Made by a program: the position numbers and the translations under genes | Assembly: GCA_044226015.1 (NCBI GenBank) | Contig: JBGAHS010000001.1 | Span: 1,088,001 to 1,152,000, forward strand | DNA: 64,000 nucleotides | Origin: Candidatus Obscuribacteraceae bacterium | GTDB taxonomy: Bacteria; Cyanobacteriota; Vampirovibrionia; Obscuribacterales; Obscuribacteraceae | Direction of reading: 5' to 3' | Notes under the pieces: generated by a model | What the model was told of the DNA's origin: nothing | Databases searched by the model: none | The model's input: only the letters and a program-made list of their open reading frames with translations | Part shown: positions 1 through 64,000 of the stretch, one piece after another | How the letters are laid out: every line of letters begins with the position of its first letter | Numbering within the stretch: position 1 is the first letter of the stretch

Positions 1-429
1 CGGAACGAGGTCTGCCCTCGTGGACATAGTCTGTCCTATTTTTATAAAAGTAGGACCAAGATTGAAAAGTTTGGTGCGCAACCAGCGTCCAAGTTCGCGA
101 TATTCCTCGAACTCTTGTGCACTCATCGCGTGTTGCTCATTATCCGAAGCTGGTGGAGACATGTCTTCAACACCGAACTCAGCCTCACGAATCATGCGCT
201 CGTATTCAGCCTGGTGATATTTAGCGAAACCTTTGACCGTGACGATGATTGTCCAGGCGATCGGAATCACGCGCAGTGCTCCATCAAGCCCCTGCGTTCT
301 GTAGATGCGCCAGAAAACTCTCCAGCAAGACATAAACAACTTCCAGGCTGTTACGTCTCGAAAAGTCTCTTTGATTGGGTCGTAGCCAATTTCTGTAGCC
401 AAGCTTTTTATTCCGAGTTGGGTTCGCAA
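1..429 (-). CDS. ABC1/AarF/UbiB-family atypical kinase, 5' part only (runs off window start; start codon uncertain, TTG at 429 or 402)
   Basis: Manual minus-strand translation ends ...[32 protein letters not shown], the LGPxFIKxGQxxSTRxDL signature of ABC1 kinases. Absent from the ORF track because it is truncated. Confidence 0.85.
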
Positions 430-543
430 ATAGGAGTTAGATATCCCTGGACCCCTATATTACGAGTATAGTTCCGTTGTCAGGCGGAATGGGACATAAA
501 ATTAAGCTTGTTCGAAACAAAGAGCAAACGCACCTGAATCCAA

Positions 544-1272
544 CTACATCCGGACGCCGATGGCTTGATTTTGTAAATCGATTATCTCTTTCACACCTTT
601 TTCGGCCAATTTCATCAGGTCAGCCAGTTTTGTGTGGTCGTAAGGCTTATCCTCGGCCGTCATTTGGATTTCGAGAATTTTGCCAGATTCAGTCAGCACA
701 AAATTACCGTCCATTGCAGCCTGTGAATCTTCCTGATAATTAGGATCAAGCAATAGTTGTCCATTTATGTCACAAACGCTGACCGCTGCCATCGCTTCGA
801 CAATTGGAAGGCTATCCCACTGGCATGATTTGCGCAGCTTCAGCAGGGCATCATAGAGCGCAACGTAGCCGCCACTTATGCTGGCGACTCTGGTGCCTCC
901 ATCTGCCTGTAAAACGTCACAATCGATGGTAATGGTTCGTTCGCCTAGATGTCTTCTGTCTACAATTGCTCTAAGCGATCTACCAATCAGTCTTTGAATT
1001 TCCAGCGTTCGGCCGGAAGCCTGGCCCCTTGTCACTTCTCGTGTAGAGCGTACCAATGTGGAACCTGGTAGTAATGAATATTCGGCAGTTATCCAGCCCT
1101 CACCCTTGCCCATGAGAAACGCGGGAACGCGCTCTTCAATCTTGGCGGTGGTCAGTACTTTTGTATCGCCAAATTCGACGAGTACCGAACCGTCTGCGTT
1201 TTTTGTGAAACCGCGGGTGAATTTTATAGGTCTTAGCTGGTCCCATTGCCGATTGTCTCGTCGGCGAATCAT
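544..1272 (-). CDS. rph: Ribonuclease PH
   Basis: GSVLVEFGDTKV, GWITAEYSLLP, GRTLEIQRLIGRSLRA and DCDVLQADGGTR motifs; 242 aa. Confidence 0.97.
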   Translation of the reverse strand: MIRRRDNRQWDQLRPIKFTRGFTKNADGSVLVEFGDTKVLTTAKIEERVPAFLMGKGEGWITAEYSLLPGSTLVRSTREVTRGQASGRTLEIQRLIGRSLRAIVDRRHLGERTITIDCDVLQADGGTRVASISGGYVALYDALLKLRKSCQWDSLPIVEAMAAVSVCDINGQLLLDPNYQEDSQAAMDGNFVLTESGKILEIQMTAEDKPYDHTKLADLMKLAEKGVKEIIDLQNQAIGVRM

Positions 1273-1504
1273 GCGCTCGCTCGCTTTCTAGTCTTATTTA
1301 CTAAGGGGATGAGAGGTATTTTAGCGGCATATACCAATCAAATATACCCGCAAGCGACCGAATAAACTCTATTGCCAGCCTGCATTGGAATTTTTATGAA
1401 GTTAACTTGATAACGTCCAAAAATTTTTTGGCATTTTCTGGAACCAAAATACCCTCATTCACATCTAGGGTGCCAGAAGAAAGATGAAAAACTGAACGAA
1501 AGAA

Positions 1505-1547
1505 AAGAAAAAACAAAACCGCACTGAAGCAGTTGCTCAGTGCGGTT
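1505..1547 (-). terminator. Intrinsic terminator downstream of the Thr-rich lipoprotein gene
   Basis: Inverted repeat aaccgcactga (1517-1527) / tcagtgcggtt (1537-1547) followed by a T-rich tract on the minus strand. Confidence 0.75.
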
Positions 1548-1616
1548 CTGTTTACGATATCGTTTGAGTTTCAAGTTAGTAACTTGCAACTTTATGCTGC
1601 ATCAAACTACATCAAA

Positions 1617-1871
1617 CTACTTAGACTCAGTGCTGGTTTCGGTAGTGGTGGTGGTGGTAGCAGCGGTATCAGTGCCAGTTGCAGCAGCTGTATCGGTAGC
1701 AGCAGCAGTCGACGTTTCAGTTGTTGTTGTCGTTGTTGCTGGTGTTGTAGCGCTGGTGTCTGTTGAAGTAGTTGTAGTGGTTGTTGTTTCACCACCACCA
1801 CTGCAAGCTGATAGTGCAGCAGCCATTACAACGCTTGTAGCAGCTAGAGCTATTGTTTGGAATTTAACCAT
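1617..1871 (-). CDS. Small threonine-rich lipoprotein
   Basis: Signal peptide with lipobox LSA-C, then a poly-Thr/Ala tail; upstream AGGAG and downstream terminator. Confidence 0.8.
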   Translation of the reverse strand: MVKFQTIALAATSVVMAAALSACSGGGETTTTTTTSTDTSATTPATTTTTTETSTAAATDTAAATGTDTAATTTTTTETSTESK

Positions 1872-2101
1872 AAAACCTGTTCGTCTCCTTCTCTATGGTA
1901 CGCCCTTCGTGGATGTATATCCTGTTTGGCTCCGCCCACTTGCTCATTGACAAGTTAGTAATTGCAGCCAATCTAAGCGGCCGCAATGATAACACCGAAA
2001 TCAACTGTGAGCAATTACTTTCTTTTATAGCGCTTAACTTTATGCGTGCAGAGCGCCGTCGCAATTAGATGCGGTGATTAACAAAGCGGACATTGTCGTT
2101 G

Positions 2102-3661
2102 TCAACGTAAGATAAGTGATTTGCCTGTCATCTCTTTAGGCTTCGTAATCTTCATGATTTCAAGAAGAGTCGGTGCGACATCTTCTAGCGATCCATTGGA
2201 TAGCTTTGTGGATCCGCCAAGTTGACCGCTGAAGTCTGCCACTATCAGTGGTACCGGGTTGGTCGTATGAGCAGTGTGTGGTTCGCCAGTTTTTAGATCT
2301 ATCATCTGTTCAATGTTGCCATGGTCTGCAGTGATGATTAGTGAGCCGTTCATCTTTCTGGTCGACTCGAGAAGTCTGCCGAAAGCCTCGTCGACGCTTT
2401 GTACGGCATCTATTCCTGCTTCCATGAAACCCGTGTGTCCGACCATGTCGGGGTTAGCGAAATTGATTACAATAAATGGATATTTTCCAGACTCGATTGC
2501 CTGGCAGGCCATTTCGCAAACTTTTGGCGTTTGCATGTTGGGTGCTTTGTCGTAGGTCGCTACCTTCAGAGATGGAACCAGTACTCTCTCTTCATCTGGA
2601 TTTTCAGCTTCCTTGCCGCCATTGAAGAAATATGTAACGTGAGCATATTTTTCAGTTTCAGCAACGTGAAGTTGTTTTATGTGATGGCATGCAAGCAGCT
2701 CTGGCAGAGTCATATGCATATCTTGCGATGGCAATTGCTCGGGCGAGAAAGCAACCGGCAATTTCAAACTGGAATCATATTCGGTAAGGCAAACATAAAA
2801 AATGTCTGGAACTACCGGTCTTTCAAATCCACTGAAATCAACTGTTGTGAGAACTCGGCTGATTTGTCGAACTCTATCCGGACGGAAATTAAAACAAATT
2901 ACCGCATCACCAGTTTTGATAGGACGATTGTTTACGACTGTAGGAAGAACAAACTCATCTGACTCGCCTCTTTCGTAGGCGAGTTCTACAGCTTCCAATG
3001 CTGATTTTGCTTCTAGTCCTTCTGAAAGTACAAGTGCACGCCAGTATTTCTCAATTCTTTCCCAGCGGCTGTCTCTGTCCATCGCGTAGTATCTGCCGCC
3101 AACGACACCAACAATGCCGTTCTTTTGAGCTAGCTTTTCTTCGAGTTCTCTCATAAAACGCTTAGCTGATTTTGGTGGCGTATCACGTCCATCAAGAATA
3201 GGGTGCACTACAAGTTCGGGCACCTTTTCTCTGCTGGCTAGCTCTAGAAGACCATCGAGATGGTCCGGGCTTGAGTGCACGCAGCCATCGCTCACTAGTC
3301 CGATAAGATGCAATGCCGAATTATTTTTTCGTGCATGCTCGGAGGCGGCGGTGAAGCATGGGTTTTTGAAAAAGGTTCCATCAAGAATGGTTTTGCTTAT
3401 TTGGGTGAGTTTCTGTATGACAACTCTTCCGGCACCAATATTCAGGTGTCCGACCTCAGAATTGCCCATCAAACCAGGCGGCAAACCCACAGCAATTCCA
3501 GATGCATCCAGCAAGCTGTTGGGAAACTTTGCCAACATAAGTTCGTAGTTAGGTGTTTTGCTGGCAAGAATTGTATTTCCGCGGCGCTCTTCGCTGACGC
3601 CCCATCCATCAAGGATAAGAAGAGTTACTGGTCCCACGCGTCCTCCTTCGATTAGTAGCAA
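2102..3661 (-). CDS. gpmI: 2,3-bisphosphoglycerate-independent phosphoglycerate mutase
   Basis: LLILDGWG, MGNSEVGHLNIGAGR, DGRDTPP, GRYYAMDRD, AETEKYAHVTYFFNGG, NPDMVGHTG, TADHGN. Confidence 0.97.
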   Translation of the reverse strand: MLLIEGGRVGPVTLLILDGWGVSEERRGNTILASKTPNYELMLAKFPNSLLDASGIAVGLPPGLMGNSEVGHLNIGAGRVVIQKLTQISKTILDGTFFKNPCFTAASEHARKNNSALHLIGLVSDGCVHSSPDHLDGLLELASREKVPELVVHPILDGRDTPPKSAKRFMRELEEKLAQKNGIVGVVGGRYYAMDRDSRWERIEKYWRALVLSEGLEAKSALEAVELAYERGESDEFVLPTVVNNRPIKTGDAVICFNFRPDRVRQISRVLTTVDFSGFERPVVPDIFYVCLTEYDSSLKLPVAFSPEQLPSQDMHMTLPELLACHHIKQLHVAETEKYAHVTYFFNGGKEAENPDEERVLVPSLKVATYDKAPNMQTPKVCEMACQAIESGKYPFIVINFANPDMVGHTGFMEAGIDAVQSVDEAFGRLLESTRKMNGSLIITADHGNIEQMIDLKTGEPHTAHTTNPVPLIVADFSGQLGGSTKLSNGSLEDVAPTLLEIMKITKPKEMTGKSLILR

Positions 3662-3780
3662 TTGAGCTTTAGTTGCTAAGAAAAAGTTCCTATTATAGGT
3701 TGGTTTGTAATTAGTGATAAAAACTTCTGCGCTTGGCTGAGCTTTGCGCTACTCTTTTTGTACGCGCCCGAGAAGACACG

Positions 3781-4584
3781 ATGCAAAGTCATGAGCTTTC
3801 GAAAAAAGATGAGGAAAAGGCTCTGCCAGAGCCTGATCAGACGCAAGCTTCGGGTGATGGTTGGGAGTCGGCTGGCGCCGCATTGCCAGCCGCAGAGCCG
3901 ATAAAGGAAGCATCAGTTGTTGTCGCCGAGGCTGCCCACGAGCTGAGATTACCTATCGCTAATATAAAACTTCTGGTTGAAACGCTTCTTGATGGAGCGC
4001 TTGACGATAGAGAGGTTTGCAAGAGAATGCTCAAACGTGCCTATCAAGAGGTTGAGCGCTTGCAGGCTTTAGTATCTGACTTGCTGGCACTTGAGCAGGT
4101 GGCCGAGCGGCGCAATGATTTGAAATGCGAATGGATGCTTTTGAAAGAACGCGTGAAGTACGCAGTTGAAAGTGTCTCGAAACAAGCAAGAGAGAAGTCC
4201 GTGGAAGTGCTCATAGACATTGATGATGCACTTCCCATCTTTGCCAACAAGGGGCAGCTCGACCAGGTGATTTTGAATCTATTGGAAAACGCTGTGAAGT
4301 TCACCGAAGATGGTGGGCGCGTTTCGATCATTGGTGGACCGAAGCCCGGGTGTTTCCGCATCGAAGACACCGGTATTGGTATGCCCGAGTCAGAGATTCC
4401 CAAAATTTTTTCCAAGTTTTATCGCATCGACAAAAGCATTTCAAAAGGCGGAACTGGTCTCGGACTTTCTATCGTGAGGCAAGTTCTTGATCTGCACGGT
4501 GCTAAAATTTCAGTCAAATCACAGGAAGGTGTGGGCTCCTGTTTCTCACTTGAGTTTCCCAGTTCAAAACCAGGAGTTCGTTGA
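3781..4584 (+). CDS. Soluble sensorless histidine kinase (HisKA + HATPase), PhoR-like by context
   Basis: H-box AHELRLP, N-box NLLENAVKFT, DTGIGM, GGTGLGLSIV; no TM or PAS region; adjacent to an OmpR-family regulator and phoU. Confidence 0.85.
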   Translation: MQSHELSKKDEEKALPEPDQTQASGDGWESAGAALPAAEPIKEASVVVAEAAHELRLPIANIKLLVETLLDGALDDREVCKRMLKRAYQEVERLQALVSDLLALEQVAERRNDLKCEWMLLKERVKYAVESVSKQAREKSVEVLIDIDDALPIFANKGQLDQVILNLLENAVKFTEDGGRVSIIGGPKPGCFRIEDTGIGMPESEIPKIFSKFYRIDKSISKGGTGLGLSIVRQVLDLHGAKISVKSQEGVGSCFSLEFPSSKPGVR

Positions 4585-4586
4585 GT

Positions 4587-5330
4587 ATGAGCAAGACACA
4601 ACAAAAGATCATGCTCGTCGATGACGATGACACCATAGTAGAGACTCTGGAATTCAATTTAAGTCGGCAAGGCTACGGCATAACTATTTTTCGCAATGGT
4701 CAATCTGCACTTTCCGGTGTGGATCGTTCTAGCCCTGATTTGATTATTCTTGATTGGATGCTGCCTGATATGGTGGGTCCAGAAATCTGTAAAGTCTTGC
4801 GCAGCCGTGCGGTTGAAGTGCCAATCTTAATGCTTACAGGGCGTTCTACTCCGAATGATGTGGCGGAGGGGTTGCGTTCTGGTGCAGATGATTACCTGGC
4901 TAAGCCTTTTAGTACCGTTGAACTGCTAGCCAGAGTGCAAGCGCTTCTGCGCCGAGCTGGAAAAAATCCACGCTCCAGCAAGCTTATTGTTGGCACACTG
5001 GAATTAGATGAGGAAGCTCGCTCTGTCACTCATAAAGGCAAGAGCATTGATGTTTCTCCAAAAGAATTCAATTTACTCAAAGTGCTGATGATGAATGCTG
5101 GTAAGACGATGTCTACAGAGGTGCTGCTTAACCAGGTTTGGGGTTATGATTTCCAGGGAGACGCTAAAACGGTTGCTGTGCATATTCGGTGGCTGAGGCA
5201 AAAGTTAGAGAAAGACCCGCAAAATCCAGAATTGCTGGAAACAGTGCATCGATTGGGTTACAGGCTCAATCAAAACAAAGAAGAGCTTAGTGGTGGCAGC
5301 AAAGAGTCAACGCAGGAGAATGGAAAGTGA
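4587..5330 (+). CDS. OmpR/PhoB-family response regulator (PhoB-like)
   Basis: Receiver DLIILDWMLP, GADDYLAKPF, winged-helix VAVHIRWLRQKLE...TVHRLGY; overlaps phoU. Confidence 0.9.
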   Translation: MSKTQQKIMLVDDDDTIVETLEFNLSRQGYGITIFRNGQSALSGVDRSSPDLIILDWMLPDMVGPEICKVLRSRAVEVPILMLTGRSTPNDVAEGLRSGADDYLAKPFSTVELLARVQALLRRAGKNPRSSKLIVGTLELDEEARSVTHKGKSIDVSPKEFNLLKVLMMNAGKTMSTEVLLNQVWGYDFQGDAKTVAVHIRWLRQKLEKDPQNPELLETVHRLGYRLNQNKEELSGGSKESTQENGK

Positions 5331-5968
5331 AAACTAGAGCTGTCACTTTGATGAAAGAAGATGTGCTTGCTCTGGGGCGCCTTGTTAGTGAAACCATGCA
5401 AGAACTTTCACGTGTGCTCAAGAAAGATTCAAGTGCTAAGTTTGAACACATGATCAAGTATGAGGAGCAAATCAATGCTGCCTGTCAGAAAATTGAGGAG
5501 AAGTGTCTCGACCTTCTGAACGAGAATAAGGATTTGACCCAGGCTGAAAACAGAGCTCTGGTTGGTAGCACGTTGATTGCTGCGAAGTTTGAGCGCCTGG
5601 CTGACCATGCTTATCGCGTGGCGAAGTATGTTTCTTGGGTCGCGTCGGAAGATGTTCAGATTCCTCCCGAATTTTTAGAAATAGTGGGTGTCGTCTCTCG
5701 CATGGTTGACGACGTGTTGCTCTGTTTTCTGACTGATAATGTTGAGCGCATCGAAGAGATTATGCAGCGCGACAGTCAGATCGACTATTTGCATGATTGG
5801 CTCTCTAAGCAACTTTTGCAGGATATTGGAGAACAAAATCAGGAAGATGCTCAGACCACAATGCAGCTTCTATTTTGCATTCGTTATCTCGAGCGTATGG
5901 GTGATGCCTGTACATCTGTGGCAAAACGCGTACACTTCATAGTTACTGGTAAACGTATTGGAACTTAG
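5327..5968 (+). CDS. phoU: Phosphate signalling complex protein PhoU
   Basis: Two helical repeats with FERLADHA and YLERMGD motifs; C-terminal VHFIVTG. Confidence 0.9.
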   Translation: MKTRAVTLMKEDVLALGRLVSETMQELSRVLKKDSSAKFEHMIKYEEQINAACQKIEEKCLDLLNENKDLTQAENRALVGSTLIAAKFERLADHAYRVAKYVSWVASEDVQIPPEFLEIVGVVSRMVDDVLLCFLTDNVERIEEIMQRDSQIDYLHDWLSKQLLQDIGEQNQEDAQTTMQLLFCIRYLERMGDACTSVAKRVHFIVTGKRIGT

Positions 5969-5983
5969 TTGAGGACTTAAGAT

Positions 5984-7060
5984 TTGCCCATTCTAATTCT
6001 TGCTGGCGAAGAAGAGTTGCTGATTTCTGAACGAATTGAGCATGCTAAAGAGCAGCTGCTCGACCCTGCCTGGGCTTCATTCAATCTTGCGCGCATCAAC
6101 AAACCTGAGCTAAAGCAGGTAATTGATGAATCTGCCACCGTTCCGTTTGGTCCTGGTAATAAGCTCATACTATTTGAGCAATGCGAGTTGTTTACCAAAA
6201 AGCGTGGTGGCAAATCTGATGATGATTCGTCAAAGGCCAAAGCTAGCGGAGCCAAAGCAGAGAAGCTGTTAGATGACCTTGATAAAGCGCTTGCAGGTGT
6301 CGCTCCTAACACTTATTTGATATTCAGTTGTCCCGCAAATTTCGATAAGACCTTGAAAGTTTCAAAGGTTTTTGAAAAGCACGCTGACATTGAGACTTTT
6401 GAAAAAATGAAGTTCTGGCCCGGAGCTGCCAACCCAGAGCTTATGAACTGGTGCCGCAAGCGAGCCCATAAATTTGGTGCAGTTATTGATGATGAGGCAA
6501 GTGATTATCTAGCTGAGAGCAATGATGCTAACTTGCGAATGATAGCAATGGAAATTGAGAAAGCTGCTATCTATATTCTGCCTGAAAAACGCATAACACT
6601 AGAGGTGGTGGCACAGCTTAGTCCGCACTTCTCCAATGTTTTTGCTTTGCTAGACCATTGGGTTTATGGAAACAGCGATCAGGTGCTTTCAAATGTGGAA
6701 GAGGTTCTTTCCAAACAGTCTGCTATTCCAGTATTTGCTGCAGTTCAGACCACGCTAAGTAAGTGGCTGACAATTAAGGCTGCTTCCGAGCGTGTTATCG
6801 CTAGCTTGCCTGGCGGTCGTGGGATTCAGCGGCGTGAATTGCCGGTTTCTGAAATGCAAAAGAGGCTGCAAACAGAATTGAAAATAAATCCTTGGGTTTT
6901 GAAAAACGATCTCGAACGTTTGCAACGGGTCAGTCTGGAGAAATTGGTTAGCAAAAAGCGAGAATTGACAAGGCTGGAGAAATTGGTTAAAAGCGGCATG
7001 CTGGCTGATTCGCATGCCTTGACCATGTTTTTCAGCTCAGAGGACCTGCACGCTCATTAA
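5984..7060 (+). CDS. holA: DNA polymerase III subunit delta
   Basis: MPILILAGEEE, TVPFGPGNKL, NLRMIAMEIEKA, VFALLD, C-terminal LVKSG. Confidence 0.85.
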   Translation: MPILILAGEEELLISERIEHAKEQLLDPAWASFNLARINKPELKQVIDESATVPFGPGNKLILFEQCELFTKKRGGKSDDDSSKAKASGAKAEKLLDDLDKALAGVAPNTYLIFSCPANFDKTLKVSKVFEKHADIETFEKMKFWPGAANPELMNWCRKRAHKFGAVIDDEASDYLAESNDANLRMIAMEIEKAAIYILPEKRITLEVVAQLSPHFSNVFALLDHWVYGNSDQVLSNVEEVLSKQSAIPVFAAVQTTLSKWLTIKAASERVIASLPGGRGIQRRELPVSEMQKRLQTELKINPWVLKNDLERLQRVSLEKLVSKKRELTRLEKLVKSGMLADSHALTMFFSSEDLHAH

Positions 7061-7078
7061 CAATAAAGAGGAAGCCGT

Positions 7079-7801
7079 ATGCCCGAATCGCAGTTCGTAA
7101 TTGATGAAATCACTGCCAAAGACACCTGGCGTATTTTTCGCATTATGTCAGAACTTGTTGAAGGTTTTGATTCCATGTCCAGGGTCGGACCTGCGGTAAG
7201 TATATTTGGTTCTAAGCGTTGTTTGCCCGGCGACCCTGAATATCTGTTGGCCGAAAACCTATCCTTTAAGTTAGCCCAGGCTGGGTTTGCTGTCATAACT
7301 GGCGGTGGACCAGGCATCATGGAAGCCGGCAACAAAGGCGCCATGGAAGCGGGTGGAAGGTCTGTTGGACTGAACATAAAGTTGCCAGAAGAAAAAAGAC
7401 CCAACCCGTATCAAACCGTGAGTCTAGACTTCAGGTATTTCTTTCTACGAAAGCTGATGTTCATCAAATACGCTATGGCATTCATCATTTTGCCTGGTGG
7501 CTTTGGCAGCCTTGATGAATTATTCGAAGCGCTAACACTAATGCAGACCAATAAGATAAAGCGCTTTCCACTTTATTTAGTTGGTTCGGATTTCTGGGGC
7601 GGACTTGTTGATTGGATGCGCACCACTGTGGTTAAGCGGGGATTACTTTTTGAAGACGAGCTATCTCTTCTTACTGTAATTGATGACCCTGATGAACTTG
7701 TGCGTCAGATAAGCTGGTGCGAAAAGGAAAAGTGTTATCTCAGTCCTGAAGGTATTCGCGCTTTCTATAAGGGGTTGACTTCAGATGAGCCCGAAAAATA
7801 A
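7079..7801 (+). CDS. LOG-family Rossmann-fold protein (TIGR00730-like)
   Basis: VSIFGS, ITGGGPGIMEAGNKGA, FFLRKLMF, PGGFGSLDELFE. Confidence 0.93.
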   Translation: MPESQFVIDEITAKDTWRIFRIMSELVEGFDSMSRVGPAVSIFGSKRCLPGDPEYLLAENLSFKLAQAGFAVITGGGPGIMEAGNKGAMEAGGRSVGLNIKLPEEKRPNPYQTVSLDFRYFFLRKLMFIKYAMAFIILPGGFGSLDELFEALTLMQTNKIKRFPLYLVGSDFWGGLVDWMRTTVVKRGLLFEDELSLLTVIDDPDELVRQISWCEKEKCYLSPEGIRAFYKGLTSDEPEK

Positions 7802-7939
7802 GTCAAGATGAATTCTTCCGGCAACTCTCCCAGATCTGCAAGCATTTCAAAAAATCTGAATGGTTCGGTGATGCGAAACAGCGGAGCCGCCACACAAATC
7901 TTTTTGCAATAACTGTTATCGCTCATGGGCTTGCTCTGA

Positions 7940-9028
7940 TTAGTGAGAGTGCCTTTTACGAAGTGCGAGTTTTTCCAATCTTCGCGCCTCTGCTTTTACA
8001 GAAGCAATTCGTTCTTCATTGAGTGGATGTGTTGAGAGCAGCCCCAGTGCTTTGTTGTCTGAACTGCTCGGGTCTTTTTGCAGGCGCTCGAAGAATGCAA
8101 TCATTGCATCTGGACGATAGTCGCTGTCCAGTGCGAGCTGAACTGATGCCATGTCCGCATCATGCTCTTGTGCTCTGCTGTAGCGTAAGCTGTCCATGTC
8201 CTTTGCGGTAGATAGGGTCTGCGCAATTTCGTCTGCATGCTCTGGGCTAGTCAGTCCGAGGCAGACTTGTACGACAGTCCAGAGTCCCATCTGGTGTCCC
8301 CATTTTTTCAAAGTATCTCGATGAATGACATGTCCGATTTCATGCCCTAGAACGCCAGCAATTTCGGAGTCGTCCGTGGCGCGTTGCAGCAGTCCCCGGT
8401 TTACAACGATGATTCCGCCGGGGTAAGCAAATGCGTTTATGTGGTCATCTGATGCCACAATAAATTCAAAACTATAAGGGTTGTTTTTCAAGTGAGAGAC
8501 CAATCGCTGTCCGATGCGATTTAGTCGCTCAAGATCAGGTCCGGAAGGATCCTTTCTCACGTTTGTTGAGAGCAGCCTTCCAAAGCTTGATTCTGTGTGG
8601 GGATCCATGCTGGTAATTAGAGTGGTGCACAGCCAGTCTGCCGAAAAGTAAAAAGCTAGAAAAAACACACCCACAATTCCTAGTGTTTTCCACCAATAGG
8701 TCTTTTTCTCGCTGCTAACTCTGTAAAGCTTCAGTTCTACTTCCTTTGCTTGGTTGGCAATCCTATTTTCGCCACAATTTTGCAAAGCCGATATTAACTG
8801 GTGATCCTCCGAAACAATTGACACACCCCGTGTCGCATCAACGAGTTTTATGCGATCCTCATTATGCCCGCCTAACTCAATCTCAAAGTCTGAAAGAGAC
8901 AGAACTTCGTTGGTATTCTCATTAAGAATGATCGCAACTTTGTTGTTTTCCAAAAAAGAAAGGTCTCCATTGGAGAACTTTCCAGAACTATCCCCATAAA
9001 ATCTGACTTTGTAATTGCGTTCGTCCAT
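7940..9028 (-). CDS. M48-family zinc metallopeptidase
   Basis: INAFAYPGG, HEIGH (HExxH), YSRAQEHDAD, LSTHP; one TM segment. Confidence 0.93.
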   Translation of the reverse strand: MDERNYKVRFYGDSSGKFSNGDLSFLENNKVAIILNENTNEVLSLSDFEIELGGHNEDRIKLVDATRGVSIVSEDHQLISALQNCGENRIANQAKEVELKLYRVSSEKKTYWWKTLGIVGVFFLAFYFSADWLCTTLITSMDPHTESSFGRLLSTNVRKDPSGPDLERLNRIGQRLVSHLKNNPYSFEFIVASDDHINAFAYPGGIIVVNRGLLQRATDDSEIAGVLGHEIGHVIHRDTLKKWGHQMGLWTVVQVCLGLTSPEHADEIAQTLSTAKDMDSLRYSRAQEHDADMASVQLALDSDYRPDAMIAFFERLQKDPSSSDNKALGLLSTHPLNEERIASVKAEARRLEKLALRKRHSH

Positions 9029-9037
9029 TACATGGTC

Positions 9038-9745
9038 TCACCCTATGAGCGAGAGCAGCCCGCCACCACCGGCGGGGACGTATTTTCTAATCCACTGTCC
9101 GAATGCTCTTGGGTTTCGCGTTTGAATCCATACTCTGCCTGGTCCCGTAAATTCGCAGCCCAAGCCTTCTCCGCTCGTCACAGATGAAACCCATCCTGTT
9201 CCTGCTTTCACAATTTTGTAGTTGGTGTCACCAGACCATGCTACAAGATGTCCGTTATCGACTACCATTTTTTGTCCGGCTTGAATTGGCAATTCCATGA
9301 TTGCTCCGAATGCGCTGACTGCGAAATGCCCCTGACCTTTCAAATGCAAAACAAAAAGACCTGCTCCTGAAAATACACCTGCTGTTAGTTTTTGCGCTCG
9401 GGTGTTCAACTCGACATTTTCAAATGCGGCTAGCATACAACCGTTTTGCACGTAGTAATCTTGACCGGCTTCAATCGAAATTATCTGCACATCTCCTGGA
9501 ACGGAGGGCGCAATAATCACATCTCCAGATCTGTCTGTAGCTCTGATGTCTTGGAAAAAGAGCGTTTCTCCTCCGAGAACTGAGCGTTTCATCGCGCCCA
9601 TGAAACCGCCCCACATGTGTCCATGAATTTCGAGATGACCGCTCTTCGCTACCATGGCACCTGACTCAGCTTTCATGGACTCGCCGGCTTCCAGGTGGGC
9701 CGAAATAACTGCATTGGTGCCTGCGTGCTTGATTTCGAAGTGCAT
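9038..9745 (-). CDS. AIM24/TIGR00266-family protein
   Basis: AESGAMVA, GGETLFF, APSVPGD, VVDNGHLVAW, SGEGLGCEFTGPGRVWIQTRN. Confidence 0.9.
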   Translation of the reverse strand: MHFEIKHAGTNAVISAHLEAGESMKAESGAMVAKSGHLEIHGHMWGGFMGAMKRSVLGGETLFFQDIRATDRSGDVIIAPSVPGDVQIISIEAGQDYYVQNGCMLAAFENVELNTRAQKLTAGVFSGAGLFVLHLKGQGHFAVSAFGAIMELPIQAGQKMVVDNGHLVAWSGDTNYKIVKAGTGWVSSVTSGEGLGCEFTGPGRVWIQTRNPRAFGQWIRKYVPAGGGGLLSLIG

Positions 9746-9820
9746 ATACTACTCCCGTAAAGTCATATTCCTTGATACCCGATCTGTCTACAAGCAAAAC
9801 AAAACATGGACGAACAGGTC

Positions 9821-10282
9821 TTAGACTTCCAGAAGTCCGATATTTTGAGGATAGTTCCGAAGTGTTTCCAGCAGAATTGCAACAGCTTCACGTTGGCTAC
9901 GCCAGATAAATTTCTCGCGTACTTCGTTTTCGAGAATCCAGCGAAAATCGTCATGCTCATCATTCAGTGTTGGTACTGCGTCGGGCTCAATTTCTGCGGC
10001 GAAAACAGGAAGATGTACAATGCAATTTGTTGGACGAAATAGAAATGTTTCAATATATTCCACCATAAACATGCGCACAGGCATGAGGCTGGTTTCTTCC
10101 ATCAATTCTCTCTTCGCGGCTTCTATCGCGCTTTCGTTTTTTTCAGCAGAGCCATAAACTCCCTGCCAGGTGGATGGGAATGCATCGTCCTTTTCCGACC
10201 GATGGAGTTGAAGAAACTCGTAGCCGCTTTTGCTGCAGCGATAAGGGTAAACCGCTACACCTTCTGCTATGAGTGGAAACAT
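9821..10282 (-). CDS. NUDIX hydrolase
   Basis: Nudix box GSAEKNESAIEAAKRELMEETSL; LNDEHDDFRW. Confidence 0.9.
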   Translation of the reverse strand: MFPLIAEGVAVYPYRCSKSGYEFLQLHRSEKDDAFPSTWQGVYGSAEKNESAIEAAKRELMEETSLMPVRMFMVEYIETFLFRPTNCIVHLPVFAAEIEPDAVPTLNDEHDDFRWILENEVREKFIWRSQREAVAILLETLRNYPQNIGLLEV

Positions 10283-10465
10283 TGTTTGTCCTTTGTTGTC
10301 GGCTGTTCTTGCTTCTAAAGGTTTTATTCACGAGTTGTGCGGAATATTCTATTTGACTTGTCCCAAGTTCGCTACTTCTTATAAGGAACTCGTAATAAGG
10401 CGCCGATTTCCAAATTGAGGCAGAGTCTGCAAGTAATGCTCAAATTGGTGCTAGAATCAAAAAGT

Positions 10466-11731
10466 ATGACAGAAAGCCCTTATGCAGCTCTGAGGATTAG
10501 AGATTTTCGTTTTTTGCTGGCCGCAAGACTTTTTGTCACGGTCGCTGTGCAAATTCAGTTCATGGCTGTTGGTTGGCAGCTCTACTCATTAACAAAGAGT
10601 CCCCTTCTTCTCGGATTGCTTGGTCTTGCAGGTGCTTTCCCTGCTATTGGGGTTGCGCTCTACGCCGGACATGTCGCGGATATAGTTGACCGTCGAAAAA
10701 TTTTGATTTGCGCTGTCGTGGTTTTAACTACATCGATGGCTCTTCTTGCGTGCTGCTCGTTTGGATTAGAGTCAAAATTTCTTGTCCCTTTGATTTATAT
10801 TTGTATTGCTGTAACGGGCTTTGCCAGAGGTTTCTACGCTCCAGCGATATTTGGTCTCATATCTGACATTGTGCCTCGTGAGCTTTATGCAAATGCTGCC
10901 GCCTGGAACAGTTCGATGTGGCAAACCGCAGCTGTCATGGGTCCTATTCTCGGCGGGTTGCTTTATGTGGCGTTTGGTGCAGGGCTTACGTATACCTTCT
11001 CAACTTGCTTGATTCTTGGTTCTTTTGTTTGCTTCATGATGGTAAACGCGAAAACTGAATTCAAGAAAACCAATAAGGAGAATGGTGCGGTTGCGAACAT
11101 CAAGGAAGGTCTGAAATTCGTCTTTTCAAATCAAATTATTATTGGCTCAATGGCGCTTGATCTGTTTGCTGTCTTATTTGGTGGTGCGGTTGCACTTCTG
11201 CCCGTGTTTGCATCTGACGTATTTCATTCTGGTCCGCAAGTGCTTGGTTTTCTGCGCGCGGCACCATGTGTGGGGGCACTTCTCACATCAACTTATTTGA
11301 CTCACAATCCGATTAAGTCGAACGCCGGATTGATGCTTATGATTGCCGTTGCGGGCTTTGGGCTTTGCATGATTTGCTTTGGACTGTCTAAGAATTTGTA
11401 TCTTTCCTTTGGATTGCTAGCATTTAGCGGATGTCTCGATGGCATTAGTGTGTATGTTAGAAGCACTATTTATCAGCTTCTCACTCCGGCAGATATGAAA
11501 GGTAGAGTAGCTGCGGTCAACAGCATGTTCATCGGTTCATCGAATGAAATCGGCGAATTTGAATCTGGTCTGGCTGCCCGCTTGCTTGGTCTGGTTCCTT
11601 CTGTGGTTTTTGGGGGAACGATGACGATTCTTGTTGTACTGGTGACGATGTTAAAGGCTCCGAAGTTGAGAGCGTTAAACATGCAAAGTCTTTATCCGGA
11701 ATCGACTAAATCTGAAACCTCTAATGCCTGA
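10466..11731 (+). CDS. MFS transporter
   Basis: About 12 hydrophobic segments; AGHVADIVDRRK motif A; LDLFAVLFGGAVALLP; SNEIGEFESG. Confidence 0.92.
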   Translation: MTESPYAALRIRDFRFLLAARLFVTVAVQIQFMAVGWQLYSLTKSPLLLGLLGLAGAFPAIGVALYAGHVADIVDRRKILICAVVVLTTSMALLACCSFGLESKFLVPLIYICIAVTGFARGFYAPAIFGLISDIVPRELYANAAAWNSSMWQTAAVMGPILGGLLYVAFGAGLTYTFSTCLILGSFVCFMMVNAKTEFKKTNKENGAVANIKEGLKFVFSNQIIIGSMALDLFAVLFGGAVALLPVFASDVFHSGPQVLGFLRAAPCVGALLTSTYLTHNPIKSNAGLMLMIAVAGFGLCMICFGLSKNLYLSFGLLAFSGCLDGISVYVRSTIYQLLTPADMKGRVAAVNSMFIGSSNEIGEFESGLAARLLGLVPSVVFGGTMTILVVLVTMLKAPKLRALNMQSLYPESTKSETSNA

Positions 11732-11928
11732 TGCTGCAATAGATTATGGCGCTCGGTTCGCTAATTGTGAATTGTTTTTTCAGTAACAGAGCATAAAGCG
11801 TGGCAGAAATTTTGCTCCAAATGTGTGATTTGGGGTTAGGATGGTTTTAGTAGGTGTTTCTCGGCAGAGAGCACTTTGCTTACTGATTCAGATGTGGCAG
11901 GCTTAGTTGCTCAAATGAATCAGAGGAG

Positions 11929-13065
11929 GTGAAAGTGGCAGACTCAGAAAAAGACGCTTCAGGCTTTGAGATATCATTGCAGTCTCTGGCGGAGCAGCAA
12001 GAAAAGCTGCTGAAGCAACAAGAGTCAATTCTGGCGATAATTGCAGAGTCAAGCAAACGCTCAAAAAAAGATGTGTGGGATCGAATCGGTGCCATTGCTC
12101 CCATTCTAAGTGGCACAATCTTGGCTCTGGGCGGTACCTATTTCACCGTTGCGTACAACCAGCAGCAACTCAAATTGCAAGAAGTGCAAACAATTGAGAA
12201 ATTCATTCCTCATATGCTTGGAGATGAAAAAAGCAAGCGCGCTGCAATTCTTGCTATTTCATCGATTGCAGATGCGAAGCTTGCAGCTAAGGTTGCCTCG
12301 ATTTTTGCCAGTCCTGGTACCGTGTCTGCGTTGGAGTCGATTGCAGAGAATGACTCGAATGCTGACCACAAAGCATTGAAAGGCGCTCTGGCACGTGCTC
12401 TCGATAATATGGCTGAGTCCTATCGTATGGACAAAAAATATGATGAGGCAATTCTTGCATATCAAAAAGCGTTGCAGGTTCAAGAGCAAGCATATGGCAG
12501 ATTTAGTCCAAAGCTCGTTCCCGAGCTCGGTCGTATAGCCGAACTGAATATGATTCACAAGAATTATTCAGATGCCGAGTCCATGATAAAACGTTCCGCA
12601 GACATTCAAAAGCAAACCTATGGTTCTGACTCTGCTCAGTTTGCTTCACAGCTGAGAAGGCTGGCGAGCATCTATAAGGAGCAAGGGCTTGATGCTAAAG
12701 CGCAATCAGTTCTGAGTCAGGCCAGCGCAATTGAGCAGAAAATTCCTGGTATTGCTCGTGGTGGCGATATCGACGTTGTGGCTGAGCCGACGCTTGATAA
12801 TTTGCCTGAGACTAATCCGCTTCCTGGTACTGCGAACCCTACTAGTCCAGGTTTAGCAAAAGAAGGTTCTGCTTCTCCGCCTGCAGGTGAGAAGCCGGCG
12901 AAAGTGATTTCCAGTGGCGAAGCTGTGCCTGCTTCTGATGCGGCAAGCAAAGCTCTCGCTGACAGCAAGCCGAGCCAGGACAGAAGCACTCATTCTGGCA
13001 GTACTAATGAAAGTAAGCCGGAAGAAGAATCTGAGCGTCCCGAAACCGTTCAGCCTTTTCCTTAA
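11929..13065 (+). CDS. Membrane-anchored TPR protein with low-complexity C-tail
   Basis: One TM segment; TPR-like repeats (LDNMAESYRMDKKYDEAILAYQKAL); Pro/Ser/Glu-rich tail. Confidence 0.75.
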   Translation: MKVADSEKDASGFEISLQSLAEQQEKLLKQQESILAIIAESSKRSKKDVWDRIGAIAPILSGTILALGGTYFTVAYNQQQLKLQEVQTIEKFIPHMLGDEKSKRAAILAISSIADAKLAAKVASIFASPGTVSALESIAENDSNADHKALKGALARALDNMAESYRMDKKYDEAILAYQKALQVQEQAYGRFSPKLVPELGRIAELNMIHKNYSDAESMIKRSADIQKQTYGSDSAQFASQLRRLASIYKEQGLDAKAQSVLSQASAIEQKIPGIARGGDIDVVAEPTLDNLPETNPLPGTANPTSPGLAKEGSASPPAGEKPAKVISSGEAVPASDAASKALADSKPSQDRSTHSGSTNESKPEEESERPETVQPFP

Positions 13066-13210
13066 TAACAGTTTTGTCATTAACTTAAAAGCTGTTTAGA
13101 GTCCTGTACTGATTGGCGTCTGGCTTTGTTCCAGAGCCGTCTTGTTCTGAATTAAGCAGTCAAATGTGCTAGATTATTGTTCCTAGAGCATCCATACCTT
13201 CGGGGGTTTT

Positions 13211-14413
13211 ATGGCGGAAACGGTGCACGCGTCTAAGCTTGCCGACTTCTTACTCGAGCTTGGAGTATTCAAGCAGGAAGAGATTCAAGAAGCCGTCCAA
13301 ATTGCGATACAAATAAACTTGCCCCTGGGTCGTGCTCTTGTCTTATCCAACAAAATGCCGGAGAAAGACCTTCGCATCGCTTTGCAGCTGCAAGCATTGC
13401 TGCGCGAGGAAGCCATAGACATTGAGACTGCGCGCATAGCGTTTCAATCGGTAAAGAATGAGAAGTCGAGTTTGTCTGATGCTTTGCAAAAACTTGGAGT
13501 ATCAAATCGAACAGGCGCTGAAGATTTGCAAAAAAGCAAGCTTGCGACTTTGTTGATCGATGCCGGTTTAGTATCACAAGAGCAAGTTGATGAGGCTATG
13601 AAAGTTGGCTATGAGACGGGCGCTCCTGTGGGACGTATGCTCACTCTGACTGGTGTAGTTGAACACAGCGTTTTGGCTCGAGCTTTGGAAGTGCAAGTGC
13701 TGCTGCGTGAAGGAAAGATGAGTCACGGCGAGGCAGTTGAACTTCTGCGCTCCGAGAGTTTGCGAATACTGCCGGTTGAAATGACAGCACAGCAGCGTGG
13801 TTTATCAAAGCAAGACCCGAACAAGCGGGTGCGTTTGGGCGAGCTCCTCATGCTTTCTGGCGTCCTCACTGAAGGCGACATGTTGAATGTTCTGGAAGTT
13901 GGTTTGACGACACCAAAACCGCTTGGAGATATTCTCATTGAAATGGGTTTGATTTCGCAAGCAGTTCTCGATATGGCGCTTAAATTGCAAAATATGATTT
14001 CGAGTGGTGCAATCGACATTCGTGCAGCTGCCGCTGCTCTGCAAGAGCTTGCGATTACAGGAAAGGCTGTTGACCCTAAGGACTGCAGTAAGTTGAGCGA
14101 AGAGTCAGATATTCGTCTTGGTGATTTGCTTCAGCAAACAGGACTTGTTGACACTGCTGACATTCAGGAAGCAATCGCTTTGAGTTCTACCTATCCGGCA
14201 ATGATAGGTAAGATGCTTGTTGTTGCAGGTTCTATTGATGAAGGTACTTTGTTGGCTGCACTGAGGTGCCAATTCCTACTCAGAAACAAGGCATTAACAG
14301 AAGAAGAAGCAAGCCAGGCGCTTCTTTATGCCCAGCGACATCGCATCAGTCTTGATGACTCCCTTGAAGAACTGGGTATTGCTATACCCGCCCAGCTTCG
14401 TCGGGATAGTTAA
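13211..14413 (+). CDS. Tandem MshEN-like repeat protein (putative c-di-GMP receptor)
   Basis: Four domains with the RLGxxLxxxGxxxxxxLxxAL pattern, e.g. RLGELLMLSGVL...PLGDILIEMGLISQAVLDMALKLQ and RLGDLLQQTGLV. Confidence 0.7.
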   Translation: MAETVHASKLADFLLELGVFKQEEIQEAVQIAIQINLPLGRALVLSNKMPEKDLRIALQLQALLREEAIDIETARIAFQSVKNEKSSLSDALQKLGVSNRTGAEDLQKSKLATLLIDAGLVSQEQVDEAMKVGYETGAPVGRMLTLTGVVEHSVLARALEVQVLLREGKMSHGEAVELLRSESLRILPVEMTAQQRGLSKQDPNKRVRLGELLMLSGVLTEGDMLNVLEVGLTTPKPLGDILIEMGLISQAVLDMALKLQNMISSGAIDIRAAAAALQELAITGKAVDPKDCSKLSEESDIRLGDLLQQTGLVDTADIQEAIALSSTYPAMIGKMLVVAGSIDEGTLLAALRCQFLLRNKALTEEEASQALLYAQRHRISLDDSLEELGIAIPAQLRRDS

Positions 14414-14415
14414 GT

Positions 14416-15621
14416 ATGCGGGAAAATTTTACGGTGCGTGCTTTCCGGAATTTCCGGATTTTTTCGCATACAGTGACTTTCGCGCTTTTGTTCTGTCTTA
14501 TTGCACAATCAGCGATAGGAGCCCAAGCCGGTTATGCCGCGGAGCTGGCGGCGGACCGCAGCGCGCCAAATGCCCCTGCGGCAAGTGATGCGGCGAGCCC
14601 AAACGCTGAAGGCAGCAAGAATGCTTCATCAGCCAATCCATCCGAAAAAAATACCCAAGCTAAGACCTCATTGTGTGATGAAACCGTATCTGGTGGCAAG
14701 CAACTATCTCTTGAGGAACTCACTATATTCAACGGTGACGATAGTTCCGCCAATGAAGAGAGAAAAAAAGATATCGCAAAACGTGTTTTCGATGAAACAG
14801 GACTTGTGAAGCCTCGCCCCATGAGTACTAAGGAAAAAGACAGATTGCGTAAGGCTTTTGATGAAGGTAGCGCGAGTAAGTACTCTGTGCAAGAGCTTCT
14901 TGACGCTGGCGTCTTCAAATTCAAACCAATCGTTAATCTCCACCCTAAATGTAGCAGCAGCGAAGATGATAAATCTGTTCGTCTTCGTGACGGATCTGCT
15001 CTCGATATAGACAATGCAAGTTGGGGCAAGAAGAGCATTCCAGCTAAAATCGTTTATGGAGTTATGCACTCCACAGAAGATGGCGACGCCGGTGCCAGTA
15101 AGACAATAGATTATTGGAATAACGATTGTAGTGCCGGAAAGCGGAGTTCATCGACTCCGTTTGTGGTCGACCGAAATGATGATATTTATGTGACTGCTGA
15201 TTTTGAATCTCGCTGGCAACGACATTGCTCTTCGAAATTGACTGGCATACCTGGAGTGGTCAATTGGAATTCAGTTGGGGTTGAAATTACTCATTCCACC
15301 GAGAAGCAACTCGACTATACCAATGAACAAATGTTGAATGTCGCGCGTCTCTGGACCTATATTTTGCAGAGAGCACAAATTCCTGACAGCAAGATATACA
15401 CCCATGCTGAGCTGCAGGGGCATCTTCCGAAAGACCATGTTAGTTTCAGAACAGACCCCGAAGGTTTTGACTGGGCGCGGTTTGGAAAAGACATGAATGA
15501 ATTGCGAAAAATGAGCGGGCTTAAGCCTCCTGTCGATACCGATCTGGCGGAAGGGTCAGGGAAGACCGTTCCCCAAAAAGCCATTGAGGATGCTTTTTTT
15601 GATACGCAACCCAGGTCCTAG
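14416..15621 (+). CDS. Secreted N-acetylmuramoyl-L-alanine amidase (Amidase_2-like)
   Basis: Signal peptide; VMHSTE, HC, NWNSVGVEI, THAEL...TDP zinc-amidase motifs. Confidence 0.75.
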   Translation: MRENFTVRAFRNFRIFSHTVTFALLFCLIAQSAIGAQAGYAAELAADRSAPNAPAASDAASPNAEGSKNASSANPSEKNTQAKTSLCDETVSGGKQLSLEELTIFNGDDSSANEERKKDIAKRVFDETGLVKPRPMSTKEKDRLRKAFDEGSASKYSVQELLDAGVFKFKPIVNLHPKCSSSEDDKSVRLRDGSALDIDNASWGKKSIPAKIVYGVMHSTEDGDAGASKTIDYWNNDCSAGKRSSSTPFVVDRNDDIYVTADFESRWQRHCSSKLTGIPGVVNWNSVGVEITHSTEKQLDYTNEQMLNVARLWTYILQRAQIPDSKIYTHAELQGHLPKDHVSFRTDPEGFDWARFGKDMNELRKMSGLKPPVDTDLAEGSGKTVPQKAIEDAFFDTQPRS

Positions 15622-15684
15622 CCAATCGAGTGGCTTTTTGCGATCCAGCACCAGATAAGCAACGGAACGCCTTCCACACGTACG

Positions 15685-16443
15685 TCAGGTTGTTGCCAAT
15701 CGAACACGTTTGAGCAAATCGTCCAGCGCAGGTTTCGCTCCTGCGGATTCAGGCAGCAAGCTTTTTTGCCCAGAGACTTCCAGATTTTTGAGCATTCGCT
15801 GAAACTCGTGTTCGTGAAACTCTAGATCCTTATTGCTGAGAGTTTGTTTTTCTTTTGTGCTGCTTTTGCGCTCTATTAGTTCGTCAATGAAGTTCAGGTG
15901 AAATCTTGTTTCATTCAATTTTTTCAAATTCGCTTCGATTTCTCCCGTTTCCATCAAATGAATGCCGGTCAAGATTACTCTGTATGTGTACAGCAAGGGT
16001 TTTATTCTCGCAGGATTTTCCTTGTTGAATAAGTTCCACTGATTGTTCGCAAACCCTAAATAGTGGTGAACATGCATTCGGGTGATGCAGTCTTTTGCAA
16101 TTTGCTTCAGTTCTTCGTGCTCTGGCGATGTTCTAATTATCAGTGGTGAGTAGAGTTGCTCGAGCACATACCCATTCTTTTTCAGGAGCAGTTTGAAAAA
16201 CTTCTTTATGTCATGCGTCACAAGGTCTAATTCTATGTTGTTGCGAAACTCAGAAAGCTCTGTCGTCTCCTCGCTTTCATCCAGCCCGATGATTTCACTA
16301 ACTGGAAGTATATGCACACCGCGCAAATCCCAATCAGAATCTGGAGAAGGGAAACCATATAAGTGTGCACCACTTACAGTGGCAAAAAGCAAGGGGAATT
16401 TGTGCTTGTCTGAGGCTTCAAAGAGTTCGGCTGGGAAATTCAT
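15685..16443 (-). CDS. Pol-beta superfamily nucleotidyltransferase (RlaP/YcgL-like)
   Basis: VSGAHLYGFPSPDSDWDLRGVH, LLKKNGYVLEQLYSP, KPLLYTYRV. Confidence 0.88.
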   Translation of the reverse strand: MNFPAELFEASDKHKFPLLFATVSGAHLYGFPSPDSDWDLRGVHILPVSEIIGLDESEETTELSEFRNNIELDLVTHDIKKFFKLLLKKNGYVLEQLYSPLIIRTSPEHEELKQIAKDCITRMHVHHYLGFANNQWNLFNKENPARIKPLLYTYRVILTGIHLMETGEIEANLKKLNETRFHLNFIDELIERKSSTKEKQTLSNKDLEFHEHEFQRMLKNLEVSGQKSLLPESAGAKPALDDLLKRVRLATT

Positions 16444-16552
16444 GGCTTCCTTTCAATGCTTGTGATATGTTTTGTCAGTTAAGATGATTCTGCTTTGTCG
16501 TAACGAGCTCACGAACTCCGAGAGTTTACTGTGTCTTAATTAAGGCTGTTTG

Positions 16553-17494
16553 TTACTCAACTCGGGACTTTCGTGCCTTAATCAAAAACTCGTTGCACCA
16601 TTCATAATCTGGACGTTCAGGAAGCTTCGTATTTTCGAAGGCGGCATCAAAGTCTTTGTGAAGATTCAGGCGCCACTCATTTACTTCTTCCCATGCAAGC
16701 TCACCATTGCGAATCGCCATGAAGCGCTGGCGCTCATCTGCAACTTTCACAGGAACAAAGCCTTCTTTTAGGATTGTGATTCCGGATAGGAGAAGTCGAA
16801 CAAGGTGCATTACATGCTTCCATTTCAGTTTGCCCAAAGTTCGCAAATCTTGCTCAAGTTTTCTAAATTGCGATATGACGTAGCCGTTGTAGGTTTGATA
16901 GACCAGGCACGATAAGAATTTTTCCCTGTTTTCCAAGAGTTCCGCAGCAAGGGCATCTTGCTCTTCGATAATCGGAGTGTATAGGCACTCAAGTACATTC
17001 GGGTTTGCCTTCAACGCAAGAATTAGGAACTTTTGCATTTCCCAATAACATTCTTGTGTCTCATCGTTTTCAATTTGTTCTGGAATTCCATAGAGTGACC
17101 ATTGCATTCTAGTTGGTGGAAGATAGATGCCTCTGCGGTCAATGTCCGAACTGTCGACATCGAGTCCAAAAGCGCGAGAGCCGACGATGCAACGATAAAT
17201 TACGTATTGAAATAGATCGCGGTCTCCAGGCTCTGCATCCGGGCGATCGAAATGCAGGTTTTGCAGATGCTTTCTGATAGCTAATTCGCTACGGTGCAGG
17301 CTTGCGCTCTCGCCATCGGGAAAAAGCACCTGATAGGCATTTTTATTGTTTTCCGGCGCTTGTACTATTTTGCCGACAGCGCCCTGTCTTCTAATTGAGT
17401 TGCCGTCTCGATCTCGCAGCTCAACTACAGTGACAACTTGTGTCCCCACAGGTAATACCAGTGACTCTTTAAGTTTTTCATGCTCTTCTGACAT
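16553..17494 (-). CDS. Pol-beta superfamily nucleotidyltransferase (RlaP-like) with N-terminal extension
   Basis: IVGSRAFGLDVDSSDIDRRGIY, LKANPNVLECL, WKHVMHLVRLL, LPERPD. Confidence 0.88.
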   Translation of the reverse strand: MSEEHEKLKESLVLPVGTQVVTVVELRDRDGNSIRRQGAVGKIVQAPENNKNAYQVLFPDGESASLHRSELAIRKHLQNLHFDRPDAEPGDRDLFQYVIYRCIVGSRAFGLDVDSSDIDRRGIYLPPTRMQWSLYGIPEQIENDETQECYWEMQKFLILALKANPNVLECLYTPIIEEQDALAAELLENREKFLSCLVYQTYNGYVISQFRKLEQDLRTLGKLKWKHVMHLVRLLLSGITILKEGFVPVKVADERQRFMAIRNGELAWEEVNEWRLNLHKDFDAAFENTKLPERPDYEWCNEFLIKARKSRVE

Positions 17495-17503
17495 AAATTC
17501 CAA

Positions 17504-18883
17504 TTACATTACAAGCGGGTCGAGGTGCCAGCCGCCATAGAGCCTAAAAAGATGAATCCACGAACCAATCGTGACTGCCGCGTTAAACAACAGGAAGCTC
17601 AACACTGCGATTTCTCCAACAGAAAGCTTCCACCTTCCGATAGATTTAGTCTGAGCTCCACATTGCATTAGCCCGCCAATTATCAATGCCATAATTGGTA
17701 TTTCAGAGGTAATGAGATATCGTCCTTGCGGACCACCCAGGTTTTTTGTCGATGCTGCGATCATCAATGCGATGTTAATTGTCAGGCAAAGCGCAAGGCT
17801 GAACCACATAATCAGAGGTTTGCCTTTGCCTTTTACAGCCAACTTTGAGCGCATGGTGGCAAGAGCAACTTGTGTCAATGGTGCCACTGTTGCAACTAAC
17901 ATGTAGAATCCGTAAATCCAGTACACTGGACGCCAGATGTATCTCGTCATATAGCCAAAAAGGCTCCAATAGCTGAACATTGTCAGCCGCCACCATTTGT
18001 GATCTTTTATTATGTGCGATGCGGGCAGGTAGTATGAAAGTGGCTTGTGATTAGCAACTGCCCACGACTTAAACATGGTTTGTGTTCCAGAAAAATCGCC
18101 AGGGTACTGAGTGTTGTTCTGATAGAACCACCAAGCTGAAACTACCACAGCAAGCACGCCTGCTGCTACGAAAGATGCCAGACCTGCAAGCAAACTTGTT
18201 CCATTTAGAAAGATAGATGCTATCAATGGTATTGCCACCACAGGTAGTATTGCGAGTCCAGCGTATTTTGAAATAGCAACCCAGCCGGAAAGTGCTCCGA
18301 TTATCATCGTTCGGTTAAAGCGCAAGCCCGAGGACAGCGATTCAAAGCTCAGCCACAAAATTATGCTTGCAAGCGCAGAAGATGTTGAATCACAGTTTGC
18401 GTACGAGTGAATAAATACAAGTTGGGGGTGGAGAATTATGGCTGCTGGCAAAGCCAGGGCTGCAATCAGATTCTTGGGAAACAAAAGTTTTCCGATGTAG
18501 TACGCCGCTAGCATCATCCACGCGCCCATGAAGAGGCTTCCAAGGCGTTCTGTTAGGGCGATTGATTCAATAGGAAATAGTGACGAAATAAGCACATGAG
18601 GGATATAACCCATTTGCGGAAGCGAGCCATAAACCGCTGATGCGCCACCATCAAAAACCTCTTTTGCCATAGGCAGTCGATGATGTTCCGTCAAGAATTT
18701 GATCACCCAGTGGTGCGCAAATTCGTCTGGTGCCTCGACCATAGGTAACATGAAGAGCCACGGCAGGCGAAACATCAAGTAAGCGCCGCCCAGGCAGAGG
18801 TATTCTTCGAGCCTGACTTTGCCGGAAAGGCCAAACGCTGAAGGGTTTGAATTTGTCTCAGAAGAGGATGAAAGCTGCTGCAT
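17504..18883 (-). CDS. GT-C fold membrane glycosyltransferase (ArnT/PMT/DUF2142-like)
   Basis: APDEFAH first-loop motif, many TM segments, SKY and QGRYL motifs. Confidence 0.75.
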   Translation of the reverse strand: MQQLSSSSETNSNPSAFGLSGKVRLEEYLCLGGAYLMFRLPWLFMLPMVEAPDEFAHHWVIKFLTEHHRLPMAKEVFDGGASAVYGSLPQMGYIPHVLISSLFPIESIALTERLGSLFMGAWMMLAAYYIGKLLFPKNLIAALALPAAIILHPQLVFIHSYANCDSTSSALASIILWLSFESLSSGLRFNRTMIIGALSGWVAISKYAGLAILPVVAIPLIASIFLNGTSLLAGLASFVAAGVLAVVVSAWWFYQNNTQYPGDFSGTQTMFKSWAVANHKPLSYYLPASHIIKDHKWWRLTMFSYWSLFGYMTRYIWRPVYWIYGFYMLVATVAPLTQVALATMRSKLAVKGKGKPLIMWFSLALCLTINIALMIAASTKNLGGPQGRYLITSEIPIMALIIGGLMQCGAQTKSIGRWKLSVGEIAVLSFLLFNAAVTIGSWIHLFRLYGGWHLDPLVM

Positions 18884-19206
18884 TGGACTCTCTTGCTATC
18901 CCCTTTGCATTTTAGCTGATATGTTTGCTTGAGAACTCAAATCTTGTTTAGAGGAGATTTATTTGCGAAATTGATGACGCGATTAATTTTTGGCTTATTC
19001 CCTGGTGAGCTTAATTTTGCGGATTCATTTGGGACCTGGTCTATGTTCCAAAGAACCCAAAGACCTTGGGTTGCTTTGTATGGAAGTATATTTGTGGAAA
19101 CGCTTTTCAGGCGGAATGGTGCTGCGTTCTCATAGGTGCAAAATCAAATGAACAAGCATGTCCTAGTTTAGTCTCACTGCCATTTGCAAGGAGCTGCTTG
19201 TCCGAC

Positions 19207-19770
19207 TCAGCTATACGACCCCTTTATTTCGTCGCCCATGAGCACCAGGTCTGCCAGCTGGCGCATTGGCTCGATATATCGTGTGTATGCCTCTTCAACA
19301 TGAATGCTGTGCTTTATTGTCTCGATTGTGTCACGACCGCGTTCAACATCTCGCCGAATGCGTCTTGCCATCCTCTGATCAACCGGCGTATCTATAAATA
19401 TTTTCAGGCTGCAGATTTCATCGAGCGGGCTGTGAAAGGCGAAGATGCCCTCCACAATGACAATTCCGTTTTTCGGCGCGGGAATTAGCTGTGTGCCTTT
19501 TCGGCTGCAACTGCGCATGTCATACACGGGAATCCAAACATCTTCGCCATCTTTCAGGCGGAGGCATGCATCCGCACAGGCGTCCAGGTCGACCGCCGAC
19601 GGGTGGTCGAAGTCATAGGAGCCGTCGGGATTCAAATCGAGCTTGTCGAGGCTCTTGTAAAAGTGGTCAGTGGCTACAATCGATGCGCCGACAAACTTGT
19701 GCGAGAGTGTTGACTTTCCGGACCCAGAGCCGCCGCAGACGGCAATAATTTGCGGAGAACGTTTTCTCAT
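19207..19770 (-). CDS. udk: Uridine kinase
   Basis: GGSGSGKST, DHFYK, FDHPSAVD, IVEGIF, RRIRRDVERGR, YIEP. Confidence 0.88.
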   Translation of the reverse strand: MRKRSPQIIAVCGGSGSGKSTLSHKFVGASIVATDHFYKSLDKLDLNPDGSYDFDHPSAVDLDACADACLRLKDGEDVWIPVYDMRSCSRKGTQLIPAPKNGIVIVEGIFAFHSPLDEICSLKIFIDTPVDQRMARRIRRDVERGRDTIETIKHSIHVEEAYTRYIEPMRQLADLVLMGDEIKGSYS

Positions 19771-19937
19771 CTTTACCAGTTGTTGTTTTGAGATTTTTTG
19801 GCGTGCCCATGAATTAGACTAGATGAGCCTCGGAAAGAGTTCAAGCCTCTTGTTAACACACGATAAACTGCTTGGCAGATTATTAATTGGCGTTGAGCAT
19901 CTTCACGAAGGAATGCACCCTGTGGGGAACTGAGCAA

Positions 19938-22745
19938 ATGTGGAAAGTGCTGCTTGCACTTGTATGTCTGGTAATTCTAGTGGTGCCGTCAGTCACCTGG
20001 TGGGTCACGCAACGCCCAGTTCCAGTGCTCGAGGGAATCGGCTCCGTCAACGGCTTATCTAAGCCGGCTCTGGTCAGATATGACGGGAGGGCAATTCCGT
20101 ACGTCAAAGCTGAGACTGACGAAGACGTTTATGCTGCGCAGGGTTATGTTGTGGCACGAGAGCGCATGTTCCAGATGGATATGCTTCGTCGGGCTGCGGA
20201 AGGGCGCTTTTCGCAGGTCTATGGCATCTCCGCGCTGCTGACTGATCGAATGAATCGAACAATCGGTTTCGAGCGTCTTGCAAAAGAAGAGTTGAAGAGT
20301 TTGACTCCGCAAGCTCGTAATGCACTACAAGCTTATTGCCGTGGTGTCAATGCGTACCTGACAGAGAATGACGACAAACTTTCTGTTGAATTTACTGCTC
20401 TCGGTTACAAGCCTGCTCCCTGGCGTGAAATCGACACATTGGCAGTCATGAAGTATCTAGCTTATGAGCTAGATGAGTCATGGAAACTTGATGAATTGCG
20501 CTGGCGAATCACGACACAGGTCGGTGACAATATGGCCGCCAAGCTATTCGAAGACAACTACTCTGTAAGTTCGTGGAGTCCAGACCTTGCTATTTCCGGT
20601 GTTGCAAAATCAACTTTAATAAGAGCCGCCGCACAACCTATTAAGCAGGCAGGTGCAGATTCGTCTCCACTTCCATCGCCGGGTGCGCCTTCAACAGCGG
20701 CGCCTGCTGGGGCTCCAGCTCGGGGAACTGTACTGAGAACGCCCGGGCGAGTTCTCAATCCATCAAATTCTAGAATGATGGGACCATCAGGTTCTACTCA
20801 AAACACTGCACCAAATGTAGTGCCATCGACATCATCACCCCAGACTCTCGGTCCTGATCATTCACCTTTGCGGATAAGTTCTCTTTCTGGTGCGCAGTCG
20901 AACGCAGCGGTTTCGTATAGCCGCAGTTCAAGAGGGACCGCGAGCAACCTGGCAAAGAGAGCCTTGCCCACTGTGAGTGCTGGCTTAGGGCAGGGCATTC
21001 ATCAATTAGCTGCTCAGCCACCATTCTTCCGCAAACCAGATAGAACCTGGGGAAGTACAAACTGGGTTCTTTCTCCGGCATATTCAAAATCTGGTGGCGT
21101 AATGCTTGCTTGTGATAAGCACTCTGCGCTGACTTTCCCTTGCGAGTTCTTTCTGATTTCATTGAGTTCTGCAAACTTGCATGTTGCTGGTGCCACCCTT
21201 CCAGGTGTGCCAGGCGTAGTGTTCGGAAGGAACGATCGCATCTGCTGGTCAAGTTCATCAATGCATGCTGACGTGCAAGATTTGTTTGTTGAACATTTCA
21301 CATCTGAGGTAGAAAACAAATACAAATCGACTAGCAAAATCGAAACAGCTCAGGAATTCAGAGAAGCCATACCCGTGAGATTTGGTGCCGATGTTGAGCA
21401 TAAAGTGACGATAACCCGCCATGGTCCTGTTTTATTCCGTGATAAGGACAGTGGAATTTCGCTTAATTGGTCAGGCTATGAAACAAAGAAACCGTGGCTA
21501 AACACGATATGTGCAATCAATCGCTCAACTGATTGGAATGACTTCCTCAAGAACTTGAGCATTTATGGCGGACCTCCTCAATTGTTCGTCTACGGCGACA
21601 AGTCTGGTCACATCGGCTGCCATGCTGCGGGTGATGTGCCGGTGCGAGCTGGTGGTGGACAAGGCACCACGATGACAGAAGGCTGGAATACCACTGGCGA
21701 TTGGGTCAGCATGGTCGATTTTACTGAGTTGCCTCAGACCTTCATTCCTGCGGGCTCTGCTCCGCGACCTTCAGGCGATTTCTGCATCGCTGCTGGTCAA
21801 AAAATATATTCGATACCAGCTACAGCGAGTCGATATGGACAGCTATGGGGACATCAGTGGGATTCGCCTTACCGAGCCGATCGTTTGGCTCTGTCGCTTC
21901 CAAAAGGAAAGAATGGACAGAAACTAGATTTGCTCGACTTCAGTGCCTATCAGGGAGACCAGCTACAGATGTTGGCGAAGCTGGTGGTCGATGAGTTGAA
22001 GAAAGCCATGGATGCAAGCAAATCGATTGACGCATCGCAGACCAAGGCAATGGAGCTCATGCAACATTGGGACCTGATCGTTAAAGAAGACTCGGCGGCA
22101 GCAAGCTGTTTTGAATCATATGTTGGAACTCTCGCTCGACGCATTCTCGAACCCAAGCTTGGAAAACAGACTACAGATGAATACTTCCAGCACTGGCCGT
22201 TGTGGACTACGCTGGTTGAACACTATCTGCGCACCAAAGACAAAGACTTGACGCCGACAGAGGAAAGAATTCCAGACACGTTTCTGATTACGACGTTTGC
22301 GAAATCAAATACGAGACTTAAACAGTACTTCAATAGTGAAGACGTTAAAGACTGGCTCTGGGGCAAGGCTCACCTGGCTAATTTCAAATTGGTCGGAATG
22401 TATGACGGAGCGAAATGGTTGCACAATTTGCTTGATATTAAAGGAGTACAGGTTGGCGGCGACAGTAATTGTTTGAACGCATGCGATATTGATAGAACGA
22501 TTCAGTCTGGTCCATTTCAAGCAAAGAATGGTCCCACCGTTAGACTCTTGATCGATCTTGCAGACGATGACACGTTCTATGGCAACCTGGCTTTAGGACA
22601 ATCAGGGCATTACAGCTCTCCTTTTAAACAAGACCAACTGAAGTCATGGTTACAGGCAAACCCATTGCCTATCGCATTTTCAGAAGCACAAGTTGAGAAG
22701 CAATGTCGGCAGAAGTTTTACCTTTCTGCACCCGGCAGCAGATAA
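19938..22745 (+). CDS. Penicillin acylase family (Ntn-hydrolase) protein
   Basis: YAAQGYVVARERMFQMD, AYCRGVNAY, beta-chain start WG-STNW, TRHGPV, GQSGH; N-terminal TM anchor. Confidence 0.88.
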   Translation: MWKVLLALVCLVILVVPSVTWWVTQRPVPVLEGIGSVNGLSKPALVRYDGRAIPYVKAETDEDVYAAQGYVVARERMFQMDMLRRAAEGRFSQVYGISALLTDRMNRTIGFERLAKEELKSLTPQARNALQAYCRGVNAYLTENDDKLSVEFTALGYKPAPWREIDTLAVMKYLAYELDESWKLDELRWRITTQVGDNMAAKLFEDNYSVSSWSPDLAISGVAKSTLIRAAAQPIKQAGADSSPLPSPGAPSTAAPAGAPARGTVLRTPGRVLNPSNSRMMGPSGSTQNTAPNVVPSTSSPQTLGPDHSPLRISSLSGAQSNAAVSYSRSSRGTASNLAKRALPTVSAGLGQGIHQLAAQPPFFRKPDRTWGSTNWVLSPAYSKSGGVMLACDKHSALTFPCEFFLISLSSANLHVAGATLPGVPGVVFGRNDRICWSSSSMHADVQDLFVEHFTSEVENKYKSTSKIETAQEFREAIPVRFGADVEHKVTITRHGPVLFRDKDSGISLNWSGYETKKPWLNTICAINRSTDWNDFLKNLSIYGGPPQLFVYGDKSGHIGCHAAGDVPVRAGGGQGTTMTEGWNTTGDWVSMVDFTELPQTFIPAGSAPRPSGDFCIAAGQKIYSIPATASRYGQLWGHQWDSPYRADRLALSLPKGKNGQKLDLLDFSAYQGDQLQMLAKLVVDELKKAMDASKSIDASQTKAMELMQHWDLIVKEDSAAASCFESYVGTLARRILEPKLGKQTTDEYFQHWPLWTTLVEHYLRTKDKDLTPTEERIPDTFLITTFAKSNTRLKQYFNSEDVKDWLWGKAHLANFKLVGMYDGAKWLHNLLDIKGVQVGGDSNCLNACDIDRTIQSGPFQAKNGPTVRLLIDLADDDTFYGNLALGQSGHYSSPFKQDQLKSWLQANPLPIAFSEAQVEKQCRQKFYLSAPGSR

Positions 22746-22758
22746 CTGAGGAAAAAAA

Positions 22759-24366
22759 ATGGCTAGAGTACTGGTAGCAGATGAGATTAGTCCTGAGGGA
22801 ATCGAGCTTATGAAACGCTCGGTTGACGTGGATTACATTCCTGACGTGAGTCATGAAAAGTTGTTGGAAATAATTCCACAGTACGATGCTCTGCTAGTTC
22901 GAAGTCGCTGCAAAGTTACTCGTGATGTTCTCGAGAAATCTGTGAACTTGCGCATCGTTGGGCGTGCCGGAGTCGGTGTCGACAACATCGATTTGCAAGC
23001 TGCAACAGAAAAAGGAGTTCTGGTGATCAATTCACCTGAAGGGAATACTGCAAGCGCCTCAGAGCATACAATCGCATTAATGATGTCATTGTCACGACAG
23101 ATTCCCACAGCCGACTCTTCTATGAAAGATGGACGGTGGGATCGCAACAAGTTTATGGGTTCGGAACTTTTCAACAAGACTCTCGGTATTGTCGGGCTCG
23201 GAAAAATTGGAAGTCGCGTTGCAAATACTGCTCAGGCATTGGGCATGAAAGTAATTGCATTTGACCCATTTATGAGTGCTGAAAAAATTCGCGAGTTGAA
23301 TGTTAGGGCTGCGACATTGCAGGAAATTTGGGAAGAATCTGATTACATCACTTTGCACACCCCAAAAACAAAAGATACTGCGGGCATGATAAACGCAGAT
23401 GTGCTCAACAAGATGAAGAAGAATGTTCGCATTGTGAACGCGGCTCGTGGTGGGCTTATCGACGAAGCAGCTCTTGCTGCAGCAATTAAAGATGGACGCA
23501 TAGCGGGGGCGGCTCTCGATGTCTTTTCTGAAGAGCCTCTGAAAGAGTCAGTATTGCGTGAACTCGGTACAAAGGTGGTTTTGACTCCACACCTCGGCGC
23601 TTCTACCGAAGAAGCTCAGTTCAACGTGGCAATTGATATTGCTGAGCAAATTAGCGATTACCTCACAGGTAAGCATGTTCGCAGCCCCGTCAATTTGCCG
23701 TCGATGAGACCAGAAGTATTGAAGCAACTGGGTAAGTTTGTTTGGCTTGCTGAAGCTATGGCCGCTGTTGCCGGAGAGTTTCTGCAAGGCAACATAAAGG
23801 AAATAGATATTGTGGTGAGCGGCGACCTCGCGAAGAAGGACACAGCTCCTCTGGCGACAGCTGCATTGCGTGGGCTTTTCGCATCCAGAATGGAAGGCGT
23901 GACCTATGTGAATGCTCCAATCGTCGCTAAGAACCATGGTGTTTCTGTTAAACAAAGCAATCTCGGAAGTGATAGCGAGCGTTCAGAAATTATTCTCACC
24001 CTCAAAGGTGACAATGGTGTCTCGCGCTTGACCGGAACTGTTCTTGCGCATGATGAGCCTCTCATCACTCGCATCAACGATTTCCCGATCAACCTTACAC
24101 CTCAGAGGTACATGCTGTTTACCAGCCATCGCGATCAACCAGGTATGGTTGCTAAAGTGGCAGGTTTGCTAGGCGAATTCGATGTAAACATAAGCACTAT
24201 GTCTGTGGCCCGTGTCGGCGTGCGAGAGGAAGCCGTTATGGTCATGGGCTTAGACGATTATCTGAACAAGCGTCTTCTAGGAGACATTGAAAAAGCAGAT
24301 GGAATCCATTTGGCACGATTTGTTTCACTAGATCACCTTCCGCAAGAGACGGTGAAGCTCAGGTAA
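22759..24366 (+). CDS. serA: D-3-phosphoglycerate dehydrogenase
   Basis: GRAGVGVDNID, GLGKIG, NAARGGLIDE, TPHLGASTEEAQ, C-terminal ACT domain (DQPGMV). Confidence 0.96.
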   Translation: MARVLVADEISPEGIELMKRSVDVDYIPDVSHEKLLEIIPQYDALLVRSRCKVTRDVLEKSVNLRIVGRAGVGVDNIDLQAATEKGVLVINSPEGNTASASEHTIALMMSLSRQIPTADSSMKDGRWDRNKFMGSELFNKTLGIVGLGKIGSRVANTAQALGMKVIAFDPFMSAEKIRELNVRAATLQEIWEESDYITLHTPKTKDTAGMINADVLNKMKKNVRIVNAARGGLIDEAALAAAIKDGRIAGAALDVFSEEPLKESVLRELGTKVVLTPHLGASTEEAQFNVAIDIAEQISDYLTGKHVRSPVNLPSMRPEVLKQLGKFVWLAEAMAAVAGEFLQGNIKEIDIVVSGDLAKKDTAPLATAALRGLFASRMEGVTYVNAPIVAKNHGVSVKQSNLGSDSERSEIILTLKGDNGVSRLTGTVLAHDEPLITRINDFPINLTPQRYMLFTSHRDQPGMVAKVAGLLGEFDVNISTMSVARVGVREEAVMVMGLDDYLNKRLLGDIEKADGIHLARFVSLDHLPQETVKLR

Positions 24367-24372
24367 TTTCTC

Positions 24373-26949
24373 ATGCTCGCGTCTGTTTCGAAATTAGTAA
24401 GAGTAAGCTGCTTGCTCGTACTCCTTATCGGACAGACGCTTGTATTTTCGTGCTGCTCAAGCCCTGTCTTTGCTCTTGATGTCGAGGGTATGGTTAAAGA
24501 CGGCTTGAAAAATCAAATGCCCAAAGTGATTCAGCAAGAGCCGATTAAGGTTGAACGCAAGGCGCAAAAACTTGACGATCTAATTCCGCGTCAGGACATT
24601 CCTTATAGCTATCCACCGATGATTCCTCTTCAAGGCATCACCATTGGTGGCTTGGGTCCTAAAGCTGTTTTGAGCCTTGGAGAAAACTATTTTGTTGTTC
24701 GCAGTAATTCCGGCGTCACCAGTATGGTTGATCTCTACAAGCAAAACAGGCAGGCTGGCAAAGCGAACTTCGTAACTCTAGACTCAGTCTTGCATCCTTA
24801 TTTCGCGTTTTGTAATCGCGTAAATGCATCCACGATAAAACGCTATCTCTTGCCGCAAATAAAAGCCTTGCTTACATCAATGTTGCGAATTGCGGTGTCT
24901 GATTACAAACAAGCAGATGATGTTGAGGTTCGAACTGACGTTGAATGCAACATTGCCTTTCTCAGCCTTGCCTTGAAACTGATTGACCCTGAATTCGCCA
25001 TACCAGCTCTTGGACGAGTGCCGCAAATGGTACAAACAGACTACGATGCTGTTGTGTTTGCAAAGCCGGGAAAGAGTGCAATCTTCGATCGCAATGAGGA
25101 TTTTACTTGCTATAAGCCACAAGGTTGGTTCCGCAGCAGCCCCGAGCTGACCACATTCTTTAGGGTTAAGACCTGGCTTTCCAGGCTCAGCTATCCTATC
25201 AATGATGTGACCTTTGAAGCTGATGGCATCAAGGTAAATAACTTTCGTCGTTCTGTCTTGCTTTATAGATGCCTTGATCTCGCCCGGGTCGATGGCAAGC
25301 CTGCCTTCGATGCTTGGACAAAGATTATAAAAGGTATGTTCTTACTTGGCTCACAGGTAGAAAATTGGCAAGATAGAAATCTCTATGCTCACGATTACAA
25401 AACTGTTTTCAAAGTAAATAACCAGAGTACAGAATTGAAATGGACTCTCGGTGCCCTGGCAGAGCCGCTCTACAGAACCAAGCTCTTGCTAGCAGTTCGA
25501 AAGCAGAAGCCTTTGAGTTTGGGTTCTACCTCTATTTTTGACCTTGAGGAAACTCAAAAAGCAAAAGAATCAGTTGCCGCATTCCGCTTTATGCCAAACA
25601 TTGGTTCGCCGGAAGACCCGTGGTTGACGTATGCAGCAAGTCTGTATCCCAAACCCGGTATTAGCACCAATGTATTTCCTGTTGGTCTTCTGGATTTGAA
25701 TGCGTGGGGAGCGCCTCAGGCGGCCAATTTCTTACTTGATAGCGCCTGGGCAATGGACGAGAGTATGCCGAAGACTGTCAGCGAACTCAAGCGATGGGTG
25801 TTGCGCAGAGGTCTGGGTGGGCAAGTACAACCAGTTGAAAGTCGAATTTGGGGGTTGCTCTCGCCTAGCTGGCGACTGCTTCCGGAAGGCATTCAAACAG
25901 CGCTGCGTGGTGAGATGTGGGCAAATCGAAGATTGGAAACAGTGCTTGCTGCCTGGCTCGACAGTCAACTTGCAATTGCTCCTCAAAATTATTCGGCAGG
26001 AAGCGGAGGTCCATCGAACTCTGATGTCGCAGCTGGTGACAGTAGTGATGAGGGTGTTGAAAATGCAATGGACAAGATGCCGATAGGTGAAAGCCGTCAT
26101 CGTCCAAGTGCGGCTACTGCAGCAACTAAGAAAATAGATACAGCTGCCGGAAAAAGTGCAGCTGTCGTAACCGGAAACAGCGGTGTCAATCGCGCTGGGA
26201 CTCCCAACTCTAATGCACAAAGCGCGGGCATGCAGAACCCCGGCACTAGCATCAAGACGCCCAATGCAGCGACAGGCTCAAGTTTGAATTCCAGACTGGC
26301 AATTTCAAACAAGAGTATTCCCGAGCGTCCATTGAACGCTGCTGTAGCTGCTAATGCTGTGACTACGCCAAAGCCCATGAAGCCAGCGATGCAACGTAGA
26401 GCCGCCCGCGGACATTTCCTTGACCCCTGTCCTGATGTGTACAACAGATTACTTGCAGACACACAGCGAGTTGATAAAGACCTTACTGCATTGGGCTTTC
26501 CTCTTGACCCCAACTTGAAGAGAGGTCTGGACGACTATACTCGTTTATTCCAGCGACTGGCAAAAATTGCAAAAGATGAGTGTGAGGGACGCACACCAGT
26601 AGCCGAAGATCTAAATCTCTTAGGCAACATTGACTTTATACTCGATAAAATCGATGTGCCACTACCAGCGGTTCTGCCTGTTTACCCTTCTGCAAAATTC
26701 GATGCATCATCTTCTGCTGACGATAAGGGCTTTACTATGTCCTTAGGACGACCCGGTCTTCTATATATTATTTTGATGAATAAGAACACTAAGGAGTGGA
26801 CGCTGGCTCGTGGAGCCGTTTACACCTACTATGAGTCGTTCGGAACAAGTTTGACTGAGGAAGAGTTAGTTTCCAAAATTGATTCTGGAACCATGCCAGT
26901 TCCGTATTGGACCGAACGATTCGATCTCTTGCAAGCGGATAGAAAGTAG
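24373..26949 (+). CDS. Secreted DUF3160-like protein with low-complexity insertion
   Basis: Signal peptide; FVTLDSVLHPY, EDFTCYKPQG, FRFMP, ARGAVYTYYE. Confidence 0.65.
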   Translation: MLASVSKLVRVSCLLVLLIGQTLVFSCCSSPVFALDVEGMVKDGLKNQMPKVIQQEPIKVERKAQKLDDLIPRQDIPYSYPPMIPLQGITIGGLGPKAVLSLGENYFVVRSNSGVTSMVDLYKQNRQAGKANFVTLDSVLHPYFAFCNRVNASTIKRYLLPQIKALLTSMLRIAVSDYKQADDVEVRTDVECNIAFLSLALKLIDPEFAIPALGRVPQMVQTDYDAVVFAKPGKSAIFDRNEDFTCYKPQGWFRSSPELTTFFRVKTWLSRLSYPINDVTFEADGIKVNNFRRSVLLYRCLDLARVDGKPAFDAWTKIIKGMFLLGSQVENWQDRNLYAHDYKTVFKVNNQSTELKWTLGALAEPLYRTKLLLAVRKQKPLSLGSTSIFDLEETQKAKESVAAFRFMPNIGSPEDPWLTYAASLYPKPGISTNVFPVGLLDLNAWGAPQAANFLLDSAWAMDESMPKTVSELKRWVLRRGLGGQVQPVESRIWGLLSPSWRLLPEGIQTALRGEMWANRRLETVLAAWLDSQLAIAPQNYSAGSGGPSNSDVAAGDSSDEGVENAMDKMPIGESRHRPSAATAATKKIDTAAGKSAAVVTGNSGVNRAGTPNSNAQSAGMQNPGTSIKTPNAATGSSLNSRLAISNKSIPERPLNAAVAANAVTTPKPMKPAMQRRAARGHFLDPCPDVYNRLLADTQRVDKDLTALGFPLDPNLKRGLDDYTRLFQRLAKIAKDECEGRTPVAEDLNLLGNIDFILDKIDVPLPAVLPVYPSAKFDASSSADDKGFTMSLGRPGLLYIILMNKNTKEWTLARGAVYTYYESFGTSLTEEELVSKIDSGTMPVPYWTERFDLLQADRK

Positions 26950-27082
26950 TCGAGCGCGAATTGTAAGGATTTTGGATCTTCTGTAAATCGTAAGTAAGAA
27001 GCCCGTTATTTGTTGCTGTCTCGCTAGTTCAGGCATGTCTCTTGCGTGATAAGCTGCGATTAGCGATTGTTGAGGCAAATCT

Positions 27083-27838
27083 ATGACATCATCTTTTCCT
27101 GCAGAGAACAAAACTGCCCTTGAACTTCCCGGAGCGGTGCCATTTGATTCTCAAATCTGGTTGCAGTATTTCAAACAAAACAAAAGCCTTCGATCTGCAA
27201 TACGCTTGCCCGAGCGCATTGAGATAAACGCGGAGCTACGGAAACCATTGTTGCGTTCACTTCAAAAATTTCAGATTGGTGAAACTGGAGAAGGGAGACA
27301 CTTACGTTATTTTGCCAAGCGAACTAATGATTCCTCATATTCGCAGTGTATCGATTTGTTTGTTAAGGAAGAGCAGTCACACGGACAGATGATTGCTGAA
27401 GTTATAGCAGCAATTGATGGACGGGTTCTTTCCTGGCACTGGACTGATTGTGCGTTCATTTTGCTGCGCAGAGTTATGGGGCTAAAAACAGAATTGATGA
27501 TTTGTCTCATAGCCGAAATAATTGGGAAGTGTTTCTATAGGTTGCTTGCAGATCGAATCAACAATACCCAGTTGAGCAATGTTTTTGCTTTCATTGTGTG
27601 TGACGAAATTGCGCACTTGCGTTTTCATTCAGAGTTCTTGAATAAGCAGCTGGGTGCTTATCACTGGCTGCTGAAGTTTTTTGTGTACTATTCCTGGAGC
27701 ATCCTTTTTTATACAGCTTGTTTTGTATTTGTGCTTGACCACAAGGACACACTCAAGAAGCTTGAGCTGAGTCCCCCAGACTTTGTCGGACTTTGTTCGA
27801 AAGAGTTCCAACGGGCAGCCAGATGTGTTTTTAACTAG
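27083..27838 (+). CDS. Ferritin-like domain protein
   Basis: FQIGETGEG, EEQSH, AEIIG..FY, DEIAHLRFH (paired ExxH). Confidence 0.8.
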   Translation: MTSSFPAENKTALELPGAVPFDSQIWLQYFKQNKSLRSAIRLPERIEINAELRKPLLRSLQKFQIGETGEGRHLRYFAKRTNDSSYSQCIDLFVKEEQSHGQMIAEVIAAIDGRVLSWHWTDCAFILLRRVMGLKTELMICLIAEIIGKCFYRLLADRINNTQLSNVFAFIVCDEIAHLRFHSEFLNKQLGAYHWLLKFFVYYSWSILFYTACFVFVLDHKDTLKKLELSPPDFVGLCSKEFQRAARCVFN

Positions 27839-27914
27839 TTTTGCCAACTGCTAATTGATTGTCCAACAAGACTTGCAGTTCAGCATGAGTAGTTTCAGGT
27901 CGAGTTAACGCCGC

Positions 27915-28086
27915 CGCAGACTTGCTGTCACCTATTATTCAATGTCAGATGGGATTCACCAGGGATTCGCTGTATCCACAGTGAGGCGGTTTCACTGCCA
28001 CACGTGATTCACTGTCAAAAGGGTTCGATGCCACGCATGATTTACTGTCAGGCGCGATTCAATATCACACGCGATCTGCTGGCAGC
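27915..28086. repeat. Degenerate ~17-bp tandem repeat array between convergent genes
   Basis: Units such as gcggtttcactgccaca, cgtgattcactgtcaaa, catgatttactgtcagg, cgcgattcaatatcaca, cgcgatctgctggcagc; consensus roughly cgcgattcactgtcaca. Confidence 0.55.
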
Positions 28087-28091
28087 TGAAT

Positions 28092-30080
28092 CTACTGTGC
28101 AGCTCGTCGGCGTGCGGCTTCAATTGCTGCTACCGCATCTGGCTGTTTAAGGCGTTCCATGGTGGAATCATATGCATGTGTTACCAGTTTGTTTAGTGTC
28201 TCCAGCGAAACACTAAACGTCGTTGTCGCCACATCCGGAAGCCCAGTTTCGGCAATTATGTGTCCTTTAGGGTCGGGAAAGCGAGCTTTGAAATCGTTGT
28301 AATAACTCATTTCTCGCATATGCAGGAAGTAATCCCACGGGGCAAGCGGTCCTGTTGGAGGTTGACGAACGAATCCAATCTTTGACACTATGGCTGGTGC
28401 CTGTGAGAGTTGTGCAGGGGTTGGATGGTAATAGAATCCATCTATCAATTCTCTTCCCTGGTACATTACAGGCTTCATATTTAAGCCGTTCGTCGCTGCA
28501 GTCGAGGCTGCCAATGCGGTGGGTAAGTCAATGTTTTTGCCTTCGAAAACAACTGGTGTTTTCGTTATCTTGTCTGCGGCAACAATGCGCAGGTTGTCCT
28601 TTGGTTGAAGCTTGTAGTTATCTACAAATTCCTGAAGCCATGGCTTGAAGTCAATTGAGTAAGGGTAGAGATTCCATGGATCCATTACATGAAAGCACTT
28701 CGCCAGGGTGTCAATGCGTGGGTAACGAAACTCATTGCTCATAAGAATGTTTCTGATTTCTGCAGCCGAATAATTGTTAGCAAATAGTGTTGCAACGAGT
28801 GAGCCACCAGAGACGCCGGTAATCTTTGAAACAGGCACCTTCGCGTCTTCGATAGCTTTCAAAAATCCGGCATGAGCTGGGGCTTCAATGCCACTTGCGC
28901 CTAAAACAATCTCCAGCCCGGGCAACTCACCATCTTTTGGAACTGCATTCTTCGCCGCACGTGGTGCTGCTCCAGATTCCTCGGTTTTCGCCAGAAGTCC
29001 ATCTTTTTTCACAGGCGATGTTGCCAGCTGTTCAAGTAGCTTTGTTTTGCCAGCGTTAGGACTTTCGCCTGCTAGTGCAGCTTCTTTCTTTACTGTTGCT
29101 CTGGCGAGCTGTTCTAGAAAATCGACTTGCGGACCATTTGTTCCACCGTCGGCTTTTATGCCCATCTTCCTGATCGCGTCTTCAACAAGTTTGACTTTCT
29201 CAGCCTCAGTTAAATCTTTGAGGCTGCGCTGACCTGGTTTTCCGTCGAGTTCTATATCATCTGTTTTCTTAGAGACGTTCCTGCTTTCAAGCCACTTAGA
29301 ACCTAATGCAAAGGTTCCGCCAACGAACGCCATGCTCGCCATACTTTCTTTGATTTCTTGTGCGTTGGCCAGTCTGCCTTCTTTTATTGCTGCTGCTTCT
29401 GCGCTTACAAAACCCGCTGGCACACCTGATGCAACTCCTGCAAGAACCTCTGAGCGCAAGGTGGCGGCAACTGGTGAACTCACCATGGTGTTGAGTCCGC
29501 TTTGCTCGATAGCTGAAGCTGCTTTACTTAAGCCCATGCCTAAATATGGGCTGCTGAAGCCGAGCATGGCAAAGGCTGCACCTTGTGCTAGCCCGGTCTT
29601 TCCTTTCTCTTTTACAAAATCGAATGTTCCAAGGTTTGCATCATTTAGTGGCGTAAATAGCGATCCGTAAATCAAGCCGGTTGTACCGGACAGTGCAGCC
29701 TCACGCGACGCGAATTGAAGCATGCTTTGGTTTGCAGCAGCTTCTCCTAGCAGCTTGTTTGCAGCACCGCCAACGGTGGCTCTCAACGCTAAGAAAGGTA
29801 CCATCATACCGACCGCAGAACCTAGTTGTTGCGCATACCAGCGTCCGCTGCCAAACTCGGCATGAGTTGGTGCTTCCACTCCGATGGATCTAAACCCGTT
29901 CTGAACAGCGCTGTCAGCCTTAGCTCCGCCCCATTGTGCGATAGCTCTGACCGGAGACTCAATTCCAGCATATGCGGCTGATTGCAAAAGTTCAGTTGCG
30001 AGACCATGCGACTTTTCAGGCTCTAGCAAACTCGTTTTGCTTAGCCGAACAAGATTATCATTGTGAGCCGCTGACTCCAT
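28092..30080 (-). CDS. Patatin-like phospholipase domain (C-terminal) fused to a Gly/Ala-rich hydrophobic N-terminal region
   Basis: IVLGASG...AHAGFLKAI, nucleophile GVSGG, catalytic LIDG; several glycine-rich hydrophobic helices in the N-terminal region. Confidence 0.82.
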   Translation of the reverse strand: MESAAHNDNLVRLSKTSLLEPEKSHGLATELLQSAAYAGIESPVRAIAQWGGAKADSAVQNGFRSIGVEAPTHAEFGSGRWYAQQLGSAVGMMVPFLALRATVGGAANKLLGEAAANQSMLQFASREAALSGTTGLIYGSLFTPLNDANLGTFDFVKEKGKTGLAQGAAFAMLGFSSPYLGMGLSKAASAIEQSGLNTMVSSPVAATLRSEVLAGVASGVPAGFVSAEAAAIKEGRLANAQEIKESMASMAFVGGTFALGSKWLESRNVSKKTDDIELDGKPGQRSLKDLTEAEKVKLVEDAIRKMGIKADGGTNGPQVDFLEQLARATVKKEAALAGESPNAGKTKLLEQLATSPVKKDGLLAKTEESGAAPRAAKNAVPKDGELPGLEIVLGASGIEAPAHAGFLKAIEDAKVPVSKITGVSGGSLVATLFANNYSAAEIRNILMSNEFRYPRIDTLAKCFHVMDPWNLYPYSIDFKPWLQEFVDNYKLQPKDNLRIVAADKITKTPVVFEGKNIDLPTALAASTAATNGLNMKPVMYQGRELIDGFYYHPTPAQLSQAPAIVSKIGFVRQPPTGPLAPWDYFLHMREMSYYNDFKARFPDPKGHIIAETGLPDVATTTFSVSLETLNKLVTHAYDSTMERLKQPDAVAAIEAARRRAAQ

Positions 30081-30195
30081 TCCACCGCCTGACTTCCAAC
30101 CCTCAGCCAGTGTCTCATTGGGTCATATATCTGTCTGTGGGAAATCCACCACGGACATCCATCCTGTAAAAAAATTCATTAAGAGAGATTGCGAA

Positions 30196-31296
30196 CTATT
30201 TTTTCTTCTTCTTCTTGCTGCTTGCTGGCTTGTCTTTAGTCGCGTCGCCTGTGTTCTCGCTCTTCTCTGTCGATTTCTGGCCCGGTGCGGGTCCTTTGAG
30301 TGAGTACATGTACTTCTGGTTCCATGCAATTTCAGGGTCGTCTGGCGCAATTTTTAGCGCGGTGTCGATTTCTTTTCTAGCGTTGTCTCTGTCGCCCTTG
30401 TAGAACATCGCAACAGCTTTGTAGTAATGCCCATTTGCATTCATCGGGTCGATATCGAGCGCTTTGTTGTATTGATTCATCGCTTCATCGAAATCACCAC
30501 GAGCAGCATAAGCGCGCCCCAGATTTACTCGTGCGGGAGCGAAATCTTCTAGATTTGCGACTAGCTCTTCGTAGTCATTAAGCGCTTCTTTGTCTTTTTT
30601 CGCTGCAGCCATTTTAAATTCTTCGGCATATTTGTCTTTGATTTTTGGTTTCGGTCCGTAAATCAGCGCCTCTGGTTTAGGTGTTAGTTTTGCAGGAACA
30701 CCTTTAATTGCGCCGAGATCCACATCGGCAAATGTTCGTCGGTCGCCTGCAGGCACTGAGCCAGGAAGCTCAACAATTCCTTCTTTCAGAGTGGTGTCAG
30801 AAGGGTCTGCAATTCTGTAGCTGACTTTTATGTGTCGAATTGGTGCAGGGTTGAGGTTGATGACCTGTACATTCACAACTGCTGTTGTATCTTTGACTGT
30901 CGGTTTCTCGAAGTTCACATCAATGTTTTCCATCGCAGAAACATTGTCGTAATTGATGATGTAATTGACGAGATAGTACATCGCGCCAGCAGTGCCGATG
31001 CCGAGCAAAGCAATTATCAGGTTGAACAGTTTGGTTTTTGCACCACCAACTTTGTCCGACTTTGCATGATTGACGAAAAAGTTTGTTTTGAGTCCGCCAG
31101 CGTGACCCGCCTTACTCAGCTCTGACTCTTTCAGTGTGGGCTCAACGCCAAGCGAACGAAGTCCGTTAATCGCATCCTGATTATCAGGGTCGAGATCTAA
31201 GACTGCTTCGTACTCACGAATGGCGTCATCTGATTGCCCCTGGAAATGGAGTCTCTTAGCTGTTTTTAGATGCTCCAGAGCAGACCGTTCCGACAT
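30196..31296 (-). CDS. TPR-containing membrane protein
   Basis: N-terminal TPR, one TM segment, beta-rich middle domain, C-terminal TPRs (NLGRAYAARGDFDEAMNQYNKALDIDP). Confidence 0.8.
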   Translation of the reverse strand: MSERSALEHLKTAKRLHFQGQSDDAIREYEAVLDLDPDNQDAINGLRSLGVEPTLKESELSKAGHAGGLKTNFFVNHAKSDKVGGAKTKLFNLIIALLGIGTAGAMYYLVNYIINYDNVSAMENIDVNFEKPTVKDTTAVVNVQVINLNPAPIRHIKVSYRIADPSDTTLKEGIVELPGSVPAGDRRTFADVDLGAIKGVPAKLTPKPEALIYGPKPKIKDKYAEEFKMAAAKKDKEALNDYEELVANLEDFAPARVNLGRAYAARGDFDEAMNQYNKALDIDPMNANGHYYKAVAMFYKGDRDNARKEIDTALKIAPDDPEIAWNQKYMYSLKGPAPGQKSTEKSENTGDATKDKPASSKKKKKK

Positions 31297-31318
31297 TCTT
31301 TGTCTCCCTTATTAGAAC

Positions 31319-32497
31319 TTACTGACCGCTCGGCGCGCGGAAATTGTTCACATAATCCAATCTTAGCTTGCCATCGTTATCCTGGTAATACTGTTGCAAA
31401 ATTTGGTCGAAACGCCAGCCTTTCATTGCCAGCATGTTGGCCCCGTGTTGGCTGAGTCCGCGGGCGCCGTTTCCTGGACCTCGGTAGGTGAATATCCAGT
31501 TGCTTCCCGACTCTTGAACGTCAAGAATGCCGGCGGTGCTGAAGCCCAGCATCTTTGCCAGTGCGACTCCGTAGACTTCTCGGGACTTCTTATAGCCCAT
31601 AACCTGTATGGAGTCAGCGTTTCCGGTGTTAGGGTCCCAGCGCTTTATAGTGACGCCTACAATCTTGGGCACGCCTGTTATTTTCTCCAGCAAAACCTTG
31701 CTGACTACCGATTTGCGGATGTTCAGGTTCTCCATTTCATCGCCTACCCAGGCGCGATAGAAACCTGGCTTTACTTTGCCGGAGTCTTTCAGAATCAGCC
31801 CTCTGGTCATCATGACTGCCTGGAACGTGCTCGCTGCTTCGCGTCCCATGCCTTTGTAAGCCTGGTCTCGCACATCGGGAACCAAGTCAAAGCCTTCACT
31901 TTTCCACTTCGAGCCAGTTCCCATATGGGCCCAGGCATAACTGCGTGCTGCTACTGCCTGTGCTTTCAGAGCCTCGGGATGCCAACTGGCAGGCATTTCT
32001 GAGGGAACAACACCCAGCAAATAATCTTCCAGGTCGGTCAAATCAATCATTGTGACTGAGTTTCCGAGTCTGATTAACTCAAGAGAACCTCTGTACCAGG
32101 CATTAGCAGCCCAGAATCGATAGTCGGAAGCTGTGACGTGCACTCGCTGTCCGCCCGGAATCTGGTAAAAGCGACCTGTTCCCAGTTCGGTGATGCATCC
32201 GCTAGATATTGAATAGGGTAGCCCTGGCTTGAGTTCAAACACTGGCTTACCATTTAGGAAAACAAAGCCGTTCGACCAGATTGCAAACCTGCCCACTGGC
32301 ACCCGAACCGCGATTCCGATTCTTATTGGGTTCATCATTGGCGGGTAAGGCAAAAATGTTGCGCTCAGGCTCTTCCCGCCGCTCGATGCTGCAGCAGGTT
32401 TAGTTTTAGCGAGGGCGCCCTGCTGCGCGATAGACGCCAGCAGCAGTCCGGCTATTGCCAGACCTGTTCCAATTTTTCTTTCCCTCGAGCCTGCCAC
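31319..32497 (-). CDS. SpoIID/LytB-domain protein (peptidoglycan lytic transglycosylase-like)
   Basis: LEDYLLGVVPSEMPASWHPEALKAQAVAARSYA, DQAYKG, GLSQHGA...ILQQYY; signal peptide. Confidence 0.9.
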   Translation of the reverse strand: MAGSRERKIGTGLAIAGLLLASIAQQGALAKTKPAAASSGGKSLSATFLPYPPMMNPIRIGIAVRVPVGRFAIWSNGFVFLNGKPVFELKPGLPYSISSGCITELGTGRFYQIPGGQRVHVTASDYRFWAANAWYRGSLELIRLGNSVTMIDLTDLEDYLLGVVPSEMPASWHPEALKAQAVAARSYAWAHMGTGSKWKSEGFDLVPDVRDQAYKGMGREAASTFQAVMMTRGLILKDSGKVKPGFYRAWVGDEMENLNIRKSVVSKVLLEKITGVPKIVGVTIKRWDPNTGNADSIQVMGYKKSREVYGVALAKMLGFSTAGILDVQESGSNWIFTYRGPGNGARGLSQHGANMLAMKGWRFDQILQQYYQDNDGKLRLDYVNNFRAPSGQ

Positions 32498-32658
32498 GAT
32501 TTTGTCTGCGCTGAATTCGGTTAATGTGTTGAAGCGGTCAATAAATGTGATTTATATGACATCTTCTCAGAAATAGGGCTTATTTTTCAATATCAATGAG
32601 CCCTCTCGATGATACTATGAGTGCCGTCTGTCGTTGCTAGAAGCGAAATGTTGCCAGT

Positions 32659-33342
32659 ATGAAAAGTATTTTGATAGTTGACGACGAAGTCGATATCGCG
32701 AACTCAATTCAGTATGTTCTCAAGCAGGAAGGATATTCCATTCTGCTTGCTCACGATGGACTTCAAGCCATGCAGGTTATCGAGAACCAGCACCCTGATC
32801 TCGTGATTTTGGATGTGATGATGCCTGGCATCGATGGTTACGAAGTTTGTCGAAGAGTCAGGGCAACGGACAAAAAGACACCGATTCTCATGTTGACAGC
32901 CCGGACTTCAGAAGTTGACACTGTCGTTGGTCTGGAACTCGGTGCCAATGACTACATTGCCAAGCCGGTGCGCTTGCGCGAGCTGGTGGCGCGAGTAAAG
33001 GCGCAGTTGCGCGAAATGCCGACCGAAAAACCAGTTAACAGAGAAATCAAAGCTGGTGATTTGAGCATAGACCTCGACAGCCGCATTGTGAAAATCAAGG
33101 GTGAAACAATTGAACTGACGTTCAAAGAATTTGAGTTGCTCGCGACAATGGCGAAACAGCCGAATAGAGTGTTCACACGTGACCAGTTGTTCTCGCAGGT
33201 TTGGGGTTCGAGCTTTCTGGGCGAGAGCAGAACTGTTGATGTTCACATCAGATATTTGCGTGAGAAACTTGAAGTTGACCCGAGCCATCCCAAGCACATT
33301 TTGACAGTGCGCGGTGTTGGCTATCGATTTATTTGGGAATAG
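32659..33342 (+). CDS. Orphan OmpR-family response regulator
   Basis: ILIVDDE, DLVILDVMMP, GANDYIAKP, RTVDVHIRYLREKLE, TVRGVGYRF. Confidence 0.95.
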   Translation: MKSILIVDDEVDIANSIQYVLKQEGYSILLAHDGLQAMQVIENQHPDLVILDVMMPGIDGYEVCRRVRATDKKTPILMLTARTSEVDTVVGLELGANDYIAKPVRLRELVARVKAQLREMPTEKPVNREIKAGDLSIDLDSRIVKIKGETIELTFKEFELLATMAKQPNRVFTRDQLFSQVWGSSFLGESRTVDVHIRYLREKLEVDPSHPKHILTVRGVGYRFIWE

Positions 33343-33430
33343 TGCAGCCACCGTATTTGGTGCCACGCGGCATCAGAATACAACCCTTTTCAAATTCAAG
33401 CATGGGGCTAACAAGTGCTAATATCTTGCT

Positions 33431-34636
33431 ATGACTAATCAATCTGAAAGACCCCATCGCCCTTTTTTGCCTGAAGCACCTTCTGAACTCTTTATCAGAG
33501 CTGCCCAGGAACTCGTGCATGAGCAGCTCTTGCATCAGAACGAATTGCACATATCGAACTCTGCGCTAGAGCGACTCTTGTGCCTTCCTGCGGGCTCTGG
33601 TGTGATACTAACACCAAATCACGCCGACGAGACAGACCCCCGGGTCTGCCTGGAACTGTCGCATCAAAGCAAGAAACAATTCGTCTCGATGTGCAATCGA
33701 GAAGCTTTCGATGAGTTATTTGGACTGGCTGGTTTTGTGCTGCGTCGCCTCGGACATTTTTCTATTGAGCGAGGCGCTCACGATCAACCCGCGCTCGACC
33801 ATGCAATCGAGGTCGTCAGTCAGGGCGATAAAGTGTTGGTGATTTTTCCAGAGGGCGAAATTTTCTATCTCAATGAAAGAGTGCAGAATTTCCACGCCGG
33901 TGCCATCGAAATAGGAATGCAAGCTCTTTTGAAGAATGGTGAACAGCTTCGCGAGATATTTATTTTGCCGATGGCTATCAAATATCACTATACTCAGCCA
34001 ATCGATGCCACCATCGCGCGTCATATTTATCGTATGGAGAATCAGCTCCTCTTGCCTCACAGCGAAAAGCCTGCTGCTGAGCGACTGTTTGCTATTCAGA
34101 AGAAATTGTTCGAAATTGAAGCTCTGCATCAGGGAGTAGAATTGAAATTCGACGAAAGCAAACCGCTTTCGGAGCATGTGCAGGTCTTACAGAGAGCTGT
34201 AATTGATGCTATCGAAGCACGTCATGCGAACTTGCATACCTATCAAAAGCAGATTATTGATCAAACATGGCAATTGCAAGCAGAATTGCGGGAAGCCATT
34301 GATGTGACCCAGAATAATACTGAAAAAGAAGAGATGCAAAAAGATCTGGAAGCACTGGAGAAAATGGCTCGGCTCACGAGTTGGCGTCCATCTTACTACC
34401 GTGAAGAGCCCAGCGATGATCGCATGGCTGAAGCCCTTATGAAAATCGAGCGTGAACTCTATCGCGTCAAGCGTCCACACCAGCTGGCCCGGCGCCGTGT
34501 GTCTGTGGACATTTCACAAGCAATTGCTCTATCTGATTACAAGGCTGCGTATCAAGCTGATCCAAAAACAGTGCGGCACCAGCTGACCGAAGATTTGCAC
34601 AATCGTGTCCAAGCCATGGTTGATAAATTGCGTTAA
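33431..34636 (+). CDS. PlsC-like phospholipid/glycerol acyltransferase
   Basis: PNHADETD (HX4D), FSIERG, LVIFPEGE, ILPMAIKY. Confidence 0.88.
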   Translation: MTNQSERPHRPFLPEAPSELFIRAAQELVHEQLLHQNELHISNSALERLLCLPAGSGVILTPNHADETDPRVCLELSHQSKKQFVSMCNREAFDELFGLAGFVLRRLGHFSIERGAHDQPALDHAIEVVSQGDKVLVIFPEGEIFYLNERVQNFHAGAIEIGMQALLKNGEQLREIFILPMAIKYHYTQPIDATIARHIYRMENQLLLPHSEKPAAERLFAIQKKLFEIEALHQGVELKFDESKPLSEHVQVLQRAVIDAIEARHANLHTYQKQIIDQTWQLQAELREAIDVTQNNTEKEEMQKDLEALEKMARLTSWRPSYYREEPSDDRMAEALMKIERELYRVKRPHQLARRRVSVDISQAIALSDYKAAYQADPKTVRHQLTEDLHNRVQAMVDKLR

Positions 34637-34785
34637 GCGCTCATCTGAGCTGTGGTGATAGATGAAACGGGCTTCTGTCGGTTTTAAGTAACGGTATTTG
34701 AATTTGTCGCTGCTTCGGTACTATGTCTAGGCTTTTTGGGGAATTTAGTTACTAGCTAGCGTTTTTCCCAAAGAGAGCAAGAAGT

Positions 34786-37700
34786 ATGCCAGATCCTAAA
34801 TCAGATTCGGTCAGCCCAGCAACGGATGCTGAAAAATCTGAAAAGACAGTCAGCGCGTCGCAAAGTCAGGCTGTTAAGGACCTGGAGCAGGCTGCGGAGC
34901 AAAGCAAGCTCAGGGACTTGCCACGGTCGAAAACCGCGAAGTACACAGGCAATCTCTATACAAATTTGACGCTAAATCACCATACTGGCGAAGTCAGGAA
35001 GATGCTTCCTGGCAAAGCTAATGTGGCAGATGAATCCGAGTCAAAAGACAAAAAAACTTCCAAGAATGGAGACACTAATTCGTCGGAAGCTGCGGCGGCA
35101 AAGCCGGATCTTGCGAGTGCCACCGCTAAAGCCGCTGGCGATGGAGTTGCTAACTTAATACGGAACTCCGATGGCAAAGTCTCTGACATTGAATATGCTA
35201 ATGGTCGCGATTTTGCCTCAATGAATTACGATGAACAGGGCAATCTGAAGTCTGTTAACGGTCCGATTGAAAATCTGCAAAAACAAGCTGATGGTTCCTG
35301 GCTGTCAACCAACATGGAGCCACCTGGCAAGTATGAGAATGTGACTGTCGATGAAAATGGCGTCATTACCATGTATGAAAAGGGAAAGAAGCCCTTCTCG
35401 ATTGATCCAAAATCTGACTTCAATGAACAGAGCGAAAAGAATGCCACACTGCAGAGTCTTCCGGATGGCGTAAATATAGGCAGAGATCAGCAAGGACGCG
35501 TAAGCGAGATTACATACGGTAATCAAACCGATGGCGCTTACATTCAATACGACAAGGATGGAAAGCCTGAACATATAAACGGTCCCATAGAAAATCTGCA
35601 GCGACAATCCGATGGCTCCTGGCTGTCTACGAATACTGATCCACCGAGCAAATACGAAAATGTTACCGTCGACGAAAATGGTGTAATTACTCTATATGAA
35701 GCAGGTGAGAAACCTTATTCAATCGATCCACGAACTGACTTTACTGCTGATACCGCTGGTAGTGGTGGTGAAATTGTATATCCGGATGGGACAAAAGCTG
35801 AAATAAGGCGCAATGAAAGCGGAGAAATCACGGAACTAACTTTACGTGATGGCATGCATTTGCTTAAGCAAGAAAATGGATGGCAAGCCGTAAATGAAAT
35901 GGGAGAAGGCATCGCCGGCAGCGCTGTTAAAGATGTGGATGTCGCGGAAGATGGCAGCATTAAATTAAGCGATTACCACAATAACACACTTGAATATAAG
36001 CCGGACGGTTCTCAAATTGAGGTCCGCAACGAGGGCTCAATGGTCGAGGTGGACATACATGGTCGGCCGACCAAGGTGACTCTTCCGAGTCCTGCGCATG
36101 GCGCCACTTCTTTCGAGTACAACGATGAAGGCGAACTTGCAAGCATTGATTATGGCAATGGAAATAAATGGACTCATGAATCTGGAGAGACATGGAAGAA
36201 CGATCAGGCAGGTACGACATGGCAAGGTGAAATCAGAGTTCTGAGTGACGGCACCTATAGTTATCGCGCCACGGGAGAAACAGAAGTACATACACAATTT
36301 CCTGATGGTTCCCGGATGACTATGGATGCATCTGGGTATCGAATCCAAACTAAAGATGGTGCGACAATATCCTCTAGCACAGACGATCGAATCAACAGTA
36401 TCGATTATGCAGGATCAAAAGTGCATAGAGACTTTGAATACGACAGCAAAGGAATCTCATCGGTCAGCTATCAAAATGATCTAAATGGTTTTAAGGACAC
36501 TTGGAAGAGGCAAGGTGATTCAAATTGGGTTCAATACGATGATTCCGGCAAACCTACAGGACAAACCTGGCAAGGCGAAATTGCAATAGACCAAGAAAAC
36601 GGCGAATACATTTATCAAAGCAAAGGCTCCAGTGAATATGTTGTTGAACGTCCTGACGGTTCGATCGTCAAGGCTGATGGCAACCACGTTACTGAAGTCA
36701 CGCGGTCAAATGGTGAAACAATCAGTTTCAACAAATATTCGGATCAGGGATATCTCACAGCCTACAAAGATAGCAGCGGTTCGTGGACAAGCGAAGATGG
36801 CATCAAATGGCGCAACCAGGACGGAGACACAAGAATTGAATCGGTCACTGTTGATAGTGAAGGAACTATCAGTATCAACAACGGCGGGGAAACAAAGAAA
36901 CTGCTTAGCAATGGTGCTGAAGTAGACGTAGATAACGCAAGCGATGCAAAAAAATTCTACGATGCGCAAGGACAGCTCACTGAAACGATTGATCCAAACA
37001 ACAATATTTATAAGTTCACCTATAACGATGCAGCTGCTGGGTCCGAAGCCCAGCTAGCCTCTGTGACAGAGCCAGACGGAATCACCTGGACGCCGAAGGA
37101 AAAAACGCAGCTGGGGCCACTCGACACAATTGCTTCCATATTCGGGGGCAACAAGCAGGTCTGGGTATCGGCTGATGGGCAATACGAGAAAGTCGGAGAC
37201 TACTCTATAAACCAGAGGGATGGAAGTCTCACCTTTAAAGATGAGAGCACGAAAATAGAAACGACGGTTCGTCCAGACGGCACTCATACAACAAAAGACG
37301 AAAATCTTAAGAGTGAGACATATGGTCAGGTCAAGACTACTGATGCAAATGGCAATGAGAAGGTTGACACGCCTGCTGTTGATCGCAAGGAAATAGAAAC
37401 AGCGGCAAAGGCTTTCCACGATGCTATCGGTTTGATGGAAGCCACCACTGACACCGATCTGATGAAGACCATGCTGAAGGGCAGGTCAGAAGCCGAAATT
37501 ACAGTGATGGATGACTATTACAAGACTAACTACGGCGTATCGCTGAAGGAAGCCATAGCCGCAAGCACATCAGGTCCCGATAAAATTGAGTTGGAGAATC
37601 TTGTCGATCACGTCGATGGTCAGGACGACAATGCTGGATTCATAGAAGTGAAACTTGCTGAATTGGCAGAAACTAAGTATCTCGATCCTAAAGCCATTGA

Positions 37701-40700
37701 TGCTATTGGAACTGAGATTCGGCAAAAACTTGCATCGATGAATTCTGAGCAGATAGCACAAATGAACGCTGATTTTGCGAAGGAAGACCCTGAGCACAGA
37801 ACGGTACTTCAAGCCATTAGCGATAATCCAAAAATTTCTCAGGCGACAAAAGATGCCGTTGCTGTTTACGCCAGGGGGACGGACCAACTCACCCAAAAAG
37901 ATTATCAATCGATTGTCGAACAGTCCTTGACGAATGGCGATCTGCAACAGTTTAAGGAATCTATTGCGCATATGTCGGCAGAAGCACGGCAAGACTTTAT
38001 GGCGAACGGTGGTGAAAGCAAAATAAGTGAAGCCTTCTCGCATTGGTACGATTCTGATGAATTTGTTTCAGCGCTTGATTATGCAAGAAACGGTCGTGAA
38101 AGCCTTGCTCATAAGATAGCTACTGAAACCGGCAATTTGAATGACAACGAAGCAGGAATTGAAGCCGCCGTTAATGAGATGTCCGATGCTGACCATAGAG
38201 CTTTTGCAGAGGGGCGCAAAATATTTGCTGAAAAGGGAGCTGATGCTGACCCCAGTTCAATGACAGCTGAACAAAGAGACTCATATCAATATTACAAAGA
38301 AGCGCATGCGGCATTCCAAAGCGCGGGCAACCAATCTGAAGTCTTGAAATGGGAAGACAAAGCGATTGCGGGCGGCGAAGGAACAATCATTTCTAAAGCA
38401 CTTAGCCATGCTGGAACCGTTTATGACGACAAGATGGGAGCTGTCATTGCTGATATCGAAAATATGAGCGAGAAAGACTTCAATGAATTCAAGAATAATC
38501 CAGATTTTCAAAATCGCCTTCAAGAGATGTACTCGACCTATTTGAATGCAGATGAAATGGCTCGAGTACAGGAAGTCATGGATAAGAAGGTGCAAGCTGA
38601 GGATTTTGATGCGGCATCACAAGCAAGACGCCCCTTTGCAGAAGCAGTCGCAGATGCAATTGATGCTGGAGACGAAAAAGCGTTTCTGGAAGCAATTGCG
38701 ACGATGACGCCATCTGACCGGGCTGATTTTCAAAATAATAAAGATGGAATCAGAGATGCCGTCAAAAGCTATGCATCTGACAGCGGCACTCAAGCCGCGG
38801 TTGATTACTTAAGTGCGAAGATAGCGCGTGGTGAAGAAACGAGTAAGGACGATATTGTTGTTAAAGCAAGCATTCATTATGCGACTGAAACTTTTGTCGA
38901 TGAGGCTCAAGTTACAAGCGAGGTGTTGGATGCTTTTAAGAAGGATCCAACACTGCGAGATCGCATTATAAATCCTCAGAACGATGCTGACCGTGAGTTA
39001 GCCACTGCTTTTGGTACCGCACTCAGCTCTGCAATGGGTAGCTCCGATTACGAAGCTTACATAAAGCCGATTTTGGAAACAGGCGGTCTGACTTCCGAGG
39101 CTATGTCGAGCCTGTTCAAGGGGACGATTGATAGCAATGAGACCGGATTTTATGAAGCTTTGTCCTCCTTGCCGGCTGCTGAAAGAAAGAAAATGCAAGA
39201 TGACCCTGGCCAGTACATGTCATTCATGAGCGCGGAAGATCGTGCCGTTGCGATGAATATTCTTGCTCAAGACGGGAAAATGTCTCCTGAAGACAAAATT
39301 CGTGCTTATCAACTTGGTGCCGGGACAATGGAGAAGGAGATTAAAGAGATGCTCTCAACTATGTCGCCGGAAGAGATCGAACTAATGAAGCGCAACTATG
39401 CCAAAAAGTACGACTCTAATCTAAATGCAGATTTGATGAGTGAACTCTCTGGAAAAGATCTCAGAGATACAAATAAGATGCTTGAGCGTCCACAAAGCAG
39501 CGGGGAAGCTTTTAACGATGCACTCGATGACGCAAGAGATGTGCATACTGGTTCTGCTTCGCAGTATAGCGATTACTTCAATGGAACTGGCGAGAGCGTA
39601 GACGATGCCGCTATACAATTCGGGAAGACTGTAGCCGAGTATTCGAAGAACTTTCAAGAGCTGCCACCTGATATTCAAAAGCAACTTGTTGAGACAATGA
39701 AAACAGCTGTTGATGCGCACAAAGAGTCTAAAGAAGCGATGGCTGATGCCATGGTCAACGGAATTGTCACAGTCGCTGCAGTGGCTGGAGCACTCCCTAC
39801 TGGTGGTGTCAGTCTTGCCGGGGTTGGAGTTTTGGCGGCAGGTGGTGGTGCCTTCAAGGTAGCCGTGAAGAGCACCATGATGGGTGAATCATATGACTGG
39901 GATGCTAGTGCATATTCTGATTTTGCCTCTGGGGCTCTTGATGCTGCAGTTTCTGCATCTATAGCTGGAAAAGGGCTTGCAAACCTGGGCGAGGAAGCTG
40001 CAACTAAGACCGCGGAAGTGATGAGCAAGTCTGCCAGTGCCATGATGAAGGAAGGGGCAGATGCTGTTTTAGCCTCGGAGATCAAGAATGCAACGAAAAC
40101 TGCATTAGAGTCCGGAGCCAAAGAAATCTCAGAAGCAACCCTGGAGTCAATAGCAAAAGCCTATGCAAAACCTGGCATGGAAAAAGCATTTCAGCAGGAA
40201 CTTAAAGAAACGCTCGAAAAGGAGATTTTAGCCGAAACAAAGGATAGAGCAAAAGCAATTGCAATTGCATTTGCTGAAGAGGTTGGAGCTAGTGGTGTTG
40301 GTGGCTCCGCTGGTGGTGCAGCATCTGGAATAATGACCGCAGACTACGATTATGGCTTTCTTGGCAATTTGGAGAACATGGCTAAATCGGCAGCTCTGAG
40401 TGCCGCTACTGCTGCCGCTGGAACGGTTGCACTCAAAGGATTATTTTCTGTTGGAAGCGAACTTTACGCGGGTCTAAAAGGCATTGGCGGTAAATCGCTA
40501 GCTGACGATGCAATAACAGAAATGAACTCGCCTACAATACCTGATCCACCCCCGCCTACGATACCTGATCTTGAAAGTCCAACGATACCGCGCCTGAATC
40601 CCGCCACGATTCCGGTTTTAGAAGCGCCTGTTTCACAAGGTATGGAACCATTATCTATCTCGGATGTCGACACTCCGACATTAACGGATATAGAGCCAGT

Positions 40701-42378
40701 AATGATATCTGATTTCGACTCGCCTACATTAGTTGATTCACCAGCAATCTCCGAAGTCGAATTAGCTAGTTCGCCAGGCATAGATCAATCCATCACAGCT
40801 CCAGATCTCGGACAGGTGTCAATTGATACGCCAGTTCCGCCTGGTGATGCTCCTACAGGAGTGTATAAACGTCCTCCTGCAGTGAATAAAGATGGCGAAA
40901 CAAATGTAGCTATTCCCGTCAGCAAAAAAACATTTGATGCCGACCCAAAGGCACCAGAAACGGTGCCCAATATCGACCCTCTTGCTAATGCCGATACGCT
41001 GCCAAATCAACAAGTAATCAAAGGCAAATTCTGGCGCCCGTTAAACCGTGATGGAGAGACGCAAGTAGAGCTACCTGGACTCAAGAAACCGCAAGCGGGT
41101 GCAGATGCAAACGCTCACGTGGAAGCCACCAAGCAGTTCAAAGATAGTCCCACAGTGAAAATCGAAACTGCCGAAAGCAAGCTAAAAAAGATTCAAGAGG
41201 CCGAGACTATCATTCTCAAGCGTCCTGCCGAACTCGACGCAATGTGGGCTGATACCATAAGCGGGCAACTACCAGAAGTCGTCAAAGCAATTCAGGAAGC
41301 AAAAACAGTTATCATTCAAAGACCTGAAGGTGCTGTCAATCTCGCGGATGCAGAGGTCACAATTCAAATAAAATTGCCTGAAGCGAAAGTTCCAAATCGT
41401 CCGCCGATGGATGATGCACTGGCTAAGAAAATTGAGGCAGCAAAATCCAATCCTTTACCGCGAACTGACATCGATGCCAAACTTGATGTTATGAGCGCAA
41501 TTGATGATGAGATGGAACATAACGGTGAAAAGATTCAAATTGGCTTTCTCGACGTCAATATCAATGGGGTAGATGCATCGCTGGTCAAGCCTGGTGGAGC
41601 ATTCTACTATGACCATCAACCTGGAGCTAAGACAGGTGCCGTTGAAAATAAAGTGCATGTTGAAGCAGCAAATCCAGAGGAATTAGCGAAAATGCAAGCA
41701 GTGCTAATTCCAGCATTGAAGACCGATCCTGCTTTAAAAGATCTGGTCGAAAATTGGAAAACGATTGATCCTCGTTATGGCATGGAAAATCCGAAGTGGG
41801 CAACCGCCGATGGCAAAGCACCATCTGACCAGATTGGCCCTGGTAATCGAGGACAAGATGCAAAAGCGTTCACCATTTATCCTAAAGATGCAAAAGCTGC
41901 GGAGGCTATCGCAAAAAGAATAGACGAAATCTTGGCTCAATATCCGGAGTTCCGAAATAAGGATATTATTCCTAGTGGTAATGCTGATACGCTTGTTGGA
42001 ACAACTAACCGCGTTGGTGTGGTAAAAGACTACATCGAGAAAGCACCGGGTAGTACTGAAGATCGGCCTCAAGGGCTCATCGATCAAGAAGTCGGTGATG
42101 CCATCAAGAATGATGGTGACCTACATGAGCGCGCTGTAGCTAGCGGTGTCACCGCGCTAGATCAATTAAGCAAAGAGCTAGGGTTGCAGCCTGGCATTCT
42201 GCATGAAGATGCTCAAGGAAATATCGTAATTGACTTGCCTCCGGCACCTGGATATAAAAAATTTCCAGTCGTTTACATGGACGAATCGGAGGCCGGAAAA
42301 AATTTCGGAGAGTTTAATTCACGCCCGGCAGTTTATGAGATTTACAAGAAATACGGTTACGATCCCAAGGACTTTTGA
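34786..42378 (+). CDS. Giant 2530-aa multidomain protein: YD-like repeats, annexin-like repeats, hydrophobic segment, Thr/Pro linker, putative OspF/SpvC-like phosphothreonine lyase C-terminal domain
   Basis: Uninterrupted 7.6-kb ORF; motifs detailed in the findings. The ORF is secure, the domain calls are by-eye. Confidence 0.75.
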   Translation: MPDPKSDSVSPATDAEKSEKTVSASQSQAVKDLEQAAEQSKLRDLPRSKTAKYTGNLYTNLTLNHHTGEVRKMLPGKANVADESESKDKKTSKNGDTNSSEAAAAKPDLASATAKAAGDGVANLIRNSDGKVSDIEYANGRDFASMNYDEQGNLKSVNGPIENLQKQADGSWLSTNMEPPGKYENVTVDENGVITMYEKGKKPFSIDPKSDFNEQSEKNATLQSLPDGVNIGRDQQGRVSEITYGNQTDGAYIQYDKDGKPEHINGPIENLQRQSDGSWLSTNTDPPSKYENVTVDENGVITLYEAGEKPYSIDPRTDFTADTAGSGGEIVYPDGTKAEIRRNESGEITELTLRDGMHLLKQENGWQAVNEMGEGIAGSAVKDVDVAEDGSIKLSDYHNNTLEYKPDGSQIEVRNEGSMVEVDIHGRPTKVTLPSPAHGATSFEYNDEGELASIDYGNGNKWTHESGETWKNDQAGTTWQGEIRVLSDGTYSYRATGETEVHTQFPDGSRMTMDASGYRIQTKDGATISSSTDDRINSIDYAGSKVHRDFEYDSKGISSVSYQNDLNGFKDTWKRQGDSNWVQYDDSGKPTGQTWQGEIAIDQENGEYIYQSKGSSEYVVERPDGSIVKADGNHVTEVTRSNGETISFNKYSDQGYLTAYKDSSGSWTSEDGIKWRNQDGDTRIESVTVDSEGTISINNGGETKKLLSNGAEVDVDNASDAKKFYDAQGQLTETIDPNNNIYKFTYNDAAAGSEAQLASVTEPDGITWTPKEKTQLGPLDTIASIFGGNKQVWVSADGQYEKVGDYSINQRDGSLTFKDESTKIETTVRPDGTHTTKDENLKSETYGQVKTTDANGNEKVDTPAVDRKEIETAAKAFHDAIGLMEATTDTDLMKTMLKGRSEAEITVMDDYYKTNYGVSLKEAIAASTSGPDKIELENLVDHVDGQDDNAGFIEVKLAELAETKYLDPKAIDAIGTEIRQKLASMNSEQIAQMNADFAKEDPEHRTVLQAISDNPKISQATKDAVAVYARGTDQLTQKDYQSIVEQSLTNGDLQQFKESIAHMSAEARQDFMANGGESKISEAFSHWYDSDEFVSALDYARNGRESLAHKIATETGNLNDNEAGIEAAVNEMSDADHRAFAEGRKIFAEKGADADPSSMTAEQRDSYQYYKEAHAAFQSAGNQSEVLKWEDKAIAGGEGTIISKALSHAGTVYDDKMGAVIADIENMSEKDFNEFKNNPDFQNRLQEMYSTYLNADEMARVQEVMDKKVQAEDFDAASQARRPFAEAVADAIDAGDEKAFLEAIATMTPSDRADFQNNKDGIRDAVKSYASDSGTQAAVDYLSAKIARGEETSKDDIVVKASIHYATETFVDEAQVTSEVLDAFKKDPTLRDRIINPQNDADRELATAFGTALSSAMGSSDYEAYIKPILETGGLTSEAMSSLFKGTIDSNETGFYEALSSLPAAERKKMQDDPGQYMSFMSAEDRAVAMNILAQDGKMSPEDKIRAYQLGAGTMEKEIKEMLSTMSPEEIELMKRNYAKKYDSNLNADLMSELSGKDLRDTNKMLERPQSSGEAFNDALDDARDVHTGSASQYSDYFNGTGESVDDAAIQFGKTVAEYSKNFQELPPDIQKQLVETMKTAVDAHKESKEAMADAMVNGIVTVAAVAGALPTGGVSLAGVGVLAAGGGAFKVAVKSTMMGESYDWDASAYSDFASGALDAAVSASIAGKGLANLGEEAATKTAEVMSKSASAMMKEGADAVLASEIKNATKTALESGAKEISEATLESIAKAYAKPGMEKAFQQELKETLEKEILAETKDRAKAIAIAFAEEVGASGVGGSAGGAASGIMTADYDYGFLGNLENMAKSAALSAATAAAGTVALKGLFSVGSELYAGLKGIGGKSLADDAITEMNSPTIPDPPPPTIPDLESPTIPRLNPATIPVLEAPVSQGMEPLSISDVDTPTLTDIEPVMISDFDSPTLVDSPAISEVELASSPGIDQSITAPDLGQVSIDTPVPPGDAPTGVYKRPPAVNKDGETNVAIPVSKKTFDADPKAPETVPNIDPLANADTLPNQQVIKGKFWRPLNRDGETQVELPGLKKPQAGADANAHVEATKQFKDSPTVKIETAESKLKKIQEAETIILKRPAELDAMWADTISGQLPEVVKAIQEAKTVIIQRPEGAVNLADAEVTIQIKLPEAKVPNRPPMDDALAKKIEAAKSNPLPRTDIDAKLDVMSAIDDEMEHNGEKIQIGFLDVNINGVDASLVKPGGAFYYDHQPGAKTGAVENKVHVEAANPEELAKMQAVLIPALKTDPALKDLVENWKTIDPRYGMENPKWATADGKAPSDQIGPGNRGQDAKAFTIYPKDAKAAEAIAKRIDEILAQYPEFRNKDIIPSGNADTLVGTTNRVGVVKDYIEKAPGSTEDRPQGLIDQEVGDAIKNDGDLHERAVASGVTALDQLSKELGLQPGILHEDAQGNIVIDLPPAPGYKKFPVVYMDESEAGKNFGEFNSRPAVYEIYKKYGYDPKDF
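35160..35742 (+). repeat. Intragenic duplication, period 321 bp (107 aa)
   Basis: GPIENLQKQADGSWLSTN...YENVTVDENGVITMYE..SIDP starts at 35260; near-identical GPIENLQRQSDGSWLSTN...YENVTVDENGVITLYE..SIDP starts at 35581. Confidence 0.9.
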
Positions 42379-43037
42379 GTGAGTATGAATCAATGACAAG
42401 CAAAACCTTCTATTCTCCGCTATCGCAAAGAGTGCGTCCTTTTCTGGTTATGTCCCAGGCCAGAGCTGCAAAAGCAAATGCAAGACTGAGCATAACGCGT
42501 CGCTTTGTTTTGGGAAGTACGCATTGGCTTCTCGTCACAAATCCTCAAGATCAATCAAGTCAGGAAGTTTCCATAGACTGGCTTTCGCCTCGGTATGAAG
42601 GCGTTTTTGCTGCACTACTACCTGCCTATATGAGTTTCGACCCCAGTGATGGTGCAGTGGAACACACAATTGTTGAAGTAATTAATAAAACCGAACTTAG
42701 GATTTTAAATGAGCAAGAAATAGCAGTGCTCTTGCCTCATATTCAAGCTGAAATTGTAGGGAGGCGAATTTGGACCGAAGACCTGCAGCAAAGCACCCTA
42801 TTTGGTGACATCAAGAATTCGTTGGGTACCTTCAGTGAAGAGCCTTCAGTGAAAGAGTCTTCAGTGAAAGAGTCTGATGCCGTTGATTTGCTTGCTTCAG
42901 CTGATAGTCATGGTGCGGTCCCCTCTACAGGAACAGATGTTTCGTCTGCAGCAGTAGCTTCCGCACCAGTTGCTTCAGATAGTTCTGAAAACTTGCCTGA
43001 TTCTGCTAAATCGCCAAGGAAGAGGCGTTTTTTCTGA
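42375..43037 (+). CDS. Hypothetical protein overlapping the giant gene's stop codon (candidate immunity/partner; alternative ATG at 42393)
   Basis: TTG start overlaps the TGA stop; about 150-aa globular-looking part plus Ser/Ala-rich tail. Confidence 0.6.
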   Translation: MSEYESMTSKTFYSPLSQRVRPFLVMSQARAAKANARLSITRRFVLGSTHWLLVTNPQDQSSQEVSIDWLSPRYEGVFAALLPAYMSFDPSDGAVEHTIVEVINKTELRILNEQEIAVLLPHIQAEIVGRRIWTEDLQQSTLFGDIKNSLGTFSEEPSVKESSVKESDAVDLLASADSHGAVPSTGTDVSSAAVASAPVASDSSENLPDSAKSPRKRRFF

Positions 43038-43217
43038 TGAAATTGCTTGAAACGGCTAGATGTCTATTCTTTTTGAAGGACCTATTTCTCCAGACACTCT
43101 GACTGGTGACCCTTATGTCGTCCACAACATCTGCCCGTGGTGAGCTGATTGGAGGCAAGGCGCCGGGGCATAAAGCAAGTAATGTACCTTTCGCGATAAT
43201 GGCTAGGAGCTGTTTTC

Positions 43218-44816
43218 ATGCAATCAAAATCAACGCGTGAAATGTCTTGGGTTCTGGATGGCAGCTCAGAAACAACCGGCGAATACATCAAAGGCAAAAC
43301 GATTACTACGGGCAGTCTCAAACGTAGCGTTTGGAAGCTCTGGCCTCCATTGGTTTTAATTTCGCTTTGCTTTGCGTTGATTCGCCTGGTCCATGTAATG
43401 TGCGCTGGGTATGTTAGCAATGGAGCTCAGGCAATCATTGGCATCTGTGACCTCTATCTTTCACTGGGCTACATAATTCTGGTTTCGCTGTCCTCGGCCG
43501 CTTCAGCATTCGTCTCGCGTTGTGCCGGCAAAGACTCAATCAAAGAAATCGCGGACTCTACCGGACAGGCTTTGAGACTGTGCTTTTTAACTGGTGTTGT
43601 GTTAGCGTTGGTGCTGCGATTCAGTGCAGACTATGTTTTGATTCCTTTCTCGGGTTGTGTCGAAGACTGTGATCAAACCTTGAGTTTTGGAGTAGCGTAT
43701 CTGGATTATGCGGCGTTTTCACTTATTCCCTACGGCGCACTCACAGCAATAAATGCGGCCTTTCTGGGAATGGGTCAAAGCAGGGTGAAGCTCATAACAA
43801 TTGTGACACTCGCTGTAATTGACATTGGCATAACTTATTGCTTGCTTGTGCTCAATTGGCCGGCGAACAATCTCGGCATAAAAGCCATCGGCATAGCCTC
43901 ACTAATTGGCACTTCGGTAGCAAGTTTGCTTGCCCTTCTCATGCTTGCTGCCTCGCCACTTAATGCCGCATTCTCAGCACTGCTAAGCAAGCGAAACACG
44001 GTCGCAAATGGCATCATTGCAACAGGAATTCCAGCAGCGCTTCAAGATATGTGCTGGAGCTTGAGTGAGTTTGTGCTGTACTACATTCTCAAAATGGTGC
44101 CTGATTCGACGTCTGTTGTCGCAGCGTTGAACATCGGGCAGCGGCTTGAGTCAATGGTAACATTTCCTCTTACTGCATTAGGATCGACAATGATCGTAAT
44201 CACCGGACAAAACCTCGGTGCTCGGCGCTTGAACAGAGCCTTTCGCTCTAGTGTCGGAGCGCTTGCTGGCGCTGCGGCAGTGATGGCAGTCGCTGGACTT
44301 GTGCTTTTCTTTTTTGCAAATCACGTTGCTGCTGCGGGCAATGCTTCAGCCGAAACCTTGCCTTTTGTTGTGAACTATTTGAAGTTTGCTGCCATCGGAT
44401 TAGTTTTTGTGGGATTTGATCTCGTAGTCGCAGGCATTCTGCAAGCTCTTCACGACACGAAGATTCCCATGATAATTAATTTCGCCACGACTTGGTTGGT
44501 AAGCCTGCCGCTCATGTACCTTCTGGCTGTAAAGTTGAATATGGGTGCAAACGGAATATGGCTATCCATTCTGCTTGCGAACATCACACTTGGCTCTTCC
44601 GAATTAATTCGTTTCTTTCTCAATCCCGAGTGGAAACATCTGAAATCCAAGAAAGGCACCAATGGTGGTGATCAGGATGAGGATACTTTGCTGCTTGAGC
44701 CTGATGACGAGGTTCTAGATGCTAACGCGCAGCACGTCTCCAGGGGACGACCGTGTCAGGAAATCAAAAGAATGATTCCCGAACCAACACCAGATGAAAG
44801 TGAGCCGTCTCAGTAA
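43218..44816 (+). CDS. MATE-family efflux transporter
   Basis: ITTGSLKRSVWKLWPP, GIPAALQ, GQNLGARR, GILQALHDTKIP, MGANGIW; about 12 TM segments. Confidence 0.88.
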   Translation: MQSKSTREMSWVLDGSSETTGEYIKGKTITTGSLKRSVWKLWPPLVLISLCFALIRLVHVMCAGYVSNGAQAIIGICDLYLSLGYIILVSLSSAASAFVSRCAGKDSIKEIADSTGQALRLCFLTGVVLALVLRFSADYVLIPFSGCVEDCDQTLSFGVAYLDYAAFSLIPYGALTAINAAFLGMGQSRVKLITIVTLAVIDIGITYCLLVLNWPANNLGIKAIGIASLIGTSVASLLALLMLAASPLNAAFSALLSKRNTVANGIIATGIPAALQDMCWSLSEFVLYYILKMVPDSTSVVAALNIGQRLESMVTFPLTALGSTMIVITGQNLGARRLNRAFRSSVGALAGAAAVMAVAGLVLFFFANHVAAAGNASAETLPFVVNYLKFAAIGLVFVGFDLVVAGILQALHDTKIPMIINFATTWLVSLPLMYLLAVKLNMGANGIWLSILLANITLGSSELIRFFLNPEWKHLKSKKGTNGGDQDEDTLLLEPDDEVLDANAQHVSRGRPCQEIKRMIPEPTPDESEPSQ

Positions 44817-44883
44817 GACCGGGCGGTTATCATCTTTTGGCAGTTTCTATGAGCCTTTTTTATTTTATGGTCAACAGCAATTT

Positions 44884-46041
44884 CTAGGCGAAACCTCTTT
44901 GTTCCCTGAGTCGCTGGGCAATCTCTCCCCAGGTAGGAACTTTGTTGGTGAAGGTTTCCGAATCCTTGATGATTGCTTGCGGAATTAGACTGGCAGACTT
45001 GTTAACTACGTTCGGCATCTTCTTTATTGCAGTTCCAATTGCAATAAGCTCAATTACACCACCTCCAAGATCGTAGACATAGGTCTTTACGCCGACTACA
45101 TCCTCAGCCCCGCAACTTGTTGCATCTTCCTGGACCATGTTCAATGCTTTCAGCCTTGCTTGATAAATTAAATATGTGAGTTCTTTGATTTCGCCGCGAA
45201 CGAAACTCTTGAACATTGCTTTGATACCACCTGTGATTCCAATCGAAAATACGGAAACACCAAGAACGAGCTTGACAGGGCAGTAGCCAGCATGCACAAC
45301 ATTCCACATTTCTTCATTAGTGAGATCGCTTGTAATGGGTGATTCTGTGTACTCCTGAGGCAAGCCGGGATGATGGGATGCTGTTCCTGTCATAAGCATT
45401 TCTTGAACGCCTGCTAGCGGTGAGATGAGCGTTTCAATGCCTAAGACCGCATTTGCTCCGGCTTCTTTTGCTTCTGCTACGATACGAGACAAAGCTAGAT
45501 GTCTGGTCTTGTTGAGCATCTGCGAGTATTCGATAACTTCCCCGCTTTTCATACTGCGCAATGAACCCATTATGCCGCCTGCAATTCCAAGAGAGTAGGC
45601 AACGTTTCCAAAGACAAATTGAACTGGCTCGAAGCCGCAGTCCATTTGGCAATACAATGATTGTCCGTTAGCTGAAGTTGAAAAAACATGGTCGGGCGTG
45701 TGCGGTTTGCCTTGACCAACGCGGTGTATTGTTGAGCCAATCGCGAGGTATTCGATGTTAGTATCGTGAAAGATGAGTTGACTTGTCACTCCTGTTACGC
45801 CTTCACCAACATGTCTTCTTGCTTCTTCAACCATGCGTAAGTAGGCTTGCTGACGCCCCTCTTTGATAATGCTGGTTATCTCGTGTATTTCTCCACCAGC
45901 AATTGTGCGGAGTCCAGAAGCAATGCCGCCTACAACTCCGAGCGCAAAAACGCTGTTTCCCACAACTAAGTTTCCCGGCTCAAAACCTTTTTCACGCATG
46001 CAATAAAGTTCGTTTCCCGATAGTCCGGTAATTATTGCCAT
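44884..46041 (-). CDS. Tandem YbjQ/UPF0145-domain protein
   Basis: Three repeats of GE(I/V)xE...R..A..R...EA...GAxxVxG...GTA, each preceded by a (T/S)xLS/TxxE-like element. Confidence 0.8.
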   Translation of the reverse strand: MAIITGLSGNELYCMREKGFEPGNLVVGNSVFALGVVGGIASGLRTIAGGEIHEITSIIKEGRQQAYLRMVEEARRHVGEGVTGVTSQLIFHDTNIEYLAIGSTIHRVGQGKPHTPDHVFSTSANGQSLYCQMDCGFEPVQFVFGNVAYSLGIAGGIMGSLRSMKSGEVIEYSQMLNKTRHLALSRIVAEAKEAGANAVLGIETLISPLAGVQEMLMTGTASHHPGLPQEYTESPITSDLTNEEMWNVVHAGYCPVKLVLGVSVFSIGITGGIKAMFKSFVRGEIKELTYLIYQARLKALNMVQEDATSCGAEDVVGVKTYVYDLGGGVIELIAIGTAIKKMPNVVNKSASLIPQAIIKDSETFTNKVPTWGEIAQRLREQRGFA

Positions 46042-46306
46042 TTGCTGATCTCCCTCTATCTAAACTACAGCACGCTCAATGTTCGTGTATTGTAATAGCT
46101 ATCATACCCATCATTCGCGCAGCTGCTGTTTATCTCGCAAGCCACGATTCGTCGTTGATTCGTTAGCTGCGATTCATGACTGGCTTGGATATGCTTGCGT
46201 TTAACTACAAAATCGCCGAAGTCTTTCTGTCTAAATTATTTACAGGAATAAATTACTTGTTGGCCTTTTCGGGAATAATGTAATTTATGTAGCAGAGGTA
46301 ATCATC

Positions 46307-48520
46307 ATGAGCGCCCACCCAGATGAGTCCGAAGGCGTCGAATCTCCGAAGACGACGGACAGGTCTGAGAAGGCAGAGAGAGGCGCTCTGACGCTGCAAG
46401 GCAGCGTCTCAATGGATGAAATCTCGACATTCAATGATAAAAACAAGCACGAACTTAGTCCTGAAAACAGGCGTGACCGGCGCACAGCAGGGCGTGGCAC
46501 TTTTGGCGAATGCGAAATTCAGACAATTAAGACTTGTGGCAATGACAAGCAAACCTCTGTGGAATTAAAAAACGGTTTGCCGGAGAAGATATTTACTCAC
46601 GGTCAAGAATGGGAGCGCAGCAGCAATTCTAAAGTATGGAACGTTACCGAGGGAGACAAGAATTACGACCTGAAAGCTGATGTGCGCTTAAAAGGAAACG
46701 ACCTTATAGCGAAAGTACATTATGAAAATGGACGGGAAGTAACCTATAAGAATGGTGAGCCGACTGCGATTCATCATCCGAATGGTGAGATCTGGAGCAA
46801 AGACACGAAGCAGGAAGGACGGTGGAATGTTTCTGTTCCTAACAAAGATGATCCTGCGCATCCACACAAAACAACGATTACAGACGTTCAAGTTAATACC
46901 GCTGATGGTGACATAAAATGGCACGTTGATCAGGGGGCTGCGAAGGGGCACGATCGAGAAATTACTGCGGATAAGCAGTATCACGACCGCGTGAATGGCG
47001 TAGAGGTGAGCAATCACAAATTGGAGCAGGCAGTTAGAAATGGTTCTCCAAATCATCAATTAGAGAGGGCTCCTCTCAAGGCGGAGCATGTAGAACAGGT
47101 TCTCTATAAAGCAGAGAAGCCAGCAGTGCCTCACAGGGAAGCGGAGAAGACAGCTCCGCACGAAAAATCCGCGGCGCAAAAGCTCGAACACCGATCACCA
47201 TCATCATCAAAAGCAGAGCATGTAGAACAGGTTCTCTATAAAGCAGAGAAGCCAGCAGTGCCTCACAGGGAAGCGGAGAAGACGGCTCCGCACGAAAAAT
47301 CCGCGGCGCAAAAGCTCGAACACAATTCGGCTTCGAAGGCAGATTCAGAATCATCGAAAGAACACAGAGCGACCAAGAATTCAGAACAGAAGGGCGAAAT
47401 CAAGCACGAAGAAAAGGAAGAAACAGATCCTCGGCGCATTGGTTTTATGCCAGATCTCTACAAGTACTACGAAGAGAGAGCCACCCGTGAGACTGCGGAA
47501 CGAGCAAGAGTGATGTCAGAAATCTCCATGGCTATTACTCATAAGAACTATCAAATTCCGGAGTCAGAACACCCGAAGTATGACGCCAGGAACGAAACTA
47601 AAAACGATCGTTTTGCTCCACCGGGCATCGGCGAAGACCTTCACAAATTCTACGCTGAAAGAGCCCGAATTGAGACGGAGGAGAGAATGCGTTCTTTCCG
47701 TGAAGTAAATGTCGCTATTGGACGTGCCTTCGAGAAGCAAGGCGAACAGGCGAGAAGAAAAGCCTTTGCCGAGTTGCTAACAAATACCCAAGTAGTCAAA
47801 GACCACGTGATGGAACAAGTTAAAGCAGCGGCACCAAAAGTGATGGCAAATGCGATGAGCATTCCACCATTCGATCGGAATACTGATTCGAACCATGCTG
47901 GTGGAAAAAATCAATTGCTAAGTCGCCAGTCAATTGATAATGGCGCATCATCAGATCATGCAACTCCTCATGTTCATCGTGGTGCGCTACTTAATAGGCT
48001 CGCCTCTCCGCATGAGGAAAACACTGAATCGGCACCTCATGCGAACAGACCTGGCGTCCTGCTTAGGCACTTGCAGGAGAGCAAAGCTGCTTCAAGAACA
48101 GATGAAAATCACAACGCCAGCGAAGTTAAAAATACAAATAGCATCTGGGAAGCTGGCAAAAACATGCTCAAGACTAACTGGCATACACAAAGTCATATCA
48201 ACAATGGTTCAGAGGCACACGTGCGATCGTCCTACAACGGACGAATTCTTGAGCGCGTGCCGCAGAGCTTCATCTCACAAGGTGGGGACAATTCTCATCC
48301 GAATGCGTACCAGGCTCGCCCTCGGGAGCTGCCGCATTACAATTCCAGCAACGATGTTAACACCAACAGTATGCTCCGCGCGGCGTCAAATATGTTCGTA
48401 GTAAACAAGAGTTTCGTCAACTACGCCAGTTCTCGAACAGATGGTGGCGGTTTCAAAACTTACAATGGTCAAGCACTGCACAGAGTTCCAACCAGCTACA
48501 TTTCACGACGCATTCATTGA
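46307..48520 (+). CDS. Hypothetical 737-aa leaderless protein with Trp-containing beta repeats and several internal duplications
   Basis: Long ORF with GAGG RBS; no recognised family. Confidence 0.75.
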   Translation: MSAHPDESEGVESPKTTDRSEKAERGALTLQGSVSMDEISTFNDKNKHELSPENRRDRRTAGRGTFGECEIQTIKTCGNDKQTSVELKNGLPEKIFTHGQEWERSSNSKVWNVTEGDKNYDLKADVRLKGNDLIAKVHYENGREVTYKNGEPTAIHHPNGEIWSKDTKQEGRWNVSVPNKDDPAHPHKTTITDVQVNTADGDIKWHVDQGAAKGHDREITADKQYHDRVNGVEVSNHKLEQAVRNGSPNHQLERAPLKAEHVEQVLYKAEKPAVPHREAEKTAPHEKSAAQKLEHRSPSSSKAEHVEQVLYKAEKPAVPHREAEKTAPHEKSAAQKLEHNSASKADSESSKEHRATKNSEQKGEIKHEEKEETDPRRIGFMPDLYKYYEERATRETAERARVMSEISMAITHKNYQIPESEHPKYDARNETKNDRFAPPGIGEDLHKFYAERARIETEERMRSFREVNVAIGRAFEKQGEQARRKAFAELLTNTQVVKDHVMEQVKAAAPKVMANAMSIPPFDRNTDSNHAGGKNQLLSRQSIDNGASSDHATPHVHRGALLNRLASPHEENTESAPHANRPGVLLRHLQESKAASRTDENHNASEVKNTNSIWEAGKNMLKTNWHTQSHINNGSEAHVRSSYNGRILERVPQSFISQGGDNSHPNAYQARPRELPHYNSSNDVNTNSMLRAASNMFVVNKSFVNYASSRTDGGGFKTYNGQALHRVPTSYISRRIH
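47084..47323 (+). repeat. Near-perfect 108-bp direct repeat (period 132 bp = 44 aa) inside the CDS
   Basis: 47084-47191 and 47216-47323 both encode EHVEQVLYKAEKPAVPHREAEKTAPHEKSAAQKLEH; one synonymous mismatch seen. Confidence 0.95.
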
Positions 48521-48542
48521 CCCGAAGCCTAATGGAAAATAA

Positions 48543-50372
48543 TCATCTGTTGCTTTGATCATTGTCCTGAAGATGTACCATTCGTCCAAAGCCGATTACG
48601 TTGCTCATCGTTGGATGAGTGATCTCTTTGTCGCCTTCGCCCCAATATGAACCTTCCCAATAACCGATTGGTGTGTCGTCATTTGAAAGAACTATGCGTA
48701 TGCACCCTACGCCCAACCCGTTGCGATGCTTCTGGTGTGCGCGCGGTGGAAGGCTCTCTGGGGCAAAATGGTAAACCGATGAAGCATCAATTACGGACAC
48801 TTCTATATACCTATAGCCGTTGCTTTCTTGCACTGTTGCCGGTGCACGTTGTACCATCATCACGTGCCCAGTGTTGCCACCAGCTTTCGCTTTCCCCGCC
48901 TTCCATGCAATTATGTCGCCTGGTTTGAGATCACGCCATCGTCGAATGCGAATCCAGCCATCATGCACCTGGTCGTCATCCATTTCGGTGAAAAAGGTTG
49001 CCCAGACTTTGGCTTGAGGGTAACTATGTCCAGGTTCTCTGGAGCGCACAACTGTGTAGTGTCGTGGTGCTACAGTGTGCACAAGGTAGCTTATAAACCC
49101 TGAGCAGTCAGTGAGAGCCTTAAGATCGTTTCCACCATCTGCGCTGATCTGATTGGCCGCGGGAACTTGATGGTGAGAGTAACGGACAACGGTGGCACGA
49201 TTAAACACTGATTCTGCCAGGTGAAGCGCTCTCTCCCCCAGGGTTTCACCAGACGCATCTTCTGCCGCGGTTTGACTCGTGTTGGTATCTTGCCGTCTCT
49301 CGGCATCGCGATCGAGTCGCTTTTCACCGTCTCTTTGTGGTGCGTTGCCTTGTCCGCCTCTGGCGCTCTCGCGATTTTTTTCAAAGGCTTCTTCATGCTC
49401 GCGATTTCCCTTCCCGCCAGATGCATCTGCCAGAAGCTTTGGCGATCTCAAATCTGAGCTAGTCTCCGGCGCACTGTATTTGGCAAGCGAAATGTTTTCG
49501 CCAGCCTTTCCATTACTCATTATTTCGCTCAAGTTGGAATTGCGGTGCTCATAGAGCCAGCGTATTGCATGCAGTTCTACTTGTTTTAGTCCGGGGCTTT
49601 CCTCTGGATGCGGGCTGATTACGAGAATAGACCCTTTTCCATAGCGAGAAAAAATTGCTGCTGGCGCACCGACCATCACTCCCGGTTTTCCGCCCTCTCC
49701 TACAACTTCTTCCCGGAAATATCCCAATGAAGTAAAACTGTCATCAGGTTTCTCAAACGGAGGGGAAAACACAGGACCATTTTCATATGCTACGCGCACA
49801 AATTTGGACTGTACTCCGAACACCTCTTGTCCTGCTGGTGTTAGCTCAACTAGTAGTTTCGGGGCTCCATTTGTGCGCCACCAATGCTCTGAATCATTCG
49901 TCTTCAACGGAAGCAGACCTAAATACACTTCCTTGAGGCTTGATGCCAAATACGCCCCTGCACAAACACCGAGGTAAATGCCACCATCTTTGATGAAGCG
50001 CTTTATTTCATCGCGTGCTTCAGGACCCATTGTTGTGGACTCTGTGGTGGCAGAACCCCCAGGAATTATCAGTGCTTGATAGTCTTTGAGCGATCCATAT
50101 CTCAAGTCTGAGTTATGAATGATCTGGTAGCTGATGTTTTCATCGACATTGTTTCTCAGTTCCTTTCTAAACTCACTGGCTTCGGTGCCAGGATTGATCA
50201 AAAGTGCCACTTTTATTTGTGCTGATTCTGCTTGCACCACCTGAGAAACGGGTGCAATGCTTAACGATACTGCGATCAACAAACTGCTAAGAAAGGTGCA
50301 GATCGATTTATTCCAGTTCATGGTATTTTTCATTGTCTTCCTAGTGGAAATGAGTTGTGCTTGCTTCTTCAA
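48543..50372 (-). CDS. Secreted BPL-N (class I glutamine amidotransferase-like) domain fused to an NlpC/P60-like domain (alternative ATG at 50333)
   Basis: IIPGGS, YLGVCAGAY, SPHPE; C-terminal DCSGFISY, LKPGDIIAW, GHVMMV; signal peptide. Confidence 0.78.
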   Translation of the reverse strand: MKKQAQLISTRKTMKNTMNWNKSICTFLSSLLIAVSLSIAPVSQVVQAESAQIKVALLINPGTEASEFRKELRNNVDENISYQIIHNSDLRYGSLKDYQALIIPGGSATTESTTMGPEARDEIKRFIKDGGIYLGVCAGAYLASSLKEVYLGLLPLKTNDSEHWWRTNGAPKLLVELTPAGQEVFGVQSKFVRVAYENGPVFSPPFEKPDDSFTSLGYFREEVVGEGGKPGVMVGAPAAIFSRYGKGSILVISPHPEESPGLKQVELHAIRWLYEHRNSNLSEIMSNGKAGENISLAKYSAPETSSDLRSPKLLADASGGKGNREHEEAFEKNRESARGGQGNAPQRDGEKRLDRDAERRQDTNTSQTAAEDASGETLGERALHLAESVFNRATVVRYSHHQVPAANQISADGGNDLKALTDCSGFISYLVHTVAPRHYTVVRSREPGHSYPQAKVWATFFTEMDDDQVHDGWIRIRRWRDLKPGDIIAWKAGKAKAGGNTGHVMMVQRAPATVQESNGYRYIEVSVIDASSVYHFAPESLPPRAHQKHRNGLGVGCIRIVLSNDDTPIGYWEGSYWGEGDKEITHPTMSNVIGFGRMVHLQDNDQSNR

Positions 50373-51205
50373 TTTTTACCTTCCTGCACGCCTGTCACCT
50401 GGTGCTGATACATCCATTGCAGAGCGTGCATGAGTATATGTCCCAAGTGTGGTGTTTTTTCTGGATGCGGGCTCAACGCAAGTACAGTGCCACGTCCGTA
50501 ATGGGCTAAGAATCCGATGGGCGCTCCCAACATTACGCCGCGCTTGCCACCTTCGGCAACTACCTCGCTGCGGAAATAACCGAGCGGTGTAATTGGCTCA
50601 TTCGAACCTTCAAAAGGTTGACTGAAGATTGGTCCATTTTCGTACAAAATTTCCAGATCTTTGCGGGAGGCGCCGAATACTTCCATTCCACGGTCTGTTA
50701 ATTCGACTTTTACGTCTGTTCCATTTGGCGTGCGAAACCAATGTTCCTGGTCTAAGGTGCTAACGGGAATAAGTCCTAAATCTTTGTCCTTAGCTTTTGA
50801 AGACAAATAAGCGCCTGCGCAAACTCCAAGATAAATTCCACCTTCGCGAATGAAGCGGCGTACCTCTTCGCGCGCTTCTCGTCCCATGCTGCGCGCTTCT
50901 TTCTGCGCACTTCCTCCGGGCACGATCAATGCATCGTAACGCTTTAAACGGCCACTTTCTATGTCAGAGCCTTCGACAGTTTTCCAGGAAAAATCGCTGT
51001 TTGATAATAAACGCTTGAAGTTCTTTTTTGCTGGGGCTGAGGCACCTTTATCTACGAATAGAGCAACCGACATCGTTTGTCCATCTTTGGCTTCGGCCGG
51101 CAGATAGAAAACCTGGTTGATGAATGTAATTGCCATTAAAAGTAATGGAACAGATTTCAAAATGCACGTCGCGAAATAGCTTGGGTTTGGAGTGTTTCCA
51201 ATCAT
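50369..51205 (-). CDS. Secreted BPL-N (class I glutamine amidotransferase-like) domain protein
   Basis: LIVPGGS, GGIYLGVCAGAYL, YENGP, SPHPE; paralogue of the downstream gene. Confidence 0.82.
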   Translation of the reverse strand: MIGNTPNPSYFATCILKSVPLLLMAITFINQVFYLPAEAKDGQTMSVALFVDKGASAPAKKNFKRLLSNSDFSWKTVEGSDIESGRLKRYDALIVPGGSAQKEARSMGREAREEVRRFIREGGIYLGVCAGAYLSSKAKDKDLGLIPVSTLDQEHWFRTPNGTDVKVELTDRGMEVFGASRKDLEILYENGPIFSQPFEGSNEPITPLGYFRSEVVAEGGKRGVMLGAPIGFLAHYGRGTVLALSPHPEKTPHLGHILMHALQWMYQHQVTGVQEGKN

Positions 51206-51404
51206 GCACGAATCCTTAAAATCGGACCTTCCAAGTTTGTATTACCCTGTTTGCAATGAATTCTTTTGCTGACATCTGCTTCGGAATTGTTTTATCTCAG
51301 CAGCGGGAATGGCAACTCATCTATTATTCTGAGAGTAAATCTTGATTTGGCGATGACGGGTGCTGACCGCGAGAACTTTCTCAGTATTGCTGATCATCAA
51401 CAAT

Positions 51405-52550
51405 TCATCGATTGCTTTTCTTATGCTCTGGCCGTTTTTGCTCTAACAACCAGGGAATCAACTCAGGTTCTGCATACGCTTTGTCCCAGCTGTCGTGACC
51501 TACGTTCTGATACAAAGTGAATCGGACGTTGCCACCAACTTTTTTCAGTTCATCGACCATTCTTTGATCGTTGGCAGTGGGAACCACTTTATCATCAGCA
51601 CCATGAAACGCCCAGACCGGTAAAGGTGTTATTCGCTCGGCACCATCTGTATCACCATAGCCACAAACAGGAATTAAAGCCGCGAGAGTCTCAGGGTAAG
51701 CTTCGGCGTAATTCCAGCTTCCAATGCCTCCCATGCTTAATCCGGTGAGAATAACACGATCAGGATTGGCATGAGTTTTGTGCAATAGCCGTCGTCGCAG
51801 ACCTTCAATTTCGTCGACGTCCCAATCACGGTGCGCGGGTGCCTGTGGGGCGACCAGTATAAATGGAAATGATTTACCTTTCGAGGCCATTTCAGGCCAA
51901 CCATGTACCAAAGTCTGGTGCAAGTCGTTTCCGCGCTCGCCCGAACCGTGAAGGAAAATTACCAGGGGCCAGCCACCTTTGGGTCGTTTTCCGGATGGCA
52001 TCCAAATGAGGTATCGCAAGGAGACAGGCTTTTGCAGCTTTGAAGAAAAGCTGCTCACTCTTCCGCCGCCAATAATTTCTTTGGCAGAAATCACTGGTGG
52101 TGCGATAAGCGATAGAACTATCGGAATTGCAAAACAAATTAGAAAACGACTCATGGACTTTTCTTTCGTCTTCTTGAATTGCATAATCTCTTGACCGTCC
52201 CATTCGTATTTGGATAGGTCAATGCTACCTCTCTCGCGGTCGAACACCACGCCTTCGGAATGAAGCAAGCTCATCTGCAAATCAAGTCTTTCAATGCTCT
52301 TTCCAGTACTCAATTTGCCCTGGTAATTAACAACCCGATGCCATGGAACATTTGCGGAAGAAAATTGCTTGCCTTCTTTGGCTTCGGCAGGGAGTGCTTT
52401 CATCGCCCAGCCTACCCATTTTGCGGACAATCGACCAGAAAGCAATCTCGAAATGCCTCTGTACGTGATCACTTTTCCTTTGGGAACACGTTGAACTATT
52501 TCGTACACCTTTTCGAAAACTGTCATTTGAAATCTCGCAAGGTTTGACAT
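51405..52550 (-). CDS. In-frame fusion of an alkyltransferase-like (ATL/MGMT-family) domain and a secreted alpha/beta-hydrolase (second module could start at ATG 52154)
   Basis: VYEIVQRVPKGKVITY, VPWHRVVN; then an internal signal peptide, FLHGSGERG, GLSMGG, HGADDKVVP, GHDSW. Confidence 0.8.
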   Translation of the reverse strand: MSNLARFQMTVFEKVYEIVQRVPKGKVITYRGISRLLSGRLSAKWVGWAMKALPAEAKEGKQFSSANVPWHRVVNYQGKLSTGKSIERLDLQMSLLHSEGVVFDRERGSIDLSKYEWDGQEIMQFKKTKEKSMSRFLICFAIPIVLSLIAPPVISAKEIIGGGRVSSFSSKLQKPVSLRYLIWMPSGKRPKGGWPLVIFLHGSGERGNDLHQTLVHGWPEMASKGKSFPFILVAPQAPAHRDWDVDEIEGLRRRLLHKTHANPDRVILTGLSMGGIGSWNYAEAYPETLAALIPVCGYGDTDGAERITPLPVWAFHGADDKVVPTANDQRMVDELKKVGGNVRFTLYQNVGHDSWDKAYAEPELIPWLLEQKRPEHKKSNR

Positions 52551-52618
52551 GTCCGGCTAGATATATAGTAGAACTGAATTCATTGACTCATGCAAGAGTG
52601 CAATTTTGAGACTTTCGT

Positions 52619-52654
52619 AAAAACGAAAAGAGAGCGGGAGTTACCCGCTCTCTT
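52619..52654 (-). terminator. Intrinsic terminator of ahcY
   Basis: Minus strand aagagagcggg-taact-cccgctctctt followed by ttcgttttt. Confidence 0.85.
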
Positions 52655-52680
52655 AAACGAAATCAAACTACTACTTGGGT

Positions 52681-54096
52681 TTAGTAGCGATAGTTGTCCG
52701 TTTTGTATGGACCTTCGACCGGAACGCCAATGTATTTAGCTTGCTCGGGGCTTAGCTCAGTAAGCTGTGCATCGAGTTTTGCGAGTTGCAATCTTGCTAC
52801 TTTTTCGTCCAGGTGTTTTGGCAATACATAAACGCCAGGAGCGTATTCACCTTGTTTTGTGAAAAGCTCGATTTGTGCCAGGACCTGGTTTGCAAAACTG
52901 CTTGCCATTACAAACGATGGGTGACCGGTTCCGCAACCCAGGTTCACCAATCTTCCTTTAGCTAAAAGGATAATGCGGCGACCGTCTGGGAATATGACGT
53001 GGTCGACTTGCGGTTTGATTTCTTCCCATTTGTATTTCGACAGGGAGGCAACTTCAATTTCGCTGTCGAAGTGTCCGATGTTGCAAACGATTGCATTGTT
53101 CTTCATTCGGGTCATGTGTTCGTGTTTGATGACATCGAAATTGCCGGTGCAAGTGACGAAGATATCGCCTTTGTCTGCTGCGTAATCCATAGTCACAACT
53201 TTGTAGCCTTCCATGGCAGCTTGTAGTGCGCAAATTGGATCGATTTCGGTGACCCATACTTGTGCGCTGAGAGCACGGAGAGCTTGTGCACTGCCTTTGC
53301 CTACATCACCATAACCGCAAATAACAGCGATTTTTCCTGCAACCATTACGTCTGTTGCACGCTTGATGCCGTCAACCAAACTTTCGCGGCATCCGTACAA
53401 ATTATCGAATTTCGATTTTGTGACTGAGTCGTTGACATTGAAAGCTGGGAACGGTAGGTCTCCCTTCTTTTGCAATTCATACAAGCGATGAACACCGGTG
53501 GTTGTTTCTTCGCTTACGCCTTTGATATTGGCACGAATCTTGCTGTAGAACTTCGGATCTTCAGCTAGCTTCTTTTTGATTGATGCAAACAAGACAGTTT
53601 CTTCTTCACTTGTTGGATTGCTTAGAACCGATTGATCCTTTTCAGCTCTTGCGCCAAGCAAGATGAGCAATGTAGCATCGCCACCATCATCCAAAATCAT
53701 GTTCGGAGTTCCACCATCATGCCATTCCATGATGCGGTGGGTGTAGTCCCAGTATTCTTCCAGGCTTTCACCTTTTACAGCGAAGACCGGAGTCTTGTTA
53801 TCAGCGATTGCTGCTGCTGCGTGATCTTGAGTCGAGAAAATGTTGCAGCTAGCCCATCGAACGTCAGCTCCGAGCTCAACCAATGTTTCGATCAGCACCG
53901 CGGTTTGAATGGTCATGTGGAGGGAACCAGCTATACGCGCGCCCTTCAATGGACGGCTGCCAGCGTACTCTTTTCTGATTGCCATCAGGCTGGGCATTTC
54001 GGTTTCGGCGATCGCAATTTCGCGATGTCCCCATGCGGCTAATCCTATATCTGCAACTGCATAATCAGTTTTAGGGGAATTTTTTACTGTATTCAT
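52681..54096 (-). CDS. ahcY: Adenosylhomocysteinase (long form)
   Basis: [75 protein letters not shown]. Confidence 0.98.
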
Positions 54097-54115
54097 TCGT
54101 CCTCCAATCGAGCAA

Positions 54116-54150
54116 TAAAAAACGCTCGCAGGTAGATTACCTCACGAGCG
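54116..54150 (-). terminator. Riboswitch-controlled intrinsic terminator in the ahcY leader
   Basis: Minus strand cgctcgtgaggta-atc-tacctgcgagcg-tttttt; its 5' arm shares gcgctc with the aptamer's 3' pseudoknot strand. Confidence 0.8.
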
Positions 54151-54220
54151 CCGTTACAAGTTAGGGTCATCCCCACTTCGCCGAGCCTGGTCTGAAAAGA
54201 TCGCAACGCTCCTCGGCGAC
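54144..54220 (-). ncRNA. SAH riboswitch aptamer
   Basis: Minus strand gtcgccgaggagcgttgcgatc...ccaggctcggcg...aacggcgctc matches the SAH riboswitch consensus (GAGGAGCG, CCAGGCUCG, AACGGCGCUC), directly upstream of ahcY. Confidence 0.92.
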
Positions 54221-54420
54221 TCTTATTATGGCACATAAGCGATTCGGAATTTCAATGAATTTGGCTGTGCTGCCTAAGATGACCTTGAGATAAGGCTGCC
54301 GGGCTTGTTGTGTGATTCATTATTCGCAATAAATCTGCTCCTGCAGCGATGTAGTCTTGAATCTAATTGAGCTACGATTAATCTGTTCATTCAGATTCCG
54401 AATTCTCCTGATTTAGTGCT

Positions 54421-55704
54421 TCATACAATCACACGCTTTGCTGGAATTCTGGCTAATCTCGTTGTCGTCCATTCTTTAACATCGTCCTCGTAGTGGACAA
54501 GAATGCGTTCGCCCATTTTTTCGATGATTCTGCATGGGAAATAGATAGGTGCGCCTTTCCATCGACACTCAATCTTGTCTCCCACATTTAGAGCATTTTT
54601 GCTGATGAATTCCTGGGTGACAAGTCGTTCGCCGCCGAACAGCATGTGTACGACAACTTCGTCGCCACTAATGTCGACAATCTCTGCCGGATACAGGCAT
54701 CCATCTAGGTCCCAGCAGAAAACACGATCATTTTCTTTGAAATTTAGTGGCGCATCAATTGGGCATTTCCATGCGCGAATTCTGCTTACCTGATTTGACT
54801 CGGTGCTGCCATCGATGAGTTCGAGATCAACCACTTCTTCCTTCGAGTCTTTTACCAATGCCGGTACAAATACGGCGCCAAGTTCCTTCTTGGGGCGCAC
54901 ATATACTTCTTCGTCCTCTTCCAATGTGAGAGGACGCAGGGCTATCGAGGGCAGCATAACTTGCCAGCCATCATCATACAAAACATGGTAGTAGTCGTAA
55001 GTAGCACTGAGATGTTCGCGGCTATCGACCGTTCGCTGAGTGTTGAGAATCGTGGCGGAGTACCAGAACAAATCTTTCCATCTGGCGAAAACGCGGTCGC
55101 CAATCGTCCAGTTTAGTTCTTCAAATGAGTCGTTCTCAGGAAAGACCATAACAGGCACGCTGTGGCGAACCACTTGTGATGGGTCTGCCGCTGGTACGAA
55201 GACATTGTTTTCCGCTGCTTTCTTTTCCAACTCTATCTTGTTAGCATCGACAGCTTTTGCTTGCTCAATGCTCTCTTTTGCTTTGTCTTTCATGCCGAGT
55301 TTTTCGTAAACAAGCCCTCTTTCGAAGTAAATTGCGCTCTCTGTTGGGTTCAATTCAATGGCGCTGTTAAAATCTTTCAATGCTTTTTTGTAATCGGCAA
55401 GTCGTTCATAGCATCGTGCGCGTCCGAAATAATAAGCGTGCTCTTGGGGATTTCGCTTTATTGCTGCTGTGAGATCCTTTATCGCTGCTTTCAGATCGCC
55501 TTTGTGCTCGAACGCTTTAGCGCGATCAGAAAGAATGCTGGCGTCGTCGGGGTCGAGTTTTGTTGCGCTGGTGTAGTCTTTGAGCGCCTTTTCAATGTTT
55601 TCACTCTCCAGGTACAAATCGGCTCTTTTGCAGTAGAGCAATTTGTTCAGGGGGTCTCTTCTCAGCGCTCTAGAAAGCTCATCTATTGCTTGCTTCTCTT
55701 CCAT
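54421..55704 (-). CDS. TPR + tandem Tudor/Agenet-like domain protein
   Basis: About 4 TPRs, then WTIGDRVFARWKDLFWYSATI..YHVLYDDG, FKENDRVFCW..LYPAEI, LNVGDKIECRWKG..YFPCRI..VHYEDD. Confidence 0.75.
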   Translation of the reverse strand: MEEKQAIDELSRALRRDPLNKLLYCKRADLYLESENIEKALKDYTSATKLDPDDASILSDRAKAFEHKGDLKAAIKDLTAAIKRNPQEHAYYFGRARCYERLADYKKALKDFNSAIELNPTESAIYFERGLVYEKLGMKDKAKESIEQAKAVDANKIELEKKAAENNVFVPAADPSQVVRHSVPVMVFPENDSFEELNWTIGDRVFARWKDLFWYSATILNTQRTVDSREHLSATYDYYHVLYDDGWQVMLPSIALRPLTLEEDEEVYVRPKKELGAVFVPALVKDSKEEVVDLELIDGSTESNQVSRIRAWKCPIDAPLNFKENDRVFCWDLDGCLYPAEIVDISGDEVVVHMLFGGERLVTQEFISKNALNVGDKIECRWKGAPIYFPCRIIEKMGERILVHYEDDVKEWTTTRLARIPAKRVIV

Positions 55705-55921
55705 TTCTTCCTTCTTTTCTTGGCACTGAATATGGTATCGATGAGTGAGTGATTATTCTCAAAGGTCAATTCCATGCATGATTTTTGAGTTACTTTTAGA
55801 TGACCAAGTCGGCAAAGCTACTCTAAATCTATCTTTACACTAAAAGATGATTTTAACTGTTATAAACGATTTGGCAGGCTGCTCAATGAGTGTTCACTTT
55901 CTTTTCATAGATTTAGGCAAA

Positions 55922-57019
55922 TTAGCTGCGCTTTTCTGTCTCTATTCTTGAAAGTACTTCTTTTGCGGGTGCGAAGTCGGGGTTCTTATCCAGCACCTTT
56001 TTCAAAATGGCTCGTGCTTCTTCATTTCGTTTCTGGTCAACCAGAAACGCTGCATAGTCTGTTGCAATGTCTTTGTCTTCGTTGCTTCCTCTCATGCTGA
56101 TTTTGAATGCTTCGTCAGCATGTTTTGCTTGCCCTGCCATCGCATAAATCTTTGCCAGGCGCATGTATGAGTTGCCGTAAGTCGGGTAGAATTTGATTGC
56201 TTTCTTTTCGTTTTTGATAGCAAGTTCAAGATTTTTTTGGTCTTTTGAATCTTTCTTTGCTTGCGCCCATCCGAGTCCAGAAAAGGCGTTCGCTGCCGTG
56301 AGTGGATTCAGGCAGCCCAGCTCATCATATCCATTTGCAGCGATTGCTTCTTTGTATGATTCGATTGCCGCGTCGTAGTTTTTGCTTGCCAGAAAAAGAT
56401 TGGCAAGTTGCAAGTGTGGGTCGGCTTTCTTCGGGTTGATCTCCACAGCCTTCTGCGCAACTTTTATCGCTTCTGGAACCTGCTCTTTCTTTTGAAGCAA
56501 GGAAGAGAGGCGCAGGTGCGCTTCAAGGCTGTTTGGCTTCAGCACGATGGCTTTTCTCAATGCCACTATAGCGTCGTCATTTTTACCGGCAGCCACATAG
56601 GCGATAGCGAGGTCTTTACTCACTGAGTAACTATCGGGCTTAAGTTCCTGAGCCTCTTTTAGAAGTTTGATTGCCTCGTCGTGTTTTTTCAAATTTGAGT
56701 AAATATGCCCGAGTATTCTGCGTGCGCCATACGATTTTGGGTCGAGCTTCAGTGCTGTTTCTTCCTCGGCAATAGCTTCTTCGTATTTGTTATCTTCAAC
56801 CTGAGCTGCCAGGGCAGCTCCTAATTCCATGTGCGCTTCGGCATTCTTCTGATCTGCTTTAAGCAATTGTCTTAATATCGTGGCAGCCGCTTTGGGTTTC
56901 CCCTTGTTCAGAAGATCGTCTGCTTTGCTAAGTTGCGTTTGCTCAGCTGTGGAACCTTCAGCGCTCAGCCCAAGAATTATAGAAACTGACAATAAACAAA
57001 CGCTTACGACTTTGCTCAC
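55922..57019 (-). CDS. Secreted TPR protein
   Basis: GTG start with AGGAG; signal peptide; continuous TPR repeats. Confidence 0.85.
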   Translation of the reverse strand: MSKVVSVCLLSVSIILGLSAEGSTAEQTQLSKADDLLNKGKPKAAATILRQLLKADQKNAEAHMELGAALAAQVEDNKYEEAIAEEETALKLDPKSYGARRILGHIYSNLKKHDEAIKLLKEAQELKPDSYSVSKDLAIAYVAAGKNDDAIVALRKAIVLKPNSLEAHLRLSSLLQKKEQVPEAIKVAQKAVEINPKKADPHLQLANLFLASKNYDAAIESYKEAIAANGYDELGCLNPLTAANAFSGLGWAQAKKDSKDQKNLELAIKNEKKAIKFYPTYGNSYMRLAKIYAMAGQAKHADEAFKISMRGSNEDKDIATDYAAFLVDQKRNEEARAILKKVLDKNPDFAPAKEVLSRIETEKRS

Positions 57020-57554
57020 TTAATTGGCTCCTGCGGAGTAGTGATGAGATCTTTGCTTGTTTCGCGCAAAATAACACTAGTATTCATGCGTTTCTTAGCG
57101 AAAGTTTGAATTTGAGTGTCGATATCGACAACGAACCGCTAGAGAACTGTTTGGTAGTAGAGACGTGATTACCAAGCCACTGTATCCGGTGCTAAATACG
57201 ATTCGCCAACAGGCAATGATAGAGTCCTTCTATTCGCACGAATTTTGAGCAAGAGTAAATCAGTCCTTGAACATTTGAATGAATTACTCGCTGCCATTGC
57301 TTAGCACGTTGTATGTGCACTATCAGAAACAAATCACCAGGAATAGATGGCATTCTTCGCTTACGTAGACTTTTGTGAACCGTTCTGCCTTAGTGAGAAA
57401 AAAATGAAGTCAGTTTCGTGGGATTTTCCCCACGCTCACGGTGATGCCAAGCATTGTTATTCGTACTTCTCCCAGTGACTGAACCTATAGAGAAAGTTAA
57501 ATTAGAGACCTCGTTTGAATTTGTTGGTGTTTCTCCTGGTGGTTTTGGTATTAC

Positions 57555-58742
57555 ATGAAGCTTTCGTCGGTCGTATTGCTTAGTGTCAATTTAGTAGCTG
57601 CGTCACAAGTCGCAGCAAATGCGGCAGACACCGCGTCGTTCTTGCAAGATGCATTGACTCCGTCAGCTGCTTCTGCCAAGGCGGCATCGCGTCCAGCTGC
57701 TCGTCCTGTAGCGAAGAAACGCGCATCAAAAACGTCCTACGTTGCGATGACACCGGTGATGGATGGCGTTAAGTGCCGTCCATTCATGCCTGGTCGCTAT
57801 CTTCCCAGCGAATCTGAACTTGAGGCGAGGAAAGAAGCTGAACGCGCTCGTCGTGAGGCTGATGCTGCTCAGCGTGCTATGTCCTTCGCTCCTGATGTGC
57901 TCACAGGCAGAGTCGCTGCCACCAATGATATGTCGAACATGGGCGCGATGATGGCTCCTGCTGCGTCGTACTCGATGTCTCGTCCGGCTAATCAAGACTA
58001 CATGCACAAGGTTCAAGGAATTGTGCAGAAAGTCAAAGAAGCCGCAAAAGGTTATTCACTTGCGCATACTCGCTCTGTGCCTGGAATGAACCCAGTCATG
58101 CCCGGGCAGTTCGCGCATAATTCCGGTGCTACTGCGATGCCTCGCATACCTGAGCCGCAGCGTGCCACAATGCCGCTGAATGTTCCGCAACCTCCTGTTG
58201 CGCGCAGCATGCCAGTGCAAGTGCCACAAGCACCACAACACGTTGCAGCCTCCACCCCCGTAGTGCCGCTGCCATCGCTCAGCAAGTGGGACAACGCTCA
58301 GCTCGATAAGCTGATCGACAACAACATGCCTGAGAACGTTTACGCAAATGTCAACGGAGATATGAGAGCTGGTCAGGGTAATCCGGGAGTGTCCGGGGCA
58401 GGCCCGACGCCATACCCGTTGAATTCTTCTATTAATCGCCGCGGCGTTCAAACCATTGGCGCCCAAGCGCGTTTCGGTTCATGGCACGGCGGTCATGAGA
58501 ATCTGCCGCAGAGTTCGTTCCAATCATATATGCCAGTGCATATGGCTGGACCAATGTCTGTAAAGATCAATCATTACAGCGGTGGGTCAAAGAAAACAGG
58601 GCGCCAGGCTGCGCGCATTGCTGGCAAGCACCACGCGTCTTCAGCTTCCACGGCGGCAGCTTCGGTCGTGAAAGTCGACAAGGTTAAATCTGTGCCGGCA
58701 GCGAGTTACCCGCCATATCGTCGCTATGGTTCGATGTTCTAA
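57555..58742 (+). CDS. Secreted Ala/Pro/Met-rich hypothetical protein
   Basis: Signal peptide ending ANA-A; low complexity; terminator downstream. Confidence 0.7.
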   Translation: MKLSSVVLLSVNLVAASQVAANAADTASFLQDALTPSAASAKAASRPAARPVAKKRASKTSYVAMTPVMDGVKCRPFMPGRYLPSESELEARKEAERARREADAAQRAMSFAPDVLTGRVAATNDMSNMGAMMAPAASYSMSRPANQDYMHKVQGIVQKVKEAAKGYSLAHTRSVPGMNPVMPGQFAHNSGATAMPRIPEPQRATMPLNVPQPPVARSMPVQVPQAPQHVAASTPVVPLPSLSKWDNAQLDKLIDNNMPENVYANVNGDMRAGQGNPGVSGAGPTPYPLNSSINRRGVQTIGAQARFGSWHGGHENLPQSSFQSYMPVHMAGPMSVKINHYSGGSKKTGRQAARIAGKHHASSASTAAASVVKVDKVKSVPAASYPPYRRYGSMF

Positions 58743-58769
58743 TCGCTTCCTTTACTTAGATGCATGATT

Positions 58770-58800
58770 AACTCCGAGCCGCGAGCTTGGAGTTTTGTTT
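58770..58800 (+). terminator. Intrinsic terminator
   Basis: aactccgagc-cgcga-gcttggagtt followed by ttgttt. Confidence 0.7.
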
Positions 58801-59005
58801 TGCTTGCAATTGCTGCTGAAATGCTCAAAACTAATTTCGGACTTGGAGTTTCCATCCTTTTTATATTGACCACGCCGAGAGATTAAATCTAGAATGAGCT
58901 TTAGGCTGCAAAACTGTCCAAAATCCGTTGTCATTGGATAAATACCCATATCACCACCAGTGGGACAGCAAGAAAACGAGCTTGCCTGTTTTTAGGAGAG
59001 AGGGT

Positions 59006-61615
59006 TTGACACCGCAGAATACGCATGATGAGATGAACCAGGCTTCGGATAGAGGCTGGGAAGCGCTTGCGCAGTCTGAGTTTGCGGTGGCGTTAGAGCA
59101 GTATGAAATCGCTGCGGCGGCTGCCCGTGCGCTCACGCAGCGCAGTGCGGAGGCTGTCTTTCTGAGCTACGTCGGTGTGGCGCACCGTGGCTTGGACAAT
59201 CCGGAGGCGGCGCGTCGCGCATTAGAGTCGTCATTGCAGATTGCCGAGGAGGAGAACAATCTCCAGGTAATCGGGCACGTTTGTTATTTGTTGGCGGAAC
59301 TTTGTTGCGATGAAGGCGACGAGAGTTCGGCGATTTCGCTTTTGTGGCGTTCGCTTGATTGCGCGCTTGAGGTTCATGATGGGGAAACCGGCGAGGTTGC
59401 CCTCGGCCGTGTTGGCGAAATCTATCGCAATCGCGGTTGGCTTGAGCAGGCGGCTGAGTGTTTCAGGCAAGCTGCAGAATTAGGTAGTGACAAACGAAAT
59501 AGAATAGCCTGGTTGGGAAATCTTGGGCAGACGCTCACTGAGATGGGCGACCTCAAGGGGGCGCTGCCACGCTTTCAGGAAGCATTGCAATTAGCTGATG
59601 AACTTGGAGACGAAAAGTCTAAGTCGCATTGTATATCTAGTGAGGCGCTCGTCTATTTTGAAGAGGGCGATCTGGACAAAGCTAAGGAGTGCATGCAAGA
59701 GGCATTGACGCTGGCTCGACAAATGAACGACCGCCGGGCTGAGTCTTGTTTGCTGGGAAATTTAGGAAACGTCTATCTAAAGTTGAAGGAATCTGCCAAG
59801 GCGTCAGAGCTTTGCAATCAGGCGCTGGAACTGGCGCAGGCTGCCGGTGACAAGCGAACGGCTGCGGCGCAGTTGGATAGTCTCGGCGATTGCAGTATGC
59901 AAGTCGGCGAGTATGAGAAAGCCCTGGAATATTATTCGCAAGCGCAGAAAGAAGCTGCCGAGATTTGCGACAGGCTTGGTGAACGTGTTTATCGTGCGAA
60001 CTGTGGCAAAGTCCTGCGGCAGCTCGGTCGCACCGATGAGGCACTTCAGCACTTGAGTGCTGCTGCCAATCTTTTTGAGGAACAGCGTGCGCGAATTATT
60101 CAAAGCGACAGTTTGAAGACTTCATTTGCCGCTGCGGGGCAGCAGATTTATCGCGACATCATATCACTTTGCATAGAAAACGGACGGCGCGTCGAAGCTG
60201 TCGAGTATGTTGGTCGAGCGAAGTCTCGTGCGATGCTCGATTTGCTGTCAAATTCGCCAATCGATATTTCGGATCTTGAAAAAATCGATGATGCCTCGAT
60301 TTCAAAGCTGGTTGAAAAAGAATTTGAACTGCGCAGCCAAATCGCTGCGTTAGAACGTTTGTTTGGTCAAGCGGAAGATACTGGACACCGCGGTGCCACT
60401 CCGACGATGGAAGATGTTCCGCGACTCTACAGGCAGTGGCATGATGTGGTGGATCAATTACGCCGCAGGCACCCGTCTTATGCGAGCATGGTGTCGGTTG
60501 ACCCTTTGAATTATCAGGATATTTCGGATATGTGGCAAGACGGAAGCAGCATGCTTAGTGCTTCTGACGCTATTGTCGAGTTCTTCTGGTCCGACGGACT
60601 TTTCCTTACTGCTGCGATGTGGGACGGCTTGAAGCAACCATATATGCATTTGGTTCCTGAAGATCAATTGATGGAACTTGAGTCTGATTTATACGATTTC
60701 CTTGAGATGTCGTCGACTGAGGGATGGGAAGTTCCTGTCAGCATTTGCAAGAGACTGGGTGAAAAACTTCTCGGCTCTTTGCTCAAGTCCATGCCTGAGG
60801 CAATCGAACGCATTATTCTTGTTCCACACGGAATGCTGCACAAGCTGCCTTTCTCTGCTCTGCACGACGGCGAGAAATATATCATTGAAAAGTATGCAAT
60901 AAGCGTGTTGCCGTCTAGCAGTCTAATCAAGCTATTGGGTGACCGTCACCAAAATGCCACTGCAGATGGTAGCTACCTTATTTCTGCTATCAGTGATTAT
61001 TCAGCCACAAGAGACGATGGCGTAAACTTTAGCGCTAGATTGAGATCTTCTGCTGGCTTAGAAGATCTAAGCTATACGATTGAAGAAGCCAAAACCGTAT
61101 ACGGTTTGGCTGCAAAAATTGTGCCTGAGGCGCATTTCCTTTCGAATGAAGAAGTGAAGCCAGCATTGCTTGAACATTTCCGTAACTACTCGGTAATTCA
61201 CTTTGCAGGTCACGCCGTTTTCAATCCCGAAGAACCGATGGCATCTGGTCTTGTGCTGGCTGACGGAAGCGTTCTGACTGCTGCGCGTATTTTGCAAGAT
61301 TCTTCTTTCCGGACTGACAAAGGTAAATTGTTGATTCTGTCAGCTTGCCAAACCGGGGTGAATGTAATCACAAGCGGTGGAGAAATCGTGGGGTTGGCAC
61401 GTGCACTTTTCTATGCTGGAATGCCCAATTTGATCTCCAGCTTGTGGGAAGTAGCAGATCGCTCAACTGCTCAATTGATGCAGGACTTCCATGCTTTCTG
61501 GCAAGCCGGAAAAATAAGTATTTCGCGAGCGCTGAGGGAAGCTCAGGCTAAGGCAATTAAAGAAGGAATGCCTGTGCATGCCTGGGCACCATTCATCCAT
61601 CTAGGTATAGATTAG
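59006..61615 (+). CDS. TPR + CHAT (caspase-like) protease
   Basis: TTG start after AGGAGAGAGG; many TPRs; RAKSRAMLDLL, LVPHGMLHKLPFSAL, IHFAGH (His), LSACQTG (Cys), SLWEVAD, WAPF. Confidence 0.92.
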   Translation: MTPQNTHDEMNQASDRGWEALAQSEFAVALEQYEIAAAAARALTQRSAEAVFLSYVGVAHRGLDNPEAARRALESSLQIAEEENNLQVIGHVCYLLAELCCDEGDESSAISLLWRSLDCALEVHDGETGEVALGRVGEIYRNRGWLEQAAECFRQAAELGSDKRNRIAWLGNLGQTLTEMGDLKGALPRFQEALQLADELGDEKSKSHCISSEALVYFEEGDLDKAKECMQEALTLARQMNDRRAESCLLGNLGNVYLKLKESAKASELCNQALELAQAAGDKRTAAAQLDSLGDCSMQVGEYEKALEYYSQAQKEAAEICDRLGERVYRANCGKVLRQLGRTDEALQHLSAAANLFEEQRARIIQSDSLKTSFAAAGQQIYRDIISLCIENGRRVEAVEYVGRAKSRAMLDLLSNSPIDISDLEKIDDASISKLVEKEFELRSQIAALERLFGQAEDTGHRGATPTMEDVPRLYRQWHDVVDQLRRRHPSYASMVSVDPLNYQDISDMWQDGSSMLSASDAIVEFFWSDGLFLTAAMWDGLKQPYMHLVPEDQLMELESDLYDFLEMSSTEGWEVPVSICKRLGEKLLGSLLKSMPEAIERIILVPHGMLHKLPFSALHDGEKYIIEKYAISVLPSSSLIKLLGDRHQNATADGSYLISAISDYSATRDDGVNFSARLRSSAGLEDLSYTIEEAKTVYGLAAKIVPEAHFLSNEEVKPALLEHFRNYSVIHFAGHAVFNPEEPMASGLVLADGSVLTAARILQDSSFRTDKGKLLILSACQTGVNVITSGGEIVGLARALFYAGMPNLISSLWEVADRSTAQLMQDFHAFWQAGKISISRALREAQAKAIKEGMPVHAWAPFIHLGID

Positions 61616-61626
61616 AGGACCCCGGC

Positions 61627-61742
61627 ATCGCGTCTGTTTCCGTCAGGTATCGCGTCTGTACCCGTCTGGGATCGCGTCTGTACTCGTATGGGCTCGCGTC
61701 TGTACTCGTATGGGCTCGCGTCTGTATCCGTCAGGTATCGCG
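61627..61742. repeat. 22-bp tandem repeat, five copies plus a partial
   Basis: atcgcgtctgtttccgtcaggt, atcgcgtctgtacccgtctggg, atcgcgtctgtactcgtatggg, ctcgcgtctgtactcgtatggg, ctcgcgtctgtatccgtcaggt, atcgcg. Confidence 0.92.
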
Positions 61743-61938
61743 CCATCCTGGTGGCTTATGCGGACCGTGCACCATTGATGGTACCAGTCTGCTGTCTGAC
61801 TCGAATCGACAAGGCATTTATTAATCGACTTCAATAAAAATGGAACTCGATGCCTGGCAGTACGCTCCTGGTTTCACAAGACTGCCGCCTGGCTCGTTTC
61901 TCGGCTTGTGTTAGGATTCCTTACTCTACCACGCAAGG

Positions 61939-61984
61939 CGCTTGTTTCACCAAAGACTCCGTCAAGTCGATAGTGAAACAAGCG
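61939..61984. other. 12-bp perfect inverted repeat (hairpin) between convergent genes
   Basis: cgcttgtttcac (61939-61950) / gtgaaacaagcg (61973-61984) with inner gact/agtc. Confidence 0.6.
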
Positions 61985-62034
61985 GACCGAAGACTGAATT
62001 TTATATTTACAAGCAGATGTAGCTACGCAACTAA

Positions 62035-62691
62035 TCATGCGCGTTCAAGATGCTCGAGAATCTGATCGATTCTGTTTATGCGATCAAAAAAGTATGCATC
62101 TGCAATTGCAGTTGCAAGCTTGTATCCGATGAAAGCAAATAGCAATGGAATACAAACAGTAGCTACGACTCCTACGCCAATTGCCTCTGCTGGGTGCAGA
62201 AAAATGTGCAGCTTGTTAAAGAGCAACCCGAGTATTGACCAGCCGGCTAGAATGCCCACGATGAATGCAATGGTGGAAACATTCAGCCCTGCTCCTTCTC
62301 GCAGGCTCTGGAAGTTACCGTCGTAGAAGTTTCTGCGATTGATGTCCTGGCAGAGCCACGAAAAAGTATTCAAATCTGAATAACTTACGTGCTCTGTTTC
62401 TTGGCGCAGAAAGCAATCATGAATAAGGTCGCTGGTACTCTTCGCCGAGAATGATAGCTTTGATAGTAATGGCATGTTTGTATGTAGAAAGTCTTTGAGG
62501 CGTTGATTGCCGTTGAATTGGTCAATCTCATCATTGCTAATGCAGCCGTTGTGATTCTTATCGATTGATTGAAAGTTCTCAGATATCAGTGAGTATATGT
62601 CCTTGGCGATTTGAATGCCTGGGCGTTCGCGATTGCTAAACACTTCTGGCTCAGCTTCGATTTTTGTTTTTGGTTCCATTTGGAGCAACAT
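62035..62691 (-). CDS. Hypothetical membrane protein with an EF-hand-like loop
   Basis: DKNHNGCISNDEI (DxNxNG..S.E); two C-terminal TM segments; AGGA RBS. Confidence 0.7.
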   Translation of the reverse strand: MLLQMEPKTKIEAEPEVFSNRERPGIQIAKDIYSLISENFQSIDKNHNGCISNDEIDQFNGNQRLKDFLHTNMPLLSKLSFSAKSTSDLIHDCFLRQETEHVSYSDLNTFSWLCQDINRRNFYDGNFQSLREGAGLNVSTIAFIVGILAGWSILGLLFNKLHIFLHPAEAIGVGVVATVCIPLLFAFIGYKLATAIADAYFFDRINRIDQILEHLERA

Positions 62692-62972
62692 AAGTAATCC
62701 TTTCCTCTTCCTGTACAGCAGTTAGACCGAAAGAAGCGCACTCTCTTCCGCATCGTTATGCAATTCACTGCCGATTAATAACCAGTTATATGCGCAAGTC
62801 CGCAAATCTTGCCGCCGCTATTGCGGGAAATCCCACTTTGATCGGTGCTAAAGATGAGGCTGCTTTTCGAAGCAGCTGTAACGCTTGACTCAGCAGGTGA
62901 ATGCATCATGTTGTATGCAAGGTGCGCCTCGTTCTGCGATAATTACCTTGCACAGGCAACCAGGATGATCAA

Positions 62973-63536
62973 ATGAGCAGAGCAAAACACTTCAATGTGC
63001 AATTCATCATTGTCAGTACTATTTGCGCATTTTCAGTAATAAGTAAGCAGGCTTTTGCAGCGACTCCGGAGAAGAAAGATCCACTTCTTATATATAGGAA
63101 TGCTGGAATTAACTCGGAGCAAGAGGCGAAGATCAAACAGATTGTGCAAGAGTATGAAAAGGCTGGCAAGGTGCGTGTTGAACGCCTGCGTAATTTGTCG
63201 AAGCAGATAAAGGATTTGTCTTATGATGCTGAGTTGGATGAGAACAAAATTCTCAACGTTCAATCTGAGATAAACGAGTTGCAAGCGACCGTAAATACAG
63301 AACGCACCAAGCTAATGGTGAAACTGCGCAGCGTGCTTACACCTGAGCAGAAGGAAAAGTTCGTTGACCTTATGCGCGAGGGCGATCCGCAGGCTCCACC
63401 CAAGAAGGCAAAGGTTGAGAGTCCAAAGTCAGCTTCTGATGCTAATTCGCCGGTGGCAGCACCGCCATCGCCCTCGCCCACCCCTTCACCTGCAGCAACT
63501 ACTTCACAGCCAGAGCTAGGCGGACCTGCACCTTAG
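62973..63536 (+). CDS. Spy/CpxP-like periplasmic protein
   Basis: Signal peptide; INSEQEAKIKQI and VLTPEQK (LTxxQ) motifs; Pro-rich tail. Confidence 0.8.
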   Translation: MSRAKHFNVQFIIVSTICAFSVISKQAFAATPEKKDPLLIYRNAGINSEQEAKIKQIVQEYEKAGKVRVERLRNLSKQIKDLSYDAELDENKILNVQSEINELQATVNTERTKLMVKLRSVLTPEQKEKFVDLMREGDPQAPPKKAKVESPKSASDANSPVAAPPSPSPTPSPAATTSQPELGGPAP

Positions 63537-63715
63537 TTGTGGACGCCGTCGTAAGGGGTTCTGTGAATTGGAGTAATCTCAATCAGCGTTTACGGTTTGC
63601 TCACGTCATCTGATTTGTCTAACGCATCTGCTTTTTCGGTCGATGTTTTCTTATCAATCGGATCTGCAGAGAATAATTTGAATCTTTCAAAGACAAGATT
63701 TTCGATTTGCGACTT

Positions 63716-64000
63716 TTACGCCCGTAAGGCCATGTAATGCATCGTAGCAAAGTTATTGCTGTAATCAATTCTGCTAATCGAACCTGTAGGAATCGAAACC
63801 CGCCAGAAATTGTCGATTGGCATTCCGAGGGCTTTCACTATGGCAGTGCGAATAACGCCAGCGTGTGTGACAAGAAAGAGTTTTTTGCCCTGGTGTTCTG
63901 TAATCACCTTGTGCAAATCTATGTCCACCCGTTCCGCAAGTTCTTCTATTGATTCGCCACCCGGAGCCGCATTGCGAACCGGGTCAGCGCACCATTTCTT
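63716..64000 (-). CDS. Histidine phosphatase family protein, 3' part only (runs off window end)
   Basis: W.ADP...APGGESIEELAERV, LFLVTHAGVIR, PTGSISRI. Confidence 0.88.
   Translation of the reverse strand, partial: KKWCADPVRNAAPGGESIEELAERVDIDLHKVITEHQGKKLFLVTHAGVIRTAIVKALGMPIDNFWRVSIPTGSISRIDYSNNFATMHYMALRA

What the first reader, a model, noticed from the sequence alone, without database searches (positions are those of the whole stretch)
41500..42378. C-terminal domain carries OspF/SpvC/HopAI1-type phosphothreonine lyase motifs
Seen: ENKVHVEA (K2289, H2291; nt 41650-41658), VENWKTID (K2325), NRGQDAKAFTIYPK (R2355, Y2365) and NRVGVV (R2409). Established, recalled from memory: SpvC has GDKFHISV (K104/H106), VDKWKVTD (K136) and R148...AQFTLY (Y158), and class III/IV lanthipeptide lyase domains have KxH...K...KFITIYP. 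Motif order matches and the R-to-Y spacing of 10 is the same. No kinase, cyclase or precursor peptide is adjacent, so a toxin/effector role is inferred rather than RiPP synthesis.
Basis: partly seen in the sequence, partly recalled or inferred. Interest (0 to 1): 0.85.

Follow-up and report, generated by a model that had tools for sequence, protein, structure and literature searches.

The report
Phosphothreonine-lyase toxin tip with partner gene
A giant bacterial protein ends in a domain predicted to strip phosphate irreversibly from phosphothreonine, and a small partner gene sits directly behind it, which likely makes it a toxin-immunity pair that would attack phospho-signalling in rival bacteria, a role not found in our literature searches for this enzyme class.

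Summary
The motifs are real and more than chance. The domain (residues about 2250-2530 of a 2530-aa RHS/annexin-like protein) has five copies in this genome and occurs in 47 of 104 genomes of the family (probably Obscuribacterales). K2289, H2291, K2325, K2360, Y2365, R2409 and R2513 are kept in 99-108 of 109 homologous domains. The AlphaFold model (pLDDT 86) ranks lanthipeptide and effector phosphothreonine lyases first (ThurKC Z 9.1, SpvC 7.0), at modest scores. Correction: R2355 is not conserved (8 of 109); K2360 likely plays SpvC R148, as in LanKC, so the domain is LanKC-like rather than an OspF/SpvC member. New: all three lyase genes here, and 10 of 20 further non-seed loci, are followed directly by a small DUF1292-like gene. 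Relatives show fragment-partner cassettes and adjacent FHA domains (26 of 115). The genome has at least 150 Ser/Thr kinase matches; no T3SS, T6SS or LanC was found. Best reading: a polymorphic toxin that eliminates phosphate from bacterial pThr proteins, with a cognate immunity protein (0.5). Activity, binding, export and target are untested.

The parts
34786..42378 (+). Giant 2530-aa protein: RHS-like repeats, annexin-like helical region, hydrophobic segment, Pro-rich linker, C-terminal lyase-like domain
36958..37080 (+). Best RHS_repeat match (res 725-765) within a long repeat region of about res 120-850
   Evidence: Pfam E 1.5e-10, over cut-off; self-similar giant paralogues
39298..39456 (+). 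Best annexin-like match (res 1505-1557)
   Evidence: Pfam E 2.3e-11, 2 stretches
39736..39849 (+). Only hydrophobic segment (res 1651-1688); membrane-insertion role inferred
   Evidence: Kyte-Doolittle peak 1.73; similar segment in 2 of 3 giant paralogues checked
40498..41475 (+). Pro-rich, variable linker (about res 1905-2230)
   Evidence: composition; BLAST gap against P0002 and P0007
41533..42378 (+). Phosphothreonine-lyase-like domain (res about 2250-2530)
   Evidence: AF2 pLDDT 86.3, pTM 0.84; fold searches; hhalign
41650..41658 (+). K2289 and H2291 (SpvC K104/H106, ThurKC K65/H67)
   Evidence: 106 and 101 of 109; aligned
41758..41760 (+). K2325, predicted catalytic base (SpvC K136, ThurKC K94)
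   Evidence: 106 of 109
41863..41880 (+). K2360 (VenL K103, likely ThurKC K117, functional stand-in for SpvC R148) and Y2365 (SpvC Y158)
   Evidence: 106 and 99 of 109
41986..42027 (+). D2401 (SpvC D201), R2409 and K2414; one of the last two is the SpvC R213 equivalent, unresolved
   Evidence: D 58 + E 11, R 108, R/K 98 of 109
42028..42270 (+). Family-specific, largely helical insertion of about 80-95 residues (limits approximate)
   Evidence: secondary structure; duplicated on its own in P0006, P0010
42322..42324 (+). R2513, likely SpvC R220 / ThurKC R191 equivalent
   Evidence: 100 of 109; inferred from the end points of the structural alignments
42375..43037 (+). Partner gene, 220 aa (TTG overlapping the stop by 4 nt; alternative ATG at 42393): about 130-aa DUF1292-like beta domain plus acidic low-complexity tail; candidate immunity protein

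Best explanation
The gene encodes a giant RHS/annexin-like protein whose C-terminal domain is predicted to be a phosphothreonine lyase that likely acts as a toxin on the Ser/Thr-phosphorylated proteins of rival bacteria, and the small gene directly behind it likely encodes its immunity protein. Shown: architecture, conserved residues, modular occurrence at the tips of giant proteins, linkage to the partner gene, FHA neighbours in relatives, at least 150 Ser/Thr kinase matches in the genome. Predicted: lyase fold. Inferred from SpvC/ThurKC chemistry: K2325 removes the alpha-proton of pThr/pSer, H2291 protonates the leaving phosphate, K2289, K2360, R2409/K2414 and R2513 hold it, leaving dehydrobutyrine that cannot be re-phosphorylated. 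Inferred from polymorphic-toxin logic: the N-terminal part exports, displays or inserts the protein; FHA domains in relatives steer the lyase to pThr proteins; the partner neutralises it in the producer and its kin. The delivery route is not identified.
For: Catalytic set kept in 99-108 of 109 domains, six residues together in 88 of 109. Foldseek ranks 1-11 all lanthipeptide or effector lyases; VIA top hits ThurKC Z 9.1 (rmsd 3.4, 133 aligned), CuvL 8.8, HopA1 7.1, SpvC 7.0. hhalign to LanKC/LanL prob 90, E 1.6e-6; to RamC_N-positive giant proteins of another order prob 98.7. Domain is a swappable module: 1-3 copies per protein beside FHA, transglutaminase-like, EDR1 peptidase-like, phosphatase domains. 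FHA in 26 of 115 homologues, within 82 aa of the lyase in 24 of 26; in this genome FHA in 2 of 3 giant ORFs with the lyase against 2 of 77 without. Partner gene behind 3 of 3 lyase genes here and otherwise only a distant DUF1292 gene; behind 15 of 25 complete loci, 10 of 20 non-seed; 10 of 25 partner genes not used as seeds lie within 4 kb downstream of a lyase match. L084 reads lyase fragment-partner-lyase remnant-partner and L079 has tandem partners, as in toxin-immunity cassettes. A degenerate copy (L059) and a copy ending in a peptidase-like domain (L052) lack the partner. Kinase count.
Against: No Foldseek hit reaches E<=0.001 and TM-scores are 0.27-0.33; Z of 7-9 is near what common arrangements give, and eIF4E scores 7.2. 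No sequence-profile match to SpvC; RamC_N match is below cut-off (16.5 of 27 bits). Pocket geometry could not be measured (no coordinates returned). 8 of 25 complete loci lack the partner within about 0.5-1.5 kb and 2 are doubtful; 15 of 25 non-seed partner genes have no lyase match within 4 kb upstream, three follow glycosyltransferase genes and two are fused to zinc ribbons. Partner homology is weak: with close relatives left out, the window's partner scored E 0.017 and paralogue B's was missed by the 11-row model. No T3SS gate, T6SS sheath, phage-type sheath or VirB4 found, so export is unexplained. The window's own protein has no FHA domain and Lys rather than the family's Arg at 2414.
Confidence: 0.5

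Rival explanations
1. The domain is an active lyase, but it is an effector aimed at eukaryotes (algae, protists), destroying pThr signalling as OspF/SpvC do; the partner is a chaperone or a self-protection factor.
For: All characterised stand-alone lyases are host-directed effectors (PMC13151050 passages). Homologues carry annexin-like, EDR1 peptidase-like and phosphatase domains. A predatory relative of this class attacks algae (recalled, no call). A kinase-rich producer would need protection whatever the target.
Against: No T3SS export gate. SpvC pTyr pocket F100/K134/K160 maps to A2285/N2323/K2367, 1 of 3. Orphan and tandem partner genes fit defence against neighbours' toxins better than a chaperone role.
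Confidence: 0.2
2. The lyase works with a dedicated kinase as a split dehydratase or an internal off-switch that makes dehydroamino acids on the cell's own proteins or on the giant protein itself; the partner is an adaptor.
For: A distinct Ser/Thr kinase subfamily lies directly behind the lyase gene, sometimes fused to the partner domain, in L088, L090, L091, and 2.4 and 4.2 kb downstream in G286:C63 and G275:C126. Closest folds are lanthipeptide dehydratase lyases. No secretion system identified.
Against: That kinase subfamily is in 75 of 104 genomes and mostly unlinked; this genome's 2 copies are not beside any lyase gene. No LanC match (control rang nowhere) and no kinase domain in 56 homologues. 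Sporadic distribution and fragment cassettes fit conflict genes.
Confidence: 0.15
3. The fold is shared but the chemistry differs: a phospho-binding module, a phosphatase, or a nucleotide/RNA-binding domain of the eIF4E-like superfamily.
For: eIF4E ties with SpvC in the structure search (Z 7.2 against 7.0); large insertion; D201 and R213 registers are shifted.
Against: eIF4E lacks the K136 and H106 equivalents (PMC4159009, Results), whereas here both are kept in 106 and 101 of 109; the best hits by both programs are lyases.
Confidence: 0.15

Closest known systems
Class III/IV lanthipeptide synthetase lyase domains (ThurKC 8SAM, CuvL 8CAR, VenL; Pfam RamC_N PF25816)
   Same: Best structural hits (Z 9.1, 8.8); K-x-H, W/F-K and K-x-x-T-I-Y motifs align, including the Lys five residues before the Tyr (PMC8341899, PMC10604976 passages).
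   Different: Not fused to kinase or cyclase, no precursor peptide gene seen; C-terminal module of a giant RHS/annexin-like protein; 80-95-residue insertion; below Pfam cut-off.
OspF/SpvC/HopAI1/VirA type III effector lyases (Pfam VRP3 PF03536)
   Same: Same predicted fold (SpvC Z 7.0, rmsd 4.3, 153 aligned; OspF Foldseek rank 3) and K104/H106/K136/Y158 equivalents; toxin-like use.
   Different: No sequence-profile match; R148 replaced by a Lys in another position; pTyr pocket mostly absent; not a small stand-alone effector; no T3SS gate in the genome; has a linked partner gene.
Polymorphic toxin systems (RHS, CDI and related; defining features recalled)
   Same: Large repeat-rich N-terminus, variable C-terminal enzyme cassettes, small gene directly downstream, orphan fragment-partner cassettes.
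   Different: No known delivery system found; several enzyme modules are often stacked with FHA domains; no paper pairs this toxin class with a phosphothreonine lyase.
Class V lanthipeptide LanK/LanY (LxmKY) split dehydratase
   Same: LxmKY is among the fold hits (Z 6.9); some related loci have a separate kinase gene beside the lyase gene.
   Different: Kinase linkage is seen in about 5 loci only and not in this genome; no RiPP cluster.
DUF1292 (PF06949), for the partner
   Same: Weak Pfam matches (E 0.0025, 0.05) and the partner profile recovers the genome's true DUF1292 gene.
   Different: Below cut-off, longer, highly divergent, linked to lyase genes; no solved fold match.

Membership tests
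Phosphothreonine lyase superfamily (works like) | Alpha/beta lyase fold | tested here: met
   Top-ranked by Foldseek (ranks 1-11) and VIA-align (ranks 1, 2, 4, 5, 7, 9), modest scores
Phosphothreonine lyase superfamily (works like) | Catalytic Lys base, His acid, first Lys, Tyr | tested here: met
   K2325 106, H2291 101, K2289 106, Y2365 99 of 109; aligned to LanKC and in register with SpvC
Phosphothreonine lyase superfamily (works like) | Asp supporting the His and three basic phosphate ligands | tested here: inconclusive
   D2401 D/E in 69 of 109; K2360, R2409, R/K2414, R2513 conserved, but R213 and R220 equivalents are inferred
Phosphothreonine lyase superfamily (works like) | Residues cluster in one pocket | not testable with these tools
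   Model coordinates are not returned
Phosphothreonine lyase superfamily (works like) | Beta-elimination of phosphate | not testable with these tools
   Needs an assay
OspF/SpvC family (PF03536) | Sequence-profile match | tested here: not met
   No Pfam VRP3 match; hhalign prob 0.5-1%
OspF/SpvC family (PF03536) | Conserved R148 ten residues before Y158 | tested here: not met
   R2355 in 8 of 109
OspF/SpvC family (PF03536) | pTyr pocket F100/K134/K160 | tested here: not met
   A2285/N2323/K2367 by motif offset
OspF/SpvC family (PF03536) | Type III secretion | tested here: not met
   No FHIPEP match in a 92%-complete genome; control rang in 4 of 14
LanKC/LanL synthetases | Lyase domain of RamC_N type | tested here: inconclusive
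   16.5 bits against cut-off 27; hhalign prob 90
LanKC/LanL synthetases | Fused kinase and cyclase domains | tested here: not met
   None in the window protein or in 56 of 115 homologues scanned
Polymorphic toxin-immunity system | Shared N-terminus with variable C-terminal enzyme modules | tested here: met
Polymorphic toxin-immunity system | Cognate small gene directly downstream; orphan cassettes | tested here: met
   3 of 3 in this genome, 15 of 25 loci, L084 and L079 cassettes
Polymorphic toxin-immunity system | Partner binds and neutralises the toxin | not tested
Polymorphic toxin-immunity system | Known export system | tested here: inconclusive
   No T3SS, T6SS, sheath or VirB4 marker found; TpsB control rang nowhere; FtsK only short matches

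The most novel reading that the evidence does not exclude
Obscuribacterales and related Vampirovibrionia wage kin warfare by eliminylation: giant toxins carry LanKC-type lyases, aimed by FHA domains, that permanently erase the phosphothreonine signalling of rivals with hundred-kinase networks, and a DUF1292-derived protein is the first natural protein inhibitor of a phosphothreonine lyase.
Probability: 0.4. Interest if true: 0.88.

Novelty: new variant of a known kind. Interest (0 to 1): 0.74.

Why it matters
Phosphothreonine lyases are described as a small family of pathogen effectors (PMC13151050 abstract) and as parts of lanthipeptide synthetases; a 2014 profile search found no further families (PMC4159009 Results). 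This is a third setting with at least 115 clusters at 50% identity: a modular tip of giant toxin-like proteins in an environmental lineage. If active on bacterial proteins it would extend eliminylation to interbacterial conflict, give a use for a lineage's extreme Ser/Thr kinase expansion as a target, provide a candidate natural lyase inhibitor and a function for a DUF1292-like family, and supply new phospho-eraser reagents with likely non-MAPK specificity. It also bridges LanKC lyases and effector use.

Tried and rejected
Sequence searches of PDB with the domain and with its profile gave only chance rows. hhalign against SpvC was not significant. ESM Atlas gave VRP3/RamC_N clusters at 0.84-0.88 with low recognition, a lead only. 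RamC_N, VRP3 and LANC_like genome searches were empty, but their controls rang nowhere. A length-limited homologue search found one protein; the genome-contig scan one locus; a phage search with a related lyase domain found nothing. R2355=R148 rejected. RiPP synthetase rejected for this locus. The partner's model (pLDDT 73.5) matched no solved fold. Complex prediction of domain plus partner was not available, so binding is open. Earlier-findings look-ups returned nothing. PMC8528326 showed no main-text DUF1292 passage and was not used. 59 of the 115 homologues were not scanned against Pfam. Expression was not examined.
Full report
Observation. The stretch is the end of one intact 2530-aa ORF, 34786-42378(+). 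A pattern of my own joining the motifs hits exactly five places in the genome's 45,558 six-frame ORFs, none in 10 shuffles, and most known lyase domains tested (8 of 10 LanKC/LanL-type, 3 of 3 SpvC-type).

Anatomy. Pfam finds RHS repeats (E 1.5e-10) and annexin-like repeats (E 2.3e-11) in the front part and a sub-threshold RamC_N match at 2354-2386 (16.5 of 27 bits). One hydrophobic segment lies at 1651-1688, then a Pro-rich linker, then the domain. The genome (8.19 Mb, 92% complete) holds two paralogues: a 5065-aa protein with three copies of the domain interleaved with four FHA domains, and a 3076-aa protein with two FHA domains and one C-terminal copy. It has 80 ORFs of 1500 aa or more. One related locus comes from a record titled Candidatus Obscuribacterales; placing this genome there is an inference.

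Family. A full search gave 115 clusters at 50% identity, E<=0.001; the domain is in 47 of 104 genomes of the family, 102 matches. In the 109 domains that cover the core: K2289 106, H2291 101, K2325 106, K2360 106, Y2365 99, D2401 58 (E 11), R2409 108, position 2414 R 94 / K 4, R2513 100, but R2355 only 8. Of 56 homologues scanned with Pfam, 18 carry FHA and none a kinase or LanC domain; others carry transglutaminase-like, EDR1 peptidase-like or phosphatase domains. A local FHA profile finds 26 of 115, 24 of them within 82 residues of the lyase. FHA binds phosphothreonine (established knowledge), which supports a pThr substrate independently of the fold. The window protein itself has no FHA.

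Fold. The AlphaFold model from 17 sequences has pLDDT 86.3, pTM 0.84. Foldseek ranks 1-11 are CuvL, OspF, ThurKC, VirA and LxmKY, with E only 1e-3 to 1.1e-2 and TM 0.27-0.33. VIA-align over 48,161 chains gives ThurKC Z 9.1 (rmsd 3.4, 133 aligned), CuvL 8.8, an eIF4E 7.2, HopA1 7.1, SpvC 7.0, LxmKY 6.9; such Z values are middling, and eIF4E is known to share the fold without the catalytic Lys and His (PMC4159009, abstract and first part of Results read). Profile comparison links the family to 10 LanKC/LanL-type lyase domains (prob 90, E 1.6e-6) and not to three SpvC-type sequences (prob 0.5). A bridge exists: in 8 of 73 genomes of another family of the class, RamC_N matches (7 genomes over cut-off) lie mostly in large proteins of similar build, some beside FHA; they match our family at prob 98.7 and LanKC at 98.5.

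Residue map. From passages of PMC8341899 and PMC10604976: VenL K51/H53/K80/K103/Y108/D137/R149; ThurKC K65/H67/K94/K117/D152/R163/R191, with K117 standing for SpvC R148 and R191 for R220. Here K2289, H2291, K2325, K2360 and Y2365 align directly, so K2360, not R2355, is the likely R148 stand-in. D2401 aligns to the Asp. The R213 equivalent is R2409 or K2414; unresolved. R2513 (model residue 274) falls within one residue of ThurKC R191 and SpvC R220 if the structural alignments are ungapped at their ends (inference), after a family-specific insertion. The SpvC pTyr pocket maps to A2285/N2323/K2367.

Partner gene. The ORF at 42375-43037 overlaps the stop codon. The genes directly behind all three paralogues and behind relatives are mutually similar; a profile finds only these three in the genome plus, weakly, a true DUF1292 gene elsewhere. 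Of 34 loci examined, 8 were open and 1 had no room; 15 of the other 25 have the partner directly behind the lyase gene (10 of 20 when the 5 seeds are dropped), 2 are doubtful, 8 lack it. Leave-one-out E-values were <=8.5e-5 with the 22-row set, but the stricter early test gave E 0.017 for the window's partner and missed paralogue B's. A genome search gave 45 strong rows (E<=6e-6; 41 genes); weaker rows, which look like ordinary DUF1292 genes, were dropped; 10 of 25 non-seed genes lie within 4 kb downstream of a lyase match (73 of the 102 lyase matches were entered, the rest lie on other contigs or repeat listed genes), and one more follows a lyase fragment at a contig start. L084 is a lyase fragment-partner-remnant-partner cassette; L079 has tandem partners; three partners follow glycosyltransferase genes and two are fused to zinc ribbons. 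The partner's model is a beta domain with two helices and no solved match. Binding is untested.

Target and delivery. The genome has at least 150 Pkinase matches over cut-off (150 scored of 175 candidates), so a lyase would be dangerous to the producer and its kin. No FHIPEP, VipB, phage-sheath or VirB4 match was found, with controls ringing; TpsB was uninformative. A distinct kinase subfamily lies directly behind the lyase gene in L088, L090 and L091, fused to the partner domain in two, but it occurs in 75 of 104 genomes and its two copies here are not beside lyase genes.

Mechanism and odds. Active pThr/pSer lyase: about 0.8-0.85. As a toxin on bacterial phosphoproteins with an immunity protein: 0.5. 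Eukaryote-directed effector: 0.2. Internal or kinase-coupled dehydratase: 0.15. Other chemistry: 0.15.

Known versus new. It works like LanKC and SpvC lyases but fails membership of both families as defined. Searches for phosphothreonine lyase with polymorphic toxin, Obscuribacter with giant protein, Obscuribacterales/Vampirovibrio with toxin and secretion terms, Melainabacteria terms and DUF1292 (listing only) found no description; the library lacks most subscription papers and I opened no supplements, so an earlier bioinformatic mention is possible. Verdict: new variant of a known kind, interest 0.74.

Noticed in passing
whole genome G000: At least 150 Hanks-type Ser/Thr kinase matches over the Pfam cut-off; loose candidate counts of up to about 300 in relatives.
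   Followed up: partly
whole genome G000: 80 ORFs of 1500 aa or more, up to 14,400 aa (C12:174188-217387), with no T3SS, T6SS, sheath or VirB4 marker found.
   Followed up: no
L001:2879-18076 (-): 5065-aa paralogue with three lyase copies and four FHA domains, plus an HExxH motif and a weak PRTase-CE match.
   Followed up: partly
L002:4840-14070 (+): 3076-aa paralogue with an HExxH metallopeptidase-like domain and a segment near res 1950-2070 that by eye resembles an ADP-ribosyltransferase (recalled motif, untested).
   Followed up: no
L021-L029: Small-genome relatives of the same class carry large proteins with RamC_N-positive lyase domains, some doubled or beside FHA; no partner gene of this family seen.
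   Followed up: partly
L088, L090, L091, L081, L077: A distinct Ser/Thr kinase subfamily sits behind giant genes, sometimes fused to the DUF1292-like domain; in 75 of 104 genomes, with tandem arrays in G283 and G284.
   Followed up: partly
L084:1170-2657 (-): Lyase fragment-partner-lyase remnant-partner cassette.
   Followed up: partly
L075, L076, L080: Partner-like gene behind two PMT-type glycosyltransferase genes, without a lyase.
   Followed up: no
L005:1-2856 (+): Giant protein with a P-loop kinase-like domain before the lyase and a papain-like peptidase tip (both by eye), followed by an unrelated small gene.
   Followed up: no
ESM Atlas row 4: A 139-aa cluster with RamC_N in 37% of members, commonest taxon Uroviricota: possible stand-alone phage lyases.
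   Followed up: no
L001:597-2312 (+): NADAR-like gene convergent on the paralogue B locus.
   Followed up: no
window:46307-48520 and 57555-58742: Two sizeable ORFs without a confident Pfam match.
   Followed up: no
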